Assembly: GCA_942492005.1 (NCBI GenBank) | Contig: CALOED010000303.1 | Location: forward strand, 9,823 to 73,822 | From: an uncultured Saprospiraceae bacterium | GTDB taxonomy: Bacteria; Bacteroidota; Bacteroidia; Chitinophagales; Saprospiraceae | Length of the DNA: 64,000 nt | Direction: 5' to 3' | In this document: positions 1-64,000 of the stretch, piece by piece | How the letters are laid out: the number at the start of each line of letters is the position of its first letter | How positions within the stretch are numbered: position 1 is the stretch's first letter | The notes under the pieces: generated by a model | Databases searched by the model: none | The model's input: only the letters and a program-made list of their open reading frames with translations | Told to the model about the DNA's origin: nothing | Position numbers and translations under genes: made by a program

Positions 1-248
1 GCGCATTTGAGCGTTTGGAAGATGGAACGTATCAAGTGAATTTTGATAAACTGCAATCGGCAGCTAATGATTTATCGCAGTTGATTTTGCAATTGCAAGG
101 CGACGGCGATGTGAAAGGTGTTGAAAAATTGGTAGAAGAAAAAGGCAAAATTGGCGAACAATTGCAAGCTGATTTGGATAGACTTTCAGCTAAAGGCATT
201 CCGGTAGATGTTGTTTTTGAACAAGGCGTGCAAGCGTTAGGATTGTAA
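1..248 (+). CDS. 3' end of a gene starting upstream of the window (product not recognised)
   Basis: Frame is open from base 3 to the TAA at 246-248. The 77-aa ORF in the track is its tail. Confidence 0.5.
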   Translation, partial: AFERLEDGTYQVNFDKLQSAANDLSQLILQLQGDGDVKGVEKLVEEKGKIGEQLQADLDRLSAKGIPVDVVFEQGVQALGL

Positions 249-282
249 TTTTTTTTTTAAATGAACTTTCAAAACTAATAGT

Positions 283-699
283 ATGGCTAAGTTAAAAACG
301 ACGCTCAACGAAGGAAGTGTTTTTGATTTTCTGAATAGCGTGGAAGACGAAAAAAAACGCAATGATGCTTTTGCGATTTGCGAAATCATGGAAGAAGTCA
401 CGGGGCAGCCGCCTAAAATGTGGGGAACGAGCATCGTAGGTTTTGGAGAATATCATTATAAATATGCTTCGGGCAGAGAAGGAGACTTTATGGCAGCGGG
501 GTTTTCGCCTCGCAAAACGAGTTTGACGCTTTATATCATGGCTGGTTTTGATAGATATGATACGCTGATGGCGCAACTCGGCAAATTCAAAACGGGCAAG
601 TCGTGCTTGTATGTCAAGAAATTAGAAGATATTGATGTAGAAGTATTAAAAACGCTCGTGAAGGAGTCGTATGATTATATTGTGAATAAGGAATGGTAA
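283..699 (+). CDS. DUF1801 (YdhG-like) domain protein
   Basis: 138-aa ORF. Its size and sequence resemble the YdhG/DUF1801 family from memory. No catalytic motif was seen. Confidence 0.6.
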   Translation: MAKLKTTLNEGSVFDFLNSVEDEKKRNDAFAICEIMEEVTGQPPKMWGTSIVGFGEYHYKYASGREGDFMAAGFSPRKTSLTLYIMAGFDRYDTLMAQLGKFKTGKSCLYVKKLEDIDVEVLKTLVKESYDYIVNKEW

Positions 700-799
700 A
701 AAAATGGCTGCTAGTTCTTTGAATTTCTATTTAAATGAGCTAGCAGCCATTTTTTGTTTTTTAAATTTTTTCATCAAACAAAATAAAAGCCATTCTTTT

Positions 800-1690
800 T
801 TACATAATCACACCATTTTTAGCTTCAATAGGTTTTGGTATTTCTGCTGCACCTAACATTTGCAAAATATTAATTTCGATGGTGCGAGAGAGCGCAGTCA
901 TAGGCGTGTCGTTTGGCGCATTTTCAAAGGGTCTTTGCAAATCAATCGCCATGTGTTCGATGGTAAGGAATAAAAATGCGACAATCCCAGCTATGAAAAC
1001 AGTAAAAAAGCCCATCTCTTTCATAATACCAAACGGCAACGAAATCACGAAAGTCATAATAGTGAAATGAATATAAAAACTGTATTGAGTCGGGAAATAG
1101 GTATTTTTAATGCGTTCGCATTTTCCCATCGAGTCCGTTAAATTTTGGACGAGGCTGCTGATTTGAATGTATTGGTAAGTATCCAAATTGCCCAGTTCGT
1201 GTTGTTTTTTCAATTGGCGTTCGTGCAATAGGAGGAGCGCATTAGGGATATTACTTTGTTTTTTTACAAAATCAATTTCCTCTGCCGATAGATATTTTTC
1301 AATAGCAGGCATCACTTCTTGCTGCCTTAGGCTTCTAGAAAGTGCATAATTCCATGCAATCTGACGTTGTGCCAATCGCTCTATTTCATGGGTATCTGAT
1401 AGATTAGCCAAGGTTTGGCGCACAAGGCTTCGGCTATCATTCACGATTGCGCCCCAAATCTGACGGGCTTCCCACCAACGCCCATAAGAAGCATTGGTAC
1501 GAAATGCGAGTATCAAAGAAATGGTAGTGCCTATGATACTAGGAATGCCGAGCGGAATGGCTAAAAAACTCCAATTCTCATGGGTAGTGTATAATTCTAC
1601 TGTAATGGCACTCACTGTCATTACGACAATGACGTTAATCCACGAGCTAGAATGGACTTCTGAAAGTTTAAATCGGTGTTTAACGTACAT
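800..1690 (-). CDS. bestrophin/YneE (UPF0187) family ion channel
   Basis: 296 aa with hydrophobic helices and the family-typical YGRWWEARQIWG motif. Confidence 0.75.
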   Translation of the reverse strand: MYVKHRFKLSEVHSSSWINVIVVMTVSAITVELYTTHENWSFLAIPLGIPSIIGTTISLILAFRTNASYGRWWEARQIWGAIVNDSRSLVRQTLANLSDTHEIERLAQRQIAWNYALSRSLRQQEVMPAIEKYLSAEEIDFVKKQSNIPNALLLLHERQLKKQHELGNLDTYQYIQISSLVQNLTDSMGKCERIKNTYFPTQYSFYIHFTIMTFVISLPFGIMKEMGFFTVFIAGIVAFLFLTIEHMAIDLQRPFENAPNDTPMTALSRTIEINILQMLGAAEIPKPIEAKNGVIM

Positions 1691-1867
1691 TTAGGTTCTT
1701 TTTTTTAAATATCAAATAATAGGCTTGGTTTTATCCGATTTTTCTATCCTCGCCTATTTCGTTGGAATAATCGCAAATTTAACCCAACTTTGCAAAAAGA
1801 GAAAAGATAAATTCAAACAACATTGACGAGATTTGTCAAATAATCTTCTTTTTTATAAAAAATACAA

Positions 1868-2548
1868 ATGATTACAGGGGAAACTTATTTCGGGCGAGTG
1901 ATAGAATGGGATGCAGATACCAAAACGGGTATGGTGCAAACGGAAGATAAATCGGTGTATTTTTTTAATGAAAAAGACTGCAAAGATGCGGTTAAAATAC
2001 GGCAATTAGTCGCCTTTCAGTTGGCACAAAAACCTCGCAAACAAGCCAAAAGCATTCAACAAATTTATATTTCAAAAGATAAAATACGCATCATAGACCG
2101 CAGAAAAAGCCATTTGCACACAGGAATTACGCCTCAACTATTAAAAGCAGTGTGCCAAAAAATAACTTGCGACAAACAGAAAACCATCAAGCAGCAAGTT
2201 AATTTTGATAAACCCATCGGTACGAATGTTTGTGTGAAAATAACGGATGAAGATGAACTCATTTACGCTATTCGGGCAGGCAGATACGGGCATTCTCAAT
2301 TCGTTTTGAACCGTGAACCCGAACCCACCAACAGCATGACAATTGTGCTAAAAAAGAACAGAAACCATTACAAAATACTGACGGCTTATATTGGCACTAT
2401 GTCGGAATTAGAACCCAAAGACCGTCGAGCGTCTATTCAGTCCATTCAGTTTTGGAAAAAACACGCCTTAGTTTTTGGAAGCGAACCCATTATAAAAGAT
2501 TCACTGACCAAAGACTGCCCATGGAAACATAGGGAAATGGAAGCCTAA
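1868..2548 (+). CDS. hypothetical protein
   Basis: 226-aa ORF with ordinary composition. No motif recognised. Confidence 0.55.
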   Translation: MITGETYFGRVIEWDADTKTGMVQTEDKSVYFFNEKDCKDAVKIRQLVAFQLAQKPRKQAKSIQQIYISKDKIRIIDRRKSHLHTGITPQLLKAVCQKITCDKQKTIKQQVNFDKPIGTNVCVKITDEDELIYAIRAGRYGHSQFVLNREPEPTNSMTIVLKKNRNHYKILTAYIGTMSELEPKDRRASIQSIQFWKKHALVFGSEPIIKDSLTKDCPWKHREMEA

Positions 2549-2553
2549 AATAC

Positions 2554-2579
2554 TTGAACCTGTCGGCCGACAGGTTCAA
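2554..2579. terminator. palindromic hairpin between convergent genes
   Basis: 26-nt perfect palindrome TTGAACCTGTCGGCCGACAGGTTCAA, 6 nt after the stop at 2548 and upstream of the stop of the minus-strand gene at 2632. Confidence 0.55.
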
Positions 2580-2631
2580 AACTAAAAATTAACCGCTCCT
2601 TCTTATACAACATAAATATTTGAAAAGGGTA

Positions 2632-3711
2632 TTACATCAAAATACCATTTTTTGCCTCGATGCTTGGTGGCAAATCCGTTTCGCCGAGCATTTCACGCAA
2701 GTCAATTTCTATCACTCGACAGAGCGAAAGCATCGGAATATCATTTGCCATACCTTGAAATGGGTTCTCAGAATAGTCGCCTATTACTTCCATCATCACA
2801 TATACCCAACCTACCAAAGCCGTGATAGGAATAGCAAACCAAAAACCCATTTCGCCCAATTTCATCAGTTCTGGAATCATACTAAACGGCAGAAGCAGCA
2901 AGAAAATGCCTACGAAATAAAAACTCATATTGGCATACTGACGAGGCAGTGGGAATTTTTTGATGCGCTCGCATTTGCCTTGATGCTCATAGAAATGATA
3001 TAAAATTTGCTGCAATTCCATCTGGCGGAAATCATCAATTAAATCATCTTTGCGGAGTTCTTGTAAGTTTCGAGATTGTTCGTTGATGATTTGAGTTGCC
3101 GTATTGACATGATTAATCAATCGGTCGTGTTCCTCGGCAGGTAAGAAATTTTTCAGTTCGGTCTGTGTCACTTCATCAGCTACCAACCCAACGCCAAAAG
3201 ACTCCTGATAACGCCTTGCAAGCCGCCCAACGCCACCTCCTTGATTGATGTGTTCCCATGGCGCACTGACCAACAATTGACTGCGCAAAGCATATAACCA
3301 ACCGATATGACGATAAATTAATCGTTTTTTGATAGTATACATATGCTCATCCGAAGCGTCTTCATCTCTAAATTGATTGGAAATAAAGCTATCCACATAA
3401 CTGCCCCATGCTCGGCTACTATTAATAATCGCACCCCAAATCTTTCGAGCTTCCCACATTCTATCGTAAGCACTGTTGTTCTTAAAACCCACGTAGAACG
3501 CTACTGCTGTACCAATGACGGAAATCGGCAACCACGGAATTGCAAATTGAATAACCTCATACTTATACAAAAGCGCAATAAGCGTAGAGCAAGCCGACAG
3601 CCAAATAACATGGTGTCCTGACCATTTGAGGACTTTGATTAAACTAATACTTTTAGTAATTAACATAGCTTTTTGTTTTGATGTTCTTTTTATTAAAAAT
3701 CGACTCGCCAA
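2632..3711 (-). CDS. bestrophin/YneE family ion channel (paralogue of 800..1690)
   Basis: 359 aa. It has a YDRMWEARKIWG motif and the same C-terminal ...EAKNG(I/V)(L/I)M ending as the 296-aa protein. Confidence 0.75.
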   Translation of the reverse strand: MASRFLIKRTSKQKAMLITKSISLIKVLKWSGHHVIWLSACSTLIALLYKYEVIQFAIPWLPISVIGTAVAFYVGFKNNSAYDRMWEARKIWGAIINSSRAWGSYVDSFISNQFRDEDASDEHMYTIKKRLIYRHIGWLYALRSQLLVSAPWEHINQGGGVGRLARRYQESFGVGLVADEVTQTELKNFLPAEEHDRLINHVNTATQIINEQSRNLQELRKDDLIDDFRQMELQQILYHFYEHQGKCERIKKFPLPRQYANMSFYFVGIFLLLLPFSMIPELMKLGEMGFWFAIPITALVGWVYVMMEVIGDYSENPFQGMANDIPMLSLCRVIEIDLREMLGETDLPPSIEAKNGILM

Positions 3712-3741
3712 CTCAACAGAGGTATCAATCCCAATTGATAC

Positions 3742-6075
3742 TTAGTAATCACTACGCCTTGCAAGTGCGTCGAAATAATTAAAAGCGACGTTTTGTTGGT
3801 TGGTAATATTTTGAATGTCAAGAGCGAAAGTATGCGTTCTGAAAGGGCTATTGGGCATTTTATCAGAAAATATTTCCTTCTTCCAATAGAAACGAACATC
3901 TAAGCGAAAGACATCGGGCTGCTGGTCGGTAAAGGCTTGATTTTCAAGATAAAGGGTTCTTCCAGCTTGCTGAGAAGCCGTTAGGTCAATGGGCGTTGTG
4001 CGAAAACCGCCCGCATATACGGCTCTTCCATACATACCAATTTTACGTAAAATAACTCGATTTTTATCATTGATGCGCCGCTTTATCCAATCTTTTCCAA
4101 CAAAAATATTAGCAATCGTATTGCCATTGTATCGAGTATTGCGCCATTCGCCATCGCCGCCTTTATACTTAGATTGATAAAGGGTTAGGTTGGTTGAAAT
4201 ATAAAAATTCTGGTCAAAGTTTTTGCGATAAGAGAGTTCTAGCCCGTAATTCTGTCCTACGCCCTCATTGGCAAGCGTATCTGTAATAAAGCTATTCAAA
4301 TCATTAATTACTGAAAATGAACGGTCAGCCGCATTCGCAATCGGAATATCAAATAAATATTGGTAGTAGCCTTGAATTTGGAAGGCATATTTGCCATAGC
4401 GAGATTCTTTGAGGTATTTCAAATTGAGATGGTGCGAGCGAGTAAAGTCCAAATTTTGGTTGATGCGTTCGCCCAAATTATTGGCACTTAAATACACTTC
4501 TGGAGCTTGCAACTGACTGTGCAAGCCATAAGACAGCGTTAAATCTCCTCGACGACCAGGTAGATTTTTGATGTAAGTCACACGAGGCTCTACGGAGTAC
4601 GAACCATTTTCAGTATAAATCATAGAATGCAGACCAAATCGCAAGTAGTAATTGGAATTTTTGAAAAGCAAATAGCCCAGGCTAGGTTGAATCAACCAGC
4701 CATTTTGTGTGCCGTTTGCTCGAAAATTTGCGGTGCTATCGAAGTTATACAATTGATAATTGAGCTGGCTGGCGTTGAGTTCTGCGCTAAAATTATAGTA
4801 GCGGTACTTGGTGCGAAACGAAAATCGACGATGCTGTAAGCTATCCTGTTGCGTTAAAGTAGCATTGAAATTATCATCCAAACGGTTGCCCTTTCTCACG
4901 GCATTCCATATCGAATAAGCCACCGTCGTTTCAAAATAATGTTGGTTTTTAGAAAACTGATGCGATACGCCCGTGATGTTAGTTGCCGAATAAAAATCAA
5001 TATCAAATCTATCCTTTTGGACTTCCCAATTGGCGGTATCTCGTTGAGTTCTGAATATATTGCTACTCAATCCTGAGATATTGAAAAGGGTAAAGTTGCC
5101 ATATTTTTTAGTTGGAAAAAAGACGCTCAAATTGGCATCTATAAACGAAATTTTTTCACCTCCAAAATCCAAACCAAAGCCATTCGCCAACAGCCCAACG
5201 GTAGAATATCGCACACTTGCATTATAAAAAGAACCTTTCTCTCGATTGATAGCCCCTTTCGAGAGTGCTTCTAGTCCAATCAAGCCTATTTGTATAGAAT
5301 GTTGGTTGCGTTTTGGCATTTCTTTATTGATTCTCATATCCAATATGCCGCCCGTCGCATTACCCAATCCTGTGTTGAATGCGCCATTATAAAATGCCGT
5401 AGATTGAAAAAATTGAGGCTTTATCATATTCACACCGCCGCCCGAAGTGGTGATTCTATCGCTAGATGTACCCGCATTTGGGGTATGATTGGGGTTGGGA
5501 ATTTCGATTCCTTCCAAGTACCATTTCAAGCTATTCGGATTGTTGCCACGCACCGAGATGATATTGGTGCCATCGTCCACTACGTTCACGCCAGCGAGGA
5601 GAGAAGCCGTTCGTCCGGGGTCGTCATATACGGCAGGAGCTTCGTAAATCTCTTTGCTCGTGAGTACTGGCGAAAATTTGGGCGACCAAATTTCTATCGG
5701 CACTCCAATACTTTTATTCAATTCGTCCATGATAATCTTCAAACTAATGACTTTTCCTGCTCCTATCGTTACATTTTGTGTTTTATTTTGAAATCCGACA
5801 TAAGAAATTTGTAGAGTATAAGCCCCTGTTTTTAGTTTTTCTAATATGAAAATACCATTTTCGTCAGTAATTGCACCTGTTTCTAAAATATCCGTATTTG
5901 CTTGCAATACTCGAATATTTGCACCAATCATTGGTTCTCCGTCGGCATCCATTACAAAACCCCTCAATGTGCCGAAGTCTTGTGCTAAGATATGGACATT
6001 GAAAAAAAATAGCAAACCGAACATCAAAACGTTCTGTTTGCTATTTGTTACCCTGTTTTTCATTCGTATATTCAT
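3742..6075 (-). CDS. TonB-dependent receptor with N-terminal CarboxypepD_reg-like domain
   Basis: 777 aa with a signal peptide and a GTLRGFV..DENG..GAYTLQISYVGF carboxypeptidase-regulatory-like fold. The rest is beta-barrel-like and ends in an aromatic residue. Confidence 0.8.
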   Translation of the reverse strand: MNIRMKNRVTNSKQNVLMFGLLFFFNVHILAQDFGTLRGFVMDADGEPMIGANIRVLQANTDILETGAITDENGIFILEKLKTGAYTLQISYVGFQNKTQNVTIGAGKVISLKIIMDELNKSIGVPIEIWSPKFSPVLTSKEIYEAPAVYDDPGRTASLLAGVNVVDDGTNIISVRGNNPNSLKWYLEGIEIPNPNHTPNAGTSSDRITTSGGGVNMIKPQFFQSTAFYNGAFNTGLGNATGGILDMRINKEMPKRNQHSIQIGLIGLEALSKGAINREKGSFYNASVRYSTVGLLANGFGLDFGGEKISFIDANLSVFFPTKKYGNFTLFNISGLSSNIFRTQRDTANWEVQKDRFDIDFYSATNITGVSHQFSKNQHYFETTVAYSIWNAVRKGNRLDDNFNATLTQQDSLQHRRFSFRTKYRYYNFSAELNASQLNYQLYNFDSTANFRANGTQNGWLIQPSLGYLLFKNSNYYLRFGLHSMIYTENGSYSVEPRVTYIKNLPGRRGDLTLSYGLHSQLQAPEVYLSANNLGERINQNLDFTRSHHLNLKYLKESRYGKYAFQIQGYYQYLFDIPIANAADRSFSVINDLNSFITDTLANEGVGQNYGLELSYRKNFDQNFYISTNLTLYQSKYKGGDGEWRNTRYNGNTIANIFVGKDWIKRRINDKNRVILRKIGMYGRAVYAGGFRTTPIDLTASQQAGRTLYLENQAFTDQQPDVFRLDVRFYWKKEIFSDKMPNSPFRTHTFALDIQNITNQQNVAFNYFDALARRSDY

Positions 6076-6112
6076 TTTTCTTTGTTTTATTTTTTTGCAA
6101 AAATAAGGAAAA

Positions 6113-7000
6113 TCAAATAGGTTTTTGGGATGAAATGATTGAGTTTTGAAGTAATGGATTGACTTCTAAGTTCATCAAATGATAATCAAGGCGAATCGAG
6201 TCGTTTATTTTAAAATGATTGAGCGAAGTGGAGACCGTGATGATGTTTTCTCCAATTTGCACTTGCAACCAATTCTTGCCTTCCTTCTTTTGGATAGCTA
6301 TCACGATGCCTTTGAGCTGGATGTTTTGAAGCTCAAAAAAATCGCTTGCTCTTTCGTTTCTTATAATTTTACCTTCTTCGAGTTCCAGTACGCTATCCGA
6401 AAGTTTTAGAATTTCGGAAGCGTCGTGGCTGACAAGAATGGTGGTGAGTTGGTATTCTTGATGGACTTGTAGGAGGTGGGTTTGGAGTTTTTGGCGCATA
6501 GCGAGGTCGAGGGCAGAGAGCGGCTCGTCGAGCAAAAGGATTTTGGGGCGTTGCACCAATGCCCTCGCCAAAGCGACTCGTTGCTGTTGTCCGCCCGAGA
6601 GAGTGTGTGGTTTTCGGTGTTGGAGTTCGCCTAGTTCGATGATTTCAATAAGTTCTTGTATGATTTTTGGGTTTTGGTTTTTGAGTAATGCAAATTCCAA
6701 ATTTTTGAGTACCGTCATATTGGGAAACAAGGCGTAATCTTGGAATAAGAAGCCTATTTGCCGTTTTTGAGGTGTGAGGTTTATTTTTTTGAAACTGTCA
6801 AAATAGGTTTTTCCTTGCACTGTAATCATTCCTTTATCGGGCGAGAGCAGGCCGGCGAGCGTCCTCAGAATGGTCGTTTTTCCTGCGCCAGATTTGCCAT
6901 ATAATGTTACAAAACTCCCTGCTTCGATGCTAAAATTCACATCCAACAACATTTTTCCACCTGCGGCATAAAGCCCTTTTTGTATTGCTACTTTTACCAT
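6113..7000 (-). CDS. ABC transporter ATP-binding protein with C-terminal TOBE-like extension (ModC-like)
   Basis: Walker A GKSGAGKT, signature LSGGQQQR, Walker B ILLLDEP, and a ~70-aa C-terminal extension. No permease gene is adjacent. Confidence 0.8.
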   Translation of the reverse strand: MVKVAIQKGLYAAGGKMLLDVNFSIEAGSFVTLYGKSGAGKTTILRTLAGLLSPDKGMITVQGKTYFDSFKKINLTPQKRQIGFLFQDYALFPNMTVLKNLEFALLKNQNPKIIQELIEIIELGELQHRKPHTLSGGQQQRVALARALVQRPKILLLDEPLSALDLAMRQKLQTHLLQVHQEYQLTTILVSHDASEILKLSDSVLELEEGKIIRNERASDFFELQNIQLKGIVIAIQKKEGKNWLQVQIGENIITVSTSLNHFKINDSIRLDYHLMNLEVNPLLQNSIISSQKPI

Positions 7001-7188
7001 TCTGTGTTTTAAAACTGGAATTTTTGAGCAAAAAACTCATTCAAAGTTAATATTTAGAAAATAAGAAAAAAATAAACCGAACCATATTAACTTGAATCAC
7101 TACTAGGCGTTTTTCGGTAGAGCTATAAAAAAAACCTTAACACTTTTCAGTGCTAAGGCTTGCTGTATTCAATCACAGGGGCGGGGGG

Positions 7189-7347
7189 TTAAAGTGTTTT
7201 TATGATTTTTTCGGTTATAATTTTTTCGCCTTGTATAAGCGAAATGAAGTATTGACCTTCTGGAAGGTCAGCAAGATTAATATCTCCGCCTTGTTGCCAC
7301 TCAAATTCTAGGATAGCGTTTCCGTGCATGTCAAATATCTTAATCAT
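7189..7347 (-). pseudogene. orphan fragment of a T9SS C-terminal sorting domain
   Basis: My translation gives a 52-aa ORF: MIKIFDMHGNAILEFEWQQGGDINLADLPEGQYFISLIQGEKIITEKIIKTL. This matches only the last two-thirds of a Por/T9SS CTD. An upstream in-frame stop lies at 7387-7389, so there is no cargo domain. Confidence 0.5.
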
Positions 7348-7671
7348 AGCGATATATTTAGCGTATAGTATATTAAAAAATTTAACTCATTAATAGTAGG
7401 TACTTAAAATGTTTTGATGTTTGCTTTTTTATTTCACACCTTTTTGAGAAGATTTTGATTAAATTTTTTTAGTGAGTATTAGTGTTTTATTTATCGGTTT
7501 TGGTCGTAATGTATCAGGTAAGCCCAGTGTGAATTTGAGTGCTATGACTTGTGAATTTAAGCGATAAAAAAGAAGATGTTGGTACTCCTAAGAATACCAA
7601 CATGGTCGTTGATTTGTATCCAAAAGGATGATTAAAACTATCAATGTGAACTTATCATGCTTATTGCTAAA

Positions 7672-8109
7672 TTATTTATTTTCATTTTCAGCAATTGTAG
7701 CAGCCTCATTGTTGTTGAAATCTATCAATTTTACGTTTTTCGGTATAAAAATGGTGTAACTGATACTTTCGATAAGCAAATCCCCTTTAGCGTTAATTGG
7801 AATATTCTTTTTATAATTAGGTTGAATAATCAAAGATGGATCTTCATCAGATAATTGAATATCATATCTACCTTTCATAATCAAATATTTCATGGTGTAA
7901 AGGTCAGCATTTTTATAAATAATCTCCATTTGTACTCTTACCGCATTGTCATCATCCCAAAATTGTGTTTGTACATTACCATCAAGATTAACGGTGATAA
8001 CTTCCAAATCTCCAATATTTAAAGTTTTTACAAGCGTTTTATTAGCTGTTTGTTGAGCATTTAGACCAAAAGAGCAAAGCATTAAAAAGAATAATGTTAA
8101 TTTTTTCAT
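7672..8109 (-). CDS. hypothetical secreted protein
   Basis: 145 aa with N-terminal signal peptide MKKLTLFFLMLCSFGLNAQQ. Confidence 0.6.
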   Translation of the reverse strand: MKKLTLFFLMLCSFGLNAQQTANKTLVKTLNIGDLEVITVNLDGNVQTQFWDDDNAVRVQMEIIYKNADLYTMKYLIMKGRYDIQLSDEDPSLIIQPNYKKNIPINAKGDLLIESISYTIFIPKNVKLIDFNNNEAATIAENENK

Positions 8110-8295
8110 AGCGTCGTTTTTTTTTGAGCATAGTGTAATGCAGTATATATAGTAATTGTTGTTTGTTAATTATACTGCATGATATGACTTTATAAGGAGA
8201 TTCTTCGGATAGTCTGATATTTGAGATACTATGAGAAAATTTCTGCGAGGTGTTTTGTACCGAAAAAATGTGACATTAAAAATGGGCTAGAATAG

Positions 8296-8336
8296 CAAAA
8301 GCGCAGCCTTGTAATAAAATACAAAACTGCGCTTTC
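8296..8336 (-). terminator. putative rho-gene terminator hairpin
   Basis: AAAGCGCAG ... CTGCGCTTT 9-bp stem about 35 nt downstream of the rho stop. Flanks are T/A-rich on both sides. Confidence 0.4.
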
Positions 8337-8368
8337 TTTGAGCAATAGCCCCAAATAGCTTAAAAAAA

Positions 8369-10073
8369 TTAGCCATTCATCGAAATCAAAAACTCATCAT
8401 TATTGCGAGTTCCTTTCATTTGATTTTTCAAAAATCGCATTGCCTCTTCTGGATTCATATCACCTATATGTCGGCGCAATATCCACATACGATTCAGCGT
8501 CTCGCTATCCATGAGTAAGTCCTCACGTCGAGTGCTGGATTTGTTAATATCAATAGCAGGGAAAATCCGTTTATTCGCCAATCCTCGGTCAAGTTGAAGC
8601 TCCATGTTACCTGTACCTTTAAATTCTTCAAAGATAACGCTATCCATTTTAGAACCCGTATCGGTCAGCGCAGTAGCAAGTATTGTAAGAGAACCGCCAT
8701 TCTCGATGTTACGAGCTGCACCAAAGAACTGTTTGGGCTTGTGCAAAGCATTTGCTTCCACACCACCCGACAATACCTTACCACTAGCAGGAGCTACGGT
8801 GTTGTGCGCTCTTGCCAAACGAGTAATCGAATCCAAGAGAATAACTACATCGTGACCACATTCTACTAAGCGTTTCGCCTTTTCTAGTACAATGCTTGAC
8901 ACTCGAACATGACGTTCTGCAGGCTCGTCAAAAGTAGAAGCAACTACTTCTGCTCTTACGCTACGTTGCATATCTGTTACCTCCTCTGGGCGTTCGTCTA
9001 TCAATAATATTATCAAATAACACTCTGGATGATTTTTAGCGATAGCATTGGCAATATCCTTCAAAAGGAAAGTTTTACCCGTTTTAGGCTGTGCCACAAT
9101 CAATCCACGCTGTCCTTTCCCAAGAGGCGAGAACAAATCAATAATTCGAGTAGGATAATGAGTTGGCCCTAAAGGAATATTGAATTTTTCTTGCGGAAAA
9201 AGAGGAGTGAGGTAGTCGAAAGGTACTCTATCTCTAGCTTCTAAAGGCTCACGACCATTGATTAAAGTCACTTTTAGTAGCGCAAAATATTTTTCGCCTT
9301 CTTTTGGAGGACGAATAGCACCCTGCACAGTATCACCTGTTCTTAATCCGAATAATTTGATTTGAGAAGGCGATACATATATATCATCTGGAGAAGTCAA
9401 ATAATTGTAATCCGATGAACGTAAGAAACCATAGCCATCAGGCATCATTTCCAAAATACCCTCTCCTTCGATGATACCATCAAATTCGATATTGAATCGA
9501 GTATTTCGGCCACGTTTTTCTCGGTCTTTATTGTCTCGGTTATCACGATTGTCACGATTATCACGATTGTCCTTGTTACTTTTATTATCACGAGAGCTTT
9601 TTTCCTCTTTTTTGTAACGTTTTTCTTCCGCAGGCGGTGGCGTTTTGACTTCTTCTTTCTTCGCTTTTTCAGCCTTTTCGACCTCTTTCAGCGCAGGAGT
9701 AAGCCATTTCTTTCAAAAACTCTTCTTCTGTAATAATTTCTACCTCTGGCGCAACTTTCTTTTTGCGTCCACGGCTTTTATTTTTTTCCTCCTTCGCTTT
9801 TTCTTCTTCCGCTCTAGCTTCTTCCATTTCAGCTTTAGTACGACGACGACGCTTAGGTTTATTATCTACTTCTTCTTTAGTAGTTGTTTGTATTTCTTCT
9901 TCGTTTTGGTCGGCAGGAGGCGTATTTTTATTGCCTTCGATAGCTTGGTGGTCAAGAATTTTATAAATCAATTCTTGTTTGGAGAGCTTTTTATACTGGG
10001 TTAAGCCAATTCTATCTGCGATGTCTCGCAGTTCTGGCACCAGCATTTCGTTTAATTGCAAAATGTCGTACAT
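8369..10073 (-). pseudogene. rho: transcription termination factor Rho, reading frame interrupted by a 1-nt shift in the N-terminal insertion domain
   Basis: The 9672..10073 frame encodes the Rho N-terminal domain (MYDILQLNEMLVPELRDIADRIGL...). The frame open over 8369..9712 encodes the charged linker, the CSD-like RNA-binding domain and the ATPase ([17 protein letters not shown]). 10073-9454 is not a multiple of 3. The two open frames overlap only at 9672-9712. Confidence 0.85.
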
Positions 10074-10849
10074 AGGATTAATACGGTTAGTTTTAAAATT
10101 CCTAAATTTTAGATTAAAAAATGATTATCAGATTGTAATTTGATATGTAATTATAACGGGTTGGATGAATGCTATAAGATTATTTGGTGATTAAATAGCT
10201 CATACTCAATGTATAAGATAAACTGTGTAAACACTGTTAAATAATTAAACCAAACAGTTCTTAATTATCAAATAATCTTATGCGCTACCTTTAGTTATAG
10301 AAAATTTAATCGGATAAAGTGATTTTGATTGTATTGTATAAGTAAGCAATCAACGCAATGTATTCTTATTTTTATAAAAAAAAGCTATTAAACACTTATT
10401 TTACTGAATAACGTCGAACTATATCAATTAGTTGCCAATATTTAGACCAAACCTTATAAAACCCACCTTATTAGATAAAAATAATTGAAGGATTGGTTTT
10501 CTTTCGTGAATTTAAATATCAAATTGTTTGTTAGGAAAAAAATAAATTTGAAAGGAATACCAACTGATTTCATTGAAATGCTCACTACCTCAGAAATCTT
10601 TATACTAAAATGGTAAGTGGTCTAATTTTTAATTGTGGCACAAAAATACATTTAATTTTTAAAAATCAAAGATTATCTTTGCCAAAATTAAAAAAAATTA
10701 GAAACCTAAGAATAATAAGTGGTGGATTAGTTTGCTAAACTAATCATTACAGGATATATTAAAAACCGATAATTGCTTAAAAAATCCAAGTAGTTATAAA
10801 TAAACGTTTAAGCGTTTTGCCACAAAAATAACACAGAATAAAGTATATT

Positions 10850-12127
10850 ATGTTAGAATTAAAAGTAATCAGAACGCAGAAGGAGCGTGTTTTGGAAGGA
10901 TTGAAAGTAAAAAACTTTAAGCAACTCACGCTCGTGGATACCATTATTGAACTGGATGATAAGCGCAAAGCTATCCAACAAGAGCTAGACGAAATTTTAG
11001 CAAAAAACAATAGCGCATCCAAAGAAATAGGGCAACTATTCAGACAAGGCAAAAAAGAAGAAGCAAATGCGCTGAAAAATAGCATTGGTTCATTGAAAGA
11101 AAAGTCTCAAAACCTAAAAGAGGAACAAAACAAGGTATTGAGCGACTTGGACGAAGCCTTGATTCAGTTGCCGAATCTGCCGCATCCATCTGTGCCTGCG
11201 GGCAATTCTGAAGAAGATAACGAAGTATATCAAGCATGGGAAGGCGATTTTCCGAAACTACACGATGGGGCTGAACCTCATTGGGAATTGGCAAAAAAAT
11301 ACCAATTATTCGATTTAGAAATTGGCGCAAAAATCTCTGGCGCAGGTTTTCCATTATATCGAGGGCGTGGCGCAAAACTAGAGCGTGCGTTGATTAATTT
11401 TTTCTTGGACGAAGCCGAAAACGCTGGTTACGAAGAAATTATTCCGCCGCATTTGGTGAACGAAGCTACGGCTTACGGCACGGGGTCTTTGCCCGATAAG
11501 GAAGGGCAGATGTATTATGCCGAAAAAGATGATTTGTATCTTATACCAACTGCCGAAGTGCCGGTGACGAATATTCACAGGGATGAAATATTGGACGAAA
11601 AAGATTTGCCGATTAAATACACCAGTTACACACCTTGTTTCCGAAGAGAAGCGGGGTCTTATGGCGCACACGTCAAAGGCTTGAATCGAGTTCATCAGTT
11701 CAATAAAGTCGAGATTGTACAATTGGCGCACCCCGATAAGTCTTATGAAGTATTGGAAGAAATGCTCAATCACGTCAGAGGAATATTGGAAAAACTGGGC
11801 TTGCCTTACCGTATTTTAAGGCTTTGTGGTGGAGATGTGAGTTTTACTTCTGCGCTTACCTTCGATTTTGAGGTATATTCTGCCGCTCAAGAGCGTTGGT
11901 TAGAGGTCAGTTCGGTATCTAATTTTGAGACCTTTCAAAGCAATAGGATGAAACTTCGATTTCGTTCTAAAGAAAATAAAAAAACGCAACTCGTGCATAC
12001 ATTAAATGGTAGTGCGCTGGCGTTGGCAAGGATTTTTGCATCTATTCTCGAAAATTATCAAACGCCAGAAGGCATCGTAGTGCCAGAAGTATTGCGCCCT
12101 TATCTGAAATTTGAGATAATTGATTAA
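10850..12127 (+). CDS. serS: serine--tRNA ligase
   Basis: 425 aa with an N-terminal coiled-coil arm and a class II core (FRRE, GSALA motifs). Confidence 0.9.
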   Translation: MLELKVIRTQKERVLEGLKVKNFKQLTLVDTIIELDDKRKAIQQELDEILAKNNSASKEIGQLFRQGKKEEANALKNSIGSLKEKSQNLKEEQNKVLSDLDEALIQLPNLPHPSVPAGNSEEDNEVYQAWEGDFPKLHDGAEPHWELAKKYQLFDLEIGAKISGAGFPLYRGRGAKLERALINFFLDEAENAGYEEIIPPHLVNEATAYGTGSLPDKEGQMYYAEKDDLYLIPTAEVPVTNIHRDEILDEKDLPIKYTSYTPCFRREAGSYGAHVKGLNRVHQFNKVEIVQLAHPDKSYEVLEEMLNHVRGILEKLGLPYRILRLCGGDVSFTSALTFDFEVYSAAQERWLEVSSVSNFETFQSNRMKLRFRSKENKKTQLVHTLNGSALALARIFASILENYQTPEGIVVPEVLRPYLKFEIID

Positions 12128-12367
12128 TCGTAATATTTGTAAAAATAATGGAAGTTAGATAAGATTGTGGCATTAAATTCACAATTTTATCTAGCTTTTT
12201 AATTCTAGCTTTTAGCTAAGGCTTGTGACATATTTTTTAGGTTTTCGTCGAATACAACGAAATTTTAGTCTAATCCAAAGAACAGTCTATTCAATTATAC
12301 TGTTGAAAAAACATAAATTTTAACTATTTTAAAGATTTATATTATTAGAACAACACAAAATTAAAAA

Positions 12368-13063
12368 ATGGGAATTTATATAGGTTTAATGATTATCGGT
12401 GGAGTCTTTACCTTAATAGGTATGTTTCTCAGCAGTCGCCTAAAAAGTGTATTCAAGAAATACGAAGGCTACCGAATGAATAACGGCATGAGTGGGGCAG
12501 AAATAGCAGCAGCTATGCTCAAACATTACGGCATTTACGATGTCAGAATAGTAGAAGGACAAGGCATATTGACGGACCATTACAATCCGCAAAGCAAAAC
12601 GGTGAGTTTGAGTCCTGCGGTGTTTCGAGGCAGAAACATATCAGCGGCAGCCGTAGCAGCGCACGAATGCGGTCACGCCGTTCAGCACGCAGAGGCGTAT
12701 AGTATGCTTCAATTGCGCTCGGCCCTTGTACCGATAGTTCAGATTTCGGCAACCGTACAGCAATACTTGTTCACCATAGCTTTTATCTTTTTAGGAGGAT
12801 TTGGCAATGAGTGGGTTTTATTGGTTGCCATTGGGATTTTTGCGGTCACAGCCTTATTTAGCTTAGTGACGTTGCCCGTAGAGTTTGACGCTAGTAATCG
12901 AGCTTTGGCATGGCTCAATACGTCGGGTGTGGCTACCTCTTCGGAGCATAAAGGCGCAAAAGAAGCACTTTGGTGGGCGGCTATGACCTACGTTTCGGCA
13001 GCTTTGGCGGCAGTAGTACAAGTGATTTATTTGGTAATGATATACTTGAGCCGTAGAGATTAG
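12368..13063 (+). CDS. zinc metallopeptidase (Zn_peptidase_2/YugP-like membrane protein)
   Basis: 231 aa with an HECGHAVQH zinc motif and flanking TM segments. Confidence 0.75.
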   Translation: MGIYIGLMIIGGVFTLIGMFLSSRLKSVFKKYEGYRMNNGMSGAEIAAAMLKHYGIYDVRIVEGQGILTDHYNPQSKTVSLSPAVFRGRNISAAAVAAHECGHAVQHAEAYSMLQLRSALVPIVQISATVQQYLFTIAFIFLGGFGNEWVLLVAIGIFAVTALFSLVTLPVEFDASNRALAWLNTSGVATSSEHKGAKEALWWAAMTYVSAALAAVVQVIYLVMIYLSRRD

Positions 13064-13370
13064 AATAAATATTAATCAACTTAGTTTATAGCAAATGATA
13101 GCGGATTTTATTTTAAAATAAAGAAAATCGAGGCGGTAAGAATTTTTTCTACTGCTTCGATTTTTTTTTGAATAACGAAAAACTAGAGCAAAACTTTAAT
13201 TAAAAATACCTTCAAGTAATTGTCGGTTGAGTAGCGTATCAGCTTTGATTCCCAATACAATCGGTAGCTTTTTTTATCTTTACGACTTGTAGAAGTAGAA
13301 TATAAAAACTCATTAGAATAAAATATTTCCTAAAAAAACGAAAGAAAAAACAAACACGACCAAAAAAACC

Positions 13371-14591
13371 ATGCAAACAAAAACCAGTTCTTTCTCAAGC
13401 CTTTCAACCGAAAATACGATTGCACTTTCAGAAAATGGCATTCGATGCCAATGGTTTCGTACCATTGCGAATATGCCTGATGTATGGTCAGTTTTGGAAA
13501 TAGAAGATATATTTTTGCAAAAAAACTATTTAGCTTGCCTCGAAGCCTATCCGCCCGAAGATATGCGGTTTGTATATTGGATTTTTTATAAAAACGAACA
13601 ACCAATAGGTTTTGTCATGGGGCAAATCCAACACTTCAATGCTTACCGAAGCCTTAACGCTCTGCAACAAACCGAAAATAAAAAAGCATTATCCTTTCAG
13701 TTCAAAAAATGGTCTGCCAACCTCATTGACTATCATGTGTTGCTTATCGGCAATTTGCTCGTGACGGGCGAACATGGGTTTTATTTTTCAAATACGGCAA
13801 AAGAAACGCTCAATCTCGCAGATATACTGCACGAGGCTATTTCTAAAACATTGCCTTTTATTAAAAAAGAAAAAGTAACGGTGACTATTTTTAAAGAATA
13901 TTTTGAAAATAGCCTGCCGCCTTTAGCAGATTTTGAGCAAAAAAAATACAATAAAATGTCTGCCTTGCCGAATATGATAATTTCCATCCGAGAAGATTGG
14001 AATACCTTTGACGATTACCTCAAAGCCATGTCGTCAAAATATAGGGTGCGAGCCAAACGGGCATTCAAAAAAGGCAAAGACATTACCAAAAAAGAACTGG
14101 ACTTAGCGGATATTAAAGCATTAAATCCTCAAATTTTTGACCTCTATCGCCAAATTGCGAGCAAGGCAGAGTTCAACGCATTGCGATTGCATTCGGAATA
14201 TTTTTATGGCTTAAAAGAATATTTAGGCGATGATTTTAGGTTAATTGGTTATTTTTATAAGGAAGAATTAATTGGGTTTTATACCATGATTTTTGGCAAG
14301 CACGAGGTGGATGCGCATTTTTTGGGTATTAATGATGATTACAATCGAGAAATGCAAATTTATTTGAATATGCTCTATGATTTGATACGAAACGGAATAG
14401 ATGCAAAAACCAATGCCATAGCAATGGCTCGGACAGCACTCGAAATCAAAAGCTCCGTAGGCGCAGATGCTCACGATATGTTTGCTTACGTCAAATTTAA
14501 AAATCCAGTGATGAACTTAGTGGTTCGGCAAGCGGTGAAGTTCTTTCTTGCGCCTGTAGAATGGACGGCTCGTTCACCATTCAAGGAATGA
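13371..14591 (+). CDS. GNAT/FemAB-like acyltransferase family protein
   Basis: 406 aa. The assignment is by overall resemblance to BioF2-like/Acetyltransf_6 proteins. The start codon is uncertain. Confidence 0.5.
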   Translation: MQTKTSSFSSLSTENTIALSENGIRCQWFRTIANMPDVWSVLEIEDIFLQKNYLACLEAYPPEDMRFVYWIFYKNEQPIGFVMGQIQHFNAYRSLNALQQTENKKALSFQFKKWSANLIDYHVLLIGNLLVTGEHGFYFSNTAKETLNLADILHEAISKTLPFIKKEKVTVTIFKEYFENSLPPLADFEQKKYNKMSALPNMIISIREDWNTFDDYLKAMSSKYRVRAKRAFKKGKDITKKELDLADIKALNPQIFDLYRQIASKAEFNALRLHSEYFYGLKEYLGDDFRLIGYFYKEELIGFYTMIFGKHEVDAHFLGINDDYNREMQIYLNMLYDLIRNGIDAKTNAIAMARTALEIKSSVGADAHDMFAYVKFKNPVMNLVVRQAVKFFLAPVEWTARSPFKE

Positions 14592-14755
14592 TTTTATATG
14601 TCAGGCTTTATACTGAAAAAATGGTATGGTGCAAAGCAGAATATTGTCTATAACAGACGATTGCAAAAAAACTTTTATTTTGTGACCTTTTAATTTATTT
14701 GGGGTCAGAATAGCAGAATTTTTTCATTTAATGTTTTATCAAACAATTCAACGGA

Positions 14756-15373
14756 ATGGATATTTTACAAGCAATACAACAACAACTTGGCGATGATGCT
14801 ATCGCAGAATTAAGCAACTCTATTGGCGGTACAAAAGAGCAAACTACGGAGGCGGTAAACGCAGCATTGCCAACTATTTTGGGGGCAATGTCTCGAAGCG
14901 CAGAAAGTCCGAGCGGACAAAACGCTATTATGAGCTTTTTGGATAAAAACGGAGACGGCAATATCTTTGATGATTTGCAAGGCTATATCGGTGGTGGAAA
15001 TGACACGCATGGCGGTAGCAGCATCATTGACCAGTTTTTGGGTGGCAAAAAGCAAACAGTAGAGCAGGCTATCAGCGAAAAAAGCGGATTGAACAAGGAG
15101 GCTTCTTCTAACCTTCTAACGCAACTTGCGCCAATGATAATGAATATGCTCGGGAAAGCAGGCAATAACAATAATAACAATAACAGCGGCGGCGGCGGTT
15201 TTGATATTGGTAGTATCATTGGTTTATTGCAAAATCAAGGACAATCCACTAAAAAAGGTGGAAATCTAGGCTTTGTAGCTAATTTGCTTGACCAAGATGG
15301 CGATGGCGATATCATGGATGATGCGATGGACATCGGCAAGAAATTTTTAGGCGGCTTTTTCGGTCGCAAGTAA
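14756..15373 (+). CDS. DUF937 domain protein with two EF-hand-like DxDGDG loops
   Basis: 205 aa with a DUF937-like N-terminus. It has DKNGDGNIFDD and DQDGDGDIMDD loops and an N7-G4 low-complexity tract. Confidence 0.6.
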   Translation: MDILQAIQQQLGDDAIAELSNSIGGTKEQTTEAVNAALPTILGAMSRSAESPSGQNAIMSFLDKNGDGNIFDDLQGYIGGGNDTHGGSSIIDQFLGGKKQTVEQAISEKSGLNKEASSNLLTQLAPMIMNMLGKAGNNNNNNNSGGGGFDIGSIIGLLQNQGQSTKKGGNLGFVANLLDQDGDGDIMDDAMDIGKKFLGGFFGRK

Positions 15374-15417
15374 ATTTGAATATTTACTAACTTAAACTAA
15401 CATCAAGCTAGAATAGC

Positions 15418-15449
15418 AAAGGGAATGACAATCGTCATTCCCTTTTTTG
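15418..15449 (+). terminator. intrinsic terminator
   Basis: GGGAATGAC-AATC-GTCATTCCC stem followed by TTTTTT, 45 nt after the stop at 15373. Confidence 0.7.
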
Positions 15450-15852
15450 TTGTTTGTAAGTAAATTTTAAGTATTAAATTCGGTCAGTGAACAGCTTTTG
15501 GAATTGTCTAACAGTGTTTAGGTATGCCTAGTCTTGTTGAGTATAATGGTTTGCTACCAATTTAAAGGCTTTTCTGCCAGCAAAGATAACTCCCAAGATA
15601 AGCGTGTACGTTAGTGTGGCTGTCATTATGTATTGATTTTAGTGAAAGTATTTAAGAGCAAATATATAAAACGAATGGCAAGCTAAGAAACAAAAACTCG
15701 CTTTTTTACAAAAAAATGTATATTTAAGTGAAACTTTTTTGGAAAACCTTATATGTTTGAGAGCTGATTATTAGGAAATAAAAAAAGAAGTATATGTGTA
15801 ACGATTAAAGTTTGCGATTAGCGGCTAATGCTGCTAAAAAAATGGAACAAAA

Positions 15853-17809
15853 ATGAAAAAAATTGTAATCAGTGGTAAAAATCTCCGAATAGAAGATGTA
15901 ATTGCCGTGGCGTATGACGAAACGTGTATTGTAGAGATTGACCATTCGGCTATTCAACAAGTAAAGGCAGCACAAGCATTTATTCATCAGCAAGTACAAG
16001 AAGGAAAGATAGTATATGGCGTAACGACGGGCTTTGGTATCAATGCCGATAAAAATATACCTTCGGACGAAGCGGAACTTCTCCAGCATAATTTATTGAT
16101 TTCTCACGCTTCGGGTATTGGCGAGCCTTTCAGCCAAGAAATGGTACGAGCGATTATGTTTATTCGGCTGAATACGCTTTTGGCAGGGCATTCGGGCATC
16201 CGATTACAAACTATCAAAACTCCTTTTACAATTCCTTAATCAAGGGATTCATCCTTTTATTCCGCAACAAGGCTCGGTAGGAGCGAGTGGCGATTTAGCT
16301 CCGCTTGCCCACATGGCATCGGCTTTGATTGGATTTGGCAAAGTGGATTTTAGAGGCAAACGCTATACTTTGAATGCCTTATATGAGTTGCCTGCAATTC
16401 AAGAAATTAATCAAAATATCCAAAAAGAAAATAACTTAAACGGATTGCGCCCGTCAGATGATGGCTATCAAGTTTCGATACGAGCGGCTCAACTCACGCA
16501 CAAAGAGAGTCTAGCTTTGATAAATGGCACTACGGTAATGAATGCGCTCGGTGCATTGGCGGTGCATCAGGCAGAGCAATTGATGGAGCGAGCCGTAGAA
16601 AGTGGGGCAATGTTTGCCGAAGCCTTGTGCGCTCGTTCGCAAGCCTTTGATGATGTCATTCATATTGTCAGGCGACATCAGGGACAACGGGCAGTGGGTT
16701 TGCAACTGAGTGAGCATTTTAAAAAAAGCCAATTTATCGGCTTATCGCCCATTCAAATTGTAGAAAAACTTCCCAAAGAACTCGTTCAAATTACGGATTA
16801 CTCCGCTTTACATCAAAAAATAGAAGAGCGCATTCAGCTTTTAAAACTATCGAACTTGCCTCATCTCGCTCCTCAAATCGAACAACTCCAGACGCTTTTG
16901 AGTGTCAATTCCAAAGATGTTTTATTACAATCCGATAGCATCAAAACCTTGATGTCGAATATTCCACGACAGTTTTGCGAATTTTTACACCGTCACCTCT
17001 TGCCCGAAAATACGGCAGAATGGCTATCTTGGAAACAATTATTAGCCATTGCACTCAAAAAAATAACGCCACAAGATGCTTATTCCGTCCGTTGTATGCC
17101 GCAAGTATTTGGCGCAAGCCTAAGCGCATTGAATCACGTGAAATCAGTAATTGAAGCAGAGTTGAATGCCGTGGTGGACAATCCGATTATTTTTATGAAA
17201 GGTCAGCAATTGCACAATGGAGTCGTGATAGAAGAGAGTCGAGTACTTTCGGGCGGCAATTTTCATGGGCAGCCCTTGGCATTGGTATTGGATTATCTGA
17301 AATTAGCCATTGCAGAACTCGGCAATATGCTCGAACGCCAAATTTGTAAACTCAACGATAAACATCACAACGACGGTTTGCCGCTTTTTTTGGTGGAGCA
17401 TTCGGGCATCAATTCGGGCGTGATGATGGGACAATACGCTGCGGCAGCCCTAGTTTCTGAAAACAAAGTGCTGGTGCATCCTGCTTCGGCGGATTCGATT
17501 CCGACGAGTGCGAACCAAGAAGACCATGTAAGTATGGGAACAATTGCAGGCAGACAGGCTCTGGAAATGATTGGAAATGTAGAGAAGATTTTAGCCATTC
17601 ATCTGATTACCAGCAAGCAAGCCTTAGAAATGCGAATGAAGCAATTTGATGGTAAAATTCCGCTTCAAATTTCTACCAATAGCCAAAAACTCATGAACCG
17701 ATTGGAAGCTATCGGTATTACGTATTATGAAAAGGATAGATTTTTGTATGATGATATTGATGCGGTGATTCGAGCATTGGGAATTAATCAGTTCACCGCT
17801 CGTAGTTAA
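15853..17809 (+). pseudogene. hutH: histidine ammonia-lyase family (MIO enzyme) with about 100-aa internal insertion; frameshifted near 16216-16220
   Basis: The MIO motif GSVGASGDLAPLAH lies in the second frame (open from 16172). The N-terminal 128-aa ORF carries GVTTGFG and LISHASGIG (the SH pair typical of HAL). Deleting one A from the A4 run at 16216-16219 restores ...RLQTIKLLLQFLNQGIHPFIPQQGSVGASG. Confidence 0.8.
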
Positions 17810-18011
17810 TAATAACTAGCGAGCAAAAAAGACTTTCTAGTTTTGTAAAATCTGGAAAGCCAAGCGTTTTGTCATTCATTTTACGGAATATCCTTAATCA
17901 AGAGATTTAGAACCATACGAAAAAGAACCTATTTTTTTTATGGTTTTAAAATTTTTTATGAGAAAGCTCTTTAAAATCAAACAATATAAATCAAAAACAT
18001 AATACAATTTT

Positions 18012-19631
18012 ATGAAATATATTTTACCATTTTTACTACTTGCAAACCTCACGATGGCGCAAGTGAATTTTCAATCTTCTGACTTGCCAATTGTGGTTAT
18101 CAATAGCACGTATGCCATTATTGACGAACCGAAAAGAGATGCTACAATGGGAATTATTTATAATGGAGAAGGGCAACGAAATGCGCTTTCTGACCCATTC
18201 AATGAGTATGATGGTAAAATAGGCATAGAACTACGAGGGCAGTCTTCGCAATTCTTTTTTGATAAAAAATCGTATGGCATCGAAACACGAGACACGAGCG
18301 GCGAGAATTTGAATGTTTCGCTGCTCGGTATGCCCAAAGAGAACGATTGGATTTTTTATGGGCCAGTTTCAGATAAAACGCTGGTTCGCAATACGTTGAT
18401 GTATCAATTGAGCAACGAAATAGGGCGATACGCTAGTCGCACGAGGTTTTGTGAATTGGTGCTGAATGGCGAATACGTTGGCGTATATGTGTTGATAGAA
18501 AAAATCAAAAGAGACAAAAACCGTGTGGATATTGCCAAACTCACGCCCGACAAACTCGATGGCGATGAAATTACTGGCGGTTATATTTTGAGGCTTGATA
18601 AGTACGGGATTTACGATACCAATATTTTTCCGTCGCAATTTTCGAGCGAAACTATCCGATTGGATTACCAAGTCATTTATCCAAAATCGGAAGAATTGCA
18701 TCCTTTGCAGTATGAATATATCCAGCAATATATGTATGATTTTGAAGAAGCACTGGTCAGCGAAGATTATCAAGACCCCGATATTGGTTTTAGAAAATAC
18801 ATTGACGTAGAGTCTTTTATAGATTATATTTTGCTGAATGAGTTGTCTCGCAACCCCGACGCTTACCGTATCAGCACTTATTTTCATAAAAAAAATGATG
18901 CCGAGGGCGGCAAAATTCAGATGGGGCCGATTTGGGATTTTAATATTGCAATGGGTAATGCTGATTTTTGTTTGGGGCCTAGTCATCATGGCTGGGTATT
19001 GAATTACAATATAACTTGCCCAAATGATTATTGGCTGATTGGTTATTGGTGGGATAAATTAATGACAGACCCCGATTTTGTGGTACAATTACAAAATCGT
19101 TGGGCAGCATTGCGTCAATCGGCCTTTAGTGTGGAAAATATTCATGGTATTATTGACAGTTCTGCCCAAATATTGGATGAAGCGCAGGGTAGAAATTTTA
19201 CAAAACACGATATTTTAGATACTTACATTTGGCCCAATTATTACATTGGAGGCAGCTATCCTGCTGAAATTTTGTGGCTCAAAAATTGGTTTGCAAAACG
19301 CCTCAACTGGATGGATGAAAATATTCAAAATATCAGCGTGCAAGTGAAAGGTAGTTCGAGCCATTTTGTACAAAAAATATATCCCAACCCCGTTCGCAAC
19401 CAAATGACGATTGAGCTTCAGTTAGAAAATGAATCCGATATGGTTCAATTTACTATAATGAATACACTTGGACAAATAGTAGCTAAAATGAATTTAGAGC
19501 CGATTTATGGTTTGAATGCTCGCTATCAAGTGCCTTCTACTTTGATAAAACAACTGGACGGCGGTATTTATTTTTATATCATGACAATAGGAGGGAGAGG
19601 TACACTGACTGGGAAATTCATGAAGGAATAA
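18012..19631 (+). CDS. CotH family protein with T9SS C-terminal sorting domain
   Basis: 539 aa with a signal peptide and a CotH-like core. The last ~80 aa (KIYPNPVRNQMTIEL...GIYFYIMTIGG) resemble a T9SS CTD. Confidence 0.65.
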   Translation: MKYILPFLLLANLTMAQVNFQSSDLPIVVINSTYAIIDEPKRDATMGIIYNGEGQRNALSDPFNEYDGKIGIELRGQSSQFFFDKKSYGIETRDTSGENLNVSLLGMPKENDWIFYGPVSDKTLVRNTLMYQLSNEIGRYASRTRFCELVLNGEYVGVYVLIEKIKRDKNRVDIAKLTPDKLDGDEITGGYILRLDKYGIYDTNIFPSQFSSETIRLDYQVIYPKSEELHPLQYEYIQQYMYDFEEALVSEDYQDPDIGFRKYIDVESFIDYILLNELSRNPDAYRISTYFHKKNDAEGGKIQMGPIWDFNIAMGNADFCLGPSHHGWVLNYNITCPNDYWLIGYWWDKLMTDPDFVVQLQNRWAALRQSAFSVENIHGIIDSSAQILDEAQGRNFTKHDILDTYIWPNYYIGGSYPAEILWLKNWFAKRLNWMDENIQNISVQVKGSSSHFVQKIYPNPVRNQMTIELQLENESDMVQFTIMNTLGQIVAKMNLEPIYGLNARYQVPSTLIKQLDGGIYFYIMTIGGRGTLTGKFMKE

Positions 19632-19657
19632 GTGAATAGGAGACTCCATAATAGATA

Positions 19658-19694
19658 ATATGTTTACTAAACTTTTAAAGTTTAGTAAACATAT
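19658..19694. terminator. palindromic hairpin between convergent genes
   Basis: ATATGTTTACTAAACTT-TTAA-AGTTTAGTAAACATAT, a 16-17-bp stem between the stops at 19631 (+) and 19707 (-). Confidence 0.55.
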
Positions 19695-19706
19695 ACTCAT
19701 ACTATT

Positions 19707-20459
19707 CTACATATCTTTTTTATCTTCTTCCTTTTTCTTCAATTCATCATTTATCCATTTCATGGTTTTTACAAAATCCGCATCTTTTTTAAGGTCGATT
19801 TTTTCCTTTATTAAATAAGATTTCAATTTTTTCTTGATGCGACTAGGTACATTTTTTAATAATGCGCTTTTGCTTCGGCGGAGTACTTTGTATTTTTTGC
19901 TACCTACTTTTATAAAATATTTTGGGCTACTCTTGAAGGTGTTTGATTTTTCCATCTGATAGCCGCTATCATTATCCGACTCGAAAAGATTGATGTGAGG
20001 TTTTTTTAGAACGGTGACATTGCCCGCACCAATCACTTCAAAAAACGTAGCTTTATATTTCAAAACATCCTCTTTTACAAAAGTATGTGTGGTAAAACTA
20101 TCTTTAAGCACAAAGCCTTTAATGGTAGCATTATCAATCATAATGCGTTCTTTTTTATTGACTTTTACGTACAATTCGTTTTCGTAAGCGTTCAATTTGA
20201 GCGTCACATCCATGATAACTTTCCCTTCGCTCGTCACGATATTGCCCGTTTTCCATTCGTCAATGAAGTATGGAGACCCCTTTACCGCAACATACCGACT
20301 GTCCGAAAGTAAAACGACATTATTGTAAGAACCCATCAGACTCTCCAAATAATCTTGACTGTTTTCGTATTCGTCCTTGTCTTTATCTTTATCTTGCGCT
20401 GCCAACGAAAAACCCAGCAACAAGGCCAAAAAAGTAAATAAGTATGGTATCGTTTTCAT
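19707..20459 (-). CDS. hypothetical secreted protein
   Basis: 250 aa with a signal peptide. It is lysine-rich and has no recognised motif. Confidence 0.55.
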   Translation of the reverse strand: MKTIPYLFTFLALLLGFSLAAQDKDKDKDEYENSQDYLESLMGSYNNVVLLSDSRYVAVKGSPYFIDEWKTGNIVTSEGKVIMDVTLKLNAYENELYVKVNKKERIMIDNATIKGFVLKDSFTTHTFVKEDVLKYKATFFEVIGAGNVTVLKKPHINLFESDNDSGYQMEKSNTFKSSPKYFIKVGSKKYKVLRRSKSALLKNVPSRIKKKLKSYLIKEKIDLKKDADFVKTMKWINDELKKKEEDKKDM

Positions 20460-20564
20460 ATTTGTTTATTTTTTAATGGATAGAATATCGTCGAACGAGC
20501 CTGTATCAGGTCGATTTATTCAAGACAATTCAAATAGATTGTTTTGTAAAACTGCCCACTTTTC

Positions 20565-21821
20565 TTACGCCTTTTTCAATTCCATCACCGTAATTTCTGG
20601 CAACATTCCCACTCGCCCGGGGTAGCCCAAAAAGCCCAAACCTCGATTCACGTAAATAAACTGTTTGCCTTTAGGGTACAAGCCCCACCACTGTTTGTAT
20701 AAAAATTTGCTAGGACTCCATTTGATAACGCCTGGAATATGCACTCCAAACTGAAAACCATGCGTATGCCCCGAAAAAGTAATATCAATATCTTTAAAAT
20801 CTTTGGTGATTTCTGCATCCCAATGCGAAGGGTCGTGCGAGAGTAGGAGTTTTACCGCAGCATTTTCTGCGCCTTTGTAGGCTTTCGCCAAATCGCCATT
20901 GGTGCGAAAACGCTTTTGAGCAGCCCAATTTTCAACGCCAATAATGCCCAATTGTGCGCCATTAATATCCAAAATTCGATTTTCATTCATTAGCAAATCC
21001 CAACCCAATTCTTTATGGATTTTTTGCATTCGCTCAAAATCTCTTTCCTTCTCGTCATGGTCTTTCCACTTTGCGTAATCGCCATAGTCATGGTTGCCCA
21101 AAACTGAAAAAACGCCCAATTTCGATTCTATTTTATCAAACACATCCATGAAGTTATTCATCTCGGTAGAGCGTTCATTGACCAAATCGCCTGTAAAAAA
21201 CACCAAATCCGCTGCTTCTCCATTAATCAATTCTATTGCTTTCTTAACGGGTTCTTTGAAAGTAAAGCTGCCCGAATGAATATCCGAAATTTGAACAATT
21301 TTCAAACCCTGCAAGCCTTCGGGGAGGTTGTCGAGCGCAACGCTCAAGCGAGTAATACGGTAACGGTAGGCGTTTCTAATCACACCATAAATCAGGGTAG
21401 AAAACGGAATTGCGCCCACTATCAGCACCATATTTCTCAAAAACTTAGGTCGAGAATAATTGCGAATATTGCCCATCTCTGTTTTATCATAAAGATAGTG
21501 AACGCCTTTAGCTAGAAAAATACCCAAATCGCCCACCAACATCACCAAAGCAGCAATAATTTTAGAAATATACAAAACAAAGAAAAACGTTCGGATGTAA
21601 GTCACCGCCGTTTTTCCAACATCTACCCGTTGCCAAAGCAATGCCGACAAAATCATCACCACAGGAATTGCCCAATAGGCAATATGAGCTACTCGTTGCC
21701 AAATGGTAGGCAGGTTTTTAAAAATTGACCGATACGCCTGAAAAACATATAAATCAATGGCTATAAGAAAAACGAAGATGAAGAGTATTCTATACATGAT
21801 AATGTTATTTGTTTTATACAA
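20565..21821 (-). CDS. membrane-anchored metallophosphoesterase (YkuE-like)
   Basis: 418 aa with N-terminal TM helices and DIHSG, GDLV, GNHDYG and GHTHG motifs. Confidence 0.8.
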   Translation of the reverse strand: MYKTNNIIMYRILFIFVFLIAIDLYVFQAYRSIFKNLPTIWQRVAHIAYWAIPVVMILSALLWQRVDVGKTAVTYIRTFFFVLYISKIIAALVMLVGDLGIFLAKGVHYLYDKTEMGNIRNYSRPKFLRNMVLIVGAIPFSTLIYGVIRNAYRYRITRLSVALDNLPEGLQGLKIVQISDIHSGSFTFKEPVKKAIELINGEAADLVFFTGDLVNERSTEMNNFMDVFDKIESKLGVFSVLGNHDYGDYAKWKDHDEKERDFERMQKIHKELGWDLLMNENRILDINGAQLGIIGVENWAAQKRFRTNGDLAKAYKGAENAAVKLLLSHDPSHWDAEITKDFKDIDITFSGHTHGFQFGVHIPGVIKWSPSKFLYKQWWGLYPKGKQFIYVNRGLGFLGYPGRVGMLPEITVMELKKA

Positions 21822-21835
21822 CGCTGGCTAATACT

Positions 21836-23227
21836 TTACAATATTCCCTTTTCTCGCATTTTAGCAAAATACTTTTTCGCCTCTTTCATCACTCTCGGAG
21901 CCATAATAATCGTTGCGGTCATTGTAGGAATTGCCATTAAGGCAAAAAAGCCATCAATCAAATTGAGCATAGCACTCAAAGGAAACACCGCCCCCATAAT
22001 GATACTAGCTAAATAAAAATAGTTGTAATAATGTTTGTTGTCTGCGCCAAATAAAAAGCCCATACATTTAGAGCCATAATAAGAATAAGAGAACAACGAA
22101 GAAATACTAAATACAGCGATACAAACCATCAATATATAGTTTCCAAAACCAGGGATAGAGGCGTTGAATGCCTCGGCAGTCAAGGAAACGCCATTATCGC
22201 CCGTAGTTTCCCACACGCCCGTCACCAAGATAGTAAGTGCCGTAAGCGTACAAACAATCAATGTATCAATCGCAGGCCCTAGCATTGCCACCAAACCTTC
22301 TCGCACCGCTTCGGATGTTTTGGCTGCGCCGTGCGCCATCGGAGCAGTACCGATACCTGCTTCGTTGGAAAATGCGCCTCGTCGGATGCCTAACAGTATC
22401 AATCCGCCCACTACGCCTCCAAACATGGGGTCGCCTTTATAGTTATCTGCCGCAAAAGCATCCGTAAAAATCATAGTAAAATATTTAGGTACTTCGCTAA
22501 AATTAATACCTAAAATAATCAACACCGCAATAAAATACAAAATTACCATAGCAGGAACGAGTTTTGCCGCAGTTTCGCTGATGCGTTTCAAACCGCCCAA
22601 AATCACGATAGCCGTAATAATGACTAAAATAACCCCAATAATTAATTTGGAGGTTTGGTCAGCGGCAATGCCATTCGGAACGAGCAAAATATCGCCAATA
22701 GCTTGCGTTAATTGATTGACATTAAATATAGGTAATGCGCCAATTAGTCCGGCAATACTAAAGAATACCGCCAAAGGTTTCCAGTTTTTGCCCAAGCCTT
22801 CCATGATAAAATACATCGGGCCGCCTTGCAATTCGCCCTTAGAATCTTTGCCTCGATACATAATAGCAAGCGTAGAAGTAAAAAACTTCGTACTCATACC
22901 AATAACGCCACTTACCCAAAGCCAAAAAATGGCTCCTGGCCCACCTAGCGTAATCGCCACGGCTACGCCCGCAATATTCCCCATGCCGATAGTCGCAGAA
23001 AGTGCCGTGGTTAGGGCCTGAAAATGATTGATTTGACCAGGGTCTTCAGGATTATCGTATTTACCTCTGGTCACTTTTATCGCATGACGCAAGTATCTAA
23101 AAGGTAGAAATCTAGATAAAAAAAGCAGATACAAACCGCCTCCTACCAATAACATTAGCAACGGCAAACCCCAAACAAAGCTGGCAAAAGCAGCTATCCA
23201 CAAATCTATTTGATTAACTATATCCAT
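21836..23227 (-). CDS. alanine/glycine:cation symporter (AGCS) family transporter
   Basis: 463 aa, polytopic, with the GGPGAIFWLW motif typical of sodium:alanine symporters. Confidence 0.8.
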   Translation of the reverse strand: MDIVNQIDLWIAAFASFVWGLPLLMLLVGGGLYLLFLSRFLPFRYLRHAIKVTRGKYDNPEDPGQINHFQALTTALSATIGMGNIAGVAVAITLGGPGAIFWLWVSGVIGMSTKFFTSTLAIMYRGKDSKGELQGGPMYFIMEGLGKNWKPLAVFFSIAGLIGALPIFNVNQLTQAIGDILLVPNGIAADQTSKLIIGVILVIITAIVILGGLKRISETAAKLVPAMVILYFIAVLIILGINFSEVPKYFTMIFTDAFAADNYKGDPMFGGVVGGLILLGIRRGAFSNEAGIGTAPMAHGAAKTSEAVREGLVAMLGPAIDTLIVCTLTALTILVTGVWETTGDNGVSLTAEAFNASIPGFGNYILMVCIAVFSISSLFSYSYYGSKCMGFLFGADNKHYYNYFYLASIIMGAVFPLSAMLNLIDGFFALMAIPTMTATIIMAPRVMKEAKKYFAKMREKGIL

Positions 23228-23606
23228 AATTTGGCTCTTTTGATTGATATTCAGATGTTGAACTATATGAGTTTTTGATTTTTGATTTTTTTTGAAAAAT
23301 TGGGTTTAAATCGCAAAAAAAACGTTTTACAACATTCATCGGCTAAGTTAAAATTAATATATGAGACTGTAAGCGAATAGGAATGAAATAATCTAATCGA
23401 GATATTAGGAGCGAAAAACCTAAAATGGACAAGGTGTTTTTGTTTGAACTCCAATATTAATTTTTGATAGAAAATTGATATTTTGCAACTTCTTGAGACG
23501 AAGACGAAGAAATAAGGAAAAGGAATTAGAATAGCATTATTTTTGTCAATGACAACATGGAACACGCCATTCGAGGTTTCGAGCATTCCAAAAAAAAAGA
23601 AAAATC

Positions 23607-25466
23607 ATGTCAAAACGTAAACAACCAAACAAAAGACCAAAACCAACTCCCAAAAGCCAGCCGACAAAAAAAAATAATCCGCAGCCAAAAGCTAGAGCAA
23701 AGGCTAAAAAAACGCAACAATCTGCCTCTATTCCAAATTATTGGTATTGGCTCGCAGCGATTATGCTAGTGACTTTCATTGCTTATAGTTTGAGTTTTAG
23801 CAATAATTTTGTGAATTGGGACGACGATTCTAACATTTTAAATAATCAATACGTCCAAAATTTCGATGTGGTCAATATTTTTACAAAAACCTACTCGAAC
23901 GCCTATCGTCCATTGACATTTTTTACATTTAGTGCTATCTATCAAGCAGTTGGCGCAAATGCAAGACCTTACCACATCATTAGTTTGTTTTTCCATTTGT
24001 TCAATATTATCTTAGTCTTTCAGGTTTTCAAAACGCTATTCGCTAACCATGATAAAGACCAAAACAGCACCTTGGCGTTGATTGTCGCAGGTTTATTTGC
24101 GGTGCATCCCATGATGGTAGAGGCGGTTTCGTGGGTTTCTGCGCTCAATGATGTGATGTATGTCTCGTTTTTCTTAGGCGGTATTTGGATGTACCTGAAA
24201 GAACGAAAAGTGGTTTGGGTCTATTTGCTATTTGTATTATCCCTATTTACAAAGCCATCTGCCATTGTATTTCCATTTGTGCTGTTGCTGATAGATTGGT
24301 ATCAAAACGGAAAGTTGGACAGAAAAGCATGGATGTCGAAATTGCCATTGGTGGGTATTGCCATCATTTTTGCGGTGATTTCGGTATTGGCTCGCAACAA
24401 TTCGGAAGAAGTCAGCGAATTGGCAACGACTTATTCCTTTGTCGATAGAATATTATTTGCCTTTTATGGCTTCGGATTTTATGGCGTGAAACTGTTCGCA
24501 CCAGTCAATTTGTCGGCAATTCATTACTTTCCAGAAAAATCGGGCGGAGCTTTACCGACTTTGTATTACCTCGCTCCGATGCTTTCCGTAGCGGTGGTTT
24601 TAGCTATTTTATTTTTCAAAAAACACCGAAAAGCGTTAATTTTTGGCTTTGGATTTTACGTCATCAATTTAATTTTGGTGGTGCAACTGATACCCTTTGG
24701 CCGGGCGGTAGTTGCCGAACGATACGCTTATTTGCCGTATATAGGCTTGTTTTTTATCATTGCTTACCTGTATTCTTTATTGTCCAAAAACCTTAAAACC
24801 TATGCCAATTATGGTTTGGTTGCCGTCGGGCTGCTTTTAGCAATAATGTCTTATAACAGGTCTTTGGTCTGGAAAGACGGCATGGCACTTTTTACGGATA
24901 TTATTGAGCATTATCCGAATAAAGCGATGTCATATTACAACCTCGCCAACGAATACAACCGACAAAACGATTACCTGACCGCACTCGAAACATTTGATAA
25001 AGCCATTGCTATCAATGACAAATCAGCGAGTTTTTATAACAATAAAGCCAATACTTATACGCTGCTCAATCAGCACGAAAACGCTATTCCGCTTTATGAC
25101 AAAGCCATTTCGCTAGAGCCAAACACGGCTAATTTTTATTTCAATAAAGGCATGGCACTCAAAACGCTCAACGACTTGGACAATGCCGTGCTGAATTGGC
25201 AAAAAGCCATAGAACTCAAAGAAGACTACGAGCGTCCGCATTTGCAACTCGGAGATTATTATTTTAATAACAAACGCTACAATGATGCCCGTCGTCATTA
25301 TACTCGCAGCATTGAATTGGGCTATGAAGTGCCGTATGCAAAGTTTTATTTAGGCTCGGCAGAGTATAATTTGGGCAGCAAAGAGGAAGGTTGCCGATTG
25401 CTGCGAGAAGCCCACCAGTTAGGTTATCCGAGGGCAAATGAGATGTTGAACCAGTTTTGCCAATAA
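23607..25466 (+). CDS. TPR-repeat membrane protein (TMTC/PMT-like polytopic domain plus C-terminal TPRs)
   Basis: 619 aa with a basic N-terminus and about 10 TM segments. Several TPR units follow (YYNLANEY..., FYNNKANTY..., FYFNKGMAL...). Confidence 0.65.
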   Translation: MSKRKQPNKRPKPTPKSQPTKKNNPQPKARAKAKKTQQSASIPNYWYWLAAIMLVTFIAYSLSFSNNFVNWDDDSNILNNQYVQNFDVVNIFTKTYSNAYRPLTFFTFSAIYQAVGANARPYHIISLFFHLFNIILVFQVFKTLFANHDKDQNSTLALIVAGLFAVHPMMVEAVSWVSALNDVMYVSFFLGGIWMYLKERKVVWVYLLFVLSLFTKPSAIVFPFVLLLIDWYQNGKLDRKAWMSKLPLVGIAIIFAVISVLARNNSEEVSELATTYSFVDRILFAFYGFGFYGVKLFAPVNLSAIHYFPEKSGGALPTLYYLAPMLSVAVVLAILFFKKHRKALIFGFGFYVINLILVVQLIPFGRAVVAERYAYLPYIGLFFIIAYLYSLLSKNLKTYANYGLVAVGLLLAIMSYNRSLVWKDGMALFTDIIEHYPNKAMSYYNLANEYNRQNDYLTALETFDKAIAINDKSASFYNNKANTYTLLNQHENAIPLYDKAISLEPNTANFYFNKGMALKTLNDLDNAVLNWQKAIELKEDYERPHLQLGDYYFNNKRYNDARRHYTRSIELGYEVPYAKFYLGSAEYNLGSKEEGCRLLREAHQLGYPRANEMLNQFCQ

Positions 25467-25728
25467 AAGGCAAAGGCTCAAACGTTTTACTAAATACAAT
25501 TTGAAGGCTGTTGTTGCATTGGATTAATCCTTGCGGCAGCAGCTTTTTTATTTTTAAAATAGAAATAATACAGGCTACCCTTCCACGAAATTTATCATTT
25601 TTTGATAGAGATGGCGATGAGATTTGTATTTTAATTAAAATAAGAATACATTTGCCGTACATTGTACGAGAGAAAATACTTGCTGTTTTCAAACTGTCCA
25701 ATGTTTAACCTTATGATTAAAAGAACAA

Positions 25729-26352
25729 ATGAAAGAACGAATCATACAAGTAGCGATACAGTTATTTAACGAAAAAGGCTTTTTTGATGTCAAGATGCGA
25801 GACATTTCTTCTGCACTCGATATTAGCGTAGGCAGCGTGACTTATCATTTTAATAGCAAAGAAGCACTCATGTCTTCTATTTATCGCTATATGATAAAGA
25901 CGCTGAATGAAGTTTCAATTTCTGATAGATTATTCCAAAAAGAAGGCGAAGAGGCGAATGTAGCAAAGGTATATTTTGAATTCATGAACCAGTTTCGATT
26001 TTTCTATCAAGATACTTTGGACATCATTAGAGCCTTCCCCGAAATAGGGAAACAGCACGAAAAACACGCCAAAGAAGAAATCAACATCGTTAAGAACATA
26101 TTATATATGCAAGTAGGCAAGGGCGTTTTAGTTCCCGAGCCAATATCTGGATTGTATCACACGCTTGCCGAAACCATTTTACAAACCTTGCATTTTTGGT
26201 TTATTCGCCAAGCTATTTTGGGCAATCCAGATGCAGGATTAGATAATGTAATAGAAGTCATTTTACACTTAGTTTATCCTTATGTCACGGAAAACCGAAA
26301 GACAGAAGGAATTTTTAAAAGAGTTGGAGTTCACGCAGAGGAAATTTTCTAA
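25729..26352 (+). CDS. TetR/AcrR family transcriptional regulator
   Basis: 207 aa with an N-terminal HTH (MRDISSALDISVGSVTYHFNSKEAL). It sits at the head of the fatty-acid oxidation genes. Confidence 0.8.
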   Translation: MKERIIQVAIQLFNEKGFFDVKMRDISSALDISVGSVTYHFNSKEALMSSIYRYMIKTLNEVSISDRLFQKEGEEANVAKVYFEFMNQFRFFYQDTLDIIRAFPEIGKQHEKHAKEEINIVKNILYMQVGKGVLVPEPISGLYHTLAETILQTLHFWFIRQAILGNPDAGLDNVIEVILHLVYPYVTENRKTEGIFKRVGVHAEEIF

Positions 26353-26418
26353 AACAATATCGAATTTGTTTTCGACTAAGACGGTGTGAAATAATTAAAC
26401 GCTTAAAAAAAATCAACC

Positions 26419-28293
26419 ATGGACGACATTTTATTTGACGAACCAAAAGTAGTCAAGGAAGAAAAAAAAGAACAACAGGCGATAGAGCCAAATCCACGTG
26501 TAAAAGGTGGATATTTTATCGTAGGCGATACGCCAGCGAATGAATTATTTATAGCAGAAGAATTTGAAGAAGACCAACGTATGGTAGGCGATACGGTTAG
26601 GGATTTTTGTATAAAAGAAATTCAAGAGCCGTTTTTTCAGCGAGGTAGAGAGTTGGAAATTACAAAGCCAGAAGACAAAGCCGAAATGTTGGCAATACTC
26701 AAAAGAGCGGGCGAAATTGGTCTTTGTGGCGTAAGTATTCCAGAAGAATACGGTGGAATGGGTTTAGATTTTAGAACCAATACCTTAATTTCTTTCAATT
26801 TGGCGTACGGATTCTCATTCGCTACAACGCTTGGCGCGCAAACTTCTATCGGTTGTTTGCCAATCGTATATTATGGTAATGAAGCGCAAAAACAAAAGTA
26901 TTTACCGAAAATTGCGACAGCAGAATACGTTGCGGCTTATGCTTTGACTGAACCAAATGCGGGTTCGGATGCGAATGCTGGAAAAACCAAAGCGGTTTTG
27001 AGCGAAGACGGAAAAAATTATATCATCAATGGTCAAAAGATTTGGATTTCCAATGGTGGTTTTGCTGATATTTATATCGTTTTTGCTAAAATTGACGATG
27101 ACAAAAAGCTATCCGCCTTTATTGTAGAACGCGATTATGAAGGTTTTTCAGTAGGCGCAGAAGAAAAAAAGATGGGTATTAAAGGTTCTTCGACCGTACA
27201 AATCTTTTTTGATAATTGTAAAGTGCCTGCCGAAAACCTATTGGGCGAGCGTCAAGGTGGTTTCAAAATGGCGTTGAATATTTTGAATGGCGGACGCATC
27301 AAAGCAGGTTCGGGTGGTACAGGCGGAGCAGTCAATGCTTTAAATCAGTCGGTAAAATATACTATCGAACGCAAGCAGTTTGGCAAATCTATTTCAGAAT
27401 TTGGGGCAATTCAATACAAAATTGGCGATATTTCTATGCGCATTTTTGCCAATTCAGCCGCTGTTTTTCGTTGCGCAGATTTGATTGATAAAAAAGAAGC
27501 CGAACTCAAATCCGCTGGCATTGATGAAAATAAAGCCAAAGTTGATGGGATTAGAGAATTTGCCATCGAAGCTGCAATTGTGAAAGTAAAAGGCTCGGAA
27601 CTGGCGTGTTATGCCGTAGATGAAGCCATTCAAATGCACGGAGGCATGGGCTATTCAGCCGAAACAGGCTTAGGAATGGGCTATCGTGATGCGAGAATTA
27701 CCAAAATCTACGAAGGCACAAACGAAATCAATGCAATGTTAGCCGTTGGAGAATTAATGAAACGTGGCATTGTGACCAAAGAATTGGATTTGAAAGCCGC
27801 AGGTGCAAAAGTGCCAGGTTTTATCGCTTCGCAATACAATCCTTTTCGCTCAAAATCAACAGTTTCTGAACAAGAACGTATTATCAAAGGTTTAAAAAAT
27901 ACATTCCTTTTTGTATCGGGCATGGCGGGCAGAAAGCTCAAAAAGGAAATGCTAGACGAGCAAGAAATTATCTTGAACTTATCTACCATTCTCCAAGAAG
28001 CCTACGTTTGCGAATCGGCTTATTTGAAAATTCAAAAGCTAGAAGGTGAGGCGAATTCTGATGAAGCAAAATTAGCTATTCAAAAACAAATGGTGCAATT
28101 ATACTTGTATGAAGCAGTCGAAAAAGCTAGAAAAGCGGCTTTGGAAGCAGTAGCGAGTTTTACAACTGGCGGTCAGAAAAATAATTACAATCGAGTAGTG
28201 AATGTAATGCTTCGACCTTTTAATGTCAATCCAAAGGAACTCAGAAGAAATATTGCTCAGGCGGTTATCAAAGCTGGTAAATACGATTTTTAA
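26419..28293 (+). CDS. acyl-CoA dehydrogenase (long form with C-terminal extension)
   Basis: 624 aa with ACAD motifs (YALTEPNAGSDA, QIWISNG, GGMGY...YRDARITKIYEGTNEI). Confidence 0.85.
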   Translation: MDDILFDEPKVVKEEKKEQQAIEPNPRVKGGYFIVGDTPANELFIAEEFEEDQRMVGDTVRDFCIKEIQEPFFQRGRELEITKPEDKAEMLAILKRAGEIGLCGVSIPEEYGGMGLDFRTNTLISFNLAYGFSFATTLGAQTSIGCLPIVYYGNEAQKQKYLPKIATAEYVAAYALTEPNAGSDANAGKTKAVLSEDGKNYIINGQKIWISNGGFADIYIVFAKIDDDKKLSAFIVERDYEGFSVGAEEKKMGIKGSSTVQIFFDNCKVPAENLLGERQGGFKMALNILNGGRIKAGSGGTGGAVNALNQSVKYTIERKQFGKSISEFGAIQYKIGDISMRIFANSAAVFRCADLIDKKEAELKSAGIDENKAKVDGIREFAIEAAIVKVKGSELACYAVDEAIQMHGGMGYSAETGLGMGYRDARITKIYEGTNEINAMLAVGELMKRGIVTKELDLKAAGAKVPGFIASQYNPFRSKSTVSEQERIIKGLKNTFLFVSGMAGRKLKKEMLDEQEIILNLSTILQEAYVCESAYLKIQKLEGEANSDEAKLAIQKQMVQLYLYEAVEKARKAALEAVASFTTGGQKNNYNRVVNVMLRPFNVNPKELRRNIAQAVIKAGKYDF

Positions 28294-28300
28294 AAGAACA

Positions 28301-29162
28301 AATAGCGTTTTTTTTAAACACATAGGCACATAGAAAATATAAGAGTATTAGCCGTTTTTATTTTTTATAAAAAAATAATTGGCGGTTTAATTCCAATTAT
28401 TTTTTCTCAGAAAAATAAAACTAATAAACATTTTTCTATGTGCCTATGTGTTAAAATAACAAATAGTGTTTTCAAAGAATAGCGTTTTTTTAAACACAAG
28501 GCACATAGAAAATAGAAGAGTATTAGCCGTTTTTATTTTTTATGAAAAAATAAGTGGCGGTTTAATTCCAATTATTTTTTCTCAGAAAAATAAAACTAAT
28601 AAACATTTTTCTATGTGCCTATGTGTTAAAATAACAAATAGTGTTTTCAAAGAATAGCGTTTTTTTAAACACAAGGCACATAGAAAATAGAAGAGTATTA
28701 GCCGTTTTTATTTTTTATGAAAAAATAAGTGGCGGTTTAATTCCAATTATTTTTCCTCAGAAAAATAAAATTAATAAACATTTTTCTATGTGCCTATGTG
28801 TTAAAATAACAAATAGTATTTTCAAAGAATAGCGTTTTTTTTAAACACATAGGCACATAGAAAATATAAGAGTATTAGCCGTTTTTATTTTTTATAAAAA
28901 AATAATTGGCGGTTTAATTCCAATTATTTTTTCTCAGAAAAATAAAACTAATAAACATTTTTCTATGTGCCTATGTGTTAAAATAACAAATAGTGTTTTC
29001 AAAGAATAGCGTTTTTTTAAACACAAGGCACATAGAAAATAGAAGAGTATTAGCCGTTTTTATTTTTTATGAAAAAATAAGTGGCGGTTTAATTCCAATT
29101 ATTTTTCCTCAGAAAAATAAAACTAATAAACATTTTTCTATGTGCCTATGTGTTAAAATAAC
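28301..29162. repeat. 4.9 tandem copies of a 175/177-bp unit, each with a 21-nt inverted repeat
   Basis: Units start at 28301, 28478, 28653, 28828 and 29005. The arms are AACACATAGGCACATAGAAAA / TTTTCTATGTGCCTATGTGTT, separated by 94 nt (e.g. 28317-28337 and 28432-28452). Confidence 0.95.
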
Positions 29163-29193
29163 TGCTATATGTTGGAAAAAATATCAATATATC

Positions 29194-30483
29194 ATGCAAA
29201 AAGTAGTAATCATCGACGGTGCGAGAACGCCATTTTTACGTTCAGGCACAGACTATATGGATTTAATGTCCTATCAATTAGGCGGTTTTGCCATCAAAGG
29301 ATTGTTGACCAAAACGGGCATTGACCCAAAAATGATAGATGCCGTCATCATGGGCAACGTCATTTCAAATGTCAAAACGCCAAACGTAGCACGAGAAGCC
29401 GCATTGATGGCTGGCGTACCACATACCACGCCTTGTAGAACCGTTTCGCAAGCCTGTATTTCTGCCAATCGTGCGATTTCGGACGGTTGTTTGGAAATTA
29501 TGACTGGGCAAGCGGATATTGTTATCGCTGGTGGAATCGACCATACTTCAGATACGCCGATACAGTTTCCTCGCAAAATGCGTAAAAAACTTTTCAAAGC
29601 ACAGCGCATCAAAACAATGGGCGATAATTTGAAGTTTTTGACTTCTTTACGCTTTTCGGATTTTGTACCAGAACGCCCATCTGTTTCAGAATATACGACG
29701 AATAAAATGATGGGGCAAGATTGTGATGTAATGGCTGCAAGGTTTGCCGTGAGCCGAGAAGCACAAGACGAATTTGCAGTGCGTTCGCATCAGTTGGCGC
29801 ACAAAGCACACGAAGAAGGGCATTTGCCAAATGAAATCGTGGAAGTCAATTTGCCACCAAAATTTAAAGTCATTGATAGAGATAACGGCGTTCGTGGCAA
29901 TTCTACCATTGAAAAAGTAGCTAAACTTCGTCCTGCTTTTGATAAAAAATTCGGAACATTGACGGCTGCGAACTCTTCATTTTTGACCGATGGCGGCTCG
30001 GCAGTGCTGTTGATGTCAGAAGAAAAAGCGAAAGAATTGGGTTTTACTCCATTGGCAGAAGTCGTAGATTTTGTGTTTACAGGTCAGCGATTGGAAGATG
30101 AATTGCTACTTGGGCCAACTTATGCGGTTTCTGAATTATTGAAGCGTCAAAATATGACTTTCGATGATATGGATGTGATTGAATTCCATGAAGCTTTTGC
30201 TGGTCAAATTCTTGCTAATCTCGAAGCATTGTCTTCTGATGAATTTGCACAAAAAAACTTAGGTAGAGACAAAGCAGTGGGAGAAGTGCCAATGGATAAG
30301 TTTAATCTTTGGGGCGGTTCATTATCGATTGGTCATCCGTTTGGTGCTACTGGCGGAAGATTATTAACGACTACCGCTAATCGTTTGCAGCATGAAGGCG
30401 GCACTTACGGACTTTTGGCGGCTTGTGCGGCTGGGGCGCATGGTCATGCGATGTTGGTAAAAAAATGGAGTGATGGAATGTAG
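29194..30483 (+). CDS. acetyl-CoA C-acyltransferase (thiolase, FadA/FadI-like)
   Basis: The ORF in the track (28993..30483) runs into the repeat array. The first ATG after the repeat (29194, MQKVVIIDGARTPF...) gives a canonical 429-aa thiolase. Confidence 0.85.
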   Translation: MQKVVIIDGARTPFLRSGTDYMDLMSYQLGGFAIKGLLTKTGIDPKMIDAVIMGNVISNVKTPNVAREAALMAGVPHTTPCRTVSQACISANRAISDGCLEIMTGQADIVIAGGIDHTSDTPIQFPRKMRKKLFKAQRIKTMGDNLKFLTSLRFSDFVPERPSVSEYTTNKMMGQDCDVMAARFAVSREAQDEFAVRSHQLAHKAHEEGHLPNEIVEVNLPPKFKVIDRDNGVRGNSTIEKVAKLRPAFDKKFGTLTAANSSFLTDGGSAVLLMSEEKAKELGFTPLAEVVDFVFTGQRLEDELLLGPTYAVSELLKRQNMTFDDMDVIEFHEAFAGQILANLEALSSDEFAQKNLGRDKAVGEVPMDKFNLWGGSLSIGHPFGATGGRLLTTTANRLQHEGGTYGLLAACAAGAHGHAMLVKKWSDGM

Positions 30484-30572
30484 GAATGATGGAATATTGT
30501 TGCTACCGCTGTTAATCGCTTATATTTGCCATTAATAGCAGTAGCAACAACATTCCTATATTCCACCATTCC
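30483..30572 (+). other. long imperfect hairpin in the thiolase-FadB intergenic spacer
   Basis: GGAATGATGGAATAT...TGTTGCTACCGCTGTTAAT pairs with ATTAATAGCAGTAGCAACA...ATATTCCACCATTCC. That is about 15 bp plus about 22 bp with a 7-nt bulge. There is no T-run afterwards. Confidence 0.7.
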
Positions 30573-30587
30573 ATTAAAAAAACTAAA

Positions 30588-32702
30588 ATGAAATTAAAAG
30601 AATTTATACAAATAGAAGTACGTGACAATATCGGCATTTGCTGGATAGACCATCAGTTTGAGAAAATGAACGTGGTTTCGATAGAAGTCATGGGCGTTTT
30701 TGAAGAGTTTGCCAATCAGTTAGAGAATAATGATGCGATACAAGCGGTCGTTGTTATTAGCCGAAAACCGGACTTTCTCGCTGGAGCGGATATTAAATCC
30801 TTTGCCATTGAGAAAGAGGGTGAATTTCGACCACATCAGGCAAAAGGACACGAGGCTTTATTTCGTATTGAACAATTGAAAAAGCCAGTTATTGCAGCAA
30901 TAAACGGCACTTGCGTTGGATTAGGCGTGGAATTAGCTTTGGCTTGTCATGCCCGAATTGCCACGAAATCATCTCGGACTAAGTTTGCATTGCCCGAAGT
31001 TCAGATTGGAATTTTGCCAGGCGGTGGCGGAACGCAGCGTTTACCACGTTTGATAGGCGTGCAAAAGGCGTTGGATATGATGCTGACGGGTAAAAATATC
31101 TTTGCGCATCGAGCGAAGCAATGGGGATTAGTTGATGAATTGACCGACGAAGGTAAGCTATTGCAAGCAGCTATCATTATGGCAAAACGCATGATTAAAA
31201 AGCCAATTGAGCGGAAATCCAAATTATCCTTGATGGAAAAAGTTTTGGAAAGTCCTATCGGTCGGGGTATGCTATTTAGTCAAGCTAAAAAAATGGCTTT
31301 TAGCAAGTCACAAGGCAATTATCCTGCTATTCCTGCCATTATAGATTGTGTAGAAACGGGTATTAAAAAAGGTGCAAAAGCAGGTTACGCCAAGGAATTG
31401 GAATTATTTGAAGGTTTGTTATTGACGGATGAAAGTAAGGCATTGCGTTCGATGTTTTTTGCGATGTCGGACAACAAAAAAGTGCCTTATGATGGCGCAC
31501 GAGACTTGAACACTTTGGGGATGATTGGCGCAGGATTTATGGGCGCAGGTATTGCGGAAGTGAGTGCAACGAAAGGTATTAATGTACTTTTGAAAGATAT
31601 TAATCAAGATACGATTAATGCTGCTTATAAGCAGATTTGGAAATCCATTTCTAAAAAAATGAAACGCCGCTCGATTACTAAAATAGAAGCCGAACAACAA
31701 ATTGGCAATGTAAACGGACAACTGACTTATGAAAATTTTGATAAAGCAGATGTCGTCATTGAAGCCGTTTTGGAAGAAATGTCCCTCAAAAAACGCATCA
31801 TCAGCGACATCGAAACGAATTGCAAAGACGATGTAATCATCGCTACGAACACTTCGTCACTTTCTGTTACCGAGATGGCAAAGCACGCTCATCAACCTAA
31901 AATGGTGATTGGAATGCACTATTTTTCGCCTGTTCCGAAAATGCCATTATTAGAAATCGTTAAGACGGATTACACGGCAGATTGGGTGATTGCTTCGTGT
32001 TATAAAATGGGATTGAAGCAAGGCAAAACTTGTATTGTAGTCAAAGATGGGCCTGGATTTTATGTCAATCGCATTCTTGCACCTTACTCGAATGAATGTC
32101 TGCTGATGATAGATGAAGGCATTGCAATTGACGCAGTGGACAAGGCTTTATTGAAAAAAGGTTTCCCCGTTGGGCCGATTACTTTGTTGGATGAAGTAGG
32201 TTTGGATATTGCGGCGCACGTTACCGAAAGTTCTAAAAAAATCGTGGAAGGACGAGCAGGATTTGAGGTGTGCGAGGCGGTAGTAAAAATGAATGCGGAT
32301 GGCAGAAAAGGAAAGAAAAACAAAAAAGGTTTCTTTGCTTATAATGACAAACGTAAGAAAACAGGCGTGGACCCATCGGCTTACAACTATTTCAAAGGCA
32401 ACGGCAAACAAGAGTTGGAAAGAGAAGAAATCCAAAACCGTGCGGTGATGTTGATGCTCAAAGAAGCGGTATTGTGCCTAGAAGAAGGCATCATTGCTAA
32501 TCCGAAAGATGGTGATTTGGGTGCTGTGTTTGGTATTGGATTTTTGCCATTTACGGGCGGGCCTTTTAGTGCGATAGACACTTGGGGCGTTCAAAACGTG
32601 GTCAATACCATGAATGAATTGAAATCAAAATATGGCGAGCGTTTTTCTGCTCCGAAAACTTTGGTGAAAATGGCAGAGAAGGGCGAGCGTTTTCATGGAT
32701 AA
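30588..32702 (+). CDS. bifunctional enoyl-CoA hydratase/3-hydroxyacyl-CoA dehydrogenase (FadB/FadJ-like)
   Basis: 704 aa with an N-terminal crotonase fold and a central NAD-binding GMIGAGFMGAGIA motif. Confidence 0.85.
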   Translation: MKLKEFIQIEVRDNIGICWIDHQFEKMNVVSIEVMGVFEEFANQLENNDAIQAVVVISRKPDFLAGADIKSFAIEKEGEFRPHQAKGHEALFRIEQLKKPVIAAINGTCVGLGVELALACHARIATKSSRTKFALPEVQIGILPGGGGTQRLPRLIGVQKALDMMLTGKNIFAHRAKQWGLVDELTDEGKLLQAAIIMAKRMIKKPIERKSKLSLMEKVLESPIGRGMLFSQAKKMAFSKSQGNYPAIPAIIDCVETGIKKGAKAGYAKELELFEGLLLTDESKALRSMFFAMSDNKKVPYDGARDLNTLGMIGAGFMGAGIAEVSATKGINVLLKDINQDTINAAYKQIWKSISKKMKRRSITKIEAEQQIGNVNGQLTYENFDKADVVIEAVLEEMSLKKRIISDIETNCKDDVIIATNTSSLSVTEMAKHAHQPKMVIGMHYFSPVPKMPLLEIVKTDYTADWVIASCYKMGLKQGKTCIVVKDGPGFYVNRILAPYSNECLLMIDEGIAIDAVDKALLKKGFPVGPITLLDEVGLDIAAHVTESSKKIVEGRAGFEVCEAVVKMNADGRKGKKNKKGFFAYNDKRKKTGVDPSAYNYFKGNGKQELEREEIQNRAVMLMLKEAVLCLEEGIIANPKDGDLGAVFGIGFLPFTGGPFSAIDTWGVQNVVNTMNELKSKYGERFSAPKTLVKMAEKGERFHG

Positions 32703-32791
32703 AAACAAACTAGGAGTATTCATTTACGAGACTTTTGAGTTGTAGTAAACATATTATCAAAAAGGGTAGTTCGAGTTTTAAAAATTACTTT

Positions 32792-32838
32792 GGCTTGATT
32801 ATAGATTTTTATATCTATGGTCAAGCTTTTTTATTTTA
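32792..32838 (+). terminator. intrinsic terminator of the fad operon
   Basis: GCTTGA..ATAGAT-loop-ATCTAT..TCAAGC followed by TTTTTTATTTT. Confidence 0.6.
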
Positions 32839-32901
32839 TGAAAAAGAGAAAAGTTATAAAAAAAGCATCGTTTTAGAGACCTTATATGAAGCATTAGTAA
32901 G

Positions 32902-33300
32902 GTGATTTTTCAAAAAAAAAGTAAATTTATGAAATTGATAATGGTAACTATTTTCGCATTTTCAGCCTCTTTTGGGCATTTTATTAAACCCAGCGCAATA
33001 CCTATGGGAGATTGGGAGATGAAAATTAAAACGCCTATTGGATGGAAGAGTAGTGTAATGGAAATTTCTAAAGAAAAAGGAATACTTTATGGAAAGTCGT
33101 CCAAATTTGGGAAAATTGAGATTGCAATTAGTGGCAAAAAAGTAAGCTGGATAGAAGAAAGTAAAACACCATTTGGAAAAGTAACGGTCAAAGCCATCGG
33201 GACAATTGACGATTCAAGAAAAATAATCAAAGGATATTCTACCATTTTGAATGGCCCAATGAAAGGAAAAAAACTAAAATGGACGATGCGGAAGCAATAG
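32902..33300 (+). CDS. hypothetical small secreted protein
   Basis: 132-aa ORF. The likely start is the internal MKLIMVTIFAFSASFG signal peptide at about 32929. Confidence 0.5.
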   Translation: MIFQKKSKFMKLIMVTIFAFSASFGHFIKPSAIPMGDWEMKIKTPIGWKSSVMEISKEKGILYGKSSKFGKIEIAISGKKVSWIEESKTPFGKVTVKAIGTIDDSRKIIKGYSTILNGPMKGKKLKWTMRKQ

Positions 33301-33311
33301 CCCACACAGGG

Positions 33312-33710
33312 TCAATCATTCCAAAAAGCATCCTCAAAATGGGTCACATAAGTATTCTCATTTCGTATTATCACAGAAATGACATCAAATCGAAACTCCC
33401 AATCGTGGCCCACTTCTTCCATATAAAAACCCGCAGCGTGCGTCATTAAGTCCATTTTTTGTTGAGTAATGGCACTTTCTGGTTCGCCAAAATAATTATC
33501 GCTACGGGTTTTTATTTCTACAAATACCATTACTTCATCTATTTTTGCAATCAAATCTATTTCCGCACGCCCCGTTCGCCAGTTGCGCTCAAGTATGGTA
33601 TAGCCTTTTTGCAATAAAAAATGGTAGGCTACTTGTTCGCCTTGTTTGCCGAGTTCGTTATGTTGAGCCATTTTTGAATAATATTTTTTGAAATTGGAAG
33701 GATGAATCAA
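33312..33710 (-). CDS. YraN family (UPF0102) endonuclease-like protein
   Basis: 132 aa. GEQVAYHFLLQKGYTILERNWR...EIDLIA...VFVEIKTR is typical of YraN. Confidence 0.75.
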   Translation of the reverse strand: MIHPSNFKKYYSKMAQHNELGKQGEQVAYHFLLQKGYTILERNWRTGRAEIDLIAKIDEVMVFVEIKTRSDNYFGEPESAITQQKMDLMTHAAGFYMEEVGHDWEFRFDVISVIIRNENTYVTHFEDAFWND

Positions 33711-33845
33711 TTTTACGAAATTTGCGGCATATCTCGAAAAAACTTTACCTTAGAAACAAATTAAAACTTACCTAACGGACGGGTAGATTAATTTTTTTTA
33801 CGGTCAAAGTTTACTGTTACGAAACGAGCACGGAAACAAAAAATT

Positions 33846-34541
33846 ATGCAAAAAGTAATATTTGAAGATTTACAACATATATCATATCAGGAAGCATGGG
33901 ACTATCAAACGCAATTGATGAAAGAGAAAGTAGCCATCAAGCGAAGCAACCGTAGTTTGCCGAAAGCGGAACAAAAAGAGCAAATGCATCATTTATTGTT
34001 TTGCGAGCATCCGCACGTTTATACTTTGGGCAAAAGCGGAAGTATCGAAAATTTGCTACTCAACTAAGCGGAATTGAAGGAAAAAATCATTGAGTTTTTT
34101 AAAATCAATAGAGGCGGAGATATTACTTATCATGGCACAGGGCAGATTACGGGCTATCCGATTTTTGATTTGGGCGGCTTTTTTTCCGATATTAAAAAAT
34201 ACATTACTTACGTGGAAGAAGTCGTGATACGTGTGATTGCAGAATACGGCTTGACGGGCGATAGGATAGCAGGAGCTTCGGGCGTTTGGTTGGATATCGA
34301 TACTCGCCCTCGTAAAATATGTGCCATAGGCGTACACCTGAGCCGATGGGTAACGATGCACGGCTTCGCATTCAACGTCAATACGGATTTGACTTATTTT
34401 AAAAATATCATTCCTTGCGGTATTGATGACAAAGAAGTAACCTCCTTGCAAGCAGAACTCGGTCGCCCTTTGGATATGGATGAAGTAAAAGCAAGGGTAA
34501 AATATTATTATAAAGAGTTGTTTGGCTTTGAGTATGTTTAG
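33846..34541 (+). pseudogene. lipB: lipoyl(octanoyl) transferase LipB with an in-frame TAA at 34065-34067
   Basis: The ORFs 33846..34067 and 34074..34541 are in the same frame (228 nt apart). The downstream part has RGGDITYHGTGQ and the catalytic region. The total of 232 codons equals normal LipB length. Confidence 0.8.
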
Positions 34542-34776
34542 TGAAAGTAGGTACTATTTAAATGAAAATAAGTACCTGGACAGATTTATATATCCAATGG
34601 GTTTCAACCATTGTGAACTAATTGGTTGAAAAACAATGGGTTAAGACCCATTGGAGAGGACCAGTTATTTACAAAATAATTTTGTCCGACTACTTAGGGC
34701 TAAAACCACGAACTTAACCTACTCGGATTGTGGTTAAAGATTAAAATTTAAAGAACCAAATAAAAAAAACACGACT

Positions 34777-35190
34777 ATGCTGAAAGATATTCCCGTTTTG
34801 AAGGTAACGGATTTAGGAATTGCGATTGTGCCAAGAGAGGAACAAAAGGTAGATGGAGAAGTAGAATTATGGGATGTGTATCTTATAAATTTAAAAAAAG
34901 ACACTATCTTTAATATCATCATCAATATGCAAGGATATGGCATTCAACAAGAAGAAAAAATAGAAACGACTAATTTTCGTATATTTATAGAAAATTTAGA
35001 ATCAGGGAGTTATGCCAAAATTGAGTCCATCTCTACCAATGTTTTTCATTTGGCAAACCAATATTGGGTCAGTTTTACGCAGGATAAGATTTTATACGAT
35101 AGAAAATATGTGTTTGTAGAAGGTAGCATTCACGAGATGAATTTTACGAGAGTGCCTTTGCTAGAGAAGCGAGGCGTGATGATAAAATAA
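34777..35190 (+). CDS. hypothetical protein
   Basis: 137-aa ORF. No motif recognised. Confidence 0.5.
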   Translation: MLKDIPVLKVTDLGIAIVPREEQKVDGEVELWDVYLINLKKDTIFNIIINMQGYGIQQEEKIETTNFRIFIENLESGSYAKIESISTNVFHLANQYWVSFTQDKILYDRKYVFVEGSIHEMNFTRVPLLEKRGVMIK

Positions 35191-35304
35191 TGAAGTTTAC
35201 GAGCTTGCCAATGTTTTTAAGCTGACTTAATACTTAGCAACGTCCCCAAAAAAAATCCACCAAACACGAATATCACTGAATTTTTAATCCGCTACTAGAA
35301 TGTT

Positions 35305-37039
35305 ATGAAGCAAGGAATACTGAGCATATTTATTACTTTTTTGATAGTTGGACAAATGTTGGCGCAACGTTTTTCGCCAACGTTTACAACGCCACCTAAT
35401 GTGCCGGGCGTGCGAACAATGGCGGAATGGGAAGAAATAGAAGCCTTAGTCGTTACTTGGACGGGAACTCCTACGGGATTTCCGAATATTGTCAGAGAAA
35501 TTATTCGCCATGCAAAGGAGGAAGTGAAAGTAATCGTAATATGCTCGGATTCTAATATCGTAAAGTCGTATTTGAATAGCCATAATATCAATACGGTGAA
35601 TGTGGCTTTTATTCAAGATTTTTATAATAGCGTTTGGATTCGAGACTATGGCGCAACTACCATTTATGGCAATACCGTAGATTCTTTGTATCTCGTAGAT
35701 TGGATTTACAACCGACCTCGCCCGTTTGACGACCGCATTCCGAAAGTCATTTCAGATTTTAATAACCTTTCGTTGTATTCTACTATTCATAGTCCTTATG
35801 ATTTGGTGAACACAGGCGGAAATTTTATGAGCGATGGACAAGGAACAGCGTTTGCCTCCAAACTTATTTTGCAAGAAAATGGGCCAATAGGCGCGTATAA
35901 TACAACGCCCAAAACGGAGCAACAGGTAGATTCTATCATGGAACAGTTCATGGGAATTTCCAATTTTATAAAAATGGAATTAGCTCCATATAACCGTATC
36001 AATCATATTGATATGTATATGAAACTCCTCAATGAAGAAACCCTATTGGTAGGAGAATACCCACAAGGCATTGCCGATGGTACAAATAGAGCAGAATATC
36101 AATTATATTAAAAATAACGTGACTTCTACTTTCGGCACACCTTACCGAATCGTTCGAGTACCGATGCCGCCCGATACCTGTGGCAATTATCCCGATTATA
36201 ATGGCGCAAGCTGCATGACGGGAACTACGGGCAATTATGCAGGACATTATCGGACTTACACCAATATGGTGTTTGTGAATAAGACGGTGTTAGTGCCTAT
36301 TTATAGCTATCAATATGATACCATAGCGTTGAATATTATAAAAAAAGAACTGCCTGGCTACAAGGTGGTAGGTATCGACTGCGACGAAATGATAGGCTAT
36401 GGTGGCGCATTGCATTGTATCACAAAGGCAATAGGCACACAAGAGCCTCTTTTGATGGTGCATCAGCCCATACGAGATACAATATTTCAGGCCAATGGAT
36501 ACGATATAAAAGCAAAAATTCAGCATCGTAGCCAAATACAAGCCGCCGTACTTTATTATACAACGGATACCGCACAGGGTTTTATGGCTAAAGCAATGAC
36601 GCAATTTAACAGCGACTATTGGACAGTAAACCTGCCAACTCAGCCCAAAGGCAGCACGGTTTATTATTATATAAAAGCCAAAAGCTATTCAGGAAAAGAA
36701 CAAGTTCGCCCCATTACCGCACCCAAAGGGTATTGGCAATTTGAAGTAAAAACGCCTTTGAATAGTCAAGCACCAGCCTTTAGTTTTGAGCTAAAAAACG
36801 CTTACCCAAACCCCACAGGCGATAAATTATACATTCCCATTGTTTCGGAAAATAAGGTAGAAGTAGAATTGTATTTGTATAATATAAATGGGCAAAAACT
36901 TAAAAATGTTTATACAGGAAACTTAGTGCCAGGGCAATCTTTATTTGAAACTTCATTAAAAGACTTGCCAATTGGAACTTACTTCGTAGTTTTGCAATCA
37001 GAATTGGGGAAACAATCCCAAAAAATAGTTAAGCAATAA
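35305..37039 (+). pseudogene. agmatine deiminase/Porphyromonas-type peptidylarginine deiminase family protein with T9SS CTD; frameshifted near 36078-36084
   Basis: The N-terminal ORF 35305..36111 has a signal peptide and WIRDYG. The second frame is open from 36053 and has GALHC (catalytic Cys) and a C-terminal YPNPTGDKLYI...GTYFVVLQ CTD. The junction reads GAT GGT A CAA ATA GAG. Confidence 0.75.
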
Positions 37040-37053
37040 AAAAAGATAAAGCC

Positions 37054-38118
37054 ATGAGCGAACGAATAGAGGACGTAGAAGATGTGGAAGATGATAATCA
37101 ATTATATGAGCATTATCGTTATGATGTTGATAAAGGACAATCCATTATTCGAGTAGATAAATTTTTGGTAGATAAGGTAGAAAGAGTTACTCGAAGCAAA
37201 ATACAACGAGCTTGCGCCAATCAGATGGTAAAAGTAAATGATAAGCCCGTGAAGGCCAATCAAAAGATAAAACCGAGAGACGTAGTTACTATCACTTTGC
37301 CAAAGTCGCCGAATAGCGACCACATTATTCCAGAAGAAATGCCAATAGATGTTCACTATGAAGACGAACACGTTTTGGTATTGAATAAGCCAGCAGGATT
37401 AGTCGTGCATCCGGGTATCGGCAACCATAGCGGTACATTGGTCAACGGATTGGCACATTATTTCCAACAACAAAACAAAACGGGCAAACTCCCTGTCATG
37501 GAAGGCAATCAGCCTGACCGCCCAGGATTAGTGCATCGTATTGATAAAAATACTTCGGGGCTAATGGTCATCGCTAAGAACGAAGAAGCAATGACGCACC
37601 TTGCCAAGCAGTTTTTTGACCACAGCATTGAGCGAAAATATGTGGCATTGGTCTGGGGAGAGTTCAACGAAGATGAAGGAACAATCGAAGGAAATATAGG
37701 ACGACATCCTCGCCATAGGCTTCAAATGACGGTTTTCCCTGATGGCGAAGAAGGAAAACACGCTGTCACGCATTACCGAGTTTTAGAAAAATTTTATTAC
37801 GTCAGTTTGGTAGAATGTATATTGGAAACGGGGCGAACGCACCAAATTCGAGTACACACCAAACATTTAGGACACCCTGTGTTTAATGACGAACGCTACG
37901 GAGGCGACAGCGTTGTGAAAGGAACCGTATTTTCTAAATACAAACAGTTCGTTCACAATTGTTTTAAAATCATTCCTCGACATGCACTACACGCCAAATC
38001 ATTAGGATTTGTGCATCCTGCAACGGGAGAAAAAATGTATTTTGAAATAGACCTGCCTACTGATATGGAAGAAGTTTTGGATAAATGGAGAAAATACGTA
38101 GAAGTAAAAATGAAATAG
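37054..38118 (+). CDS. rluD: RluA-family 23S rRNA pseudouridine synthase (RluD-like)
   Basis: 354 aa with an S4-like N-terminal domain and the HRIDKNTSGLMV catalytic motif. Confidence 0.8.
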   Translation: MSERIEDVEDVEDDNQLYEHYRYDVDKGQSIIRVDKFLVDKVERVTRSKIQRACANQMVKVNDKPVKANQKIKPRDVVTITLPKSPNSDHIIPEEMPIDVHYEDEHVLVLNKPAGLVVHPGIGNHSGTLVNGLAHYFQQQNKTGKLPVMEGNQPDRPGLVHRIDKNTSGLMVIAKNEEAMTHLAKQFFDHSIERKYVALVWGEFNEDEGTIEGNIGRHPRHRLQMTVFPDGEEGKHAVTHYRVLEKFYYVSLVECILETGRTHQIRVHTKHLGHPVFNDERYGGDSVVKGTVFSKYKQFVHNCFKIIPRHALHAKSLGFVHPATGEKMYFEIDLPTDMEEVLDKWRKYVEVKMK

Positions 38119-38359
38119 CAAGATGAAATATAACTTAGATGAACGGGTTTGTTCTTTGTTGAATAAAAATATTTTTATCTAAATCCTCCTTCAAGGCGGC
38201 TCAAAAGCGGTTTCTTTGGCAATTTTTGCATTTGGTTACGGAATACAGAAATTGCCAAAGTACCAAAATATTCTGTGTCACAAATTTAATTTATTACAAA
38301 TAATCTTTAATTTTTATATAACTTTGACCAATGCTTTTTCCTAATTTATACTAAACTTA

Positions 38360-41171
38360 ATGTCTCTAAAACACACAAATATTTTCTTATTACTCGCTCT
38401 TGTCTTCATTGGCATTAGGCTAGACGCTGCACCAAAAGTAGAAAAAGGCGTGTTGAACTGTGTGGATTTGGATTTTAAGACCGAAAAATACGTCAGTCTT
38501 GAAGGCGAATGGGAATTTTATTGGCAAAAACTATATGAACCCAAAGACTTTAAAGCATCAATAGTTCTTCAACGGCAACCTACTTACGCTCCTTTTCCCG
38601 AACTGTGGACGAACCTGACGATTGACGGAAAAAGCCTTACCGCAAAAGGATATGCAACTTACCGACTGATTGTCAAAAACGATACGCTTTTGCCTTTAAT
38701 GGCTATCGAAATGCCCGACGTTTACTCTGCCTACAAACTTTGGGTAAATGGCAAGTTGATAGCAGCAAACGGAGAAGTAGGCAAATCAAGCGTTTCTACT
38801 ATTCCTTACTGGCTGCCTCAAACTCAATCCATCGCTCTGCCTAAAAAAACGAACGAAATCGTTTTACAAATATCTAACTTCCACCACAGTAAAGGCGGAA
38901 TCAGTAAAACGCCTCGACTAGGCACTAGCGAAGCCCTAACGCTCAAAAGAGAACGAGAACTGACTTATATTTACCTTCTTACGGGAAGTTTACTGATGGG
39001 CGGTTTGTTCTTTTTAGGACTGTTTCTGTATGGCAAAAATGATAGAGCCGTCTTGTATTTTTCGCTATTTTGTATGATTTATGGCTTGCGAGTAATGGGT
39101 ACGGACCTTTATGCCCTACATGGAGTCCTCAAACTGCCTTGGGGAATTACGACTGCCTTTGAATATATATCCTTGTATTTGGTCGTCATACTTTTTATAG
39201 AATTTGTATATAACCTTTATCCCAAAGAATCGAACAAACTCATTATAAGGATATTTCAAGGCATCTCGGCATTCCTTATCCTCCTTACCATTATATTGCC
39301 TGCCACTATTTACACCGCAGTCATTAATTTTTACCTGCTTACCGTAGCGTTATTTATTATTTATGGTATTACGATTTTTGTAAGAGCAGCTATCAAGCAG
39401 CGAGAAGGAACGGTGTATGCGCTGTTGAGTATGCTCATATTATTTACGGTTTTATTACTAAATATAGGAGCATATTTTGGCGTGTTGCCCTTTATGCCGT
39501 TTTTTTATTTTGTAGGATATATCTTGTTTTTCTTCTTACAATCCTTGATTTTGTCTTACCGTTTTGCCTCTAATTTTCGCCGAGCAACCGAAGCCGCAGA
39601 ATCGGGCGCAAAGGTAAAATCGGAATTTTTGGCAACCATGAGCCACGAAATCCGAACGCCGATGAACGGAATTATAGGCATGACGACCCTCATGGCGCAA
39701 ACGGAGGCTCTCCGAAGAACAACAAAACTACATTGAAACCATCAGAGTGAGTGGCGAAAGTCTTATCACTATCATTAATGAAATTCTCGATTTTTCTAAA
39801 ATAGAGTCGGGAAAAATGGAACTCGAAGAACAACCTTTTGAAATAGAAGTAGCTCTCGAGGAAGTGCTGGATTTATTATCCGTAAAAGCCAATAGCAAAA
39901 AACTCGACCTGTGGTATAAAATCAATCGAGATGTGCCTCCTTTGATAGTAGGAGATGTGACTCGCCTCAAGCAAATTTTAATCAACCTGATAGGTAATGC
40001 TATCAAATTTACGGAAGAAGGCGAAATTTATATAGAAGTCAATCTAACGGAATCCGCTAATGAGGTACTTACATTAGAGTTTAAAATACAAGATACGGGC
40101 ATTGGTATTCCTAAAGAAAAGCAAGATTTATTATTTACAAAATTCACACAAGTAGATGCCTCTACTACTCGAAAATATGGCGGTACGGGCTTAGGATTAG
40201 CCATTAGCCAAAAATTGGTAGAACTCATGGGCGGCACTATCACCGTCGAAAGTGAGGAAGGAAAAGGTTCTACTTTTATCTTTTCGATAACGTTTAAACC
40301 AACAGAGGAAACACCAGAACGCTCGTTCTATATGGATGAATTGGCTATTATGAAAGATAAAAATATCTTACTTATAGCAGACGCTCCCAACCTCATCAAC
40401 ATCATAGAATACCAAGTGAAGCATTGGCAAGCTCATTTAAAAATAGCGAAAAACATTAGCGAGACACTTCAATCGCTCAATCAAAAATATGATTTAATCC
40501 TAATTTATGAACGACTAAGGGGCGTAAGTGGCATTGCACTCGAAAAGAGAATCCGCTTCACCGCTCAAGGCAAAGATGTACCCATTATTATACTCTCAAC
40601 AAGCCATTTTGAAAGTTCGCAACGCAGTGATATGCACGTATTTACGGCTTTTGTGAATAACCCAATTAAGGTTTCTAACCTCCGCCACAACATCAAAAAC
40701 CTCGTATTGCCAGAAGGAAAAGCAGTGCAATATCGAAAAATATTACAACGAGAAACCGACTTGTTAGGGAATAAACTCCCATTGAATATCCTAGTAGCAG
40801 AAGACCATCCTATCAACCAACGATTGATACTTTATTTGCTCAAAAAGCAAGGCTATCAAGCTACGGCTGTTTCTAATGGCCAGGAAGCTATCGAAATATT
40901 GGAGCAGCAAAACTTTGATATTCTATTCATGGATGTGCAAATGCCAATACTAGATGGCATTGAGGCAACCAAAAAAATTGTTGCCCAAAGACCAAATTTC
41001 CCAGAGCGTCCCGTTATCATTGCCATGACGGCCAATGCCATGCAGGGCGATAGAGAAAGGTGTTTGTATGCTGGAATGGACGATTATTTGAGTAAGCCGC
41101 TCAAGCCAGGCATCGTTGCAGAAACGCTAACCAAATGGGGAACTCGCCTGAAAAATATAGAGCAAGACTAA
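38360..41171 (+). pseudogene. hybrid sensor histidine kinase/response regulator with 7TMR-DISM-type sensor; frameshifted near 39703-39708
   Basis: ORF 1 has an extracellular domain, 7 TM helices and the H-box [10 protein letters not shown]. The second frame (open from 39684) continues [19 protein letters not shown]..., then HATPase_c (GTGLGLAIS) and a C-terminal REC domain ([10 protein letters not shown]). An extra G in ACGGAGGCTC explains the shift. Confidence 0.8.
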
Positions 41172-41177
41172 ACATTG

Positions 41178-42410
41178 CTAGCTCCCAATAAATCCCAACT
41201 GCGCCAAATCCTTCCAAAAATCGGGATAAGATTTTTCAACTACCTGCGGATGCTCAATTTGAACGCTGCCTAGCCTCATAGCTAATGGCGCAAATGCCAT
41301 TGCCATTCGGTGGTCTTCGTAAGTTGCAAAAGAAGGAATGCTGTTTTGAATGGCTGCTTTTTTACGAATCTGACAACTTCCATCGGCTTGTTCTATAAAA
41401 TCAACATCCACCTTTTGGAGTTCCTGAAAAAGGGCTTGCACTCTATCCGTTTCTTTGATTTTGAGCGTTTCTAAACCCGAAAAATGCCCTCCTATACCCA
41501 ATCCGCCACAAACAACCGCCAGCGACTGCGCTATATCTGGACATTCTAAAAAGTCAAAAACAAAGGGCTTTTCGGCCATTTCGGCCATTTTGGACTTAGA
41601 CAATCGCAGACCATTTTTATTAAAAATCGTTTGTACGCCAAAATGTGTCATCATCTCACTCAGTACCGAATCGCCTTGCACGCTATTGGCAAATAAGCCA
41701 TTGAGTTGCAAATCGCATTCGTCCGAAAAAGCCGCCATTGCATAATAGTAAGAGGCTGCCGACCAATCCGCCTCTACGGTAAACGGCTGGGCAAGGTAGT
41801 TTTGAGCCGAAATTGAAATGGCGTTTTCCTTCCATTGGTATTCTATTCCAAAATGCGCCATCAAGTTGAGCGTCATTTGAATATAAGGGCGAGAAACAAC
41901 ATGGCCTGTAAGCTCCAAAACCAAACCATTCGGCAAAACAGGAGCTATCATTAGTAAAGCAGAAATATACTGGCTGCTGACACTTGCAGGGATTTGAATA
42001 GTATTATTTTCACCAAAATGAGGCGCAGGCTTGTTGATTTTCAAAGGAGGATAACCTTCTTTTTCGAGGTATTCGATGTTTGCGCCTAGTTGGTTTAAGG
42101 CATTTACAAGAATGCCAATGGGGCGTTGTTTCATTCTTTCAGAGCCTGTTAGTAGCTGTTCGCCATCTTGCAATGCCAAATATGCCGTCATGAATCGGAA
42201 GGTCGTTCCTGCTGGGCCAGCGTCGTAAGTAGTACCTTTATCCGCCAATAATTGTATTAAAGTTTGGGTATCTTTAGCGGCCGCTATTTTATAAATAGGA
42301 AAATCTTGACCACTCAACGCCCGAATCAATAATGCTCGATTGCAAATACTTTTAGAGCCTGTCAATGTGATTTCGCCTTTTATTATCCTGTCTTTTTTTG
42401 AAAGTTTCAT
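41178..42410 (-). CDS. aroA: 3-phosphoshikimate 1-carboxyvinyltransferase (EPSP synthase)
   Basis: 410 aa with LTGSKSICNRALLI and other family-typical segments. Confidence 0.85.
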   Translation of the reverse strand: MKLSKKDRIIKGEITLTGSKSICNRALLIRALSGQDFPIYKIAAAKDTQTLIQLLADKGTTYDAGPAGTTFRFMTAYLALQDGEQLLTGSERMKQRPIGILVNALNQLGANIEYLEKEGYPPLKINKPAPHFGENNTIQIPASVSSQYISALLMIAPVLPNGLVLELTGHVVSRPYIQMTLNLMAHFGIEYQWKENAISISAQNYLAQPFTVEADWSAASYYYAMAAFSDECDLQLNGLFANSVQGDSVLSEMMTHFGVQTIFNKNGLRLSKSKMAEMAEKPFVFDFLECPDIAQSLAVVCGGLGIGGHFSGLETLKIKETDRVQALFQELQKVDVDFIEQADGSCQIRKKAAIQNSIPSFATYEDHRMAMAFAPLAMRLGSVQIEHPQVVEKSYPDFWKDLAQLGFIGS

Positions 42411-42578
42411 TGTTTTAGTGCTTCTGTTGGCAGCCTACTGAGGCGGCTGCCAGTCAGTTTTTATATAAACTTTTTTCGGTTCTCTGAAAATTACTGTGGA
42501 ATGGTCTTTATCTGGTATTTCAATAGGTTTCAATCCATGGGAGAGTAACCACAAAAGTTTTCAAAGAACCCTTCTCTC

Positions 42579-43580
42579 TTACTCATGTTCTTTAATCTGC
42601 ATTTCGAGTTTTCGCATCATAATTTTAGAACCCACAAAAAGCGGTGTCCGTTGATGGATGTCTGTTGGTTTGATTTTCATAATCCGCTGCTTGCCATCCG
42701 AAGCATAACCGCCTGCCTGCTCGGCTAAAAACGCCACAGCCATCGCTTCATACATCAACCTCAATTTGCCTTCGGGCTTTTTACTCGTAGCAGGATACAT
42801 ATAAATACCGCCTTTGAGCAGGTTGCGGTGAAAATCTGCGACCAACGAGCCAATATATCTTGAAATATAGCCTCCAACTCTACAATCACGGATATATTTG
42901 CGAATGTAAGGCGCAACATCTTCAAAAATATAATCATTCATAGAATAGCAAATCCCATCATCGGGCATCGTAATCTCGGGATGAGATAGGAAATATTCGC
43001 CCAAAGAAGGCTCTAGCGTAAATCCATTTACACCAAACCCCGTAGTGTAAACCAACATGGTAGAAGAGCCATATAAAATATAACCCGCAGCCACTTGTTC
43101 TTTTCCCGTTTGTAGAAAATCCACATCCGTAAGCGGTTCGCCAATGGGCGTTTTTCGAGTAAAAATAGAAAAAATAGTACCTACCGAAACATTCACATCT
43201 ATATTAGATGAACCATCCAACGGGTCCATCGCTACGATGTATTTTCCTTTCGGATTATTCAAAATGATAGGTTTTTCATTCTCTTCTGAAAGCACAGCGC
43301 AAGTTTCGCCGCCATTCTCAAAAGCTCGAATAAACCGAATATTGGCCACTACATCGAGTTTTTGTTGCTGCTCGCCTTGCACGTTTTCTTGGCCTGCCCG
43401 ACCTTCTATATCCACCAAACCTGCCCGATTAATCGCACGATTGATGATTTTAGAAGCTAAAGCAATATCTCTCAAAAGTTGCGAGAGTTCGCCCGTAGCG
43501 TGCGGAAATTCTTCTTGTCTTCTAGCAATAAAGCGGTCGAGGGCAGTCCCAACGGGTGCGGAAAGTTTTTCAATAGACAT
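42579..43580 (-). CDS. fbp: class 1 fructose-1,6-bisphosphatase
   Basis: 333 aa with [21 protein letters not shown] and GGIYMYP motifs. Confidence 0.9.
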
Positions 43581-43884
43581 GGTATAAAAGTTATCAGTAC
43601 GTGGATTGAGAAATTGTTAAAATATTTGTAATAATTAAATCATTGAAAACAAAAAATCAATCATATTACTATTTTTAATAAGGTCTTAAATCTACTTAAA
43701 TAATTAATCAAATTCAAAACTGTTTTAGAAATAGAGATGGCTACTAAGTAACTCTCGTTATGCAATGGGAACGCTGATGCCGCTGATTTGCTAAAGCAAA
43801 TTCACAGATAAGCGCAGATTAGATAAGTTGGGGAGGTTAAAATCGAGGAAGCGACAAAATGAGATGCGCCCGGTAAGTTTATAA

Positions 43885-44061
43885 TCAGCTTCATTTAGTA
43901 TGGTTTCACTCAATATGGTGCAATACTTACTAGGACATCAATCTATTAAAACCACACCAATATATTTACATATCTCCGATAAAATGAGAAAAAATATTCA
44001 AAGCCTGCTTGATAGTTTAAATATTAAATTTATCTTTAACAACGTATCGCATTTTCAATGA
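43885..44061 (+). pseudogene. C-terminal remnant of a tyrosine recombinase/integrase
   Basis: My translation is ...SFSMVSLNMVQYLLGHQSIKTTPIYLHISDKMRKNIQSLLDSL.... The LLGH-x-S-x-x-TT-x-IY-x-H block holds the catalytic Tyr. The rest of the enzyme is missing and upstream frames are full of stops. Confidence 0.55.
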
Positions 44062-44321
44062 AATGCAAAGTGCGGAACCCCCTGGCGGGATATAGGTCAG
44101 TTTTGGTTTATGTCTCGACGTTCGACACCACCATTCCGCCAGAGGTCGAAACCATAAAATCCAAAATCTGCTATGCGCTAGAATTTTGAATTTATATTTG
44201 GCAGTATCGAACAATTCTAACATCGTCCATGCTTCGGCGAAAGCCTCGCACGGCGTTGTTGAACGTCCATTATGCACAATTAAAAAGAGACAACATGTTA
44301 AAGATTAAAAAAGACTGTACA

Positions 44322-45209
44322 ATGAAAAAATCAATTTTGTTTTTTGCTATTCTATTAATAACCCTGAGTAGTTGTAGAGAAGATGATAAAAATAATTCAG
44401 AGAGTTGCTATTCAAATACTAATGCACAGACCATAGTTCATGACGGTATCAATAGAGAGTATGTATTGTACATACCTAACTCATATGATGAGACATCTAC
44501 TGTTCCACTAATGCTGAATTTTCATGGTTTTGGTGGTAGTGCAAGTGATTACATGCAAGAAGCAGATATGCGCTCATTGGCAGAAGCTGATACTTTTATT
44601 TTAGTCTATCCTCAGGGTAGCTGTTTGGACGGTTCATCTCATTGGAATGCTTGTCTAAATGGTGGAGATAATAAAAGTGATGCTGATGATTTTGGTTTTG
44701 TTGAATCAATGATTAATGAGATTTCATCGCAATACAATATAGATATGGAAAGAATTTATGCTGCTGGATACTCAAACGGTGGTATGATGGCATATGGACT
44801 TGCGAACTATAAGAGTGATTTAATTGCTGCGGTAGCATCTGTTTCGGGAGTAATGTTAGATTGTACTGGACCTACAACTCATCCAATGCCGGTAGTGCAT
44901 CTTCACGGAACCTCTGATGGCGTTCTACCATATAATGGAGGTAATGGCTGGAACTCTGCACAAAGAACAATAGACCATTGGATTAATTTCAATAACACGA
45001 CTACAAATCCAACTGTAAGCAGCGACAATAGTGGAGGAATGACAATTGAACATTATGTATATGACCAAGGTGATAGTTTAGTGTCTGTGGAACATTACAA
45101 ATATATTGGAGGAGACCACATTTGGTTTAATTCAACTTTTCAAAGTCAAAGTACATCTGAATTAGTTTGGAATTTTGTATCACGATATGACATTAATGGA
45201 TTGAGATAA
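44322..45209 (+). CDS. secreted alpha/beta-hydrolase, PHB-depolymerase/LpqC-type esterase (lipoprotein)
   Basis: The start is taken at MKKSILFFAILLITLSSC (a lipobox) rather than 44229. It has an HGFGGSA oxyanion region and the nucleophile elbow GYSNGG. Confidence 0.75.
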   Translation: MKKSILFFAILLITLSSCREDDKNNSESCYSNTNAQTIVHDGINREYVLYIPNSYDETSTVPLMLNFHGFGGSASDYMQEADMRSLAEADTFILVYPQGSCLDGSSHWNACLNGGDNKSDADDFGFVESMINEISSQYNIDMERIYAAGYSNGGMMAYGLANYKSDLIAAVASVSGVMLDCTGPTTHPMPVVHLHGTSDGVLPYNGGNGWNSAQRTIDHWINFNNTTTNPTVSSDNSGGMTIEHYVYDQGDSLVSVEHYKYIGGDHIWFNSTFQSQSTSELVWNFVSRYDINGLR

Positions 45210-45228
45210 ATAAAAAAAAAAAAAAAGT

Positions 45229-45295
45229 GCATAACAATGTGTATGTGTTCATAGCCAGCAAAAGCTGGCAACGCCACATACACCAAACGTTGGCA
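45229..45295 (+). other. attC-like imperfect palindrome (67 bp)
   Basis: GCATAAC-AAT-GTGTATGTG-[..GCCAGC AAAA GCTGGC..]-CACATACAC-CAAAC-GTTGGCA. It has no T-run and lies 20 nt after the esterase stop, preceded by an A15 tract. Confidence 0.5.
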
Positions 45296-45554
45296 GCAAG
45301 CAAAAAATAATATGAAACATCCCAAATTAGAGTAGATAAGACCTTATTAATAACCTTTATTTACAAAAAGAATTATAGACTAAAAATTAGCTTTTGATTT
45401 TAGACGAGGCAGCTTCGAAATAAATAACTTTGACTATTTGTCTCGAAACTAACAAGATATAAAATTGAAAAATATTTTTGCAGTAATATTAATTTTTGTG
45501 AATAAAGACTAATAGAAAAAACAATATCTTCTAAAGATTTAAACAAATGAAATA

Positions 45555-46214
45555 ATGAAACTCAAAACACCTACAAAACAATTTATCGAAGAAATATTAT
45601 CAGAACATGATAAAGATGGAGGAAATATCAACAATGTTCCACTAAAAAAACTATTTGATGAATTTATTAGTCAAACAGATTTAGGAGAAGTTCGTCTTAA
45701 AGTTGCAGCTTTAAACAAATTATATTCAACTTCAATACAAAATATTGAACCTGTAGTTGAAAAAATAGTTGAAGTCTCTGAAAACTTTAATCCTCATAAT
45801 GTGGATGAATATCTCAAATTTATTGATGATATAGCTACCACAAATAAATGGATAACGAAAAAAGGCAAAGAAAAGCAAATAACTAATTTATCTTTTGCAT
45901 CTAAATATGTTCATTTTATGAGCAACTACAAAACACCAATATACGATAGTTATATCTGGATTCTCTTAAAAGGATATTTAGGACAAATGAAGAAAGAGAA
46001 ATTTACAAAAACGAAGCCCGAAAACTATATGGATTTTTATCGTAAATTTGATATGTTTCAAGAAGAGTTCAAATTAAAGTCTTTATCTATTTATGACATA
46101 GATAAATTTCTTTGGAAATATTGTAGAAAAATGCTGGCAGAAATAGAATCTAAAAACAATGTTGATTTGAACAAAGCAAAATCAATACTTTGGGAGCAAA
46201 TAAAAGCTCAGTAA
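45555..46214 (+). CDS. hypothetical protein (possible HhH/OGG-fold-like motif SFASKYVHF...PIYDS, weak)
   Basis: 219-aa ORF in the AT-rich island. The family guess is from memory of OGG-fold proteins seen in accessory regions and is not verified. Confidence 0.5.
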   Translation: MKLKTPTKQFIEEILSEHDKDGGNINNVPLKKLFDEFISQTDLGEVRLKVAALNKLYSTSIQNIEPVVEKIVEVSENFNPHNVDEYLKFIDDIATTNKWITKKGKEKQITNLSFASKYVHFMSNYKTPIYDSYIWILLKGYLGQMKKEKFTKTKPENYMDFYRKFDMFQEEFKLKSLSIYDIDKFLWKYCRKMLAEIESKNNVDLNKAKSILWEQIKAQ

Positions 46215-46278
46215 ATTATGAAAACTACATGGGAAAGTAATATTAAGTATGAAATAAAGAGCCTGCTGCCAACAAAAG

Positions 46279-46544
46279 CAGTTACTATGTAAAAACCAAA
46301 TAAAAGAGCCAAAAACATTAAAAAAAGTAAAATATATAACTTAAAAAGTGAATGATATAAAAATCCCATTACGTAGAGCGTTGGGTTCTATCGTTGAAAG
46401 TAAAAAAGCTAGCAGTTGATACGGTTTTTTTACGCTTTTAAAAACGGCTGCTTTGGGAAGTGATGGGCCGCAAAAAAAAGCAAGTATTAACAAAGATTTC
46501 TAACGTCTTTTACACAGAAAAGACTAGGATCCCCTATATGGTGG
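46279..46544 (+). repeat. 266-bp direct repeat, copy A
   Basis: Near-identical by eye (a handful of mismatches) to 48235..48500. It contains GTTGGGT at 46379-46385 and the start of a small ORF, MGRKKKQVLTKISNVFYTEKTRI. Confidence 0.9.
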
Positions 46545-46659
46545 CGATTTCTATTCGATACCAAGTTTTTGGGAAGGTTTAGTGGAACATGAATTATTTG
46601 ACCCACATCACCCTAATTGGAATGGAAGACCTTTTTACTAAAAGGAGATAATTTCGGGC

Positions 46660-47001
46660 ATGATGGATTTAATTGCGGCTTATATACGCTATACTCATGC
46701 AATTGGTGAAAACAATTTTGCAAACCATATTATGAAGTATCTTGGTATTTTAATACGAGTTACTCCATTTGCGACTGACGGAATAGGAAATGATAAACTT
46801 AATGGCTATATCGCAAGAAGGACAAATAAGTATATAGCAATGCTTTACGATGGAGTTCTTGAACACTATCTTGATGTATTCGACCTTAAAGACATAGCAA
46901 TTAAATCTTCAAAAAGAGGACATTCGATAGCAGAAACAGATGTCATTGCAATTCGAGAAAATATTAGATTAAGAAAACATCTATTTGAAGCAATGACTTA
47001 A
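46660..47001 (+). CDS. hypothetical protein
   Basis: 113-aa ORF. No motif recognised. Confidence 0.45.
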   Translation: MMDLIAAYIRYTHAIGENNFANHIMKYLGILIRVTPFATDGIGNDKLNGYIARRTNKYIAMLYDGVLEHYLDVFDLKDIAIKSSKRGHSIAETDVIAIRENIRLRKHLFEAMT

Positions 47002-47071
47002 TTCCAAATATCGTGATTAAGTTCTGTATATACGTTAGGTTTTCCCTTTTGAAAAATGTAAATTTGTTTTA

Positions 47072-47617
47072 GTGAAAAGACTTGATTTAGACATATTAAA
47101 AACAGGTATTCCAATTATTTCTAAGAAAATTGGAGCATTTTTGGCAGAAGCAGCAGCAATATGTCTGCATATGAACGGTTATAAATCGGGTGTAAAACTG
47201 AGAGTTGAGGGTGAAGTCAAAGATACTTTGATAATTGAATGGAACGATAAAATTACTGATGATGTTTTAAGTAGTTGGAATGATACACGAGAAGCAACAG
47301 AATTTGGAGCAACTGCGTTAGCTCTTTTGTTGTTGTTAGAATACACAAATTACACCTATTTCATAAGAGCTTTTCAAGGTACAGGAATAGACTATTGGTT
47401 AGGAAAAGGAAAATATACAGGAGAAGTATTACCAACAGAAGATAGAAAAGGACGATTAGAAATATCAGGTATTCTGAAACAAACTAAGGGAAATACTATT
47501 AATATGCGGATTAACCAAAAGAAAAAGCAGTCTAAACAAACGGATGATACAGAATTACCTGTTTATATTGTTGTGGTAGAATTTAGTCAACCTAAAGCTA
47601 AAATCATTAAGAAATGA
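47072..47617 (+). CDS. hypothetical protein, weak PD-(D/E)xK (Mrr/DUF4365-like) pattern
   Basis: 181 aa with a GTG start. The pattern E77 (TEFGATALALL), D107 (GTGIDYWL), E130 (RLEISGILK) is reminiscent of a restriction-endonuclease fold but lacks the canonical ExK lysine. The stop overlaps the next start (ATGA). Confidence 0.5.
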   Translation: MKRLDLDILKTGIPIISKKIGAFLAEAAAICLHMNGYKSGVKLRVEGEVKDTLIIEWNDKITDDVLSSWNDTREATEFGATALALLLLLEYTNYTYFIRAFQGTGIDYWLGKGKYTGEVLPTEDRKGRLEISGILKQTKGNTINMRINQKKKQSKQTDDTELPVYIVVVEFSQPKAKIIKK

Positions 47618-48177
47618 ATGTAATTAATATCATACATAATAAAGCAATTGAATTTGCGGATGAAGCAATCATAGCTAAACATAAAGGTAATCCTTCTACC
47701 GTTAAAGAATTGTATCTAAAAGCGTTTCAATTGGAAAAGGAAGCTGCTCTTTATGCACCTTTAGACAATGAAGATACAACACCAAGACATATTTTAATCC
47801 GAAGTGCGGCTTCCTTAGCTATGTTAAGTGAGCAGTTTGAAGAAGCAGAAAAACTGATAACTTTAGGTTTATCAAGTTCACCACCAAAATTTATTGAAAA
47901 AGAATTATTAACCTTAGCGAAAGAGGTAAAAAACCGAAAGGCAAATTACCTTAAAACCAATTTTATTCAAGTAGTTGGTTTGTTCACTTATGCAAACGCC
48001 AATGAAAACGAAATTAAAATTCAAGATAATAATCTTCCTTTCCTACATACTTTAATTGCACCTGCTAAACAAATTAAAATGCTTGTCAAAGAATATTTCT
48101 TAGAAAAAGTAAATGTAAAAGCGAGTGTTTCTTCTAATGGAATTTTACTGATGAAAGAAATGACAAAAATTCCTTAA
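47614..48177 (+). CDS. hypothetical protein, helical-repeat N-terminal half plus beta-rich C-terminal half
   Basis: 187 aa. It overlaps the previous gene by 4 nt, which suggests translational coupling. Confidence 0.5.
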   Translation: MNVINIIHNKAIEFADEAIIAKHKGNPSTVKELYLKAFQLEKEAALYAPLDNEDTTPRHILIRSAASLAMLSEQFEEAEKLITLGLSSSPPKFIEKELLTLAKEVKNRKANYLKTNFIQVVGLFTYANANENEIKIQDNNLPFLHTLIAPAKQIKMLVKEYFLEKVNVKASVSSNGILLMKEMTKIP

Positions 48178-48234
48178 CCGAAAAACCGTTTCAGATACAC
48201 AGATAAAATAATAAAAAAGCAACAGCCACAAAAA

Positions 48235-48500
48235 CAGTTACTATGTAATAACCAAATAAAAGAGCAAAAAACATTAAAAAAAGTAAAATGTATAACTTAA
48301 AAAGTGAATGATATAAAAATCCCATTACTTAGAGCGTTGGGTTCTATCGTTGAAAGTAAAAAAGCTAGAGGTTGATAGGGTTTTTTTACGCTTTTAAAAA
48401 CGGCTGCTTTGGGAAGTGATGGGCCGCAAAAAAAAGCAAGTATTAACAAAGATTTCTAACGTCTTTTACACAGAAAAGACTAGGATTTCCCTATATGGTG
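48235..48500 (+). repeat. 266-bp direct repeat, copy B
   Basis: Matches 46279..46544. GTTGGGT lies at 48336-48342. The small ORF with the same first 23-24 codons continues into different sequence. Confidence 0.9.
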
Positions 48501-48515
48501 CGATAATTACAAATC

Positions 48516-48602
48516 GTTCAACTCGCCTCCTTACGCCATCCGTGAAAATCGTGCGGTGGTCGGAATTGGTGGCGATGGCGTAGGGAGGCTTAGATGTTGG
48601 GT
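48516..48602 (+). other. attC-like imperfect palindrome (87 bp)
   Basis: GTTCAAC (fits RYYYAAC), then GCCTCCTTACGCCATC (48525-48540), a 33-nt loop, GATGGCGTAGGGAGGC (48574-48589, 15/16 complementary), TTAGAT, and GTTGGGT (fits GTTRRRY). There is no T-run. Confidence 0.55.
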
Positions 48603-48635
48603 GCTATTAGAAAAAATAAACAGAAAAACTAAGGA

Positions 48636-49460
48636 ATGTACAATCCTACTCATATATATTATATGAACACTATTCAATGTAATCAAAAATGCACTAAGTG
48701 TTCACATTGGAAATATAAAGACAACGCAGAAAGACTTCCAACAAGTAAAGTTGTCAAAGGAATTTTATCTATTCCAAATGCACAAGAATTATGTATTGTT
48801 GGAGGTGAACCTTTACTTTTCAAAAATGAGATTTATGAAATTTTAAAAGGTATATCGGAAACTCAAATAAGAACCGTAATAATTACAAACGGAGTTCCAA
48901 TGGACAAAGTATTCATAAATGAGGTGTCAAAATATAATGTCCATATTGTTGTTTCGATAGATACAATGGATAGAGACTTTTGGAAGTTTGTACGAGGTAC
49001 AAATTCTTATGATAAGGTTTTTCAAAATCTTGAATATGCGATAAATAATCTTGATAGACCTCAAATTAGTGTTCAGTCAGTTTTATCAAAGGAAACTGAA
49101 CCACATATGAAAGCTGTTGGAGAGTACGCTCAAGAGAAAGGTATTTACCATTCAATCCAAGATTATATTACTGAAGGCTTTGAAGGGAGTTGGACACCAA
49201 AGGAGCATAAAAAAGCATTTGTTCCAATTTTGGAGCAGCAATGTTATGCAGCAGGTAGAAATTTGTCTATTGTTCAGAATGGCGATGTTTATACTTGTTT
49301 TCAGCAAAATTGGATAAAAGACTGTAAAAAACCATTAGGCAATTTAAATTCAATGGAAATGACAGATATTCTCTCTTCTGATTATGCGGAAGTAGTAAGT
49401 GCAAAAATGAGAATATGTAATCTTCCTTGTAAAGTTTTAAAATGTAACACAAAGAACTGA
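48636..49460 (+). CDS. radical SAM protein with C-terminal twitch/SPASM-like Cys domain
   Basis: 274 aa with CNQKCTKC (C15, C19, C22) and GGEPLL. The C-terminal CYAAGRNLSIVQNGDVYTC fits C-x12-G-x4-C, followed by ICNLPCKVLKC. Confidence 0.8.
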   Translation: MYNPTHIYYMNTIQCNQKCTKCSHWKYKDNAERLPTSKVVKGILSIPNAQELCIVGGEPLLFKNEIYEILKGISETQIRTVIITNGVPMDKVFINEVSKYNVHIVVSIDTMDRDFWKFVRGTNSYDKVFQNLEYAINNLDRPQISVQSVLSKETEPHMKAVGEYAQEKGIYHSIQDYITEGFEGSWTPKEHKKAFVPILEQQCYAAGRNLSIVQNGDVYTCFQQNWIKDCKKPLGNLNSMEMTDILSSDYAEVVSAKMRICNLPCKVLKCNTKN

Positions 49461-50386
49461 TGAAATTTGAAGAAGTCATAGTCGAGTTAAGTTATAATTG
49501 TAATCTAAGCTGTACGATGTGCGGATTTGGTAAACACGTCAATCCATTCCACAAAAGTAAATTTTTGCCTTTTGAAAGCTATAAAGAAATTTTAGAGCAG
49601 ATAGGGGGAATTTCTAATACAATTCGATTGAATGGAAGAGGGGAAAGTACAATTCACCCAGATTTCAAGGAGATTTTAGATTACACGAAAAAGCGATTTC
49701 CGCAACTAAATATAAATTTATTTTCAAATATGTCATTTGGGAATGATAAAATATTGCAGAGTTTGATTAAAAACGATGTTCAGTTATTTATCTCAATGGA
49801 TAGTGCTAACAAACAGAATTTAGTTGCTATAAGACGAGGAGCTAAATTTGAGGATATCGTCAATAATATTAAAAAACTTAAATCTCTTTCAAAACGTCCA
49901 TTTATAATATTCACCATTCAAGAAGAGAATTTATTTGAAATTGCTGAGATTGCTAAATTTGCATTTGAAAGTAATTGTCACATATTATTCAATACGATAA
50001 GACGTGACAAGGGAATTGAGGTATTTGTAAAACTTGTTGAAGATAATAAGGGAAAAATCAAACAACAGTTTAATCAAGTAGCAGAATTGTATAACGATAG
50101 TAATTTACAATATCATCTCCCAGACCAATTGGCAGGAATTACTCTAAATTCAGAATATGCCAAGCAAACTCACGGAAGTATGAAAAATTGCCCAATACTG
50201 GACAGAGAACTTTGCATATTGTTTGATGGTACAGTTACTCCTTGTAATATGTTCAATCCATATATATATGGTAACATAAAAGAGCAAGGTTTGAAAGAGA
50301 TTTGGGAAGGAAGTAAAAGAAAAGATTTTTTAACATCACACAAGTATCACTACTACTGTAATAATTGTGCAAACCTTGGGATGTAA
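49460..50386 (+). CDS. radical SAM/SPASM domain protein
   Basis: 308 aa with CNLSCTMC (C14, C18, C21). The C-terminus CPILDRELCILFDGTVTPCN...YGNI...CNNC is SPASM-like. The start overlaps the previous stop (TGATG). Confidence 0.8.
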   Translation: MKFEEVIVELSYNCNLSCTMCGFGKHVNPFHKSKFLPFESYKEILEQIGGISNTIRLNGRGESTIHPDFKEILDYTKKRFPQLNINLFSNMSFGNDKILQSLIKNDVQLFISMDSANKQNLVAIRRGAKFEDIVNNIKKLKSLSKRPFIIFTIQEENLFEIAEIAKFAFESNCHILFNTIRRDKGIEVFVKLVEDNKGKIKQQFNQVAELYNDSNLQYHLPDQLAGITLNSEYAKQTHGSMKNCPILDRELCILFDGTVTPCNMFNPYIYGNIKEQGLKEIWEGSKRKDFLTSHKYHYYCNNCANLGM

Positions 50387-51342
50387 TGAGTTCAATATCC
50401 AACTTGCCTTATGGTAAAATACTTGATTATTGGTATGAAAACCTAAAAGGACATAAACACAGAAATAAATTTTTACTTACTAAGTTCATCGAAGCATTTA
50501 TATTCAAGTCGAGTTCGAAAAATACAAATTTAGAATATGAATATATTCCGTTTCCAATAGGTAAAAAGCATAACTTACCAATAAAACCCAAAATAGCTTT
50601 GGTAATACCCGTTTATGCTAAATCAAATAAAGATATTCAAAACCTAAAAAATTTGTTTGGGTCAATTGAAAACCTTGAATACAAACCAGATAATGTTGTA
50701 ATAATTGATGATAAATCACCTTTGAATTATAGTGTTCCGAAACAATATTTGAAGCTGAAGAATGAAATAAATTGTGGTCCAGCAAAAGCAAGAAATAAAG
50801 GAATCGAAACAGCATTAAACACTGAAGTAGACATTATCGCATTTACTGATTCCGATTGTCTTCTTGATAAAGATTGGATAAAGCAAATCATTTTTCATTT
50901 TCAACAATATCAAACTTGCGGTATAGTTTCAGGTAATACCATTTCAAAAGACAATCATTGGTTTGGGACGTATCACAATATAAACGGAACATTGAATGGA
51001 AGGAAATTTAAAAACTCAAATAGGTTGCTTTATGGAACTACTGCAAATCTCGCAATTACAGCGGAGGTGGGAAAAAGAATAAGATTTAATGAAAAATTCC
51101 CTAATGCAGCAGGTGAAGATATTGAATTTTGTTTTAGAGCAAACAAAGAAGGCTTTGAGATAAACCATAGCCGAGAAATGGTTATTTTTCATAATTATGG
51201 ATATGCGAAAAGAATTTTTGATAGTCTGAGAATATTCAGAAATCAATTTAGAAAATATGGAAAGGGAGAACAAATACTCCTTGAACAAATTCCGGAATAT
51301 TATGCTTATTTCAATGAAACAGAAGAAATTAAAGCAGAATAA
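50386..51342 (+). CDS. family 2 glycosyltransferase
   Basis: The start is taken at MSSISNLPYG (a TAATG overlap with the previous stop), in frame with the track ORF 50365..51342. It has VIPVY...IIDDKS...DSD...GEDIEF motifs typical of GT2. Confidence 0.75.
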   Translation: MSSISNLPYGKILDYWYENLKGHKHRNKFLLTKFIEAFIFKSSSKNTNLEYEYIPFPIGKKHNLPIKPKIALVIPVYAKSNKDIQNLKNLFGSIENLEYKPDNVVIIDDKSPLNYSVPKQYLKLKNEINCGPAKARNKGIETALNTEVDIIAFTDSDCLLDKDWIKQIIFHFQQYQTCGIVSGNTISKDNHWFGTYHNINGTLNGRKFKNSNRLLYGTTANLAITAEVGKRIRFNEKFPNAAGEDIEFCFRANKEGFEINHSREMVIFHNYGYAKRIFDSLRIFRNQFRKYGKGEQILLEQIPEYYAYFNETEEIKAE

Positions 51343-51865
51343 AAAATATGCCACCCAATAAACAAGGCTGCTAGCGGCTGGCAAGCCTGTCGGCAGACAG
51401 GTTTGAACGACATCGCCCCCCGACCGAAGCGACCGACCCAAAATCCAACTGAAAATCGAGAAAAAACCTCTACTATGGGGAATGGCTGCAAGACAATGCC
51501 TCATAGGAATAAATATTTAAGAGTCAATGAATTAGAAAATTCATAAAAACACACCGCATTGGACTAAACATCAAACTTACTTTTGAAGCACGGTATTAGC
51601 AGCTAAAAACATATCAATTTATTCGTAGAATAGGAATAGTGCCATTAAAAAGTTATCTTTAGCTTTAGTTATTTATCCGCTAACATTTTACTATTCTGGT
51701 TTTATCAGCGTTTACCAAAACACTTCTACAACCAACCTTTGACTATCAATACAATAGCTACCAGATTAATGCCTGATAACTAATTAGTCATCATTTCTCA
51801 GGATTTCATCCAGATGTTTGTTTATTTCATTAATGGCAAATCTTCTTAATAAAAAAAAGAACACT

Positions 51866-53016
51866 ATGGGGTTATCAAAAATCGGGGTTATTGGAACTTC
51901 AAAGAAAGAAGACGAAAGGCGTGTTCCTATTCATCCAGAACATTTAAAAAGGCTTCCAGAACACATTCGCAAAAAGCTCATTTTCGAAAAAGGATATGGC
52001 ACACCCTTCAACGTGGAAGATGAAGAAATAGTGGAGCAAACTGGGGGCATGGCCACAAGGTCAGAGATATTGTCAGACCTTGGGTCGGCTATCATCGCTA
52101 AACCCATCTTAGCAGATTTAGAAGAATTGAAAGAGGGCGGAATTCTTTGGGGCTATCCCCATTGCGCGCAGCAAATGCAAATCACCCAAACCGCAATTGA
52201 TAGAAAGCTAACCTTAATTGCTTTTGAAGATATGTTTGTGTGGAGCCCAAATGGACGAATTGGTAGACATACCTTTTATAAGAACAATGAAATGGCAGGC
52301 TATAGTGCAGTCATCCATGCCTTGCAACTCAAAGGAATTGACGGACATTATGGCAACCAAAGAAAGGCGATTATTTTTAGTTTCGGTGCAGTGAGCAGAG
52401 GAGCTATTTATGCCTTAAAAGCTCATGGATTTAGAGATATCACCATCTGCATTCAAAGACCCGACCATGAAGTGAGAGAAGAAGTATTAGATGTAAACTA
52501 TACGCGCATTGAAAAAGGAGAAAGCCAATGAGCCTCGACTACTAAAGTGGTGGAGCATGACGGAACGAGAACGACCTCTTATTAGATTTGATAAGCGAAT
52601 CAGAAATCATTATTAATGGCACTTTTCAAGATCCCGAAGACCCTATCAATTTTGTAAATGAGGATGAAAAAGCCAGCCTCAAGCCTGGCACATTGATTAT
52701 TGATGTGAGCTGTGATGAAGGCATGGGGTTTTATTTTGCTAAGCCTACTACTTTTAAAAATCCTATAATATCTGTGGATAAGATTGATTACTACGCAGTT
52801 GATCATACACCTAGTTATTTTTGGGAAAGTGCTTCAAGGTCTATTTCCGCTGCTATGATTGTGCATTTACCTTCTGTGCTAGGCGGCCCCTCAGCTTGGG
52901 AGCAAAACGCAACCATCAAAAATGCCATCAACATAGATAAAGGAGTAGTGGTGAAAGATGCCATTCTTAAATTTCAAAACCGCCAAGCGAATTATCCGCA
53001 TAACGTAATGAATTGA
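51866..53016 (+). pseudogene. AlaDH/PNT-fold dehydrogenase, N5-(carboxyethyl)ornithine synthase-like; at least two lesions
   Basis: The N-terminal ORF (MGLSKIGVIGTSKKEDERRVPIHPEH...) ends at an in-frame TGA at 52529-52531. The same frame continues ASTTKVVEHDGTRTTSY to a stop at 52583-52585. The C-terminal part (IIDVSCDEGMGFYFAKPTTF) is in another frame, open from 52561. Confidence 0.65.
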
Positions 53017-53132
53017 TTAAAGGACTTTTTTTAAAAAAAAACCTTCTGATACATCAAAATCAGAAGGTTTTACTTTTGTGGCATCTTATAAATGCCATAT
53101 ACACCGCATCTACGCAAAAAAGTCAATCCACA

Positions 53133-54227
53133 CTATTTCAAACGCACCTTCAATCCCATAGGCTGATGGTCTGAATATTCAAAATTCAAACCAAAACCCT
53201 CTACGTTCAAAACTTCCACATTCGGCGAAGTCAAATAAAAATCAATCAAAGTGACAAAAGTATCTTCGCCTTGATAAGAATCAACTAACTTTCGATTGGT
53301 AGGCGTTTTTTTATCATAAGCCCAAGTCCAATCATTCGGTAAGAAATCGGTAGGCACATTCACTTGATAATACGAGTCGGGAGTCATATTGGGGCGAAAA
53401 GTATTGGCAGCAAAATCGGGTGGGCATTGATTCCAATCGCCTCCTACTACAATATAATTTCCTGCGTTGTATTCTTGTTCTACGAGCGATTTGAGATACG
53501 CCATTTCTTGTTTTTTCAAAACACCTCCCTTGTCAAATGCCGAATTGTGCGTATTAATCACAATGAGTTCTTTCCCATTTTTCAGAGGAAAACGATGCGC
53601 AGCCAAGCAGCGGTCAAGATGAAAAACCTTACTGGGCCATTCGTAGCCGCCAGGGAGTTGGTAGCGAGTAGCCGAAGTAGGTTGGAAGCGGCTATAAGTT
53701 GCCAATCCGCTATATACTTTCCCAATCACATTGAATGGCTCTGCCAATGGAAGTGGCACACGCTTCACCTTATAGTTGGGCGCAAAAGTAGCCGTATAGT
53801 TGGGGTGCAAAGCACCATATTTCTCGTATTGATTGATATAATAGCTTCGGCTCGATTTTCTATCTACCTCTTGCAATAAGTAAAAATCAACAGGTTGTTG
53901 GGTTAAAAAATCACTCACCCCATTGATGTTTTTTTCTACATCCTTCTTCGGGCTTTTAACCATTTTATCACCAGAAGTGAGCATTTTACCCGCATCGTAA
54001 AAGAAGTTAGCCTCTGCGCCCAAACCTCCATAACCCACATTCCAAAGCAAAAAAGATAAAGTATCAGAATCAATAGTATCTATCGCTGTGCCTTCTATTT
54101 CTAAAACTATTTTCTCTTCGGGCTGATAATCATTCGCTGTGCCGTGAGCAATGCTAATAGCGACATAAAGTACAGTAACAACGACTAAGCTAAGAAGAAA
54201 CAGAAGGGTCTTTTTGATATATTTCAT
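53133..54227 (-). CDS. endonuclease/exonuclease/phosphatase (EEP) family protein, membrane anchored
   Basis: 364 aa with an N-terminal TM helix, an LLWNVGYGG start and a C-terminal SDHQP motif. Confidence 0.7.
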   Translation of the reverse strand: MKYIKKTLLFLLSLVVVTVLYVAISIAHGTANDYQPEEKIVLEIEGTAIDTIDSDTLSFLLWNVGYGGLGAEANFFYDAGKMLTSGDKMVKSPKKDVEKNINGVSDFLTQQPVDFYLLQEVDRKSSRSYYINQYEKYGALHPNYTATFAPNYKVKRVPLPLAEPFNVIGKVYSGLATYSRFQPTSATRYQLPGGYEWPSKVFHLDRCLAAHRFPLKNGKELIVINTHNSAFDKGGVLKKQEMAYLKSLVEQEYNAGNYIVVGGDWNQCPPDFAANTFRPNMTPDSYYQVNVPTDFLPNDWTWAYDKKTPTNRKLVDSYQGEDTFVTLIDFYLTSPNVEVLNVEGFGLNFEYSDHQPMGLKVRLK

Positions 54228-54683
54228 GCTATTTTAATCTGATACGTTAGATAATGAAATTCGTGGCTATAAAATTTAAGCAAAAAACAAGGCTTATATT
54301 AGCGAACCTTATTGCAAGGTAGTTATTTAGAAATATAGGAATGGTACTTTTTTGTAAAAAAATAAGAATGTCACGAGAATACTTTTTATGCTATTGGTTT
54401 TTAAACCATATTTGTAAATCTAAAAAAATAGACAACAAAAGATGATATAGGCTATTTTTATAAATGAAAATTTGAAACCATACCGTTTTTTTTGGGCAAA
54501 CCAAAAAGACTAACAAAAGCATGGATTGAAACCTGACAGCTTCTAATCCACCCTATTATTTGGAGCAAGCCCAAAATCTGTATGGTTTTGAAAATGAAAA
54601 TAGACTTTGACCTTTAACTTTATATACTCAATTTTGGCTAAGTATTTTAACTTTTGTCTTTATAAAATAACACAACACAACAA

Positions 54684-56162
54684 ATGAAAAATCATTTATC
54701 TCTATTACTCTTACTGATGATGGCATTTTCGATGTCCGCACAGCCGCTCACGAAACATTGGATACAGTTTACCGATAAAAAAGGCAGCCCGTTCAGTGTG
54801 GACAAGCCCGAAGCCTTCTTATCTCAACGTGCCATTGATAGGCGAACGAAACACAACATCAAAATCACCGAACAAGATTTGCCCGTCAATCCGCATTATC
54901 TTCAAAAAATAGAAGAATTGGGCGGCATAGTTTATACGTCTTCCAAATGGTTTAATGCCGCTACGGTACACGCCAACGACGAAATTTTAGCTAAAATAAA
55001 AGCCTTACCTTTCGTAAAAAGCACCGAACCCGTCGGACGATATTACAAAAAACGTCCAAACCGAACCAAAAAAGAAAGAGACAGCAAAACGAACTATTTC
55101 AAAATAGATGAACATTACGGATTTGGTAAAAAGCAAATTCAGAGTTTGAACGGCGACGTTTTGCATCGAATGGGTTTTGATGGCGAAGGAATGCTAGTGG
55201 CAGTATTGGATGGCGGATTTAGCAATGTGGATATTATGCCATTTTTTGATAGCCTCCGAGCAGATAATCGCCTCTTAGAAGGCATCGACCTCGTGGATAA
55301 AGATAAAAACGTGTATCAAAGCAGTTCGCATGGCTCGCACGTACTCTCTACTATGGCGGCAAACCTGCCTGGAATGTTTATAGGCACAGGGCCAGGCGCA
55401 ACTTACGTCTGCGTGAAAACGGAAGATGTGCGCTCCGAATTGAGAATTGAGGAAGACAATTTCGTGGCAGGTTTGGAATATGCCGATAGTTTGGGTGTAG
55501 ATGTAGTCAATTCTTCGTTGGGTTATACGACGTTCAACGTACAAGACATGAGCCACAAATACAAAGAAATGGACGGTAAAACTTCTCGTGCGTCGATTGG
55601 AGCTGACATCGCTTCCGAAAAAGGAATGCTCGTAGTAGTAAGTGCGGGCAACGAAGGCAACGGCAAATGGAAATACATTGGCGCACCTGCGGATGCCAAT
55701 CACGTTTTGGCAGTAGGCGCAGTGGATAGAAGCGAAAAAAGAGTGTCGTTTAGCTCACAAGGCCCTACGGCAGACGGGCGAGTAAAGCCGAGTGTGATGG
55801 CTAGAGGTCGTCAAACGGTGGTCGGGTCGTTGTATTCTTATCAAGTGGATTCGTCGGATGGCACTTCGTTTGCAGCACCTGTCATGGCAGGAATGGTTGC
55901 TTCGCTCTGGCAAGCATTTCCCGACAAATCGAATTTTGAAATCAAACAAGCCATCGAACAAAGCGCAGACAGGCACAAAAATCCAGATAACAAATACGGA
56001 AATGGCTTGCCTGATTTTTATAAGGCTTACCGCATATTGGCTGGCGAAGAGGATGTAAAAGAAGATAAACAACGCCCAGGAATCATCAAGCGTGGCTTTG
56101 TAGATGCTTTGCAACTGATTAAAGGGAAGGGAGAAGGTAAGGCGAAAGTCGTGAAGCCTTAA
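54684..56162 (+). CDS. S8 family (subtilisin-like) serine peptidase
   Basis: 492 aa with a signal peptide. The triad contexts are VAVLDGGF (Asp), SHGSHV (His) and GTSFAAP (Ser). Confidence 0.85.
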   Translation: MKNHLSLLLLLMMAFSMSAQPLTKHWIQFTDKKGSPFSVDKPEAFLSQRAIDRRTKHNIKITEQDLPVNPHYLQKIEELGGIVYTSSKWFNAATVHANDEILAKIKALPFVKSTEPVGRYYKKRPNRTKKERDSKTNYFKIDEHYGFGKKQIQSLNGDVLHRMGFDGEGMLVAVLDGGFSNVDIMPFFDSLRADNRLLEGIDLVDKDKNVYQSSSHGSHVLSTMAANLPGMFIGTGPGATYVCVKTEDVRSELRIEEDNFVAGLEYADSLGVDVVNSSLGYTTFNVQDMSHKYKEMDGKTSRASIGADIASEKGMLVVVSAGNEGNGKWKYIGAPADANHVLAVGAVDRSEKRVSFSSQGPTADGRVKPSVMARGRQTVVGSLYSYQVDSSDGTSFAAPVMAGMVASLWQAFPDKSNFEIKQAIEQSADRHKNPDNKYGNGLPDFYKAYRILAGEEDVKEDKQRPGIIKRGFVDALQLIKGKGEGKAKVVKP

Positions 56163-56198
56163 TAGGTATTTTTTAAAGTTTTTTGGTTGAAAAAATCG

Positions 56199-56241
56199 AA
56201 AACCTCATTGATTAAAAAGCAGTCAATGAGGTTTTTTTTTT
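56199..56241 (+). terminator. intrinsic terminator
   Basis: AACCTCATTGA-loop-TCAATGAGGTT followed by T10, about 40 nt after the peptidase stop. Confidence 0.8.
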
Positions 56242-56454
56242 GATTTATTTTTTAAAAAAGAACGTTTTTTGATAGTTTTCCACGGCTCGAACTCACTTAT
56301 TCGCAGCATTTATACTGCAAATTGTTAAATTGTTGTCGCCTATCGGCTCATTGTTAAATTGCTTTTTTACTGATAATCAGGATTTTGTACAAAAAAGAAA
56401 CTGTAAAATGTTCAGTTTTCTGCCGTTTGAAGTATAAATCTAGCTAAACTAAAA

Positions 56455-56568
56455 GGTTCATTGACAATTTTTGCCAAGATAAAACCCTGTATACTTGCCG
56501 CAGGCAGTAGTACTCGCTGCCTGCGGCAAGCGCCTTTGGGGCTTTCTGGCAAAAATTGTCAATGAATC
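56455..56568. mobile_element. MITE-like nested palindrome flanked by an 8-bp direct repeat
   Basis: The 20-nt perfect terminal inverted repeats are TTCATTGACAATTTTTGCCA (56457-56476) and TGGCAAAAATTGTCAATGAA (56547-56566). The inner 13-bp hairpin is TTGCCGCAGGCAG/CTGCCTGCGGCAA. AACTAAAA lies on both flanks (56447-56454 and 56569-56576). Confidence 0.6.
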
Positions 56569-56884
56569 AACTAAAACAAGAAATTTCAAACCAACGCTAA
56601 GAAGTCGAATAGTTGAAAAATACAAGAATAATCCCGAAAAGACTTTTTAGAGTCTGTTTATCAGCTTAAAGATAGGCACGTATTTTGAGCCTTTTTATTA
56701 GCCATTATTCGCAAAGCGGCGAAGCCGCTTTGTCTATCTTCATTATCAGTTAGTTATGTAATAGGATTTAGTTTTGTGAATAAATTCTATTAGATAGAAA
56801 ATTAAAAATATTATAATTAATTTTAATATCTTTACAATTCTATGATAAAAGAAACCACACTTGCTCGCACCGACTAATGAAAGA

Positions 56885-58972
56885 ATGAAAAACAGATATC
56901 CGCTTTTTTTTTTACTGATGATATTATCAAGCTGCCAATCTTGGCTTGAGCCAGAGCCAACGGACGAGGCCGTTTTGGCAGGAAAATTTAATCTTACGCC
57001 TGCTTGGACGGATAATTTGCTCAAAGAAATAAAAGCGAAAGGGCAAGATACTATGTCGAATGACATGGTTCAGTCGATTTGTGATTTACCGTTGTCCATC
57101 CTAAAAACGCCTCGTTTGCTGTCTTTAGCGGCTATTCGAAACGAAAACCTATCTAAGGCTTATGCTCAAATGATGATAGAACCCATTGAGCTTTGCGATA
57201 CCAACACCAGTTTTTTGGGCGTAGATAATAGCATTGATACGACGGTCAAACGTGCTTTTTTTGAAGAGTCGCTTACCTTGCCCACTAATCCAAAACAACT
57301 CATTCCTATTTCAAATAAACAAATGAGCGATTATAAAATTGTCCATATTGGGAGAGAAAAGCGCCCGATTTTTGATATTCGGATGAATAGTTATGCGTGG
57401 AGTGAGAGCATTCAAATCAACCGACTGGAAAAAGAGGAAATGAAGCAACTAGAGGCGCATAAATTGTTGATTATCACGCTGACAGACCCAATTGTACATC
57501 CTCGTTTTTATAAAAATCTTAAAAAACTCCACGAAACAACGCCTACAATTATCGTCAATTTTGGAAATGTCTCCAACCTCAAAAGGCTGGATGCGACTTA
57601 CACGACCGTGCAAGTGTATGAAAAAAACGAAATAACCGAAGACCTTACCGCTCAATTGCTTTTTGGAGCAGTGCAAGCAAAGGGGCAGTTACCTATTTAT
57701 ATTTCTCCCGATTTTGATTATGGGCAAGGCGATACGGCAACCGTTATCACTCGAATGGCGCACGGATTGCCTCAAGAAGTAGGTATAGATGTGGTAAAAC
57801 TGGAAAAAGAGATTGATAAAATAGTGGCTCGTGCTATCCGAAAAGAAGCAATGCCAGGTTGTCAAATTGCAGTGGCGAAGCGTGGAAAACTCATTTTTAG
57901 CCGCTCGTATGGTTATCATACTTACGACAATCAAACGCCTGTTCGCAATTCCAATATTTATGATTTGGCTTCGATTACCAAAGTAGCGGCAACTACTTTA
58001 GCCATGATGAAACTATATGACGAAGGCAAAATCACAGATATAAATAATCGGTTGAGTGATTATTTTGGAGAAAAAACAAATAGAGGTGAACGCCTAACGA
58101 TTAAGAATATTCGATTGCGATATTTGCTGACACATCGGTCAGGGTTGCCAGCTAGTTTTCCGATATTGGACTATGTTCGGTTGAAAGATAAAAGCAAGGA
58201 AAGTAAGTATTGGAATTACTTTTCGGAACAAAAAAAAGGAGCTTACAAGGTGCAAATCACTGATAATTTATACCTCAACCCAGCTTTTCAAGGCGAAGTT
58301 TGGCACGATGTCCAACGCTCAAAAGTGAGTAGCAGAGGCAAGTTTAAATACAGTGATTTGAATTTTTTTATTTTACAAAAATTAATAGAAAAGCTATCCG
58401 AAACGCCTTTGGATAAATACGTTTCCACTCATTTTTACCAACGGATGAGCCTGCCTACGCTTACTTTTCAGCCGCTTCATCATTTTCAAAAAATGAACAT
58501 CGTACCAACTGAGCAAGATAAAAAATGGAGAAATGCGCTCCTTCAAGGCGAAGTACATGACGAAGCTGCGGCATTTATGGGCGGTGTTGCGGGTCATGCG
58601 GGTTTATTTGGGCGAGCGGAAGATTTGGCAGTTATTGGTCAAATGCTGCTCAATGGCGGCGAGTATGGCGGACAACGCTTTTTGAAAAAAGAAACGATTG
58701 ATTATTTTACGAATAGCGGACACGGAAATTACCGTGGTTTGGGCTTCGACCGCAATCCGAAAAGCAATGACAATGGCTGTTATCATGGAGCGAGCAAAGA
58801 TGCTTTTGGGCATAGCGGCTACACAGGGACGTGTTTTTGGATAGACCCCGACAACGAATTGGTTTATGTATTTTTGTCGAATAGAGTGCATCCTGATAAG
58901 AAAAATGACAAACTAATGAAAATGAAAGTGCGTGAAATGGTGCATCGTGCGGTATATAAAGCGATGCGATAA
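56885..58972 (+). CDS. serine hydrolase, beta-lactamase/PBP-like domain with about 330-aa N-terminal domain of unknown function (lipoprotein)
   Basis: The start is taken at MKNRYPLFFLLMILSSC. The C-terminal half has S-x-x-K (ASITKV) and HSGYTG motifs of the class C beta-lactamase fold. Confidence 0.7.
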   Translation: MKNRYPLFFLLMILSSCQSWLEPEPTDEAVLAGKFNLTPAWTDNLLKEIKAKGQDTMSNDMVQSICDLPLSILKTPRLLSLAAIRNENLSKAYAQMMIEPIELCDTNTSFLGVDNSIDTTVKRAFFEESLTLPTNPKQLIPISNKQMSDYKIVHIGREKRPIFDIRMNSYAWSESIQINRLEKEEMKQLEAHKLLIITLTDPIVHPRFYKNLKKLHETTPTIIVNFGNVSNLKRLDATYTTVQVYEKNEITEDLTAQLLFGAVQAKGQLPIYISPDFDYGQGDTATVITRMAHGLPQEVGIDVVKLEKEIDKIVARAIRKEAMPGCQIAVAKRGKLIFSRSYGYHTYDNQTPVRNSNIYDLASITKVAATTLAMMKLYDEGKITDINNRLSDYFGEKTNRGERLTIKNIRLRYLLTHRSGLPASFPILDYVRLKDKSKESKYWNYFSEQKKGAYKVQITDNLYLNPAFQGEVWHDVQRSKVSSRGKFKYSDLNFFILQKLIEKLSETPLDKYVSTHFYQRMSLPTLTFQPLHHFQKMNIVPTEQDKKWRNALLQGEVHDEAAAFMGGVAGHAGLFGRAEDLAVIGQMLLNGGEYGGQRFLKKETIDYFTNSGHGNYRGLGFDRNPKSNDNGCYHGASKDAFGHSGYTGTCFWIDPDNELVYVFLSNRVHPDKKNDKLMKMKVREMVHRAVYKAMR

Positions 58973-59044
58973 AGTAGCGCAAACGTTCGGTTTAGCTCGC
59001 TCTAATACGCTTTCCAAATATGTTAAATATACCTAGCTGGTTCT

Positions 59045-59088
59045 AAAAAAAAGGGTTTCTATTCAATTTGAATAGAAACCCTTTTTTT
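59045..59088. terminator. bidirectional intrinsic terminator
   Basis: AAAAAAAA-GGGTTTCTATTCA-ATT-TGAATAGAAACCC-TTTTTTT between convergent genes. Confidence 0.8.
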
Positions 59089-59175
59089 AGGAATATGCGT
59101 CCCGTCAGTAACTGCCTGCCTGTTGGCTCAAGAATTATTAAGTAATTGCTGTTGGAAATAATTTTGTCTAACTAC

Positions 59176-61116
59176 TTACTTCTTCTTTTTACCGTCTTTA
59201 TTACTACGTCGAGATTTACGTTCTTCAATTGTCGTTTTCGATTTTTCATTCGAACGTTGCTTTTGGACTTCTTGCTGCTGCTTCATGGCTTCTTGCAGTC
59301 GAGCTTGAAAACCCGTTGTCTTTTTGGGTTTCTTTCGATTGGACTCCAAGAGTTCTTCTATTTTCTTTTTATCAATGAGCCAGTTTTTGGTCACGATAGT
59401 TTGAGTGATGTTGAACAAGTTACTAAATAGCAAATAACAAGTCAAACCCGATGCAAAGCTATTAAAGAAGAAAATAAACATAATCGGCATGAAATATTGA
59501 ACGTATTTCATAGCAGGATTAGGCATAGTCATGTGTTTGGTATTGTAATAAGTATATACCAAAGTAGTGACAGCCCAAAGAATGGTAAACAAACTGATGT
59601 GGTCAAACTGAATCATGCTCAGAAGCGGCACATCGCCAAACGTCCAAATAGAATCGTAAGAAGAAAGGTCATCTGCCCAAAGGAAACCCTCCTGACGGAA
59701 ATCAATAGAGGCAGGGAAGAAGCGATACAAGGCAAACCAAATCGGCATCTGAAACAACATAGGGAAACAACCTCCGAGCGGATTCACGCCCGTCTCTCGA
59801 TAAAGACTCATTTGCTCCGCAGAATATGCTTGTTGGTCGTCGCCTGTTTTTTCTTTTATTTTTTCAAGTTGCGGCTTGAGTGCGCCCATTTTTGCTTGCG
59901 AATAGAGCATTCTATAAGTCAAAGGATACAAAGCAAATTTGATAATGAGTGTCAAAATCAAAATCACAATACCCATGCTGCCGATATATCCTGCAAGGAA
60001 GTTGAACAACGGGCGAATCAACCAGCGGTTAATCGTTCCGAAAATTCCCCAACCGAACTCAATGATGTCTTCCATCTTGTTGTCCATCGCACGCAAACGA
60101 TTAAAATCATTAGGCCCGATATACATTTGCATTGGGAAAGTCTCATTCGCACCATGCTGATAAGGAATTTGAAATTCAGCCGTATTTCTTTTAAGGTTTT
60201 CATCCTCTTCTTCGAGGGCATCCGCTTCCACTACGGCACTTGCAAAGTTATTGTTTGCAATAATGGTCGTATTGAAAAACTGCTGCGCACTAGAGACCCA
60301 ATGAACTTCTTTTTCTAAATCTTTCTTTTTATCGCCAATACACGATTGTCCTTTTTCAGGGTAGCGGTAGTGAATACCAGAATATTGACTGCGCTCATAT
60401 TGCGCATTTTTTTCGAGCTTATCTAAGTTATTTTCCCAGTTGAGCTGAAAGGTTTTTTCATAATCAGGAATCACTTTATCCAAACCCACAAAAGAAACAT
60501 CGTAATCCAAAAGATAGTTATCTTTTTCTTTGATGGTGTATTTTTGCTCCAAATAGCGATTATTACCAGCACTGGCAGTAAATGTAACCGTATTGCCTTT
60601 TAGCTGTGGCTCAAAGTACAAATCACTGGTTTTTACCGTTCCTTTAGTCGTATTGGCTATCGGAATGATGTATTCAAACTTATCTGCCTTGTCTTCCAGC
60701 AATTTCAACTCTACTTTCACGAAAGTATTATCTTCTTGCTTCACGAATTTTTTATAATTCTTCAGCCATACTTCCTTGATTCTTGCGCCTTTAGTAGAAA
60801 AAGTAATTTTCATTACTTCATTCTCTAGCGTAATATCTTTTGCTTCGCCCGTAGCTGATGGCGTAAATGCGCCAAAATCCTTTGATAACAACTTATTCTT
60901 AGTCGAGTCGGCTATTGTTGTATCTTGAGCAATAGGCACTACAGGTGCTTGCTGTTCAATGATTTTACTCGTCGTATCTACATTTTTCAACGCTTCGATA
61001 GAGTCCTGACGGGCTTGCATCTCTTTCAACTCTGCCTCTGACGGGCTAGTAAAATAACTCCATCCTATCAACAGCAAAAAAATAAGCCCAAATCCTATTA
61101 TCTGATTCCTATCCAT
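59176..61116 (-). CDS. yidC: membrane protein insertase YidC (long Bacteroidota form)
   Basis: 646 aa with an N-terminal TM helix, a large periplasmic domain, the conserved 5-TM core (...GCFPMLFQMPIWFALY...) and a basic C-terminal tail. Confidence 0.85.
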   Translation of the reverse strand: MDRNQIIGFGLIFLLLIGWSYFTSPSEAELKEMQARQDSIEALKNVDTTSKIIEQQAPVVPIAQDTTIADSTKNKLLSKDFGAFTPSATGEAKDITLENEVMKITFSTKGARIKEVWLKNYKKFVKQEDNTFVKVELKLLEDKADKFEYIIPIANTTKGTVKTSDLYFEPQLKGNTVTFTASAGNNRYLEQKYTIKEKDNYLLDYDVSFVGLDKVIPDYEKTFQLNWENNLDKLEKNAQYERSQYSGIHYRYPEKGQSCIGDKKKDLEKEVHWVSSAQQFFNTTIIANNNFASAVVEADALEEEDENLKRNTAEFQIPYQHGANETFPMQMYIGPNDFNRLRAMDNKMEDIIEFGWGIFGTINRWLIRPLFNFLAGYIGSMGIVILILTLIIKFALYPLTYRMLYSQAKMGALKPQLEKIKEKTGDDQQAYSAEQMSLYRETGVNPLGGCFPMLFQMPIWFALYRFFPASIDFRQEGFLWADDLSSYDSIWTFGDVPLLSMIQFDHISLFTILWAVTTLVYTYYNTKHMTMPNPAMKYVQYFMPIMFIFFFNSFASGLTCYLLFSNLFNITQTIVTKNWLIDKKKIEELLESNRKKPKKTTGFQARLQEAMKQQQEVQKQRSNEKSKTTIEERKSRRSNKDGKKKK

Positions 61117-61442
61117 AATTCTAATAAGTAAACCTGCCTTTTGGAGGCAGATAAGAAAATGAATGAATAAAAAAACACTTCATCACCCAATTCTCAAACT
61201 TCTTTGTACTAAAAATGTTTTTTATAATAATTAGAATGTTTTCCCAAAAAAAACGGCTTCTGATTGATTGCCAATGGGTTATTTAACATTCATTATTAAA
61301 TCGGCTGCAAAGGTACAAATTTGTACTCTGAACTAAAATTATAAATACAAATCAAATCTTTGTTTAGACGAAGTAATCGTATTTTAATAGTTGAACAGTT
61401 TTTTTTTAGCTTTGCGGCTTATTAAAAAATCAGAAGAAATAG

Positions 61443-61961
61443 ATGGAAGCAAAAAGAGTAAGCGAGTCATTCACCATAATGACAGAAATGATAATGCCTA
61501 ACGATACGAACCCTTTGGGGAATTTGATGGGCGGCAATCTGATGAGATGGATGGATATAGCGGCAGGAATTTGCGCGGGCAGACATTGCGAGTCCTATGT
61601 AGTAACGGTTTCGGTGGATAATGTTTCTTTTGAGCATCCTATTCATGTAGGCGATGTCATTACGCTGCAAGCCTGTGTAACCAGAGCTTTTCGGACTTCC
61701 GTTGAGATTTATGTAGAAGTATTGGCTTCGGATGCGCTCGGCAAAAACGCCCGAAAATGCAACGATGCTTACTTAACTTTCGTAGCATTGGACGAAAAAA
61801 AGAAAAAACCCATACCTGCGCCGCCCGTCCTTGCTCTTTCGGGAGAAGAACAAAAAAGGTACAATAATGCCCTAAGACGAAGAGAATTGAGATTGCTATT
61901 AAGCGGAAGAATAGAAGTGAGTGAAGCCAAACATATCAAAGAACTCTTTGAACCCAAATAA
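61443..61961 (+). CDS. acyl-CoA thioesterase (hotdog fold, YciA/BFIT-like)
   Basis: 172 aa with PNDTNPLGNLMGGNLMRWMD and VSVDNVSFEHPIHVGD motifs. Confidence 0.8.
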   Translation: MEAKRVSESFTIMTEMIMPNDTNPLGNLMGGNLMRWMDIAAGICAGRHCESYVVTVSVDNVSFEHPIHVGDVITLQACVTRAFRTSVEIYVEVLASDALGKNARKCNDAYLTFVALDEKKKKPIPAPPVLALSGEEQKRYNNALRRRELRLLLSGRIEVSEAKHIKELFEPK

Positions 61962-62098
61962 GAATATTTTCTGTTTTCATTGAAAATCCGTACATTTAGT
62001 ACGTCCAAAAAATAAGTTACTTAGCAATCATTGAAAATTTGAATTATTATTAGAACACTCAATTTTTACAAATAATCACTTTTATAAAAAACCAGACA

Positions 62099-62488
62099 AT
62101 GAAAGATATAATAGACTTAATCGGACGGATATTTATATCCAGTATATTTTTATATCAAGCGGTGGTGAATATTTTAGAGGTCGTTTCTGTCAAAAATGAA
62201 ATGATTGAATACAATGTCAATCGGATTAATTTCCTTTTTGCCATGGGAATCGTTTTGATGATTTTGGGCGGACTATCAGTATTGGTAGGGTACCGTGCAA
62301 AACTTGGCGCATTGCTACTTTTAATCTTTCTGATACCGAGTACACTGACTTATTACTTCGATTTTTCGGACGAACTGCAGCAGCAAATGTTTATCCGAAA
62401 CATTGCGATTATTGGCGGTTTGCTGATGATAGTAGCCAATGGTAGCGGAAAATATAGCATCAAAAGAATATTGGCAGGTGTGCGATAA
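62099..62488 (+). CDS. DoxX family membrane protein
   Basis: 129 aa with four hydrophobic segments and a DoxX-like layout. Confidence 0.6.
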   Translation: MKDIIDLIGRIFISSIFLYQAVVNILEVVSVKNEMIEYNVNRINFLFAMGIVLMILGGLSVLVGYRAKLGALLLLIFLIPSTLTYYFDFSDELQQQMFIRNIAIIGGLLMIVANGSGKYSIKRILAGVR

Positions 62489-62550
62489 AAATTCGTATTA
62501 CTTGAAAAAACAACTTGAAGTAAAACGTTTAAAAAATCCTATTCATAAGA

Positions 62551-62603
62551 GTAGAAAAAGATAACCCGTTAGATGGGGACATTATCTTTTTCTACTTTTT
62601 TTG
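62551..62603 (+). terminator. intrinsic terminator
   Basis: GTAGAAAAAGATAA-loop-TTATCTTTTTCTAC followed by TTTTTTT. Confidence 0.7.
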
Positions 62604-62620
62604 TGTAAAAACCAAACCAA

Positions 62621-64000
62621 ATGAAACGAATCCAACTCCTCATCATTTTTATCATTCTAAGCATTTCAGCTTGCCAAAACACAACAATCAAACACACACC
62701 TTCGCCCGACTGGCAAGACCAAATCATCTATTTTATGATGACTGACCGCTTCTACGACGGCAACTCTGATAATAATGACCAAGGCGCAAACGAATATGAC
62801 CCAAATGACCCCATAAAATTTCAAGGCGGCGATATTAGCGGCATTCAACAGCAGTTGGGCTATTTGGAAAAGCTAGGCGTGACGGGCGTTTGGATGACTC
62901 CGACGGTGCTAAATCAGTGGTGGAATCCAGATAAAAACTTTACAGGCTATCACGGCTATTGGGCGGCAGATTTTAAAAAAATGGACCCGCATTTTGGGAC
63001 GCTAGCCGAATATCAATCGCTTTCCAAAGCCTTGCACCAGCGAGGAATGTATTTGGTGCAAGACATCGTAGTGAACCATACGGGCAATTTTTTTCGATAC
63101 GAAGGCGGTTACAATCCCGATAGTATTGGCGCATTTTATAAAAACTATGGTGCGCCTACTCAGCCGCCTTTTGATTTGAATAATCCGAATAATCCAGCGC
63201 ATCGAAAAGCCAATATTTATCATTTTACGCCGCCGATTAATAACTTTTCGGATAGCTTGCAACGCTTGCGTTATGAGTTAGCTGATTTGGATGATTTGAA
63301 CACAGAAAATCCTTTGGTGCGAAAAGCATTGGGCGAATCTTTTCGATATTGGATAGAACAAGCGGATGTGGATGCTTTTCGTTTTGATACGCCGCTTTAT
63401 GTAGAAAACGATTTTTTTTATCACTTTTTGCACAACACCGATACGGCTAATTTAGGAATTTATCCTTTTGCGAAGCAGTTGGGCAAAGATGGTTTTTATA
63501 CGTTTGGCGAAACATGGGTGCAGACGCAACCCTTTTCGGATAAAGGCGAAAAACAAGCGGCAAAATACCTCGGCACAAAAGAAAAACCTGAAATGGATGC
63601 GGTGCTGAATTTTCCATTACAGCAAGAACTCGACCGAGTGCTAACAGGCAGTCACTCCACCGATAACCTGACCTATCGCCTCGAATTATTACAAAAATTA
63701 TTTCCCAAAAACACAGCACTCGTCAATTTTATTGACAATCACGATATGGCTCGTTTTCGTTCCAAAGGTTCGGAAGCTGCTTATCAGCAAGCCATGTTGA
63801 TGATAATGTCTATTCCGGGCGTGCCAGTGATTTATCAAGGCACAGAGCAAGGCATGAAAGAGACTCGGGAAAATATGTTTGATAAATTGAATAGCGAAAC
63901 GGAAACTTTCAAGTTTGTACAAAAATTATGTGATTTTAGAAAAAGCGAACCTGCTACCCGACGTGGAAAACTGGAAGTATTGGCAGATTCGAGGACTTGC
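62621..64000 (+). CDS. alpha-amylase family (GH13) glycoside hydrolase, 5' part (runs off the window)
   Basis: This ORF is not in the track because no stop is reached. My translation from the ATG at 62621 is MKRIQLLIIFIILSISACQ...IYFMMTDRFYDGN...GYHGYWA...LVQDIVVNHTG...FRFDT..., open to base 64000. Confidence 0.8.
   Translation, partial: MKRIQLLIIFIILSISACQNTTIKHTPSPDWQDQIIYFMMTDRFYDGNSDNNDQGANEYDPNDPIKFQGGDISGIQQQLGYLEKLGVTGVWMTPTVLNQWWNPDKNFTGYHGYWAADFKKMDPHFGTLAEYQSLSKALHQRGMYLVQDIVVNHTGNFFRYEGGYNPDSIGAFYKNYGAPTQPPFDLNNPNNPAHRKANIYHFTPPINNFSDSLQRLRYELADLDDLNTENPLVRKALGESFRYWIEQADVDAFRFDTPLYVENDFFYHFLHNTDTANLGIYPFAKQLGKDGFYTFGETWVQTQPFSDKGEKQAAKYLGTKEKPEMDAVLNFPLQQELDRVLTGSHSTDNLTYRLELLQKLFPKNTALVNFIDNHDMARFRSKGSEAAYQQAMLMIMSIPGVPVIYQGTEQGMKETRENMFDKLNSETETFKFVQKLCDFRKSEPATRRGKLEVLADSRTC

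What the first reader, a model, noticed from the sequence alone, without database searches (positions are those of the whole stretch)
28301..29162. Five tandem 175/177-bp hairpin units inserted between fadE-like and thiolase genes
The 900-bp gap between the acyl-CoA dehydrogenase stop (28293) and the thiolase ATG (29194) is filled by 4.9 head-to-tail units.

**Unit order.** Units 1 and 4 (177 bp) look identical to each other. Units 2, 3 and 5 (175 bp) are a second variant with a few further differences. The order is A-B-B-A-B, which points to recent unequal recombination.

**Unit structure.** Each unit has 21-nt arms AACACATAGGCACATAGAAAA / TTTTCTATGTGCCTATGTGTT around a 94-nt AT-rich core. 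In B units the left arm lacks one T, giving a 1-nt bulge. The core carries its own palindromes: TTATTTTTTATAAAAAAATAA, and AATTGG-N10-CCAATT. The arm itself holds CACATAG twice in tandem.

**Consequences.**
- An operon transcript would have to cross five near-identical long hairpins.
- Alternatively, the DNA offers ten copies of a candidate protein-binding motif directly downstream of a TetR-regulated gene.
- Each unit also has the TIR-core-TIR anatomy of a MITE, but amplified in tandem.

I know of no described element of this form in a beta-oxidation operon.
Basis: seen in the sequence. Interest (0 to 1): 0.65.

Follow-up and report, generated by a model that had tools for sequence, protein, structure and literature searches.

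The report
Tandem gene-less CATAG-box hairpin repeats
The five tandem hairpins between two fatty-acid-degradation genes are real, and they are gene-less copies of a Bacteroidota-wide repeat whose 'CATAG-box' arms normally bracket a small nuclease gene of unknown function (GxxExxY), a link I found described in no paper I could search.

Summary
**Observation.** It is confirmed. 4.9 head-to-tail units (177/175 bp, order A-B-B'-A-B) fill the acyl-CoA dehydrogenase-thiolase gap. Each unit folds into a ~140-nt hairpin.

**The arm is not private.**
- The 21-nt arm occurs verbatim in at least 120 contigs across Bacteroidota, always intergenic.
- It is built from CATAG boxes spaced 8 nt apart.

**What the arms are.** They are the inverted terminal repeats around a ~135-aa GxxExxY gene (PF13366, PD-(D/E)XK nuclease fold, function unknown).
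- 4 of 120 loci picked by the arm carry this gene within about 50 nt of an arm.
- In 80 loci picked by the protein alone, boxes are 61-fold enriched at the gene ends.
- The box variant (CATAG, CATAAG, CAATAG, CAGAG) follows the protein clade.
- Tandem clusters of gene-less hairpin units (period 100-170, up to 5.5 copies) recur beside these genes.

**Reading.** The window's array is a gene-less, tandemly amplified member of this family with a private 94-nt core. The nearest relative has a single CAGAG-box hairpin in the same gap.

**Rejected.** Intrinsic terminator, TetR operator, CRISPR, any Rfam family.

**Shown versus inferred.** Family membership is shown. Nuclease-driven spread (REP/RAYT-like) and any effect on the operon are inferred.

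The parts
28301..28477 (.). Unit 1 (type A, 177 bp). Left arm 28317-28337, 94-nt AT-rich core 28338-28431 with an inner hairpin, right arm 28432-28452. The extended stem is 28310-28337 / 28432-28459.
28478..28652 (.). Unit 2 (type B, 175 bp). The left arm 28493-28512 lacks one T, so the outer CATAG box is broken. Right arm 28607-28627.
28653..28827 (.). Unit 3 (type B', 175 bp, two private substitutions). Left arm 28668-28687, right arm 28782-28802.
28828..29004 (.). Unit 4 (type A, identical to unit 1). Left arm 28844-28864, right arm 28959-28979.
29005..29162 (.). Unit 5 (type B, truncated after the right arm and so lacking the 17-nt end of the spacer). Left arm 29020-29039, right arm 29134-29154.
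26419..28293 (+). Acyl-CoA dehydrogenase (FadE-like), the gene upstream of the array.
   Evidence: Pfam; closest homologues come from Saprospiraceae MAGs
29194..30483 (+). Thiolase, the gene downstream of the array. No Bacteroidetes-type promoter consensus lies between the array and its ATG.
25623..25654 (+). The only full Bacteroidetes-type promoter consensus (TTTG-N20-TAcaTTTG) in 25-33 kb, upstream of the TetR gene. This suggests TetR-ACAD-array-thiolase-FadB is one transcription unit (inference).
30473..30574 (.). A second long hairpin, in the next gap of the operon (thiolase to FadB-like). Its arms are 47 nt and 81% complementary, each with three GGAAT boxes at period 8. The architecture matches the array's arms but the box differs. 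It is not part of the array and is listed as context.

Best explanation
**What it is.** The array is five tandem copies of a gene-less foldback element. The element belongs to a Bacteroidota-wide repeat family that I call CATAG-box hairpins.

**The family.**
- Each arm holds 2-4 direct CA(N)TAG boxes spaced about 8 nt apart.
- The outer end reads AAAC/AACC-ACATAG ... CTATGT-GGTT/GTTT, set in a T-run on the 5' side and an A-run on the 3' side.
- In the full form, the two arms bracket a promoterless ~135-aa GxxExxY gene (PF13366/TIGR04256). This is a minimal PD-(D/E)XK nuclease with its catalytic E, D and ExK residues intact.
- The full form sits in operon spacers, co-oriented with the upstream host gene.
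- Short-loop, gene-less hairpins are the non-autonomous form. They are dispersed in many genomes and often piled into tandem clusters next to the nuclease gene.

**The window's element.** It has the family arms, a private 94-nt core instead of the gene, and a 40-nt spacer. The 175-bp block was amplified to about five copies by unequal recombination or replication slippage between the repeats.

**Inferred mechanism.**
- The boxes are the DNA recognition sites of the cognate GxxExxY nuclease. The nuclease spreads or maintains the hairpins in trans, as RAYT does for REP sequences.
- The array itself is most likely selfish or neutral DNA.
- Its foreseeable side effect is that a read-through operon transcript would carry five stems of 21-28 bp or more, which are candidate RNase III substrates. 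That could uncouple the stability of the fadE message from that of the fadA-fadB message.
For: **Shown.**
1. The array and its hairpins are real. K-mer depth gives about 5 copies.
About 0.3 are expected by chance for 596 Gb.
3. None of these sites lies inside a gene by a crude longest-ORF call. The neighbours are tandem in 69 loci, convergent in 22 and divergent in 7.
4. An unbiased clustering of neighbouring ORFs picked out one small family lying within about 50 nt of an arm in L011, L092, L102 and L114. Scans of two members (L011, L092) identify it as TIGR04256/PF13366.
5. The reciprocal test used 80 metagenome loci chosen by protein similarity only. Double boxes lie within 200 nt upstream in 42, downstream in 52 and on both sides in 38. 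Density is 5.8/kb near the gene against 0.095/kb beyond 400 nt.
6. With box variants allowed, 72 of 82 loci have at least 3 boxes at the gene ends.
7. The box variant is the same on both sides of a gene and clusters with protein similarity. More distant GxxExxY genes in Bernardetia and Bacteroides finegoldii carry CACAGAG boxes.
8. Box positions are 97% complementary between the arms and spacer positions 73%. G:T mismatches do not exceed A:C mismatches (75 against 104). This points to conservation of DNA sequence rather than of an RNA helix.
9. Tandem clusters recur: L153 167 bp x5.5, L011 131 bp x3.5 and x2.7, L162 103 bp x3.3, L196 123 bp x3.7, L003 114 bp x3.8.
10. The AlphaFold2 model has pLDDT 93.5. 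Its best PDB neighbours are Cas4 SSO0001, lambda exonuclease and XisH. E32, D72, E82 and K84 are invariant.
11. The nearest relative (ACAD 87% identical) has only 127 bp in this gap, holding one CAGAG-box hairpin. A 73% relative also has a CAGAG-type hairpin there.
12. Near-identical hairpins lie at 5 to 9 or more different loci within single MAGs.
Against: - No GxxExxY gene lies in the 64-kb window. The rest of the genome is unseen.
- The 94-nt core and the spacer have no relative in about 1.1 Mb of family loci. The unit as a whole is therefore private, and only its arms tie it to the family.
- In this genome no dispersed copy is seen: none in the 64 kb, and the depth fits 5 copies only.
- No target-site duplication or empty-site pair was found, so mobility is not demonstrated.
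- No experiment shows that GxxExxY proteins bind or cut these boxes. The gene could instead be cargo that homes into pre-existing hairpins.
- B-type units have lost the outer left box. That fits decay, but it also means the boxes are under no visible selection here.
- No RNA data exist for the locus.
Confidence: 0.6

Rival explanations
1. The array is a functional RNA element of the operon. The five hairpins in the read-through transcript act as RNase III processing sites, 3'-end stabilisers or attenuators that set the ratio of FadE to FadA/FadB. This is compatible with the family origin, and would mean an exapted element rather than junk.
For: - The array lies inside an apparently single transcription unit, with no promoter consensus between it and the thiolase gene.
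- The predicted RNA hairpins are very stable.
- Every spacer of this operon, here and in relatives, carries a long hairpin.
- GxxExxY cassettes are co-oriented with the upstream gene in 53 of 59 cases, so the arms are normally transcribed.
Against: - No 3' U-tract follows the hairpin on either strand. It is T-run, hairpin, A-run both ways, so it is not a canonical terminator.
- Family arms show no excess of G:U-compatible mismatches on the sense strand (75 G:T against 104 A:C).
- Conservation sits in the boxes rather than in base pairing.
- The nearest relative manages with one unrelated hairpin in 127 bp.
- B-type units carry a bulge.
- No RNA data exist.
Confidence: 0.2
2. The array is an operator or protein-binding platform for the adjacent TetR-family regulator, or for another local regulator. 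It would offer ten CACATAG-box sites downstream of the regulated gene.
For: There are ten copies of a repeated motif, and a TetR gene lies 2 kb upstream.
Against: - The identical 21-mer lies in at least 120 unrelated contexts across the phylum.
- It associates 61-fold with a nuclease gene instead.
- The relatives L121, L204 and L205 keep the TetR-ACAD-thiolase arrangement without CATAG boxes.
Confidence: 0.03
3. The copy number, or the whole array, is an assembly artefact produced by collapsing or expanding a repeat in a metagenome assembly.
For: The source is a metagenome contig, and a 175-bp period is longer than a typical read. No long reads were available.
Against: - Independent Logan contigs reproduce both outer junctions and the inter-unit junctions.
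- The shared piece has about 5x the flank depth.
- The A and B unit variants are interleaved in a definite order.
- Similar arrays occur in many unrelated assemblies, including long-read ones.
Confidence: 0.04
4. The hairpins are older than the nuclease gene. CATAG-box palindromes would be host or selfish REP-like sequences with some other origin, and the GxxExxY gene would be a homing-type cargo that inserts into them. On this reading the array owes nothing to the nuclease.
For: - The gene is found both inside a hairpin loop (L102, L210) and between complete hairpins (L092, L208).
- Gene-less hairpins far outnumber gene-bearing ones among loci selected by the arm.
- PD-(D/E)XK homing endonucleases exist (general knowledge; I-Bth0305I is a weak fold hit).
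Against: The box variant tracks the protein clade. This is expected if protein and boxes co-evolve, and it is also compatible with homing specificity, so the data here do not separate the two readings.
Confidence: 0.13

Closest known systems
REP / BIME sequences with their RAYT (TnpA-REP) nuclease ('REPtron')
   Same: - Both are extragenic palindromic repeats dispersed through a genome.
- Both are often clustered in tandem next to a small single-domain nuclease gene that the repeats flank.
- In both, the repeat sequence co-varies with the nuclease clade.
- Both sit preferentially at gene 3' ends or in operon spacers.
   Different: - The partner here is a PD-(D/E)XK (GxxExxY) protein, not an HUH/Y1 transposase.
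- There is no GT[AG]G foot.
- The arms are built from 2-4 direct boxes at 8-nt period.
- The same 21-mer is shared across a whole phylum, whereas REPs are lineage-specific.
- The Bacteroidetes RAYT subclass 2.6 'atypical REPs' listed in PMC6006769 do not contain this motif.
Transcribed MITEs of bacteria (Correia/NEMIS of Neisseria, ERIC/IRU, RUP, BOX). Comparison from my own knowledge.
   Same: - Both are 100-180-bp elements with 20-30-bp terminal inverted repeats.
- Both are AT-rich and intergenic.
- Both are co-transcribed with their neighbours and fold into long RNA hairpins. Correia hairpins are cut by RNase III.
   Different: - No target-site duplication could be defined here.
- The putative autonomous partner encodes no known transposase.
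- This unit is amplified in tandem rather than dispersed in its genome.
ORF-bearing intervening sequences of 23S rRNA (a long stem excised by RNase III, sometimes enclosing a small ORF). From my own knowledge; the link to GxxExxY is a recollection that I could not verify.
   Same: A small ORF is enclosed by a long complementary stem, lies inside a host transcript, and is co-oriented with it.
   Different: The elements here sit in mRNA spacers, not in rRNA helices. Processing has not been shown, and the mismatch pattern does not indicate selection on an RNA helix.
Integron gene cassettes / attC
   Same: Both involve promoterless small ORFs with imperfect palindromes that depend on upstream transcription.
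   Different: Here there is no integrase and no attI. The palindrome halves flank the ORF on both sides, and there is no R/L box consensus.

Membership tests
CATAG-box hairpin / GxxExxY cassette family (defined here) | Arms made of 2-4 direct CA(N)TAG boxes at a period of about 8 nt, with the inverted copy on the other side. | tested here: met
   The window arm is AACACATAGGCACATAGAAAA, with two perfect boxes and a degenerate third (TATAAG / ACATT). The right arm is its exact complement.
CATAG-box hairpin / GxxExxY cassette family (defined here) | Outer terminus AAAC/AACC-ACATAG...CTATGT-GTTT/GGTT, within a 5' T-run and a 3' A-run. | tested here: met
   The window has TTTTTTTTAAACACATAGG...CCTATGTGTTAAAA. 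Matches of 25-29 nt, 100% identical over arm plus flank, occur in dozens of loci.
CATAG-box hairpin / GxxExxY cassette family (defined here) | Intergenic position, typically between co-oriented genes. | tested here: met
   In the window the element lies between ACAD(+) and thiolase(+). In the family, none of 120 arm sites lies inside a gene, and 69 of the 98 with both neighbours called are between co-oriented genes.
CATAG-box hairpin / GxxExxY cassette family (defined here) | A GxxExxY (PF13366) gene between or next to the arms. | tested here: not met
   There is no GxxExxY gene or remnant in the array or in the 64-kb window. The array is therefore filed as the gene-less form, which is also the majority state among loci selected by the arm.
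CATAG-box hairpin / GxxExxY cassette family (defined here) | Occurrence as tandem clusters of hairpin plus spacer units. | tested here: met
   The window has 175 bp x4.9. The family has 103-167 bp x2-5.5 in L003, L011, L028, L153, L162 and L196.
MITE | Terminal inverted repeats and small size (<300 bp). | tested here: met
   The TIRs are 21-28 bp and the hairpin is about 150 bp.
MITE | Target-site duplication flanking each copy. | tested here: inconclusive
   The flanks continue the palindrome (T-run / A-run, often TTAA), so a palindromic TSD cannot be told apart from an extension of the TIR. No empty-site pair was found.
MITE | Many dispersed copies in the same genome. | tested here: not met
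   For this unit there is no other copy in 64 kb, and the depth fits 5 copies. The feature is met for short-loop relatives in other MAGs.
MITE | Derivation from an autonomous element that encodes a transposase. | tested here: inconclusive
   The partner gene is a PD-(D/E)XK nuclease of unknown function. No transposase activity is known for it, and the core shows no remnant of the gene.
REP/BIME-RAYT | A 5' GT[AG]G foot on a 20-40-nt palindrome. | tested here: not met
   The arm has no GTAG or GTGG foot. The motif is absent from the REP tables of PMC6006769.
REP/BIME-RAYT | Association with an HUH/Y1 RAYT gene. | tested here: not met
   The only ORF family found lying within about 50 nt of the arms is GxxExxY, in 4 of 120 arm-selected loci.
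Intrinsic (Rho-independent) terminator | A G+C-rich stem followed by a 3' U-tract. | tested here: not met
   The stem is AT-rich. A T-run precedes the hairpin and an A-run follows it on both strands.
CRISPR array | Repeats separated by unique spacers, with cas genes nearby. | tested here: not met
   The spacers and cores are identical between units. None of the eight genes flanking the array that were scanned is a cas gene.
Any Rfam family | A covariance-model match at or near the gathering score. | tested here: not met
   The only hits are sub-threshold chance matches to miRNA-precursor hairpin models, both in the window and in 8 family loci.

The most novel reading that the evidence does not exclude
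GxxExxY proteins form a very large PD-(D/E)XK family with no known function. On this reading they are the trans-acting nucleases of a phylum-wide superfamily of box-structured hairpin repeats.

- The system would parallel REP-RAYT but be built on a different nuclease fold.
- The 5-8-nt box (CATAG, CATAAG, CAATAG, CAGAG and others) would co-evolve with the nuclease and define its specificity.
- Tandem hairpin arrays like the one in this window would be by-products of its activity.
- These elements would routinely colonise operon spacers, where their transcribed stems reshape mRNA processing.
Probability: 0.4. Interest if true: 0.8.

Novelty: new variant of a known kind. Interest (0 to 1): 0.62.

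Why it matters
**For the window.** The finding turns an apparent oddity of one operon into an instance of a general element. It removes the TetR-operator and terminator readings.

**More broadly.**
1. It gives the first concrete, testable functional context for GxxExxY/PF13366. This family had nearly 8,000 close relatives among the 8,000 candidates scored and is listed as 'function unknown' (PMC3424549).
2. It defines a repeat family whose 21-26-nt core is conserved verbatim across classes of Bacteroidota and Ignavibacteria. That is unusual for REP- or MITE-type repeats, which are normally lineage-specific.
3. It suggests that PD-(D/E)XK nucleases, like HUH nucleases, have been recruited to maintain populations of palindromic repeats.
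4. These hairpins sit inside operons of a phylum that lacks Shine-Dalgarno-based initiation and has few known RNA-processing signals. They may therefore matter for operon mRNA architecture.
5. In practice, such arrays break short-read assemblies and can be mistaken for CRISPR-like or regulatory arrays.

Tried and rejected
- **Rfam.** No family matched the array or 8 family loci.
- **Literature.** The exact arm sequence appears in no paper. The Bacteroidetes REP/RAYT papers describe 'atypical REPs' of RAYT subclass 2.6, but their tables lack the motif. A search for GxxExxY, PF13366 and TIGR04256 returned four papers; the two I read give no functional information.
- **Viruses and plasmids.** The arm is absent from the viral contigs. 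GxxExxY is absent from the phage collection and occurs only as rare, distant copies on plasmids. I therefore dropped a phage or plasmid origin.
- **Solved structures.** There is no PDB relative by sequence.
- **RNA evidence.** No RNA runs hold the locus.
- **Empty-site search.** An all-against-all comparison of the loci found no pair with and without the element.
- **Gene remnant.** The core shows no significant similarity to GxxExxY.
- **Own protein lookup.** The window's ACAD is not on record in the contig index, so strain variants of the array could not be retrieved.
- **Other box hairpins.** GGAAT and CAGAG triple boxes were searched in 1.1 Mb of loci and are rare there, so their family status stays open.
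- **Sigma-70 scan.** The sigma-70 promoter/terminator scanner was not used, because Bacteroidota promoters differ. I scanned for the TTTG/TAnnTTTG consensus instead.
- **Caveat on gene calls.** The gene calls in the loci are my own crude longest-ORF calls, not annotations.
Full report
**1.
- TRF reports a single array at 28301-29162 with period 175, 4.9 copies and 96-97% identity.
- Aligning the five units shows U1 and U4 are identical (177 nt). U2, U3 and U5 are 175 nt. They share a T deleted in the T-run, a T deleted in the left arm, and three substitutions. A few further differences separate them.
- The complementarity runs on to 28 nt. The core holds an inner 29-nt imperfect stem around a 10-nt loop, so a whole unit is one ~140-nt hairpin.
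- The fold energy is -52 kcal/mol on the + strand and -53.5 on the - strand, with z about -9 and 0 of 200 shuffles as stable.
- The flanking genes are TetR, an acyl-CoA dehydrogenase, a thiolase and a FadB-like bifunctional enzyme.
- The window is 37.8% G+C. Its ACAD is closest to proteins of uncultured Saprospiraceae (87%, then 78% identity).

**2. The array is not an assembly artefact, as far as can be told.**
- Logan contigs of two sediment-metagenome runs reproduce the left junction, the right junction and the inter-unit junctions.
- In run X1 the 55-nt piece common to all units has depth 21.6, against 3.7-4.7 for the flanks. That is about five copies, with no large surplus from copies elsewhere in the genome.
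- Long reads were not available.

**3. The arm is a phylum-wide sequence.**
- The arm and the core occur nowhere else in the 64 kb.
They come from Saprospiraceae, Lewinellaceae, Flavobacterium, Pedobacter, Chitinophagaceae, Cytophagales, Crocinitomicaceae, Prolixibacteraceae, Ignavibacteria and others. About 0.3 chance hits are expected.
- Read in context, the conserved sequence is CTATG-TTTT-CTATG-TGC-CTATG-TGTT(T)AAAA, with its inverted copy upstream. Each arm therefore carries 2-4 CATAG boxes about 8 nt apart, and the loops run from about 10 to more than 100 nt.
- None of the 120 sites lies inside a gene by a crude longest-ORF call. Neighbours are tandem in 69, convergent in 22 and divergent in 7.
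- Single MAGs carry near-identical hairpins at 5 to 9 or more unrelated loci.

**4. What the arms belong to.**
- I clustered all ORFs in the 120 loci without prior assumption. One ~138-aa family lay within about 50 nt of an arm in four unrelated loci.
- Scans of two members (L011, L092) identify the family as TIGR04256 'GxxExxY protein' / PF13366 PDDEXK_3.
- In L102 the gene sits exactly in the loop: AAACACATAGGCACATAGAAAACATAG, 10 nt, the ORF, then CTATGtggcCTATGtttCTATGtgttt.
- For the reciprocal test I took 80 metagenome loci chosen only by similarity to the protein. Double CATAG/CTATG boxes lie within 200 nt upstream in 42, downstream in 52 and on both sides in 38. Density is 5.8/kb there against 0.095/kb beyond 400 nt, a 61-fold difference.
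- The typical layout is TTAACCACATAGgcaCATAGaaaCATAGnnCACATAGt, ATG ... stop, then CTATGtgnnCTATGnnnCTATGTGGTTAAAAA.
- Loci without strict CATAG boxes carry variants (CATAAG, CATATAAG, CAATAG/CATTAG, CATAAAAG), and the type is the same on both sides.
- With variants allowed, 72 of 82 loci have at least 3 boxes at the gene ends, and the box type clusters with protein similarity.
- More distant GxxExxY genes (41-45% identity) in isolates of Bernardetia and Bacteroides finegoldii are flanked by CACAGAG/CTCTGTG triple boxes.
- Two further loci taken from the protein search show both arrangements: the gene inside one hairpin (L210) and the gene between two complete hairpins (L208).

**5. Properties of the cassette.**
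- The upstream neighbour is co-oriented in 53 of 59 loci and the downstream neighbour in 41 of 56. The median gaps are 118 and 94 nt.
- The left arm abuts the ATG and contains no Bacteroidetes -7 motif. The gene therefore looks promoterless and dependent on host read-through (inference).
- The 5' and 3' flanks pair far better than shuffled controls, with a mean of -35 against -21 kcal/mol.
- The complementarity is concentrated in the boxes: 97% at box positions against 73% between them.
- Mismatches are not biased toward G:U on the sense strand (75 G:T against 104 A:C).
- I read this as conservation of a DNA sequence motif on both ends, that is terminal inverted repeats or binding sites, rather than selection for an RNA helix.
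- The protein model is confident (pLDDT 93.5). It is a minimal PD-(D/E)XK domain whose closest solved folds are Cas4 SSO0001, lambda exonuclease, XisH and splicing endonuclease.
- E32, D72, E82 and K84 are invariant.
- Proteins from Ignavibacteria, Chlorobi, Bacteroidota and Acidobacteria MAGs are 64-75% identical to the L102 query. That fits horizontal spread.

**6. Tandem clusters are a normal state of the family.** TRF over all the loci finds arrays of hairpin plus spacer units, mostly right beside a GxxExxY gene:
- L153: 167 bp x5.5, immediately upstream of the gene.
- L011: 131 bp x3.5 and x2.7, on both sides of the gene.
- L162: 103 bp x3.3.
- L196: 123 bp x3.7.
- L129: 119 bp x2.8 (the CATAAAAG variant).
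- L003: 114 bp x3.8.
- L028: 161 bp x2.1.

The window's 175 bp x4.9 array fits this pattern.

**7. What is particular to the window.**
- Only the arms and their T/A flanks match the family. The 94-nt core and the 40-nt spacer match nothing in about 1.1 Mb of family loci.
- The core shows no trace of the gene, and the 64-kb window encodes no GxxExxY protein.
- The nearest relative (L121, ACAD 87% identical) has 127 bp between ACAD and thiolase. That gap holds one hairpin whose arm is CGCAGAGT-TTACAAGAG-GAGCAGAG, the CAGAG box type.
- A 73% relative (L205) also has a CAGAG-type hairpin there. A third relative (L204) has an unrelated G+C-rich hairpin.
- This operon spacer is therefore repeatedly occupied by different hairpins, at least two of them of the box type, and the CATAG array is specific to this lineage.
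- The next spacer in the window (30473-30574) holds a 47-nt-arm hairpin with three GGAAT boxes at period 8.

**8. Readings rejected.**
- *Intrinsic terminator.* The stem is AT-rich and no U-tract follows it. The layout is T-run, hairpin, A-run on both strands.
- *TetR operator.* The motif is phylum-wide and tracks another gene, and relatives keep the operon without it.
- *CRISPR.* The 'spacers' are identical and no cas gene is among the eight flanking genes scanned.
- *Rfam.* There are no real hits.
- *Phage or plasmid origin.* The arm is absent from viral contigs, and the gene is absent from phages and rare on plasmids.
- The only full Bacteroidetes promoter consensus near the operon is upstream of TetR. 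A read-through transcript would therefore cross the array, but no RNA data exist.

**9. Mechanism, with its status.**
- *Shown.* The array's arms are members of the box-hairpin family. The family's arms bracket GxxExxY genes. The box type co-varies with the protein. Gene-less copies and tandem clusters are common.
- *Inferred (about 0.4-0.5).* The nuclease recognises the boxes in DNA and spreads or maintains the gene-less hairpins in trans, as in the REP/RAYT system.
- *Alternative that these data cannot separate.* The gene may be a homing cargo of hairpins that were already there.
- *Inferred.* The 175-bp block was amplified by unequal recombination or slippage. U1 = U4 suggests a recent duplication of about 527 bp.
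- *Inferred.* The array is neutral or selfish. The broken outer box in B units fits decay.
- *Possible side effect, untested.* The stems of 21-28 bp or more may be RNase III substrates in the operon mRNA.

**10. Novelty.**
- The searchable literature has no description of the motif or of a link between GxxExxY and repeats. PF13366 is listed as function unknown (PMC3424549).
- I cannot exclude a description in papers that are not held.
- I rate it a new variant of a known kind: nuclease-associated palindromic repeats of the REP/RAYT or MITE type, with a different nuclease fold and box-structured arms.
- The array alone is of modest interest. The family it exposes is of considerable interest.

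Noticed in passing
window 30473-30574: The thiolase to FadB-like gap is filled by another long hairpin with 47-nt arms (81% complementary) and an 8-nt loop. Each arm reads ATGGAATG|TAGGAATG|ATGGAATA, three GGAAT boxes at period 8. The architecture matches the CATAG arms but the box differs. It may be a further branch of the same superfamily.
   Followed up: partly
L121 2415-2510 and L205 4375-4580 (the ACAD-thiolase gap in relatives): The relatives carry CAGAG-type triple-box hairpins at the position where the window has the CATAG array. This is the same box type that flanks GxxExxY genes in Bacteroides finegoldii and Bernardetia (L203, L202).
   Followed up: yes
L205 5865-6599: A 73% relative has a 735-nt thiolase-FadB gap. 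It contains arms made of GAAGT/AAGTAT boxes at a period of about 8 (GTGAAGTGTAAAGTATGAAGTATAAGGTATGAAGTGTGAAGTAT). This is yet another box-periodic hairpin.
   Followed up: no
L006, L013, L017, L026, L044, L088, L090, L091, L113 (Saprospiraceae/Lewinellaceae MAGs), just 3' of the CATAG hairpins: A second conserved repeat, AAATCCGTGTCTCATCC...AATCCGTGTTCC (AATCCGTGT boxes), regularly lies beside the CATAG hairpin. In these genomes the hairpin loop is itself a GTAG-footed palindrome (GTAGAGTACTCTAC).
   Followed up: no
L003 (contig labelled as a Synechococcus sp. MAG) and L033 (Pyrinomonadaceae MAG): The exact arm, and in L003 a 114-bp x3.8 CATAG-hairpin array, sit in contigs binned to non-Bacteroidota genomes. 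This means either mis-binning or horizontal transfer.
   Followed up: no
window 9530-9571: A short tandem repeat, ATTGTCACG x4.7 (also read as an 18-mer x2.3).
   Followed up: no
window 56457-56566 and 10174-10281: Two further inverted repeats with long loops: 20-nt perfect arms with a 70-nt loop, and 21-nt arms with a 66-nt loop. They have no CATAG boxes and their nature was not examined.
   Followed up: no
window 59041-59093 and 699-755: Compact palindromes with A/T-run flanks (AAAAAAAAGGGTTTCTATTCAA / TTGAATAGAAACCCTTTTTTT, and AAAAAATGGCTGCTAG.../...CTAGCAGCCATTTTTT). They look like ordinary bidirectional terminators, in contrast to the array's hairpins.
   Followed up: no
window 28296 and 28308 versus run X1: The X1 contig differs from the window at the left junction (G>T at 28296, and one T fewer in the T-run). 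A slightly different strain therefore carries the same junction.
   Followed up: no

Follow-up and report, generated by a model that had tools for sequence, protein, structure and literature searches.

Bacteroidota are among the phyla reported to carry integrons (PMC8618304), and clusters of attC sites lacking an integron integrase (CALIN) are common, mostly without intI pseudogenes nearby; for half of the CALIN studied, the genome encodes IntI elsewhere (Cury et al. 2016, PMC4889954). Class 1 attC sites and the palindromes described below share the architecture R''(RYYYAAC)-L''...L'-R'(GTTRRRY), with the crossover inferred at G|TT, and because exchange falls between G and TT, the first six bases of a cassette are the reverse complement of its terminal R'' box. 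As a positive control from the same phylum we used an array in a Flavobacteriaceae MAG (GCA_041392145.1, contig JAWKMQ010000005.1, loci L119/L120; hereafter L120), in which one scan recovered 14 sites with the geometry R''+3 nt+stem ... stem+6 nt+R', and in which the reverse complement of R' equals the next R'' at 13/13 links.

The locus described here lies in a 64,000-nucleotide stretch of DNA (the window) and occupies an AT-rich island (43600..51820, unstranded, delimited by GC content and the ORF list) between fbp (42579-43580, - strand) and a ceo-like gene that is split into two ORFs (51818-52531 and 52588-53016). The GC fraction of the island is 0.321 vs 0.401 and 0.395 in the flanks, and 18 of the opening 60 nt of the ORF at 49460 are G or C, in agreement with the preliminary description of this DNA, whose checkable observations were all confirmed at their coordinates. 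Eight ORFs, all on the + strand, lie between fbp and the ceo-like ORFs, and the features described below are likewise on the + strand. As judged from sequence, the island is probably an integron-type cassette array of the Bacteroidota attC type, short and in part decayed, resembling a CALIN and without an adjacent functional integrase; the type of element is already known, and its cargo genes are mostly uncharacterised. The proposal of the preliminary description that the island is a cassette array is partly supported, with at least three cassettes recognisable. Like a CALIN, it has co-oriented cassettes with imperfect palindromes of attC type at their limits, cargo unrelated to resistance cassettes and no functional intI close by, and its two sites are 3.2 kb apart, inside the 4-kb clustering rule. 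Unlike a CALIN, it has just two well-formed sites, is negative with class 1 surrogate models, shows two cassette ends without a palindrome, and harbors a non-cassette module inserted mid-array. The co-orientation of the genes, the AT-richness of the island and the higher GC of the two palindromes (0.46 and 0.56) support the array reading, whereas the low number of well-formed sites, one of them not significant alone, the two palindrome-less cassette ends, the weak or negative matches to attC models and the absence of intI from the window speak against it.

The first cassette would carry a lipoprotein-type esterase of the PHB-depolymerase family (44322..45209; NCBIfam NF050058 at 167.6 bits vs a cut-off of 150, and Pfam Esterase_PHB), the ORF of which is listed from 44229 with MKKSILFF at 44322 as the likelier start, and would be closed by attC-like site 1 (45229..45295), GCATAAC-AAT-GTGTATGTG ... 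CACATACAC-CAAAC-GTTGGCA, with the GTTGGCA box at 45289-45295. This palindrome is a real hairpin (z -3.3) and scores 12.5 in a scan for attC geometry, a score not significant alone, with ~3.4 such sites per strand in the control, 30 Markov shuffles of the 64-kb window scanned in the same way. Its arms are like those of a verified site in L120 (11400-11530), and the leader that follows it, GCAAGCAAAAAA..ATG, is like L120 cassette leaders. The left edge of the array, and the start of this first cassette, may be marked by a GTTATGC box (43757..43763), whose reverse complement is exactly GCATAAC, the R'' box of site 1; its chance expectation at window frequency is ~4.6% in 600 nt, making it a weak candidate. 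An alternative start is an ATTATGC box (44269..44275), located 47 nt upstream of where the esterase probably begins, in which TTATGC matches 6/6 and the preceding base is A, not G.

Between these two boxes lies a C-terminal remnant of a tyrosine recombinase (43885..44061, ~45 informative residues), assigned by PF00589 (21 bits, covering the last 27 profile positions), by NCBIfam (XerA 30.5, IntI 27, XerD 26 bits) and by 56-66% identity to the final 41 residues of full-length SAM_4 + Phage_integrase proteins of ~380 aa. The preliminary description was right about this fragment; a reading of it as a decayed integron integrase is not supported, as so few residues remain and their closest full-length relatives lack the IntI-specific extra domain and fall below the NCBIfam cut-off. 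Other frames upstream of 43885 held no further recombinase fragment, and no intI was found within the 64-kb window.

The second cassette would extend from G|TTGGCA (45289/90) to an R''-type box, TGCCAAC (46267..46273), which when reverse-complemented matches GTTGGCA at 45289 exactly, and would carry a gene for an uncharacterised 219-aa protein of Pfam PF27257 (HI_0787_N; 45555..46214). A 48% identical homologue of this protein is itself a cassette in L120, and its presence in a true array supports the assignment by homology. The left context of TGCCAAC, AAAGAGCCTGC, resembles AAAAGCCAGC in L120, and neither folding nor the attC-geometry scan detected a palindrome or partner arm after this box.

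Downstream, a direct repeat recovered by sequence self-comparison (copy 1, 46272..46543, 272 nt; copy 2, 48228..48500, 273 nt; 263/~272 positions identical; no additional copies in the 64-kb window) confirms the 266-bp repeat reported earlier. The interpretation of this repeat as an attC pair was rejected in favor of a duplication on either side of a separate insertion, module M (46544..48227), which comprises a doubtful 113-aa ORF (46660-47001), with no counterpart in the protein collection searched, and genes for proteins of 181 aa (47072-47617) and 187 aa (47614-48177), the former preceded by the module's own promoter box, TAAATTTG. The 181-aa and 187-aa genes are always paired; their other locations are unrelated to this one, and some show comparable local duplications. 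The 1.7-kb module would represent a separate insertion that duplicated 273 nt of local sequence and did not proceed by attC recombination. Cassette boundaries proposed earlier at ~46380, 48337 and 51401 showed neither a palindrome nor a partner arm in folding and scan, while those at ~45290 and ~48597 coincide with cassette hallmarks at 45289/90 and 48596/7.

The third cassette would run from G|TTGGGT (48596/7) to an R''-type box at 51353 and carry an operon (48636..51342) of two radical SAM/SPASM genes (48636-49460 and 49460-50386) and a family-2 glycosyltransferase gene (50365-51342), assigned by profile matches. It follows attC-like site 2 (48516..48602), GTTCAAC-TC-GCCTCCTTACGCCATC-(33 nt)-GATGGCGTAGGGAGGC-TTAGAT-GTTGGGT, with the GTTGGGT box at 48596-48602. 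Site 2 is a real hairpin (z -3.45; for both palindromes z is about -3.3 to -3.5 whichever strand is folded), and its attC-geometry score of 19.0, with an R-box consensus of 8/8, lies above all 30 shuffles (maxima 12-17). A hairpin of the same family occurs in locus L111 (3387-3447) with a 16-bp stem and an identical R'' box, GTTCAAC; between the two stems four positions carry a change in each arm, no pairing is lost and a T.G pair is kept, such that compensatory covariation around an invariant R'' box supports the array reading. Further support comes from L114, with a radical-SAM protein 95% identical to that of the window, where identity is 88% downstream of GTT at 48596 and 20% upstream, placing the apparent breakpoint of homology at the GTT core; upstream of it L114 has a different palindrome of the same geometry. 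Both L113 (76%) and L114 (95%) keep the whole operon together in different surroundings, and in L113 it adjoins a pseudouridine synthase gene without attC. No cassette start matching the R'' box of site 2 was found nearby, the best being GTTGAAA (5/6). The closing box, ACCCAAT (51353..51359), is 11 nt past the operon stop codon and ends in AAT, not AAC; its first six bases, ACCCAA, are reverse-complementary to TTGGGT at 48597, and folding and the attC-geometry scan found no palindrome or partner arm after it or after the glycosyltransferase gene. L111 offers a parallel, a cassette starting TTATGA and then AAAAAAGCCAGG-TCATAAT.

The six bases that start each cassette after the palindromes recur as reverse complement past the next module (TGCCAA and ACCCAA), a pattern also found in L111. 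The R'/R'' relation, which the preliminary description had claimed twice, is seen in three cassettes, those of the esterase, the 219-aa gene and the radical-SAM operon. As in characterised integrons, such cassettes would have been excised as circles and re-inserted by an integron integrase on the folded attC strand, with strand exchange between G and TT of R'; the second and last cassettes may have lost the right halves of their attC sites or never had them. The window sites share with L120 the spacers (2-3 nt left, 5-6 nt right; 2/6 nt and 3/5 nt in the window), the R'/R'' signature, and similar L boxes (GTGTAT/ATACAC) and leader (GCAAGC..AAAAA-ATG), and differ from it in number and size (two sites of 67 and 87 nt vs 14 of 131-218 nt) and in an interrupted rather than perfect chain; class 1 sites differ in having 5/6-nt spacers and a bulged base in L''. 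Covariance models R1 and R2, trained on class 1 references (aadA, dfrA, blaVIM and others; loci L104-L109), gave no match at E<5 and also miss the verified L120 sites; the Bacteroidota-attC model R3 had site 1 as its top match in the whole window, at 12 bits and an E of 1.2.

That the region is a generic island gained by horizontal transfer, or a hot spot of insertion, assembled by unrelated events (integrative elements, homologous or illegitimate recombination) appears unlikely. Its hairpins would be transcription-related or REP-like and the AAC/GTT flanks and 6-mer complementarities coincidental. In favor of this reading, stems of at least 9 bp form 52 clusters across the 64 kb, chance alone readily yields exact unanchored 7-mer pairs between adjacent intergenic regions (P = 0.8 for one or more), and no attC model returns a significant E-value. 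The 181/187 module is, moreover, clearly mobile without attC sites, and the L095/L098/L099 arrays carry hairpins that are perfect and terminator-like, and lack an R'/R'' chain. When anchored on the palindromes, however, TGCCAA has a chance of 0.016-0.065, and ACCCAA one of 0.017-0.034, of falling within 100 nt past the stop of the next module, with a joint probability of ~0.0003-0.002. Although both palindromes resemble REP elements and intrinsic terminators in being GC-rich hairpins directly after genes in AT-rich DNA, neither is followed by a T run, the terminator scan finds nothing there and the window holds no further copies; the conserved flanking R boxes, the compensatory changes, the breakpoint exactly at GTT, at the hairpin 3' edge, and the likeness to verified attC arms and cassette leaders likewise argue for a cassette array.

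Such an array could also be active rather than decayed, served by an integrase encoded elsewhere in the genome, as in half of the CALIN cited above, with the palindrome-less ends as functional variants whose R'' ends in AAT followed by AAA. This seems improbable: an end of the form AAAAAGCC..-6mer-T-AAA does occur in two genomes (window 51353 and L111 4221), and the different neighbouring cassette of the close relative L114 implies recent exchange, but the variant ends have no predicted structure and the first R' candidate, at 44269, reads ATT, not GTT. Very improbable, in our view, is assembly by an IS91-like rolling-circle or other tyrosine-recombinase element carrying adjacent genes and leaving 43885-44061 as its remnant. 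L111 does have an IS91-family transposase (188.9 bits, cut-off 125) and an accessory tyrosine recombinase directly upstream of the homologous palindrome, and relatives of the remnant belong to the same broad SAM_4 + Phage_integrase group without the IntI domain; yet IS91 transposase similarity is found nowhere in the window, the remnant is just 31% identical to the L111 recombinase, and the R'/R'' signature and GTT breakpoint would be left unexplained.

Regarding the cargo, the link to phage defence drawn in the preliminary description was not borne out, as no known defence family was detected except for weak pVip matches by the radical-SAM proteins. An AlphaFold2 model of the 219-aa protein (pLDDT 91.8) had no significant match in a PDB fold search, and that of the 181-aa protein of module M (pLDDT 94.6) gave weak matches to a PD-(D/E)xK-type nuclease fold.

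The island of interest occupies 43600-51820 of the window, between fbp (42579-43580, - strand) on its left flank and a split ceo/alanine-dehydrogenase-like gene at its right edge, and its 8.2 kb have a GC content of 0.32 vs 0.40 on each side. Every ORF of the island lies on the + strand. The first (43885-44061) encodes the C-terminal end of a tyrosine recombinase, and the next a lipoprotein-type esterase in the PHB-depolymerase family (NF050058, 167.6 bits, exceeding its cut-off). They are followed by the gene of a 219-aa protein in Pfam family PF27257 (45555-46214), a doubtful 113-aa ORF, genes of 181 and 187 aa with a 4-nt overlap, and an operon (48636-51342) in which two radical SAM/SPASM genes precede one for a family-2 glycosyltransferase. 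The ceo-like gene is broken into ORFs of 237 aa (51818-52531) and 142 aa (52588-53016), which fits a pseudogene. Rfam and tRNA scans of the whole window were empty, and a locus comparison anchored on fbp across 185,579 species genomes gave best relatives (Cesiribacter, Pontibacter and Fulvivirga) whose fbp products reach 66-68% identity, with zero synteny. All coordinates and counts of the preliminary description were reproduced. We consider the island to be, with reasonable probability, a small and partly decayed integron-type cassette array with attC sites of a Bacteroidota type, similar to a CALIN (a cluster of attC sites lacking an integron integrase) and broken up by a mobile module of two genes that is unrelated to it. 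Since integrons in Bacteroidota (PMC8618304) and CALIN elements (PMC4889954) have already been described, the array belongs to a known kind.

A control array was available from a Flavobacteriaceae metagenome-assembled genome (GCA_041392145.1, loci L119/L120), which encodes a homologue (48% identity) of the island's 219-aa protein. Locus L120 (JAWKMQ010000005.1, 5192-25854) consists of at least 14 co-oriented gene modules, each followed by an imperfect palindrome of 131-218 nt with the form R''(nnnnAAC)-AAY-GGCTAT ... ATAGCC-nnGACC-GTTnnnn, where R'' and R' denote the outer boxes of a site and L'' and L' its stem arms. The 14 sites form an unbroken chain of 13 links, in each of which the R' 7-mer of one site, reverse-complemented, reads as the R'' 7-mer of its successor; such a chain is what classically marks cassettes. 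Among the cargo genes are those for BanI-type and MmeI-type restriction-modification, ParDE, a UDG-family protein and PF27257; within 10 kb on either side of the PF27257 gene, no integrase was found. In comparison with class 1 sites, the Bacteroidota attC sites of the window and of L120 have a shifted spacer geometry.

Candidate sites were ranked with a geometry scan of AAC...GTT pairs 45-260 nt apart, scored by L-stem length plus the match to RYYYAAC/GTTRRRY, in which the L120 sites rank top. In the window, site 2 (48516-48602) reached a score of 19.0, with 8/8 degenerate R-box positions, an L stem of 15-16 bp and spacers of 2 and 6 nt, exceeding every L120 site and the maxima of all 30 shuffled windows (12-17). 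Site 1 (45229-45295) scored 12.5, which is not significant by itself, with 5/8 R-box positions and a stem of 9-10 bp. Both sites fold (z about -3.4) and they lie 3.2 kb apart; by the IntegronFinder definition, a CALIN is called where an attC model finds two or more sites within 4 kb (PMC4889954). The arms of site 1 (AATGTGTAT ... ATACACCAAAC-GTT) are similar to those of the L120 site at 11400-11530 (AACGTGTAT ... ATACACAAAACC-GTT), and the leader 3' of site 1 (GCAAGCAAAAAATAATATG) is likewise similar to the leaders of L120 cassettes (GCAAGCTGAAAAAATG), the PF27257 one included. Relative to the L120 cassette, the layout suggests that extra AT-rich DNA has been inserted between leader and PF27257 gene. 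The leader, behind the R' box (45296-45554), opens an ORF of seven codons only, and the PF27257 gene begins 240 nt beyond.

The R''-L''...L'-R' architecture stands at sites 1 and 2 but not at 46267-46386 or 51353-51410. An attC reading of 46267-46386 and of 51345-51425 was ruled out, as neither stretch folds (nor does 46262-46392) and the partner arm is absent. Within the window, the two hairpins do not look like intrinsic terminators or members of a REP family: neither appears in the terminator scan, and no other copy of either was found in the 64 kb. Elsewhere in the window, an intergenic tandem array (28301-29162) of a 175-nt unit, present 4.9 times at a 96% match, carries in each unit a near-perfect palindrome of ~143 nt (TTTAAACACATAGGCACATAGAAAA ... 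TTTTCTATGTGCCTATGTGTTAAAA); no Rfam family matches the array, which stands at the top of the attC-geometry scan on both strands, and has no ORFs between its units.

The complementarity of cassette starts and ends, put forward from the sequence at first reading, was borne out for TTGGCA/TGCCAA and TTGGGT/ACCCAA but found no match for the stretch from 46273 to 48516; TTATGC/GCATAA forms a further pair in the window. When anchored on the palindromes, the chance of meeting the 6-mer within 100 nt past the stop of the next module is 0.016-0.065 for TGCCAA and 0.017-0.034 for ACCCAA, and without such anchoring, exactly complementary 7-mers in adjacent intergenic regions are at chance level (P of at least one pair = 0.8). 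The ends that follow the PF27257 gene and the glycosyltransferase gene each show a recognisable left end of the expected attC, the left context after the former (AAAGAGCCTGC-TGCCAAC) being similar to AAAAGCCAGC-R'' in L120; no partner arm or palindrome for these two ends was detected anywhere in the island. No cassette start matches the R'' box of site 2 (48516). Nested R'/R'' pairs, for example GTTGAAC at 44258 with GTTCAAC at 48516, were put down to chance, since inserted cassettes do not come to lie one within another. The first cassette has two candidate starts, GTTATGC at 43757, an exact match, and ATTATGC at 44269; the former would place the recombinase fragment inside the first cassette and the latter would leave it just ahead.

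Covariance models R1 (whole sites) and R2 (R''-L'' and L'-R' arms only) were trained on six plasmid-borne class 1 arrays, which supplied 12 attC sites; both recover their own training sites and a held-out gcuF site (37 and 32 bits), with clean controls. Run on the window with filters off, they returned no match better than E = 5. Run likewise on L120, R2 saw none of the 14 verified attC sites, and the class 1 models were therefore dropped as evidence on the window, their negative results there carrying little weight. Model R3, trained on the arms of all 14 L120 sites and of one site in the marine contig L114, has its best match in the whole window at 45232-45292, within site 1, at 12 bits and an E-value of only 1.2. 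Integrons have been studied mostly in Proteobacteria, and the window and L120 show Bacteroidota attC sites; because models trained on class 1 sites miss these, surveys that use them may undercount Bacteroidota cassette arrays.

Contigs carrying homologues of the cargo allow individual sites to be compared. L111, which has the second-closest homologue of the 181-aa protein (87% identical), contains a palindrome, GTTCAAC-TG-GCGTACTTATGCCGTC ... GACGGCATAGGTACGC-CTGAGA-GTTATGA, that agrees with site 2 in its R'' box, in the lengths of its spacers and in having a stem of 16 bp; four stem positions are altered on both sides, none is broken, and a T.G pair is retained. The next gene of L111, an Asp/Glu racemase, begins after G|TTATGA and is followed downstream by AAAAAAGCCAGG-TCATAAT, in parallel with the window operon, which lies between G|TTGGGT and AAAAATATGCC-ACCCAAT. 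In L114, whose radical-SAM protein is 95% identical to that of the window, the DNA is 88% identical over 300 nt from the GTT of 48596 onward and 20% identical upstream, where both the palindrome (AGCTAAC-ATG-TGACATG ... CATGTCA-TTGGAC-GTTGGCG) and the ORF that ends there differ from those of the window. Cassette content thus varies with a breakpoint at the R' core at one junction, 48596. In L113 the operon (76% identical) abuts a pseudouridine synthase gene, and no attC was found at it. An IS91-family transposase with an accessory tyrosine recombinase upstream (L111 1230-3157) lies directly ahead of the attC-like site and racemase cassette of L111.

The recombinase remnant at the left edge may or may not derive from an integron integrase. 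The fragment comprises ~45 residues, which are 56-66% identical to the last 41 residues of ~380-aa proteins with SAM_4 and Phage_integrase domains. These relatives end in RSPLDDL, as does IntI1; in an alignment with that protein, the additional domain specific to IntI is missing from them, and they score 180-217 bits on TIGR02249, below its cut-off of 265. A homologue search with the 58-aa remnant as query gave zero candidates. No intI was found in the 64-kb window; in place of the adjacent intI with additional domain that, together with attI and Pc, defines a complete integron, there is this fragment alone. On the - strand between fbp and the fragment, a short ORF (43740-43913) ends in ...SNLRLSVNLL and may be akin to pseudo-ORFs from a repeat common in Bacteroidota genomes.

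The genes of 181 and 187 aa form a module (46544-48227) bracketed by two copies of a 273-nt direct repeat (46272-46543 and 48228-48500, 263 identical positions). The preliminary description gave this repeat as 266 bp and took it to imply two cassettes. A reading of it as two similar attC sites was rejected: its centre is A-rich and unpaired, it extends 160 nt beyond the GTTGGGT box, and its ends do not fall at GTT cores. A metagenome scan for the 273-nt repeat returned no matches. Homologues of the two genes are 70-92% identical in many Bacteroidota metagenomes and ~40% identical in other phyla, always paired and at positions unrelated to each other. The pair follows an aconitase gene in L081, uvrB in L087, scpB in L100 and a TPP enzyme gene in L102; it adjoins GmrSD in L112 and an IS91-like element in L111, and in L095-L099 it lies among HNH, Kinase-PolyVal, ATPase, RhuM and EcoRI genes. 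Just 5' of its start codon is TAAATTTG, a Bacteroidetes-type -7 box. Long, locus-specific direct duplications flank the pair in three of six contexts: L081 (131 nt, 99% identical, 9793-9923 and 11098-11228, taking in the aconitase terminator and the final 52 nt of that gene), L100 (31-50 nt, 4321-4351 and 5519-5549) and the window; none was found at the pairs of L087 and L102. In both L081 and the window, the 187-aa gene meets the right junction two codons short of its usual stop. Given the duplications at these other loci, the window repeat is local DNA duplicated on arrival of the module, not an attC pair.

It is conceivable, if improbable, that the two genes constitute a new small mobile unit that inserts beside or into cassette ends and the 3' ends of housekeeping genes and leaves long local duplications of variable length (273, 131 and ~31-50 nt). 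Neither a transposase nor attC would take part in this, and the palindrome-less R''-AAT-AAA ends of the window and L111 would be insertion scars or targets. The predicted model of the 181-aa protein (pLDDT 94.6) gives weak PDB matches (E of at least 2.5e-3, TM 0.3-0.4), the best being a tRNA-splicing endonuclease, the SPARDA nuclease domain, MGME1 and Hjc, and residues E77, D107, E130 and K150 are conserved; searches of Pfam, NCBIfam, PADLOC and PHROGs with this protein gave zero matches. We regard it as a putative PD-(D/E)xK-type nuclease. L095, L098 and L099 are JGI metagenome contigs with strain-level variants of one defence-island-like array, in which a perfect hairpin of 48 nt, conserved and bearing A and T tracts (AAAAGCAACCGTCATTCCGCAAC-TCAA-TGTGGAATGACGGTTGTTTTT), stands between the HNH, Kinase-PolyVal, 181/187, ATPase_2, RhuM, EcoRI and XisH/XisI modules. 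Identification of these hairpin arrays as attC arrays was ruled out, since the R'/R'' chain is absent.

No known defence system was called among the island proteins by PADLOC 2.0, which gave weak pVip (viperin) matches over the N-terminal radical-SAM core of both radical-SAM proteins (63 and 38 bits) and left the other six proteins unmatched; a fold search with the PF27257 protein yielded no significant match. The PF27257 protein, the 181/187 pair and the radical-SAM/glycosyltransferase operon move between genomes and are reasonable candidates for functional screening. In other genomes, the putative nuclease pair often adjoins restriction and other defence genes.

Follow-up and report, generated by a model that had tools for sequence, protein, structure and literature searches.

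Two radical SAM enzymes and a glycosyltransferase in a mobile three-gene module: a possible small-molecule tailoring system

The three genes and their distribution

What would two radical SAM enzymes and a glycosyltransferase, encoded together in overlapping genes, act on, and to what end? The question is raised by positions 48636-51342 of a 64,000-nt stretch of an uncultured Saprospiraceae genome (the window), where one tight operon encodes rSAM1 (48636-49460, 274 aa; a radical SAM core with an abridged SPASM domain), rSAM2 (49460-50386, 308 aa; a radical SAM core with a SPASM/twitch domain), and GT2 (50386-51342, 318 aa; a predicted soluble GT-A glycosyltransferase). All features described here are on the forward strand. 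An initial annotation, made from the sequence alone, had the genes joined by stop/start overlaps, and these were found where it placed them: the rSAM1 stop and rSAM2 start share one nucleotide (TGATG, 49458-49462), as do the rSAM2 stop and GT2 start (TAATG, 50384-50388). The GT2 start codon was placed at 50386 because every GT2 homolog begins MSS. The three genes form one translationally coupled unit. Rfam and tRNA searches of the window gave no matches, and a scan for promoters and terminators found signals no commoner than by chance.

The same triad is found in about 45 independent loci, in the same order and at nearly constant length (2.69-2.72 kb), with unrelated flanks, so it is not a product of chance. 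Its hosts span many phyla, with representatives in the Bacteroidota, Desulfobacterota, Gammaproteobacteria, Fibrobacterota, Lachnospiraceae, Mollicutes, Spirochaetia, Verrucomicrobiota, and Myxococcota. Bacteroidota copies are 62-64% identical to those of Desulfobacterium or Thiohalomonadaceae, and 40-50% identity is held in the wall-less Mollicutes (Acholeplasmataceae and Izemoplasmatales) and in phyla with unrelated envelopes. The triad is a horizontally mobile, self-contained three-enzyme module. Some genomes encode both rSAMs as a single fusion protein ahead of the GT2; P0377 (685 aa) is a natural example.

The triad is not named by any curated family; Pfam, NCBIfam, and PADLOC give superfamily-level matches only for all three proteins, and no description of it was found in the literature. 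A sister family, 25-30% identical, likewise combines two rSAMs with a GT2, accompanied by an SDR in eight of 16 loci and by a P-loop gene resembling small-molecule kinases in nine. A phage origin was considered and rejected, since 2.9 million viral contigs held just one true match, flanked by serine recombinases and not by structural genes. Foldseek comparison of the rSAMs with a viral library returned only generic phage rSAMs, at no more than 19% identity.

An integron cassette

The operon had been described as AT-rich and bracketed by an attC-like site and an ACCCAAT motif, and this description holds: its region is 31% G+C, against 38-41% in the surroundings, with integron recombination sites on both sides. 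Upstream is a canonical attC (48516-48602) with perfect cores (R'' GTTCAAC, 48516-48522; R' GTTGGGT, 48596-48602) and a strong, imperfect hairpin folding at -18 to -20 kcal/mol (z = -3.2). The site terminates the preceding cassette on the 3' side, and recombination between its G and TT means that the rSAM cassette begins at 48597. Nucleotide homology to three other triad loci (L004, L005, and L006) begins at 48593-48623, just past the attC, and stops just past the GT2 stop codon. The three-gene cassette so delimited (48597-51359) has a 5' end, TTGGGT, complementary to its own 3' core, ACCCAA(T). The corresponding pairs are TTAGCA/TGCTAAC in L004, TTGGCG/CGCCAAT in L006, and, with one mismatch, TTGGCG/CGACAAT in L005. 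Such complementarity, as circular excision predicts, points to an integron cassette in all four genomes. In L004, attC hairpins flank the triad on both sides. In the window the 3' site (51353-51410) consists of an R''-like core (ACCCAAT, 51353-51359) and a non-canonical, weakly folding stretch (-9 to -12 kcal/mol, z = -1.5) that ends near GTTTGAA; the core is its convincing part. At this margin of the low-GC island, the site probably represents a terminal attC that has decayed.

The preceding array contains a 278-nt direct repeat, with copy 1 at 46272-46548 and copy 2, 96-97% identical and including a GTTGGGT core (48336-48342), at 48228-48504. The repeat probably represents an attC that was duplicated together with the beginning of the next cassette. 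At the head of the array is a 53-aa C-terminal remnant of a Xer/IntI-type tyrosine recombinase (43900-44061), scoring 27 bits against the integron integrase model (cut-off 265) and 30.5 bits against the XerA/IntI model. Judged by ORF size, there is no intact integrase beside the array: the ORF list for the window has no recombinase-sized entry within several kb. The array therefore resembles an attC cluster without an integrase. Over the whole window GTTGGSW cores are at chance frequency (26, with 24 expected), and the case for attC sites therefore rests on the hairpins, their positions, and the 5'/3' complementarity. On these sequence features, the operon is assigned to a single integron gene cassette.

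The radical SAM proteins

Both rSAMs are SPASM/twitch-type enzymes. In Pfam, rSAM1 matches Radical_SAM at 60 bits and SPASM at 24.8 bits, and rSAM2 at 65 and 52.5 bits, both SPASM scores exceeding the cut-off. The CxxxCxxC cluster motif is C15-x3-C19-x2-C22 in rSAM1, which has the SAM-binding motif GGEP, and C14-x3-C18-x2-C21 in rSAM2, whose GGE-type motif is GRGES. AF2 models (pLDDT 91 and 87, respectively) have a partial TIM barrel, with a strand from residue 6 in rSAM1 and residue 3 in rSAM2. Both proteins also carry the C-x9-15-G-x4-C motif and extra cysteines by which the subgroup holds one or two auxiliary clusters. The rSAM1 cysteines are kept across 53 homologs, six of them C-terminal (203, 221, 230, 261, 265, and 270, arranged as C203-x12-G-x4-C221, C230, and C261-x3-C265-x4-C270). 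Those of rSAM2 are kept across 49, with five conserved C-terminal ones (244, 252, 262, 300, and 303, besides 173, arranged as C244-x12-G-x4-C262, C252, and C300-x2-C303). The initial annotation had recognized C-terminal cysteine motifs in both proteins, correctly, but had given the last one in rSAM1 as CxxxxCxxxxC when it is C-x3-C-x4-C. Nor is rSAM1 the more twitch-like member of the pair: by cysteine count rSAM2 (C-x12-G-x4-C ... CxxC) is nearer to BtrN and the twitch type, and rSAM1 has a six-cysteine abridged SPASM.

Neither rSAM has a peptide-recognition domain. Pfam and NCBIfam found no RRE or PqqD match in any of the three proteins, and the rSAM cores begin at residues 3-6, bearing out the earlier observation that neither has an N-terminal RRE. 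The best Foldseek matches of the models (SkfB, SuiB, anSME, CteB, MoaA, BlsE, BtrN, DesII, and viperin) place both within the SPASM/twitch clade but do not separate peptide-acting from sugar-acting enzymes. A sequence search of the PDB gave weak matches only, to viperin, TigE, SkfB, and BtrN, and for GT2 to generic GT-A N-terminal halves. In NCBIfam, the best matches of rSAM2 are AhbD, NirJ2, and the W-cofactor oxidoreductase maturase, the last at 85 bits over the full length. rSAM1 also matches this maturase, as well as NirJ1, and its top matches in NCBIfam and PADLOC are viperin models.

The glycosyltransferase

GT2 matches Glycos_transf_2 (Pfam, 53 bits) and has a DxD motif (D155-S-D157) and a GEDIEF motif. 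Specific to the family are its 40 N-terminal residues, which are strongly conserved, and the tail PEYYAYF..TEEI at the C-terminus, also conserved; these aromatic-rich termini were not found in the sister family. No hydrophobic segment is evident (the top 19-residue Kyte-Doolittle score is 0.69), and the protein is predicted to be a soluble GT-A enzyme. Its best curated match in NCBIfam is MftF (E = 5.8e-19), at 68 bits against a cut-off of 280; EPS glycosyltransferase models match weakly, at 35-38 bits.

A peptide or protein substrate?

SPASM rSAMs that cross-link or oxidize and a GT2 that glycosylates could together modify a protein or peptide. The target might be a peptide whose gene lies elsewhere, a protein of the host or of a phage, or the GT2 itself, at its LDYWYEKL (N-terminal) or PEYYAYF..TEEI (C-terminal) sequence. 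We regard this as unlikely. Among the best structural matches are SkfB, SuiB, CteB, and anSME, maturases of RiPPs and proteins; anSME is an RRE-less SPASM enzyme that acts on proteins, and these matches keep a protein substrate under consideration. MftF comes from the peptide-derived mycofactocin pathway, the GT2 termini are better conserved than much of its catalytic domain, and a 75-aa ORF is conserved ahead of the rSAM2-like gene in the sister family. That ORF was tried as a homolog of the GT2 N-terminus, and rejected at an hhalign probability of 0.2%.

On the other side, RiPP maturases are recognized by an RRE and a conserved adjoining precursor gene, and the triad has neither. Within 700 nt on either side of 44 triads, the search for conserved small ORFs recovered only alternative-frame shadows of coding ends. 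The 54-aa ORF upstream of rSAM1 had been put forward as a possible RiPP precursor; it runs from 48416 or 48419 to 48583 (not 48421-48585, as first reported), lies within the twice-present 278-nt repeat, and reads into the attC site. Its C-terminus differs in the other repeat copy, and it has no counterpart beside any other triad. Both the absence of a conserved small ORF and the position of this one in a duplicated, attC-containing repeat argue against a cis-encoded RiPP, while a precursor encoded in trans is implausible for a cassette that crosses phyla. No protease or exporter linkage was found among triad neighbors, and the sugar-gene linkage described below is silent on peptides. Small upstream ORFs at two other loci (L001 and L002) were also rejected as precursors, being a group II intron end and an HsdS remnant. 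If the triad did modify proteins without an RRE or a cis-encoded precursor, that would be unusual as well.

Neighboring genes

The sole recurrent neighbors of the triad are genes for UDP-glucuronate decarboxylase (UXS), UXS-like SDRs, and UDP-glucose 6-dehydrogenase (UGD), in 10 of the roughly 45 loci; a UXS or UXS-like SDR is present in all 10 and UGD in four, upstream in some and downstream in others. This agrees with the link to sugars proposed in the initial annotation. A neighboring UXS matches human UXS1 at E = 8e-125, but the majority of the linked SDRs share only 33-37% identity with true UXS and score under the NCBIfam cut-offs. The GT2 donor is probably UDP-xylose, judging by this linkage in about a fifth of loci.

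The annotation had gone on to suggest that a modified sugar is made or attached to a glycan of the cell surface, such as LPS or capsule, altering phage adsorption. GT2 enzymes often build surface polysaccharides, the UDP-xylose supply genes hint at a glycan building block, and the weak EPS glycosyltransferase matches point the same way; even so, the idea now appears improbable. Flippase, polymerase, chain-length, and export genes for polysaccharides are not linked to the triad loci viewed, and none of these loci has a capsule or O-antigen setting; homologs in such ordinary loci would, by the annotation's own account, have refuted its proposal. The GT2 lacks a membrane segment, the proteins keep 40-50% identity in wall-less hosts and across unrelated envelopes, and the triad moves as a three-gene cassette.

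The remaining neighbors often belong to restriction systems, candidate defense systems, or mobile elements. Strong PADLOC matches among 112 immediate neighbors include a type I REase, PDC-S01, -S02, -S13, -S41, -M19A, and -M62A/B, AbiEi, DrmC/PLD, and a caspase, and Pfam adds a Schlafen helicase, DarT1-NADAR, and DUF4238. Single loci have HsdS/HsdR remnants with Bro-N, SoFic, a PRTase-CE STAND protein with an NYN RNase, CHAT with AAA_5, or three serine recombinases. The settings of the triad thus comprise integron cassettes, ICE cargo, and recombinase-flanked cargo, beside restriction and candidate defense genes, and they make a role in conflict the most likely one. This context is guilt by association, without a matched background rate, and mobile-element cargo holds many other functions. 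No PADLOC 2.0 system model covers the triad; the rSAMs are weak pVip matches and the GT2 matches none.

A proposed role and its nearest parallels

Our preferred reading, held tentatively and at a little short of even confidence, is that the triad is a self-contained, probably conflict-related module for tailoring a small molecule with the help of a UDP-pentose. The GT2 would use a UDP-pentose derived from UDP-glucuronate, either UDP-xylose or its 4-keto form, supplied by the host or by the ugd/uxs genes that some versions of the module carry. The rSAM pair, probably in complex with the GT2, would use 5'-deoxyadenosyl radicals and auxiliary clusters to modify the sugar or its acceptor by oxidation, dehydration, decarboxylation, or cross-linking. 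The substrate would be neither a dedicated peptide nor a cell-surface polymer; it may be an invader-derived molecule or a ubiquitous small metabolite, for which our favored guess is a nucleotide, nucleoside, or sugar-nucleotide. The outcome could be a viperin-like anti-phage defense, with a product that is toxic or terminates chains, or antagonism by a nucleoside-type antibiotic.

A more specific version is rather unlikely as it stands: that this is a new conflict system in which a UDP-pentose and a common nucleotide or nucleoside become a radical-tailored, glycosylated antimetabolite. The product, resembling either the chain terminator of viperin or nucleosides such as tunicamycin and blasticidin, would block phage replication or competitors, and one integron cassette would package the whole in a form able to function in almost any bacterium.

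A bioactive sugar- or nucleoside-derived product would place the triad beside viperin as a second route by which radical SAM enzymes provide chemical defense against phages or antagonism, and would assign a function to a family with hundreds of members labeled just "radical SAM protein" or "glycosyltransferase" in databases. With three genes, plus two for UDP-xylose supply, it is a compact test case readily moved into a laboratory host.

Maturation of a cofactor or metalloenzyme for a host enzyme, whether by way of a mycofactocin-like glycosylated redox cofactor or by a maturase pair on the model of the tungsten-cofactor-oxidoreductase rSAM maturase, AhbC/AhbD, or NirJ1/NirJ2, is likewise improbable: the curated matches of all three proteins and the precedent of paired SPASM rSAMs acting sequentially on small molecules in haem and haem d1 synthesis favor it, but the scores are far under family cut-offs (85 against 380 bits, 68 against 280), a partner oxidoreductase, MftA/B/D/E, and tetrapyrrole genes are not linked in triad loci, and the patchy, cassette-borne spread is unlike that of a housekeeping cofactor. 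Mycofactocin does pair a SPASM rSAM (MftC) with a soluble GT2 (MftF) that glycosylates a small product. The triad differs in its second rSAM, in its link to UDP-xylose genes, and in its cassette-borne habit; its loci have no MftA precursor, MftB chaperone, MftD, or MftE, and its MftC matches score 32-40 bits against a cut-off of 265.

A further parallel is offered by the prokaryotic viperins (pVips), which are antiviral nucleotide dehydratases of the radical SAM type. Like the triad rSAMs they are RRE-less; they act on a ubiquitous nucleotide and occur in defense islands, sometimes with a kinase. rSAM1 scores 63 bits with the PADLOC pVip model, which has no curated cut-off, and 57 bits with the NCBIfam viperin model (cut-off 180). 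Only residues 9-115, the N-terminal core, align, and the C-terminus is SPASM-type and not the nucleotide-binding extension. Viperins, unlike the triad, are single genes without a SPASM/twitch auxiliary-cluster domain and need no glycosyltransferase.

BtrN (2-DOIA dehydrogenase), DesII, and BlsE (cytosylglucuronate decarboxylase) resemble the triad rSAMs in being small and RRE-less with C-terminal auxiliary clusters, and they act on sugars or sugar-nucleosides. Their fold matches have TM-scores, normalized to query length, of 0.52-0.73 at 10-18% identity, and BtrN is also a sequence match of rSAM2. They rank no higher than the peptide maturases, however, and none belongs to a mobile rSAM-rSAM-GT2 triad.

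In combination of enzymes there are parallels in the hopanoid side-chain proteins HpnH, HpnI, and HpnJ (two rSAMs and a GT2) and the tunicamycin proteins TunA (SDR), TunB (rSAM), and TunD (GT). Their logic would be shared with the triad: a radical SAM step on or beside a sugar or nucleoside and a glycosyl transfer from a UDP-sugar, with an SDR in addition for tunicamycin. HpnH is a weak match (32 bits, NCBIfam), but none of the hopanoid or tunicamycin genes is present with the triad. HpnJ is a B12-type rSAM, and both pathways are encoded in lineage-specific clusters, not in three-gene cassettes.

Integron cassettes are documented carriers of phage-defense systems (bioRxiv 10.1101/2024.07.02.601719; PMC12614218). 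The cassette described here is like those defense cassettes in being promoterless, attC-bounded, low in G+C, and set among cassettes without assigned function, with the difference that its possible defense role is drawn from neighbors. At three genes and 2.8 kb it is unusually large for a cassette, and it illustrates how an integron cassette of the Bacteroidota can carry several genes.

Organization and conservation of the triad

The rSAM1 (48636-49460), rSAM2 (49460-50386) and GT2 (50386-51342) ORFs are all on the plus strand; the first two match Pfam Radical_SAM and SPASM, and the third Glycos_transf_2. The stop/start overlaps described in the initial annotation can be read directly in the window sequence (TGATG at 49458-49462 and TAATG at 50384-50388), and the region has a G+C content of 31%, vs. 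38-41% in its surroundings. All three proteins are soluble. In rSAM1 and rSAM2 alike the CxxxCxxC motif is at residues 14-22 and the C-terminal cysteines are conserved. The final rSAM1 motif, previously given as CxxxxCxxxxC, is in fact C-x3-C-x4-C, and the BtrN-like C...C...CxxC pattern belongs to rSAM2, not to rSAM1, which had been taken for the twitch-like enzyme. Because the barrels modeled by AlphaFold2 begin at residues 6 and 3 of the two proteins (pLDDT 91 and 87), neither has an N-terminal RRE.

Each protein has hundreds of close homologs, with only generic names at source. In a locus search covering one genome per species, tblastn recovered the order rSAM1-rSAM2-GT2 in about 45 of 61 loci, in every case as a block of 2.69-2.72 kb. 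Hosts include Bacteroidota, Desulfobacterium, Thiohalomonadaceae, Fibrobacterota, Lachnospiraceae, Acholeplasmataceae, Izemoplasmatales, Spirochaetia, Verrucomicrobiota, and Myxococcales, and identities of 62-64% between phyla indicate horizontal transfer. Natural fusions were found by a HMMER search of the whole library; one of them, the 685-aa rSAM-rSAM protein P0377, is directly followed by a GT2, which is independent evidence that the radical SAM proteins and the glycosyltransferase act together. Judged from these sequence comparisons, the three genes are a single conserved, mobile unit.

An integron cassette

A canonical attC site (48516-48602; R'' GTTCAAC, R' GTTGGGT) lies directly upstream of the rSAM genes and folds into an imperfect hairpin (-18 to -20 kcal/mol, z = -3.2). 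Nucleotide homology to the three closest relatives, loci L004, L005, and L006 (83-89% identity), covers the stretch from 48593-48623 to 51329-51363, so that the homologous span runs exactly from the recombination point to just beyond the GT2 stop codon. The 5' end of the cassette, TTGGGT, can pair with ACCCAA(T) at 51353. Complementarity of this kind between the two ends is found in all three relatives with other cores, as predicted if a circular cassette is excised and inserted again, and in L004 clear attC hairpins flank the triad on both sides. On this sequence evidence the triad in the window is an integron cassette. Its 3' attC is poorly structured outside the core and the head of the array retains only a 53-aa recombinase remnant, so the array resembles a cluster of cassettes that is decaying or lacks an integrase.

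Genomic context and the probable sugar donor

When all flanking ORFs were clustered, no gene other than one encoding an SDR enzyme was common to more than a few loci. In L019, L031, and L032 this sole recurrent neighbor is downstream of the triad and is a genuine UDP-glucuronate decarboxylase, matching human UXS1 at E = 8e-125; in six others (L034, L036, L038, L040, L041, and L070) a UXS-like SDR is upstream, its top matches being UXS1 and a UDP-4-keto-pentose/UDP-xylose synthase model. UDP-glucose 6-dehydrogenase accompanies the SDR in four loci; L036 and L070 are natural versions with five genes, the triad plus ugd and uxs. The independence of these arrangements argues for a functional link, which makes a UDP-pentose the probable donor for GT2.

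A sister family (25-30% identity; loci L051-L064, e.g., L055 9700-15800 and L061 280-4500) also keeps two radical SAM genes, GT2, and SDR together. Its gene set consists of a conserved 75-aa ORF (MSFFDL...DLRWH.ALY...FL.LRVVQ), an N-terminally extended rSAM2-like gene, a P-loop gene resembling small-molecule kinases, an rSAM1-like gene, a short GT2, and the SDR; some loci add a third radical SAM gene and a possible sulfotransferase, the latter by motif and with no Pfam match. Hosts are Myxococcales, Rhodobacteraceae, Planctomycetota, Chloroflexota, Candidatus Buchananbacteria (candidate phyla radiation), and Thermoplasmata. Three giant proteins of 1431-1927 aa (P0399, P0401, and P0402), each built of three or four rSAM-SPASM modules in tandem, are related to rSAM2 (E = 1e-41 to 1e-43); a B12-binding domain is also present in one, and in one there is a weak match to CBM6 that falls below threshold.

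Other neighbors of the triad include many PADLOC candidate-defense families (E-values 1e-90 to 1e-264), in addition to AbiEi, PLD/DrmC, and proteins of the caspase or CHAT type. A Schlafen helicase, DarT1-NADAR, SoFic, and a STAND protein of the PRTase-CE type also occur, and type I restriction genes are beside the triad in L004 and L002. Mobile elements are represented by group II introns, IS91, ICE helicases, and serine recombinases. Defense systems are known as integron cassette cargo.

In L001 (Desulfobacterium) a group II intron (8236-9180), with reverse transcriptase and maturase fragments and a 3' end resembling domain V, directly adjoins the beginning of the triad; downstream are a transposase of the IS91 type and a recombinase resembling Xer. 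In L002 (Chitinispirillia) the triad lies between HsdS N-terminal (9069-9185) and HsdR C-terminal (EcoR124_C; 11914-12129) fragments, and looks as if it had been inserted into a type I restriction locus or had replaced its middle.

Substrate and proposed role

The overlapping genes and the fusion suggest that GT2 and the two radical SAM proteins would form a stoichiometric complex for tailoring a glycoside in which a sugar derived from a UDP-pentose is attached to a small and ubiquitous acceptor. The presence of auxiliary clusters points to radical chemistry of the two-electron oxidative type, whether dehydrogenation, dehydration, decarboxylation, or C-C coupling. We infer all of these chemical steps. 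A role in conflict is favored, in which the product would be toxic or chain-terminating, or a nucleoside-type antibiotic.

The N-terminal 40 residues and C-terminal tail (residues 295-316) of GT2 are very conserved and family-specific, and may be docking elements; in a rival model these segments would themselves be the substrates. The fold leaves the substrate undecided, since the SPASM/twitch clade that both radical SAM proteins match mixes peptide maturases (SkfB, SuiB, CteB, anSME) with small-molecule enzymes (MoaA, BlsE, BtrN, DesII, viperin). A RiPP-like route had been raised in the initial annotation, with a nearby small ORF placed at 48421-48585 (its true limits are 48416/48419-48583), as had alteration of a surface glycan, from the pairing with GT2. 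Both a RiPP encoded in cis and a surface glycan as the target are disfavored by the lack of a conserved small ORF beside any of 44 triads examined, the solubility of the proteins, the absence of capsule or O-antigen loci among the contexts inspected, and the presence of the triad in wall-less Mollicutes.

No curated model reaches its cut-off for rSAM1, rSAM2, or GT2, the nearest being MftF of mycofactocin (score 68, cut-off 280), the W-cofactor maturase (score 85, cut-off 380), and viperin (score 57, cut-off 180). The triad is not represented among the PADLOC models, and no description of it was found in the literature searched. The component families are ordinary; the conserved mobile triad with its UDP-xylose linkage is an undescribed arrangement, rated as a variant among radical SAM plus glycosyltransferase tailoring pathways.

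The rest of the array

The first cassette-like unit (44229-45209) encodes a lipoprotein-type esterase of the PHB-depolymerase/alpha-beta hydrolase family and is followed by an attC with a good hairpin (45229-45295, GCATAAC ... GTTGGCA). The 5' TTGGCA of the next cassette pairs with TGCCAAC at 46267, the R'' of cassette 2; further cores are at 45289, 46380, and 48336. The last two are GTTGGGT cores carried by the copies of a 278-nt direct repeat (46272-46548 and 48228-48504, 96-97% identical), with no further copy in the window or in loci L001-L064. The repeat is best read as a duplicate of an attC plus the start of the following cassette. The other low-GC cassette ORFs (45555-46214, 46660-47001, 47072-47617, and 47614-48177) have no match in Pfam, NCBIfam, or PADLOC; a 4-nt overlap (ATGA) joins the last two, which resemble a two-gene unit. 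At the 278-nt repeats, minus-strand ORFs (48191-48325 and 46208-46369) encode very hydrophobic peptides of 44-53 aa, which may be small membrane toxins like those of type I toxin-antitoxin systems, or no more than AT-rich noise. Just beyond the low-GC island, adjacent same-strand ORFs at 51818-52531 (237 aa) and 52588-53016 (142 aa) may be halves of a single interrupted gene.
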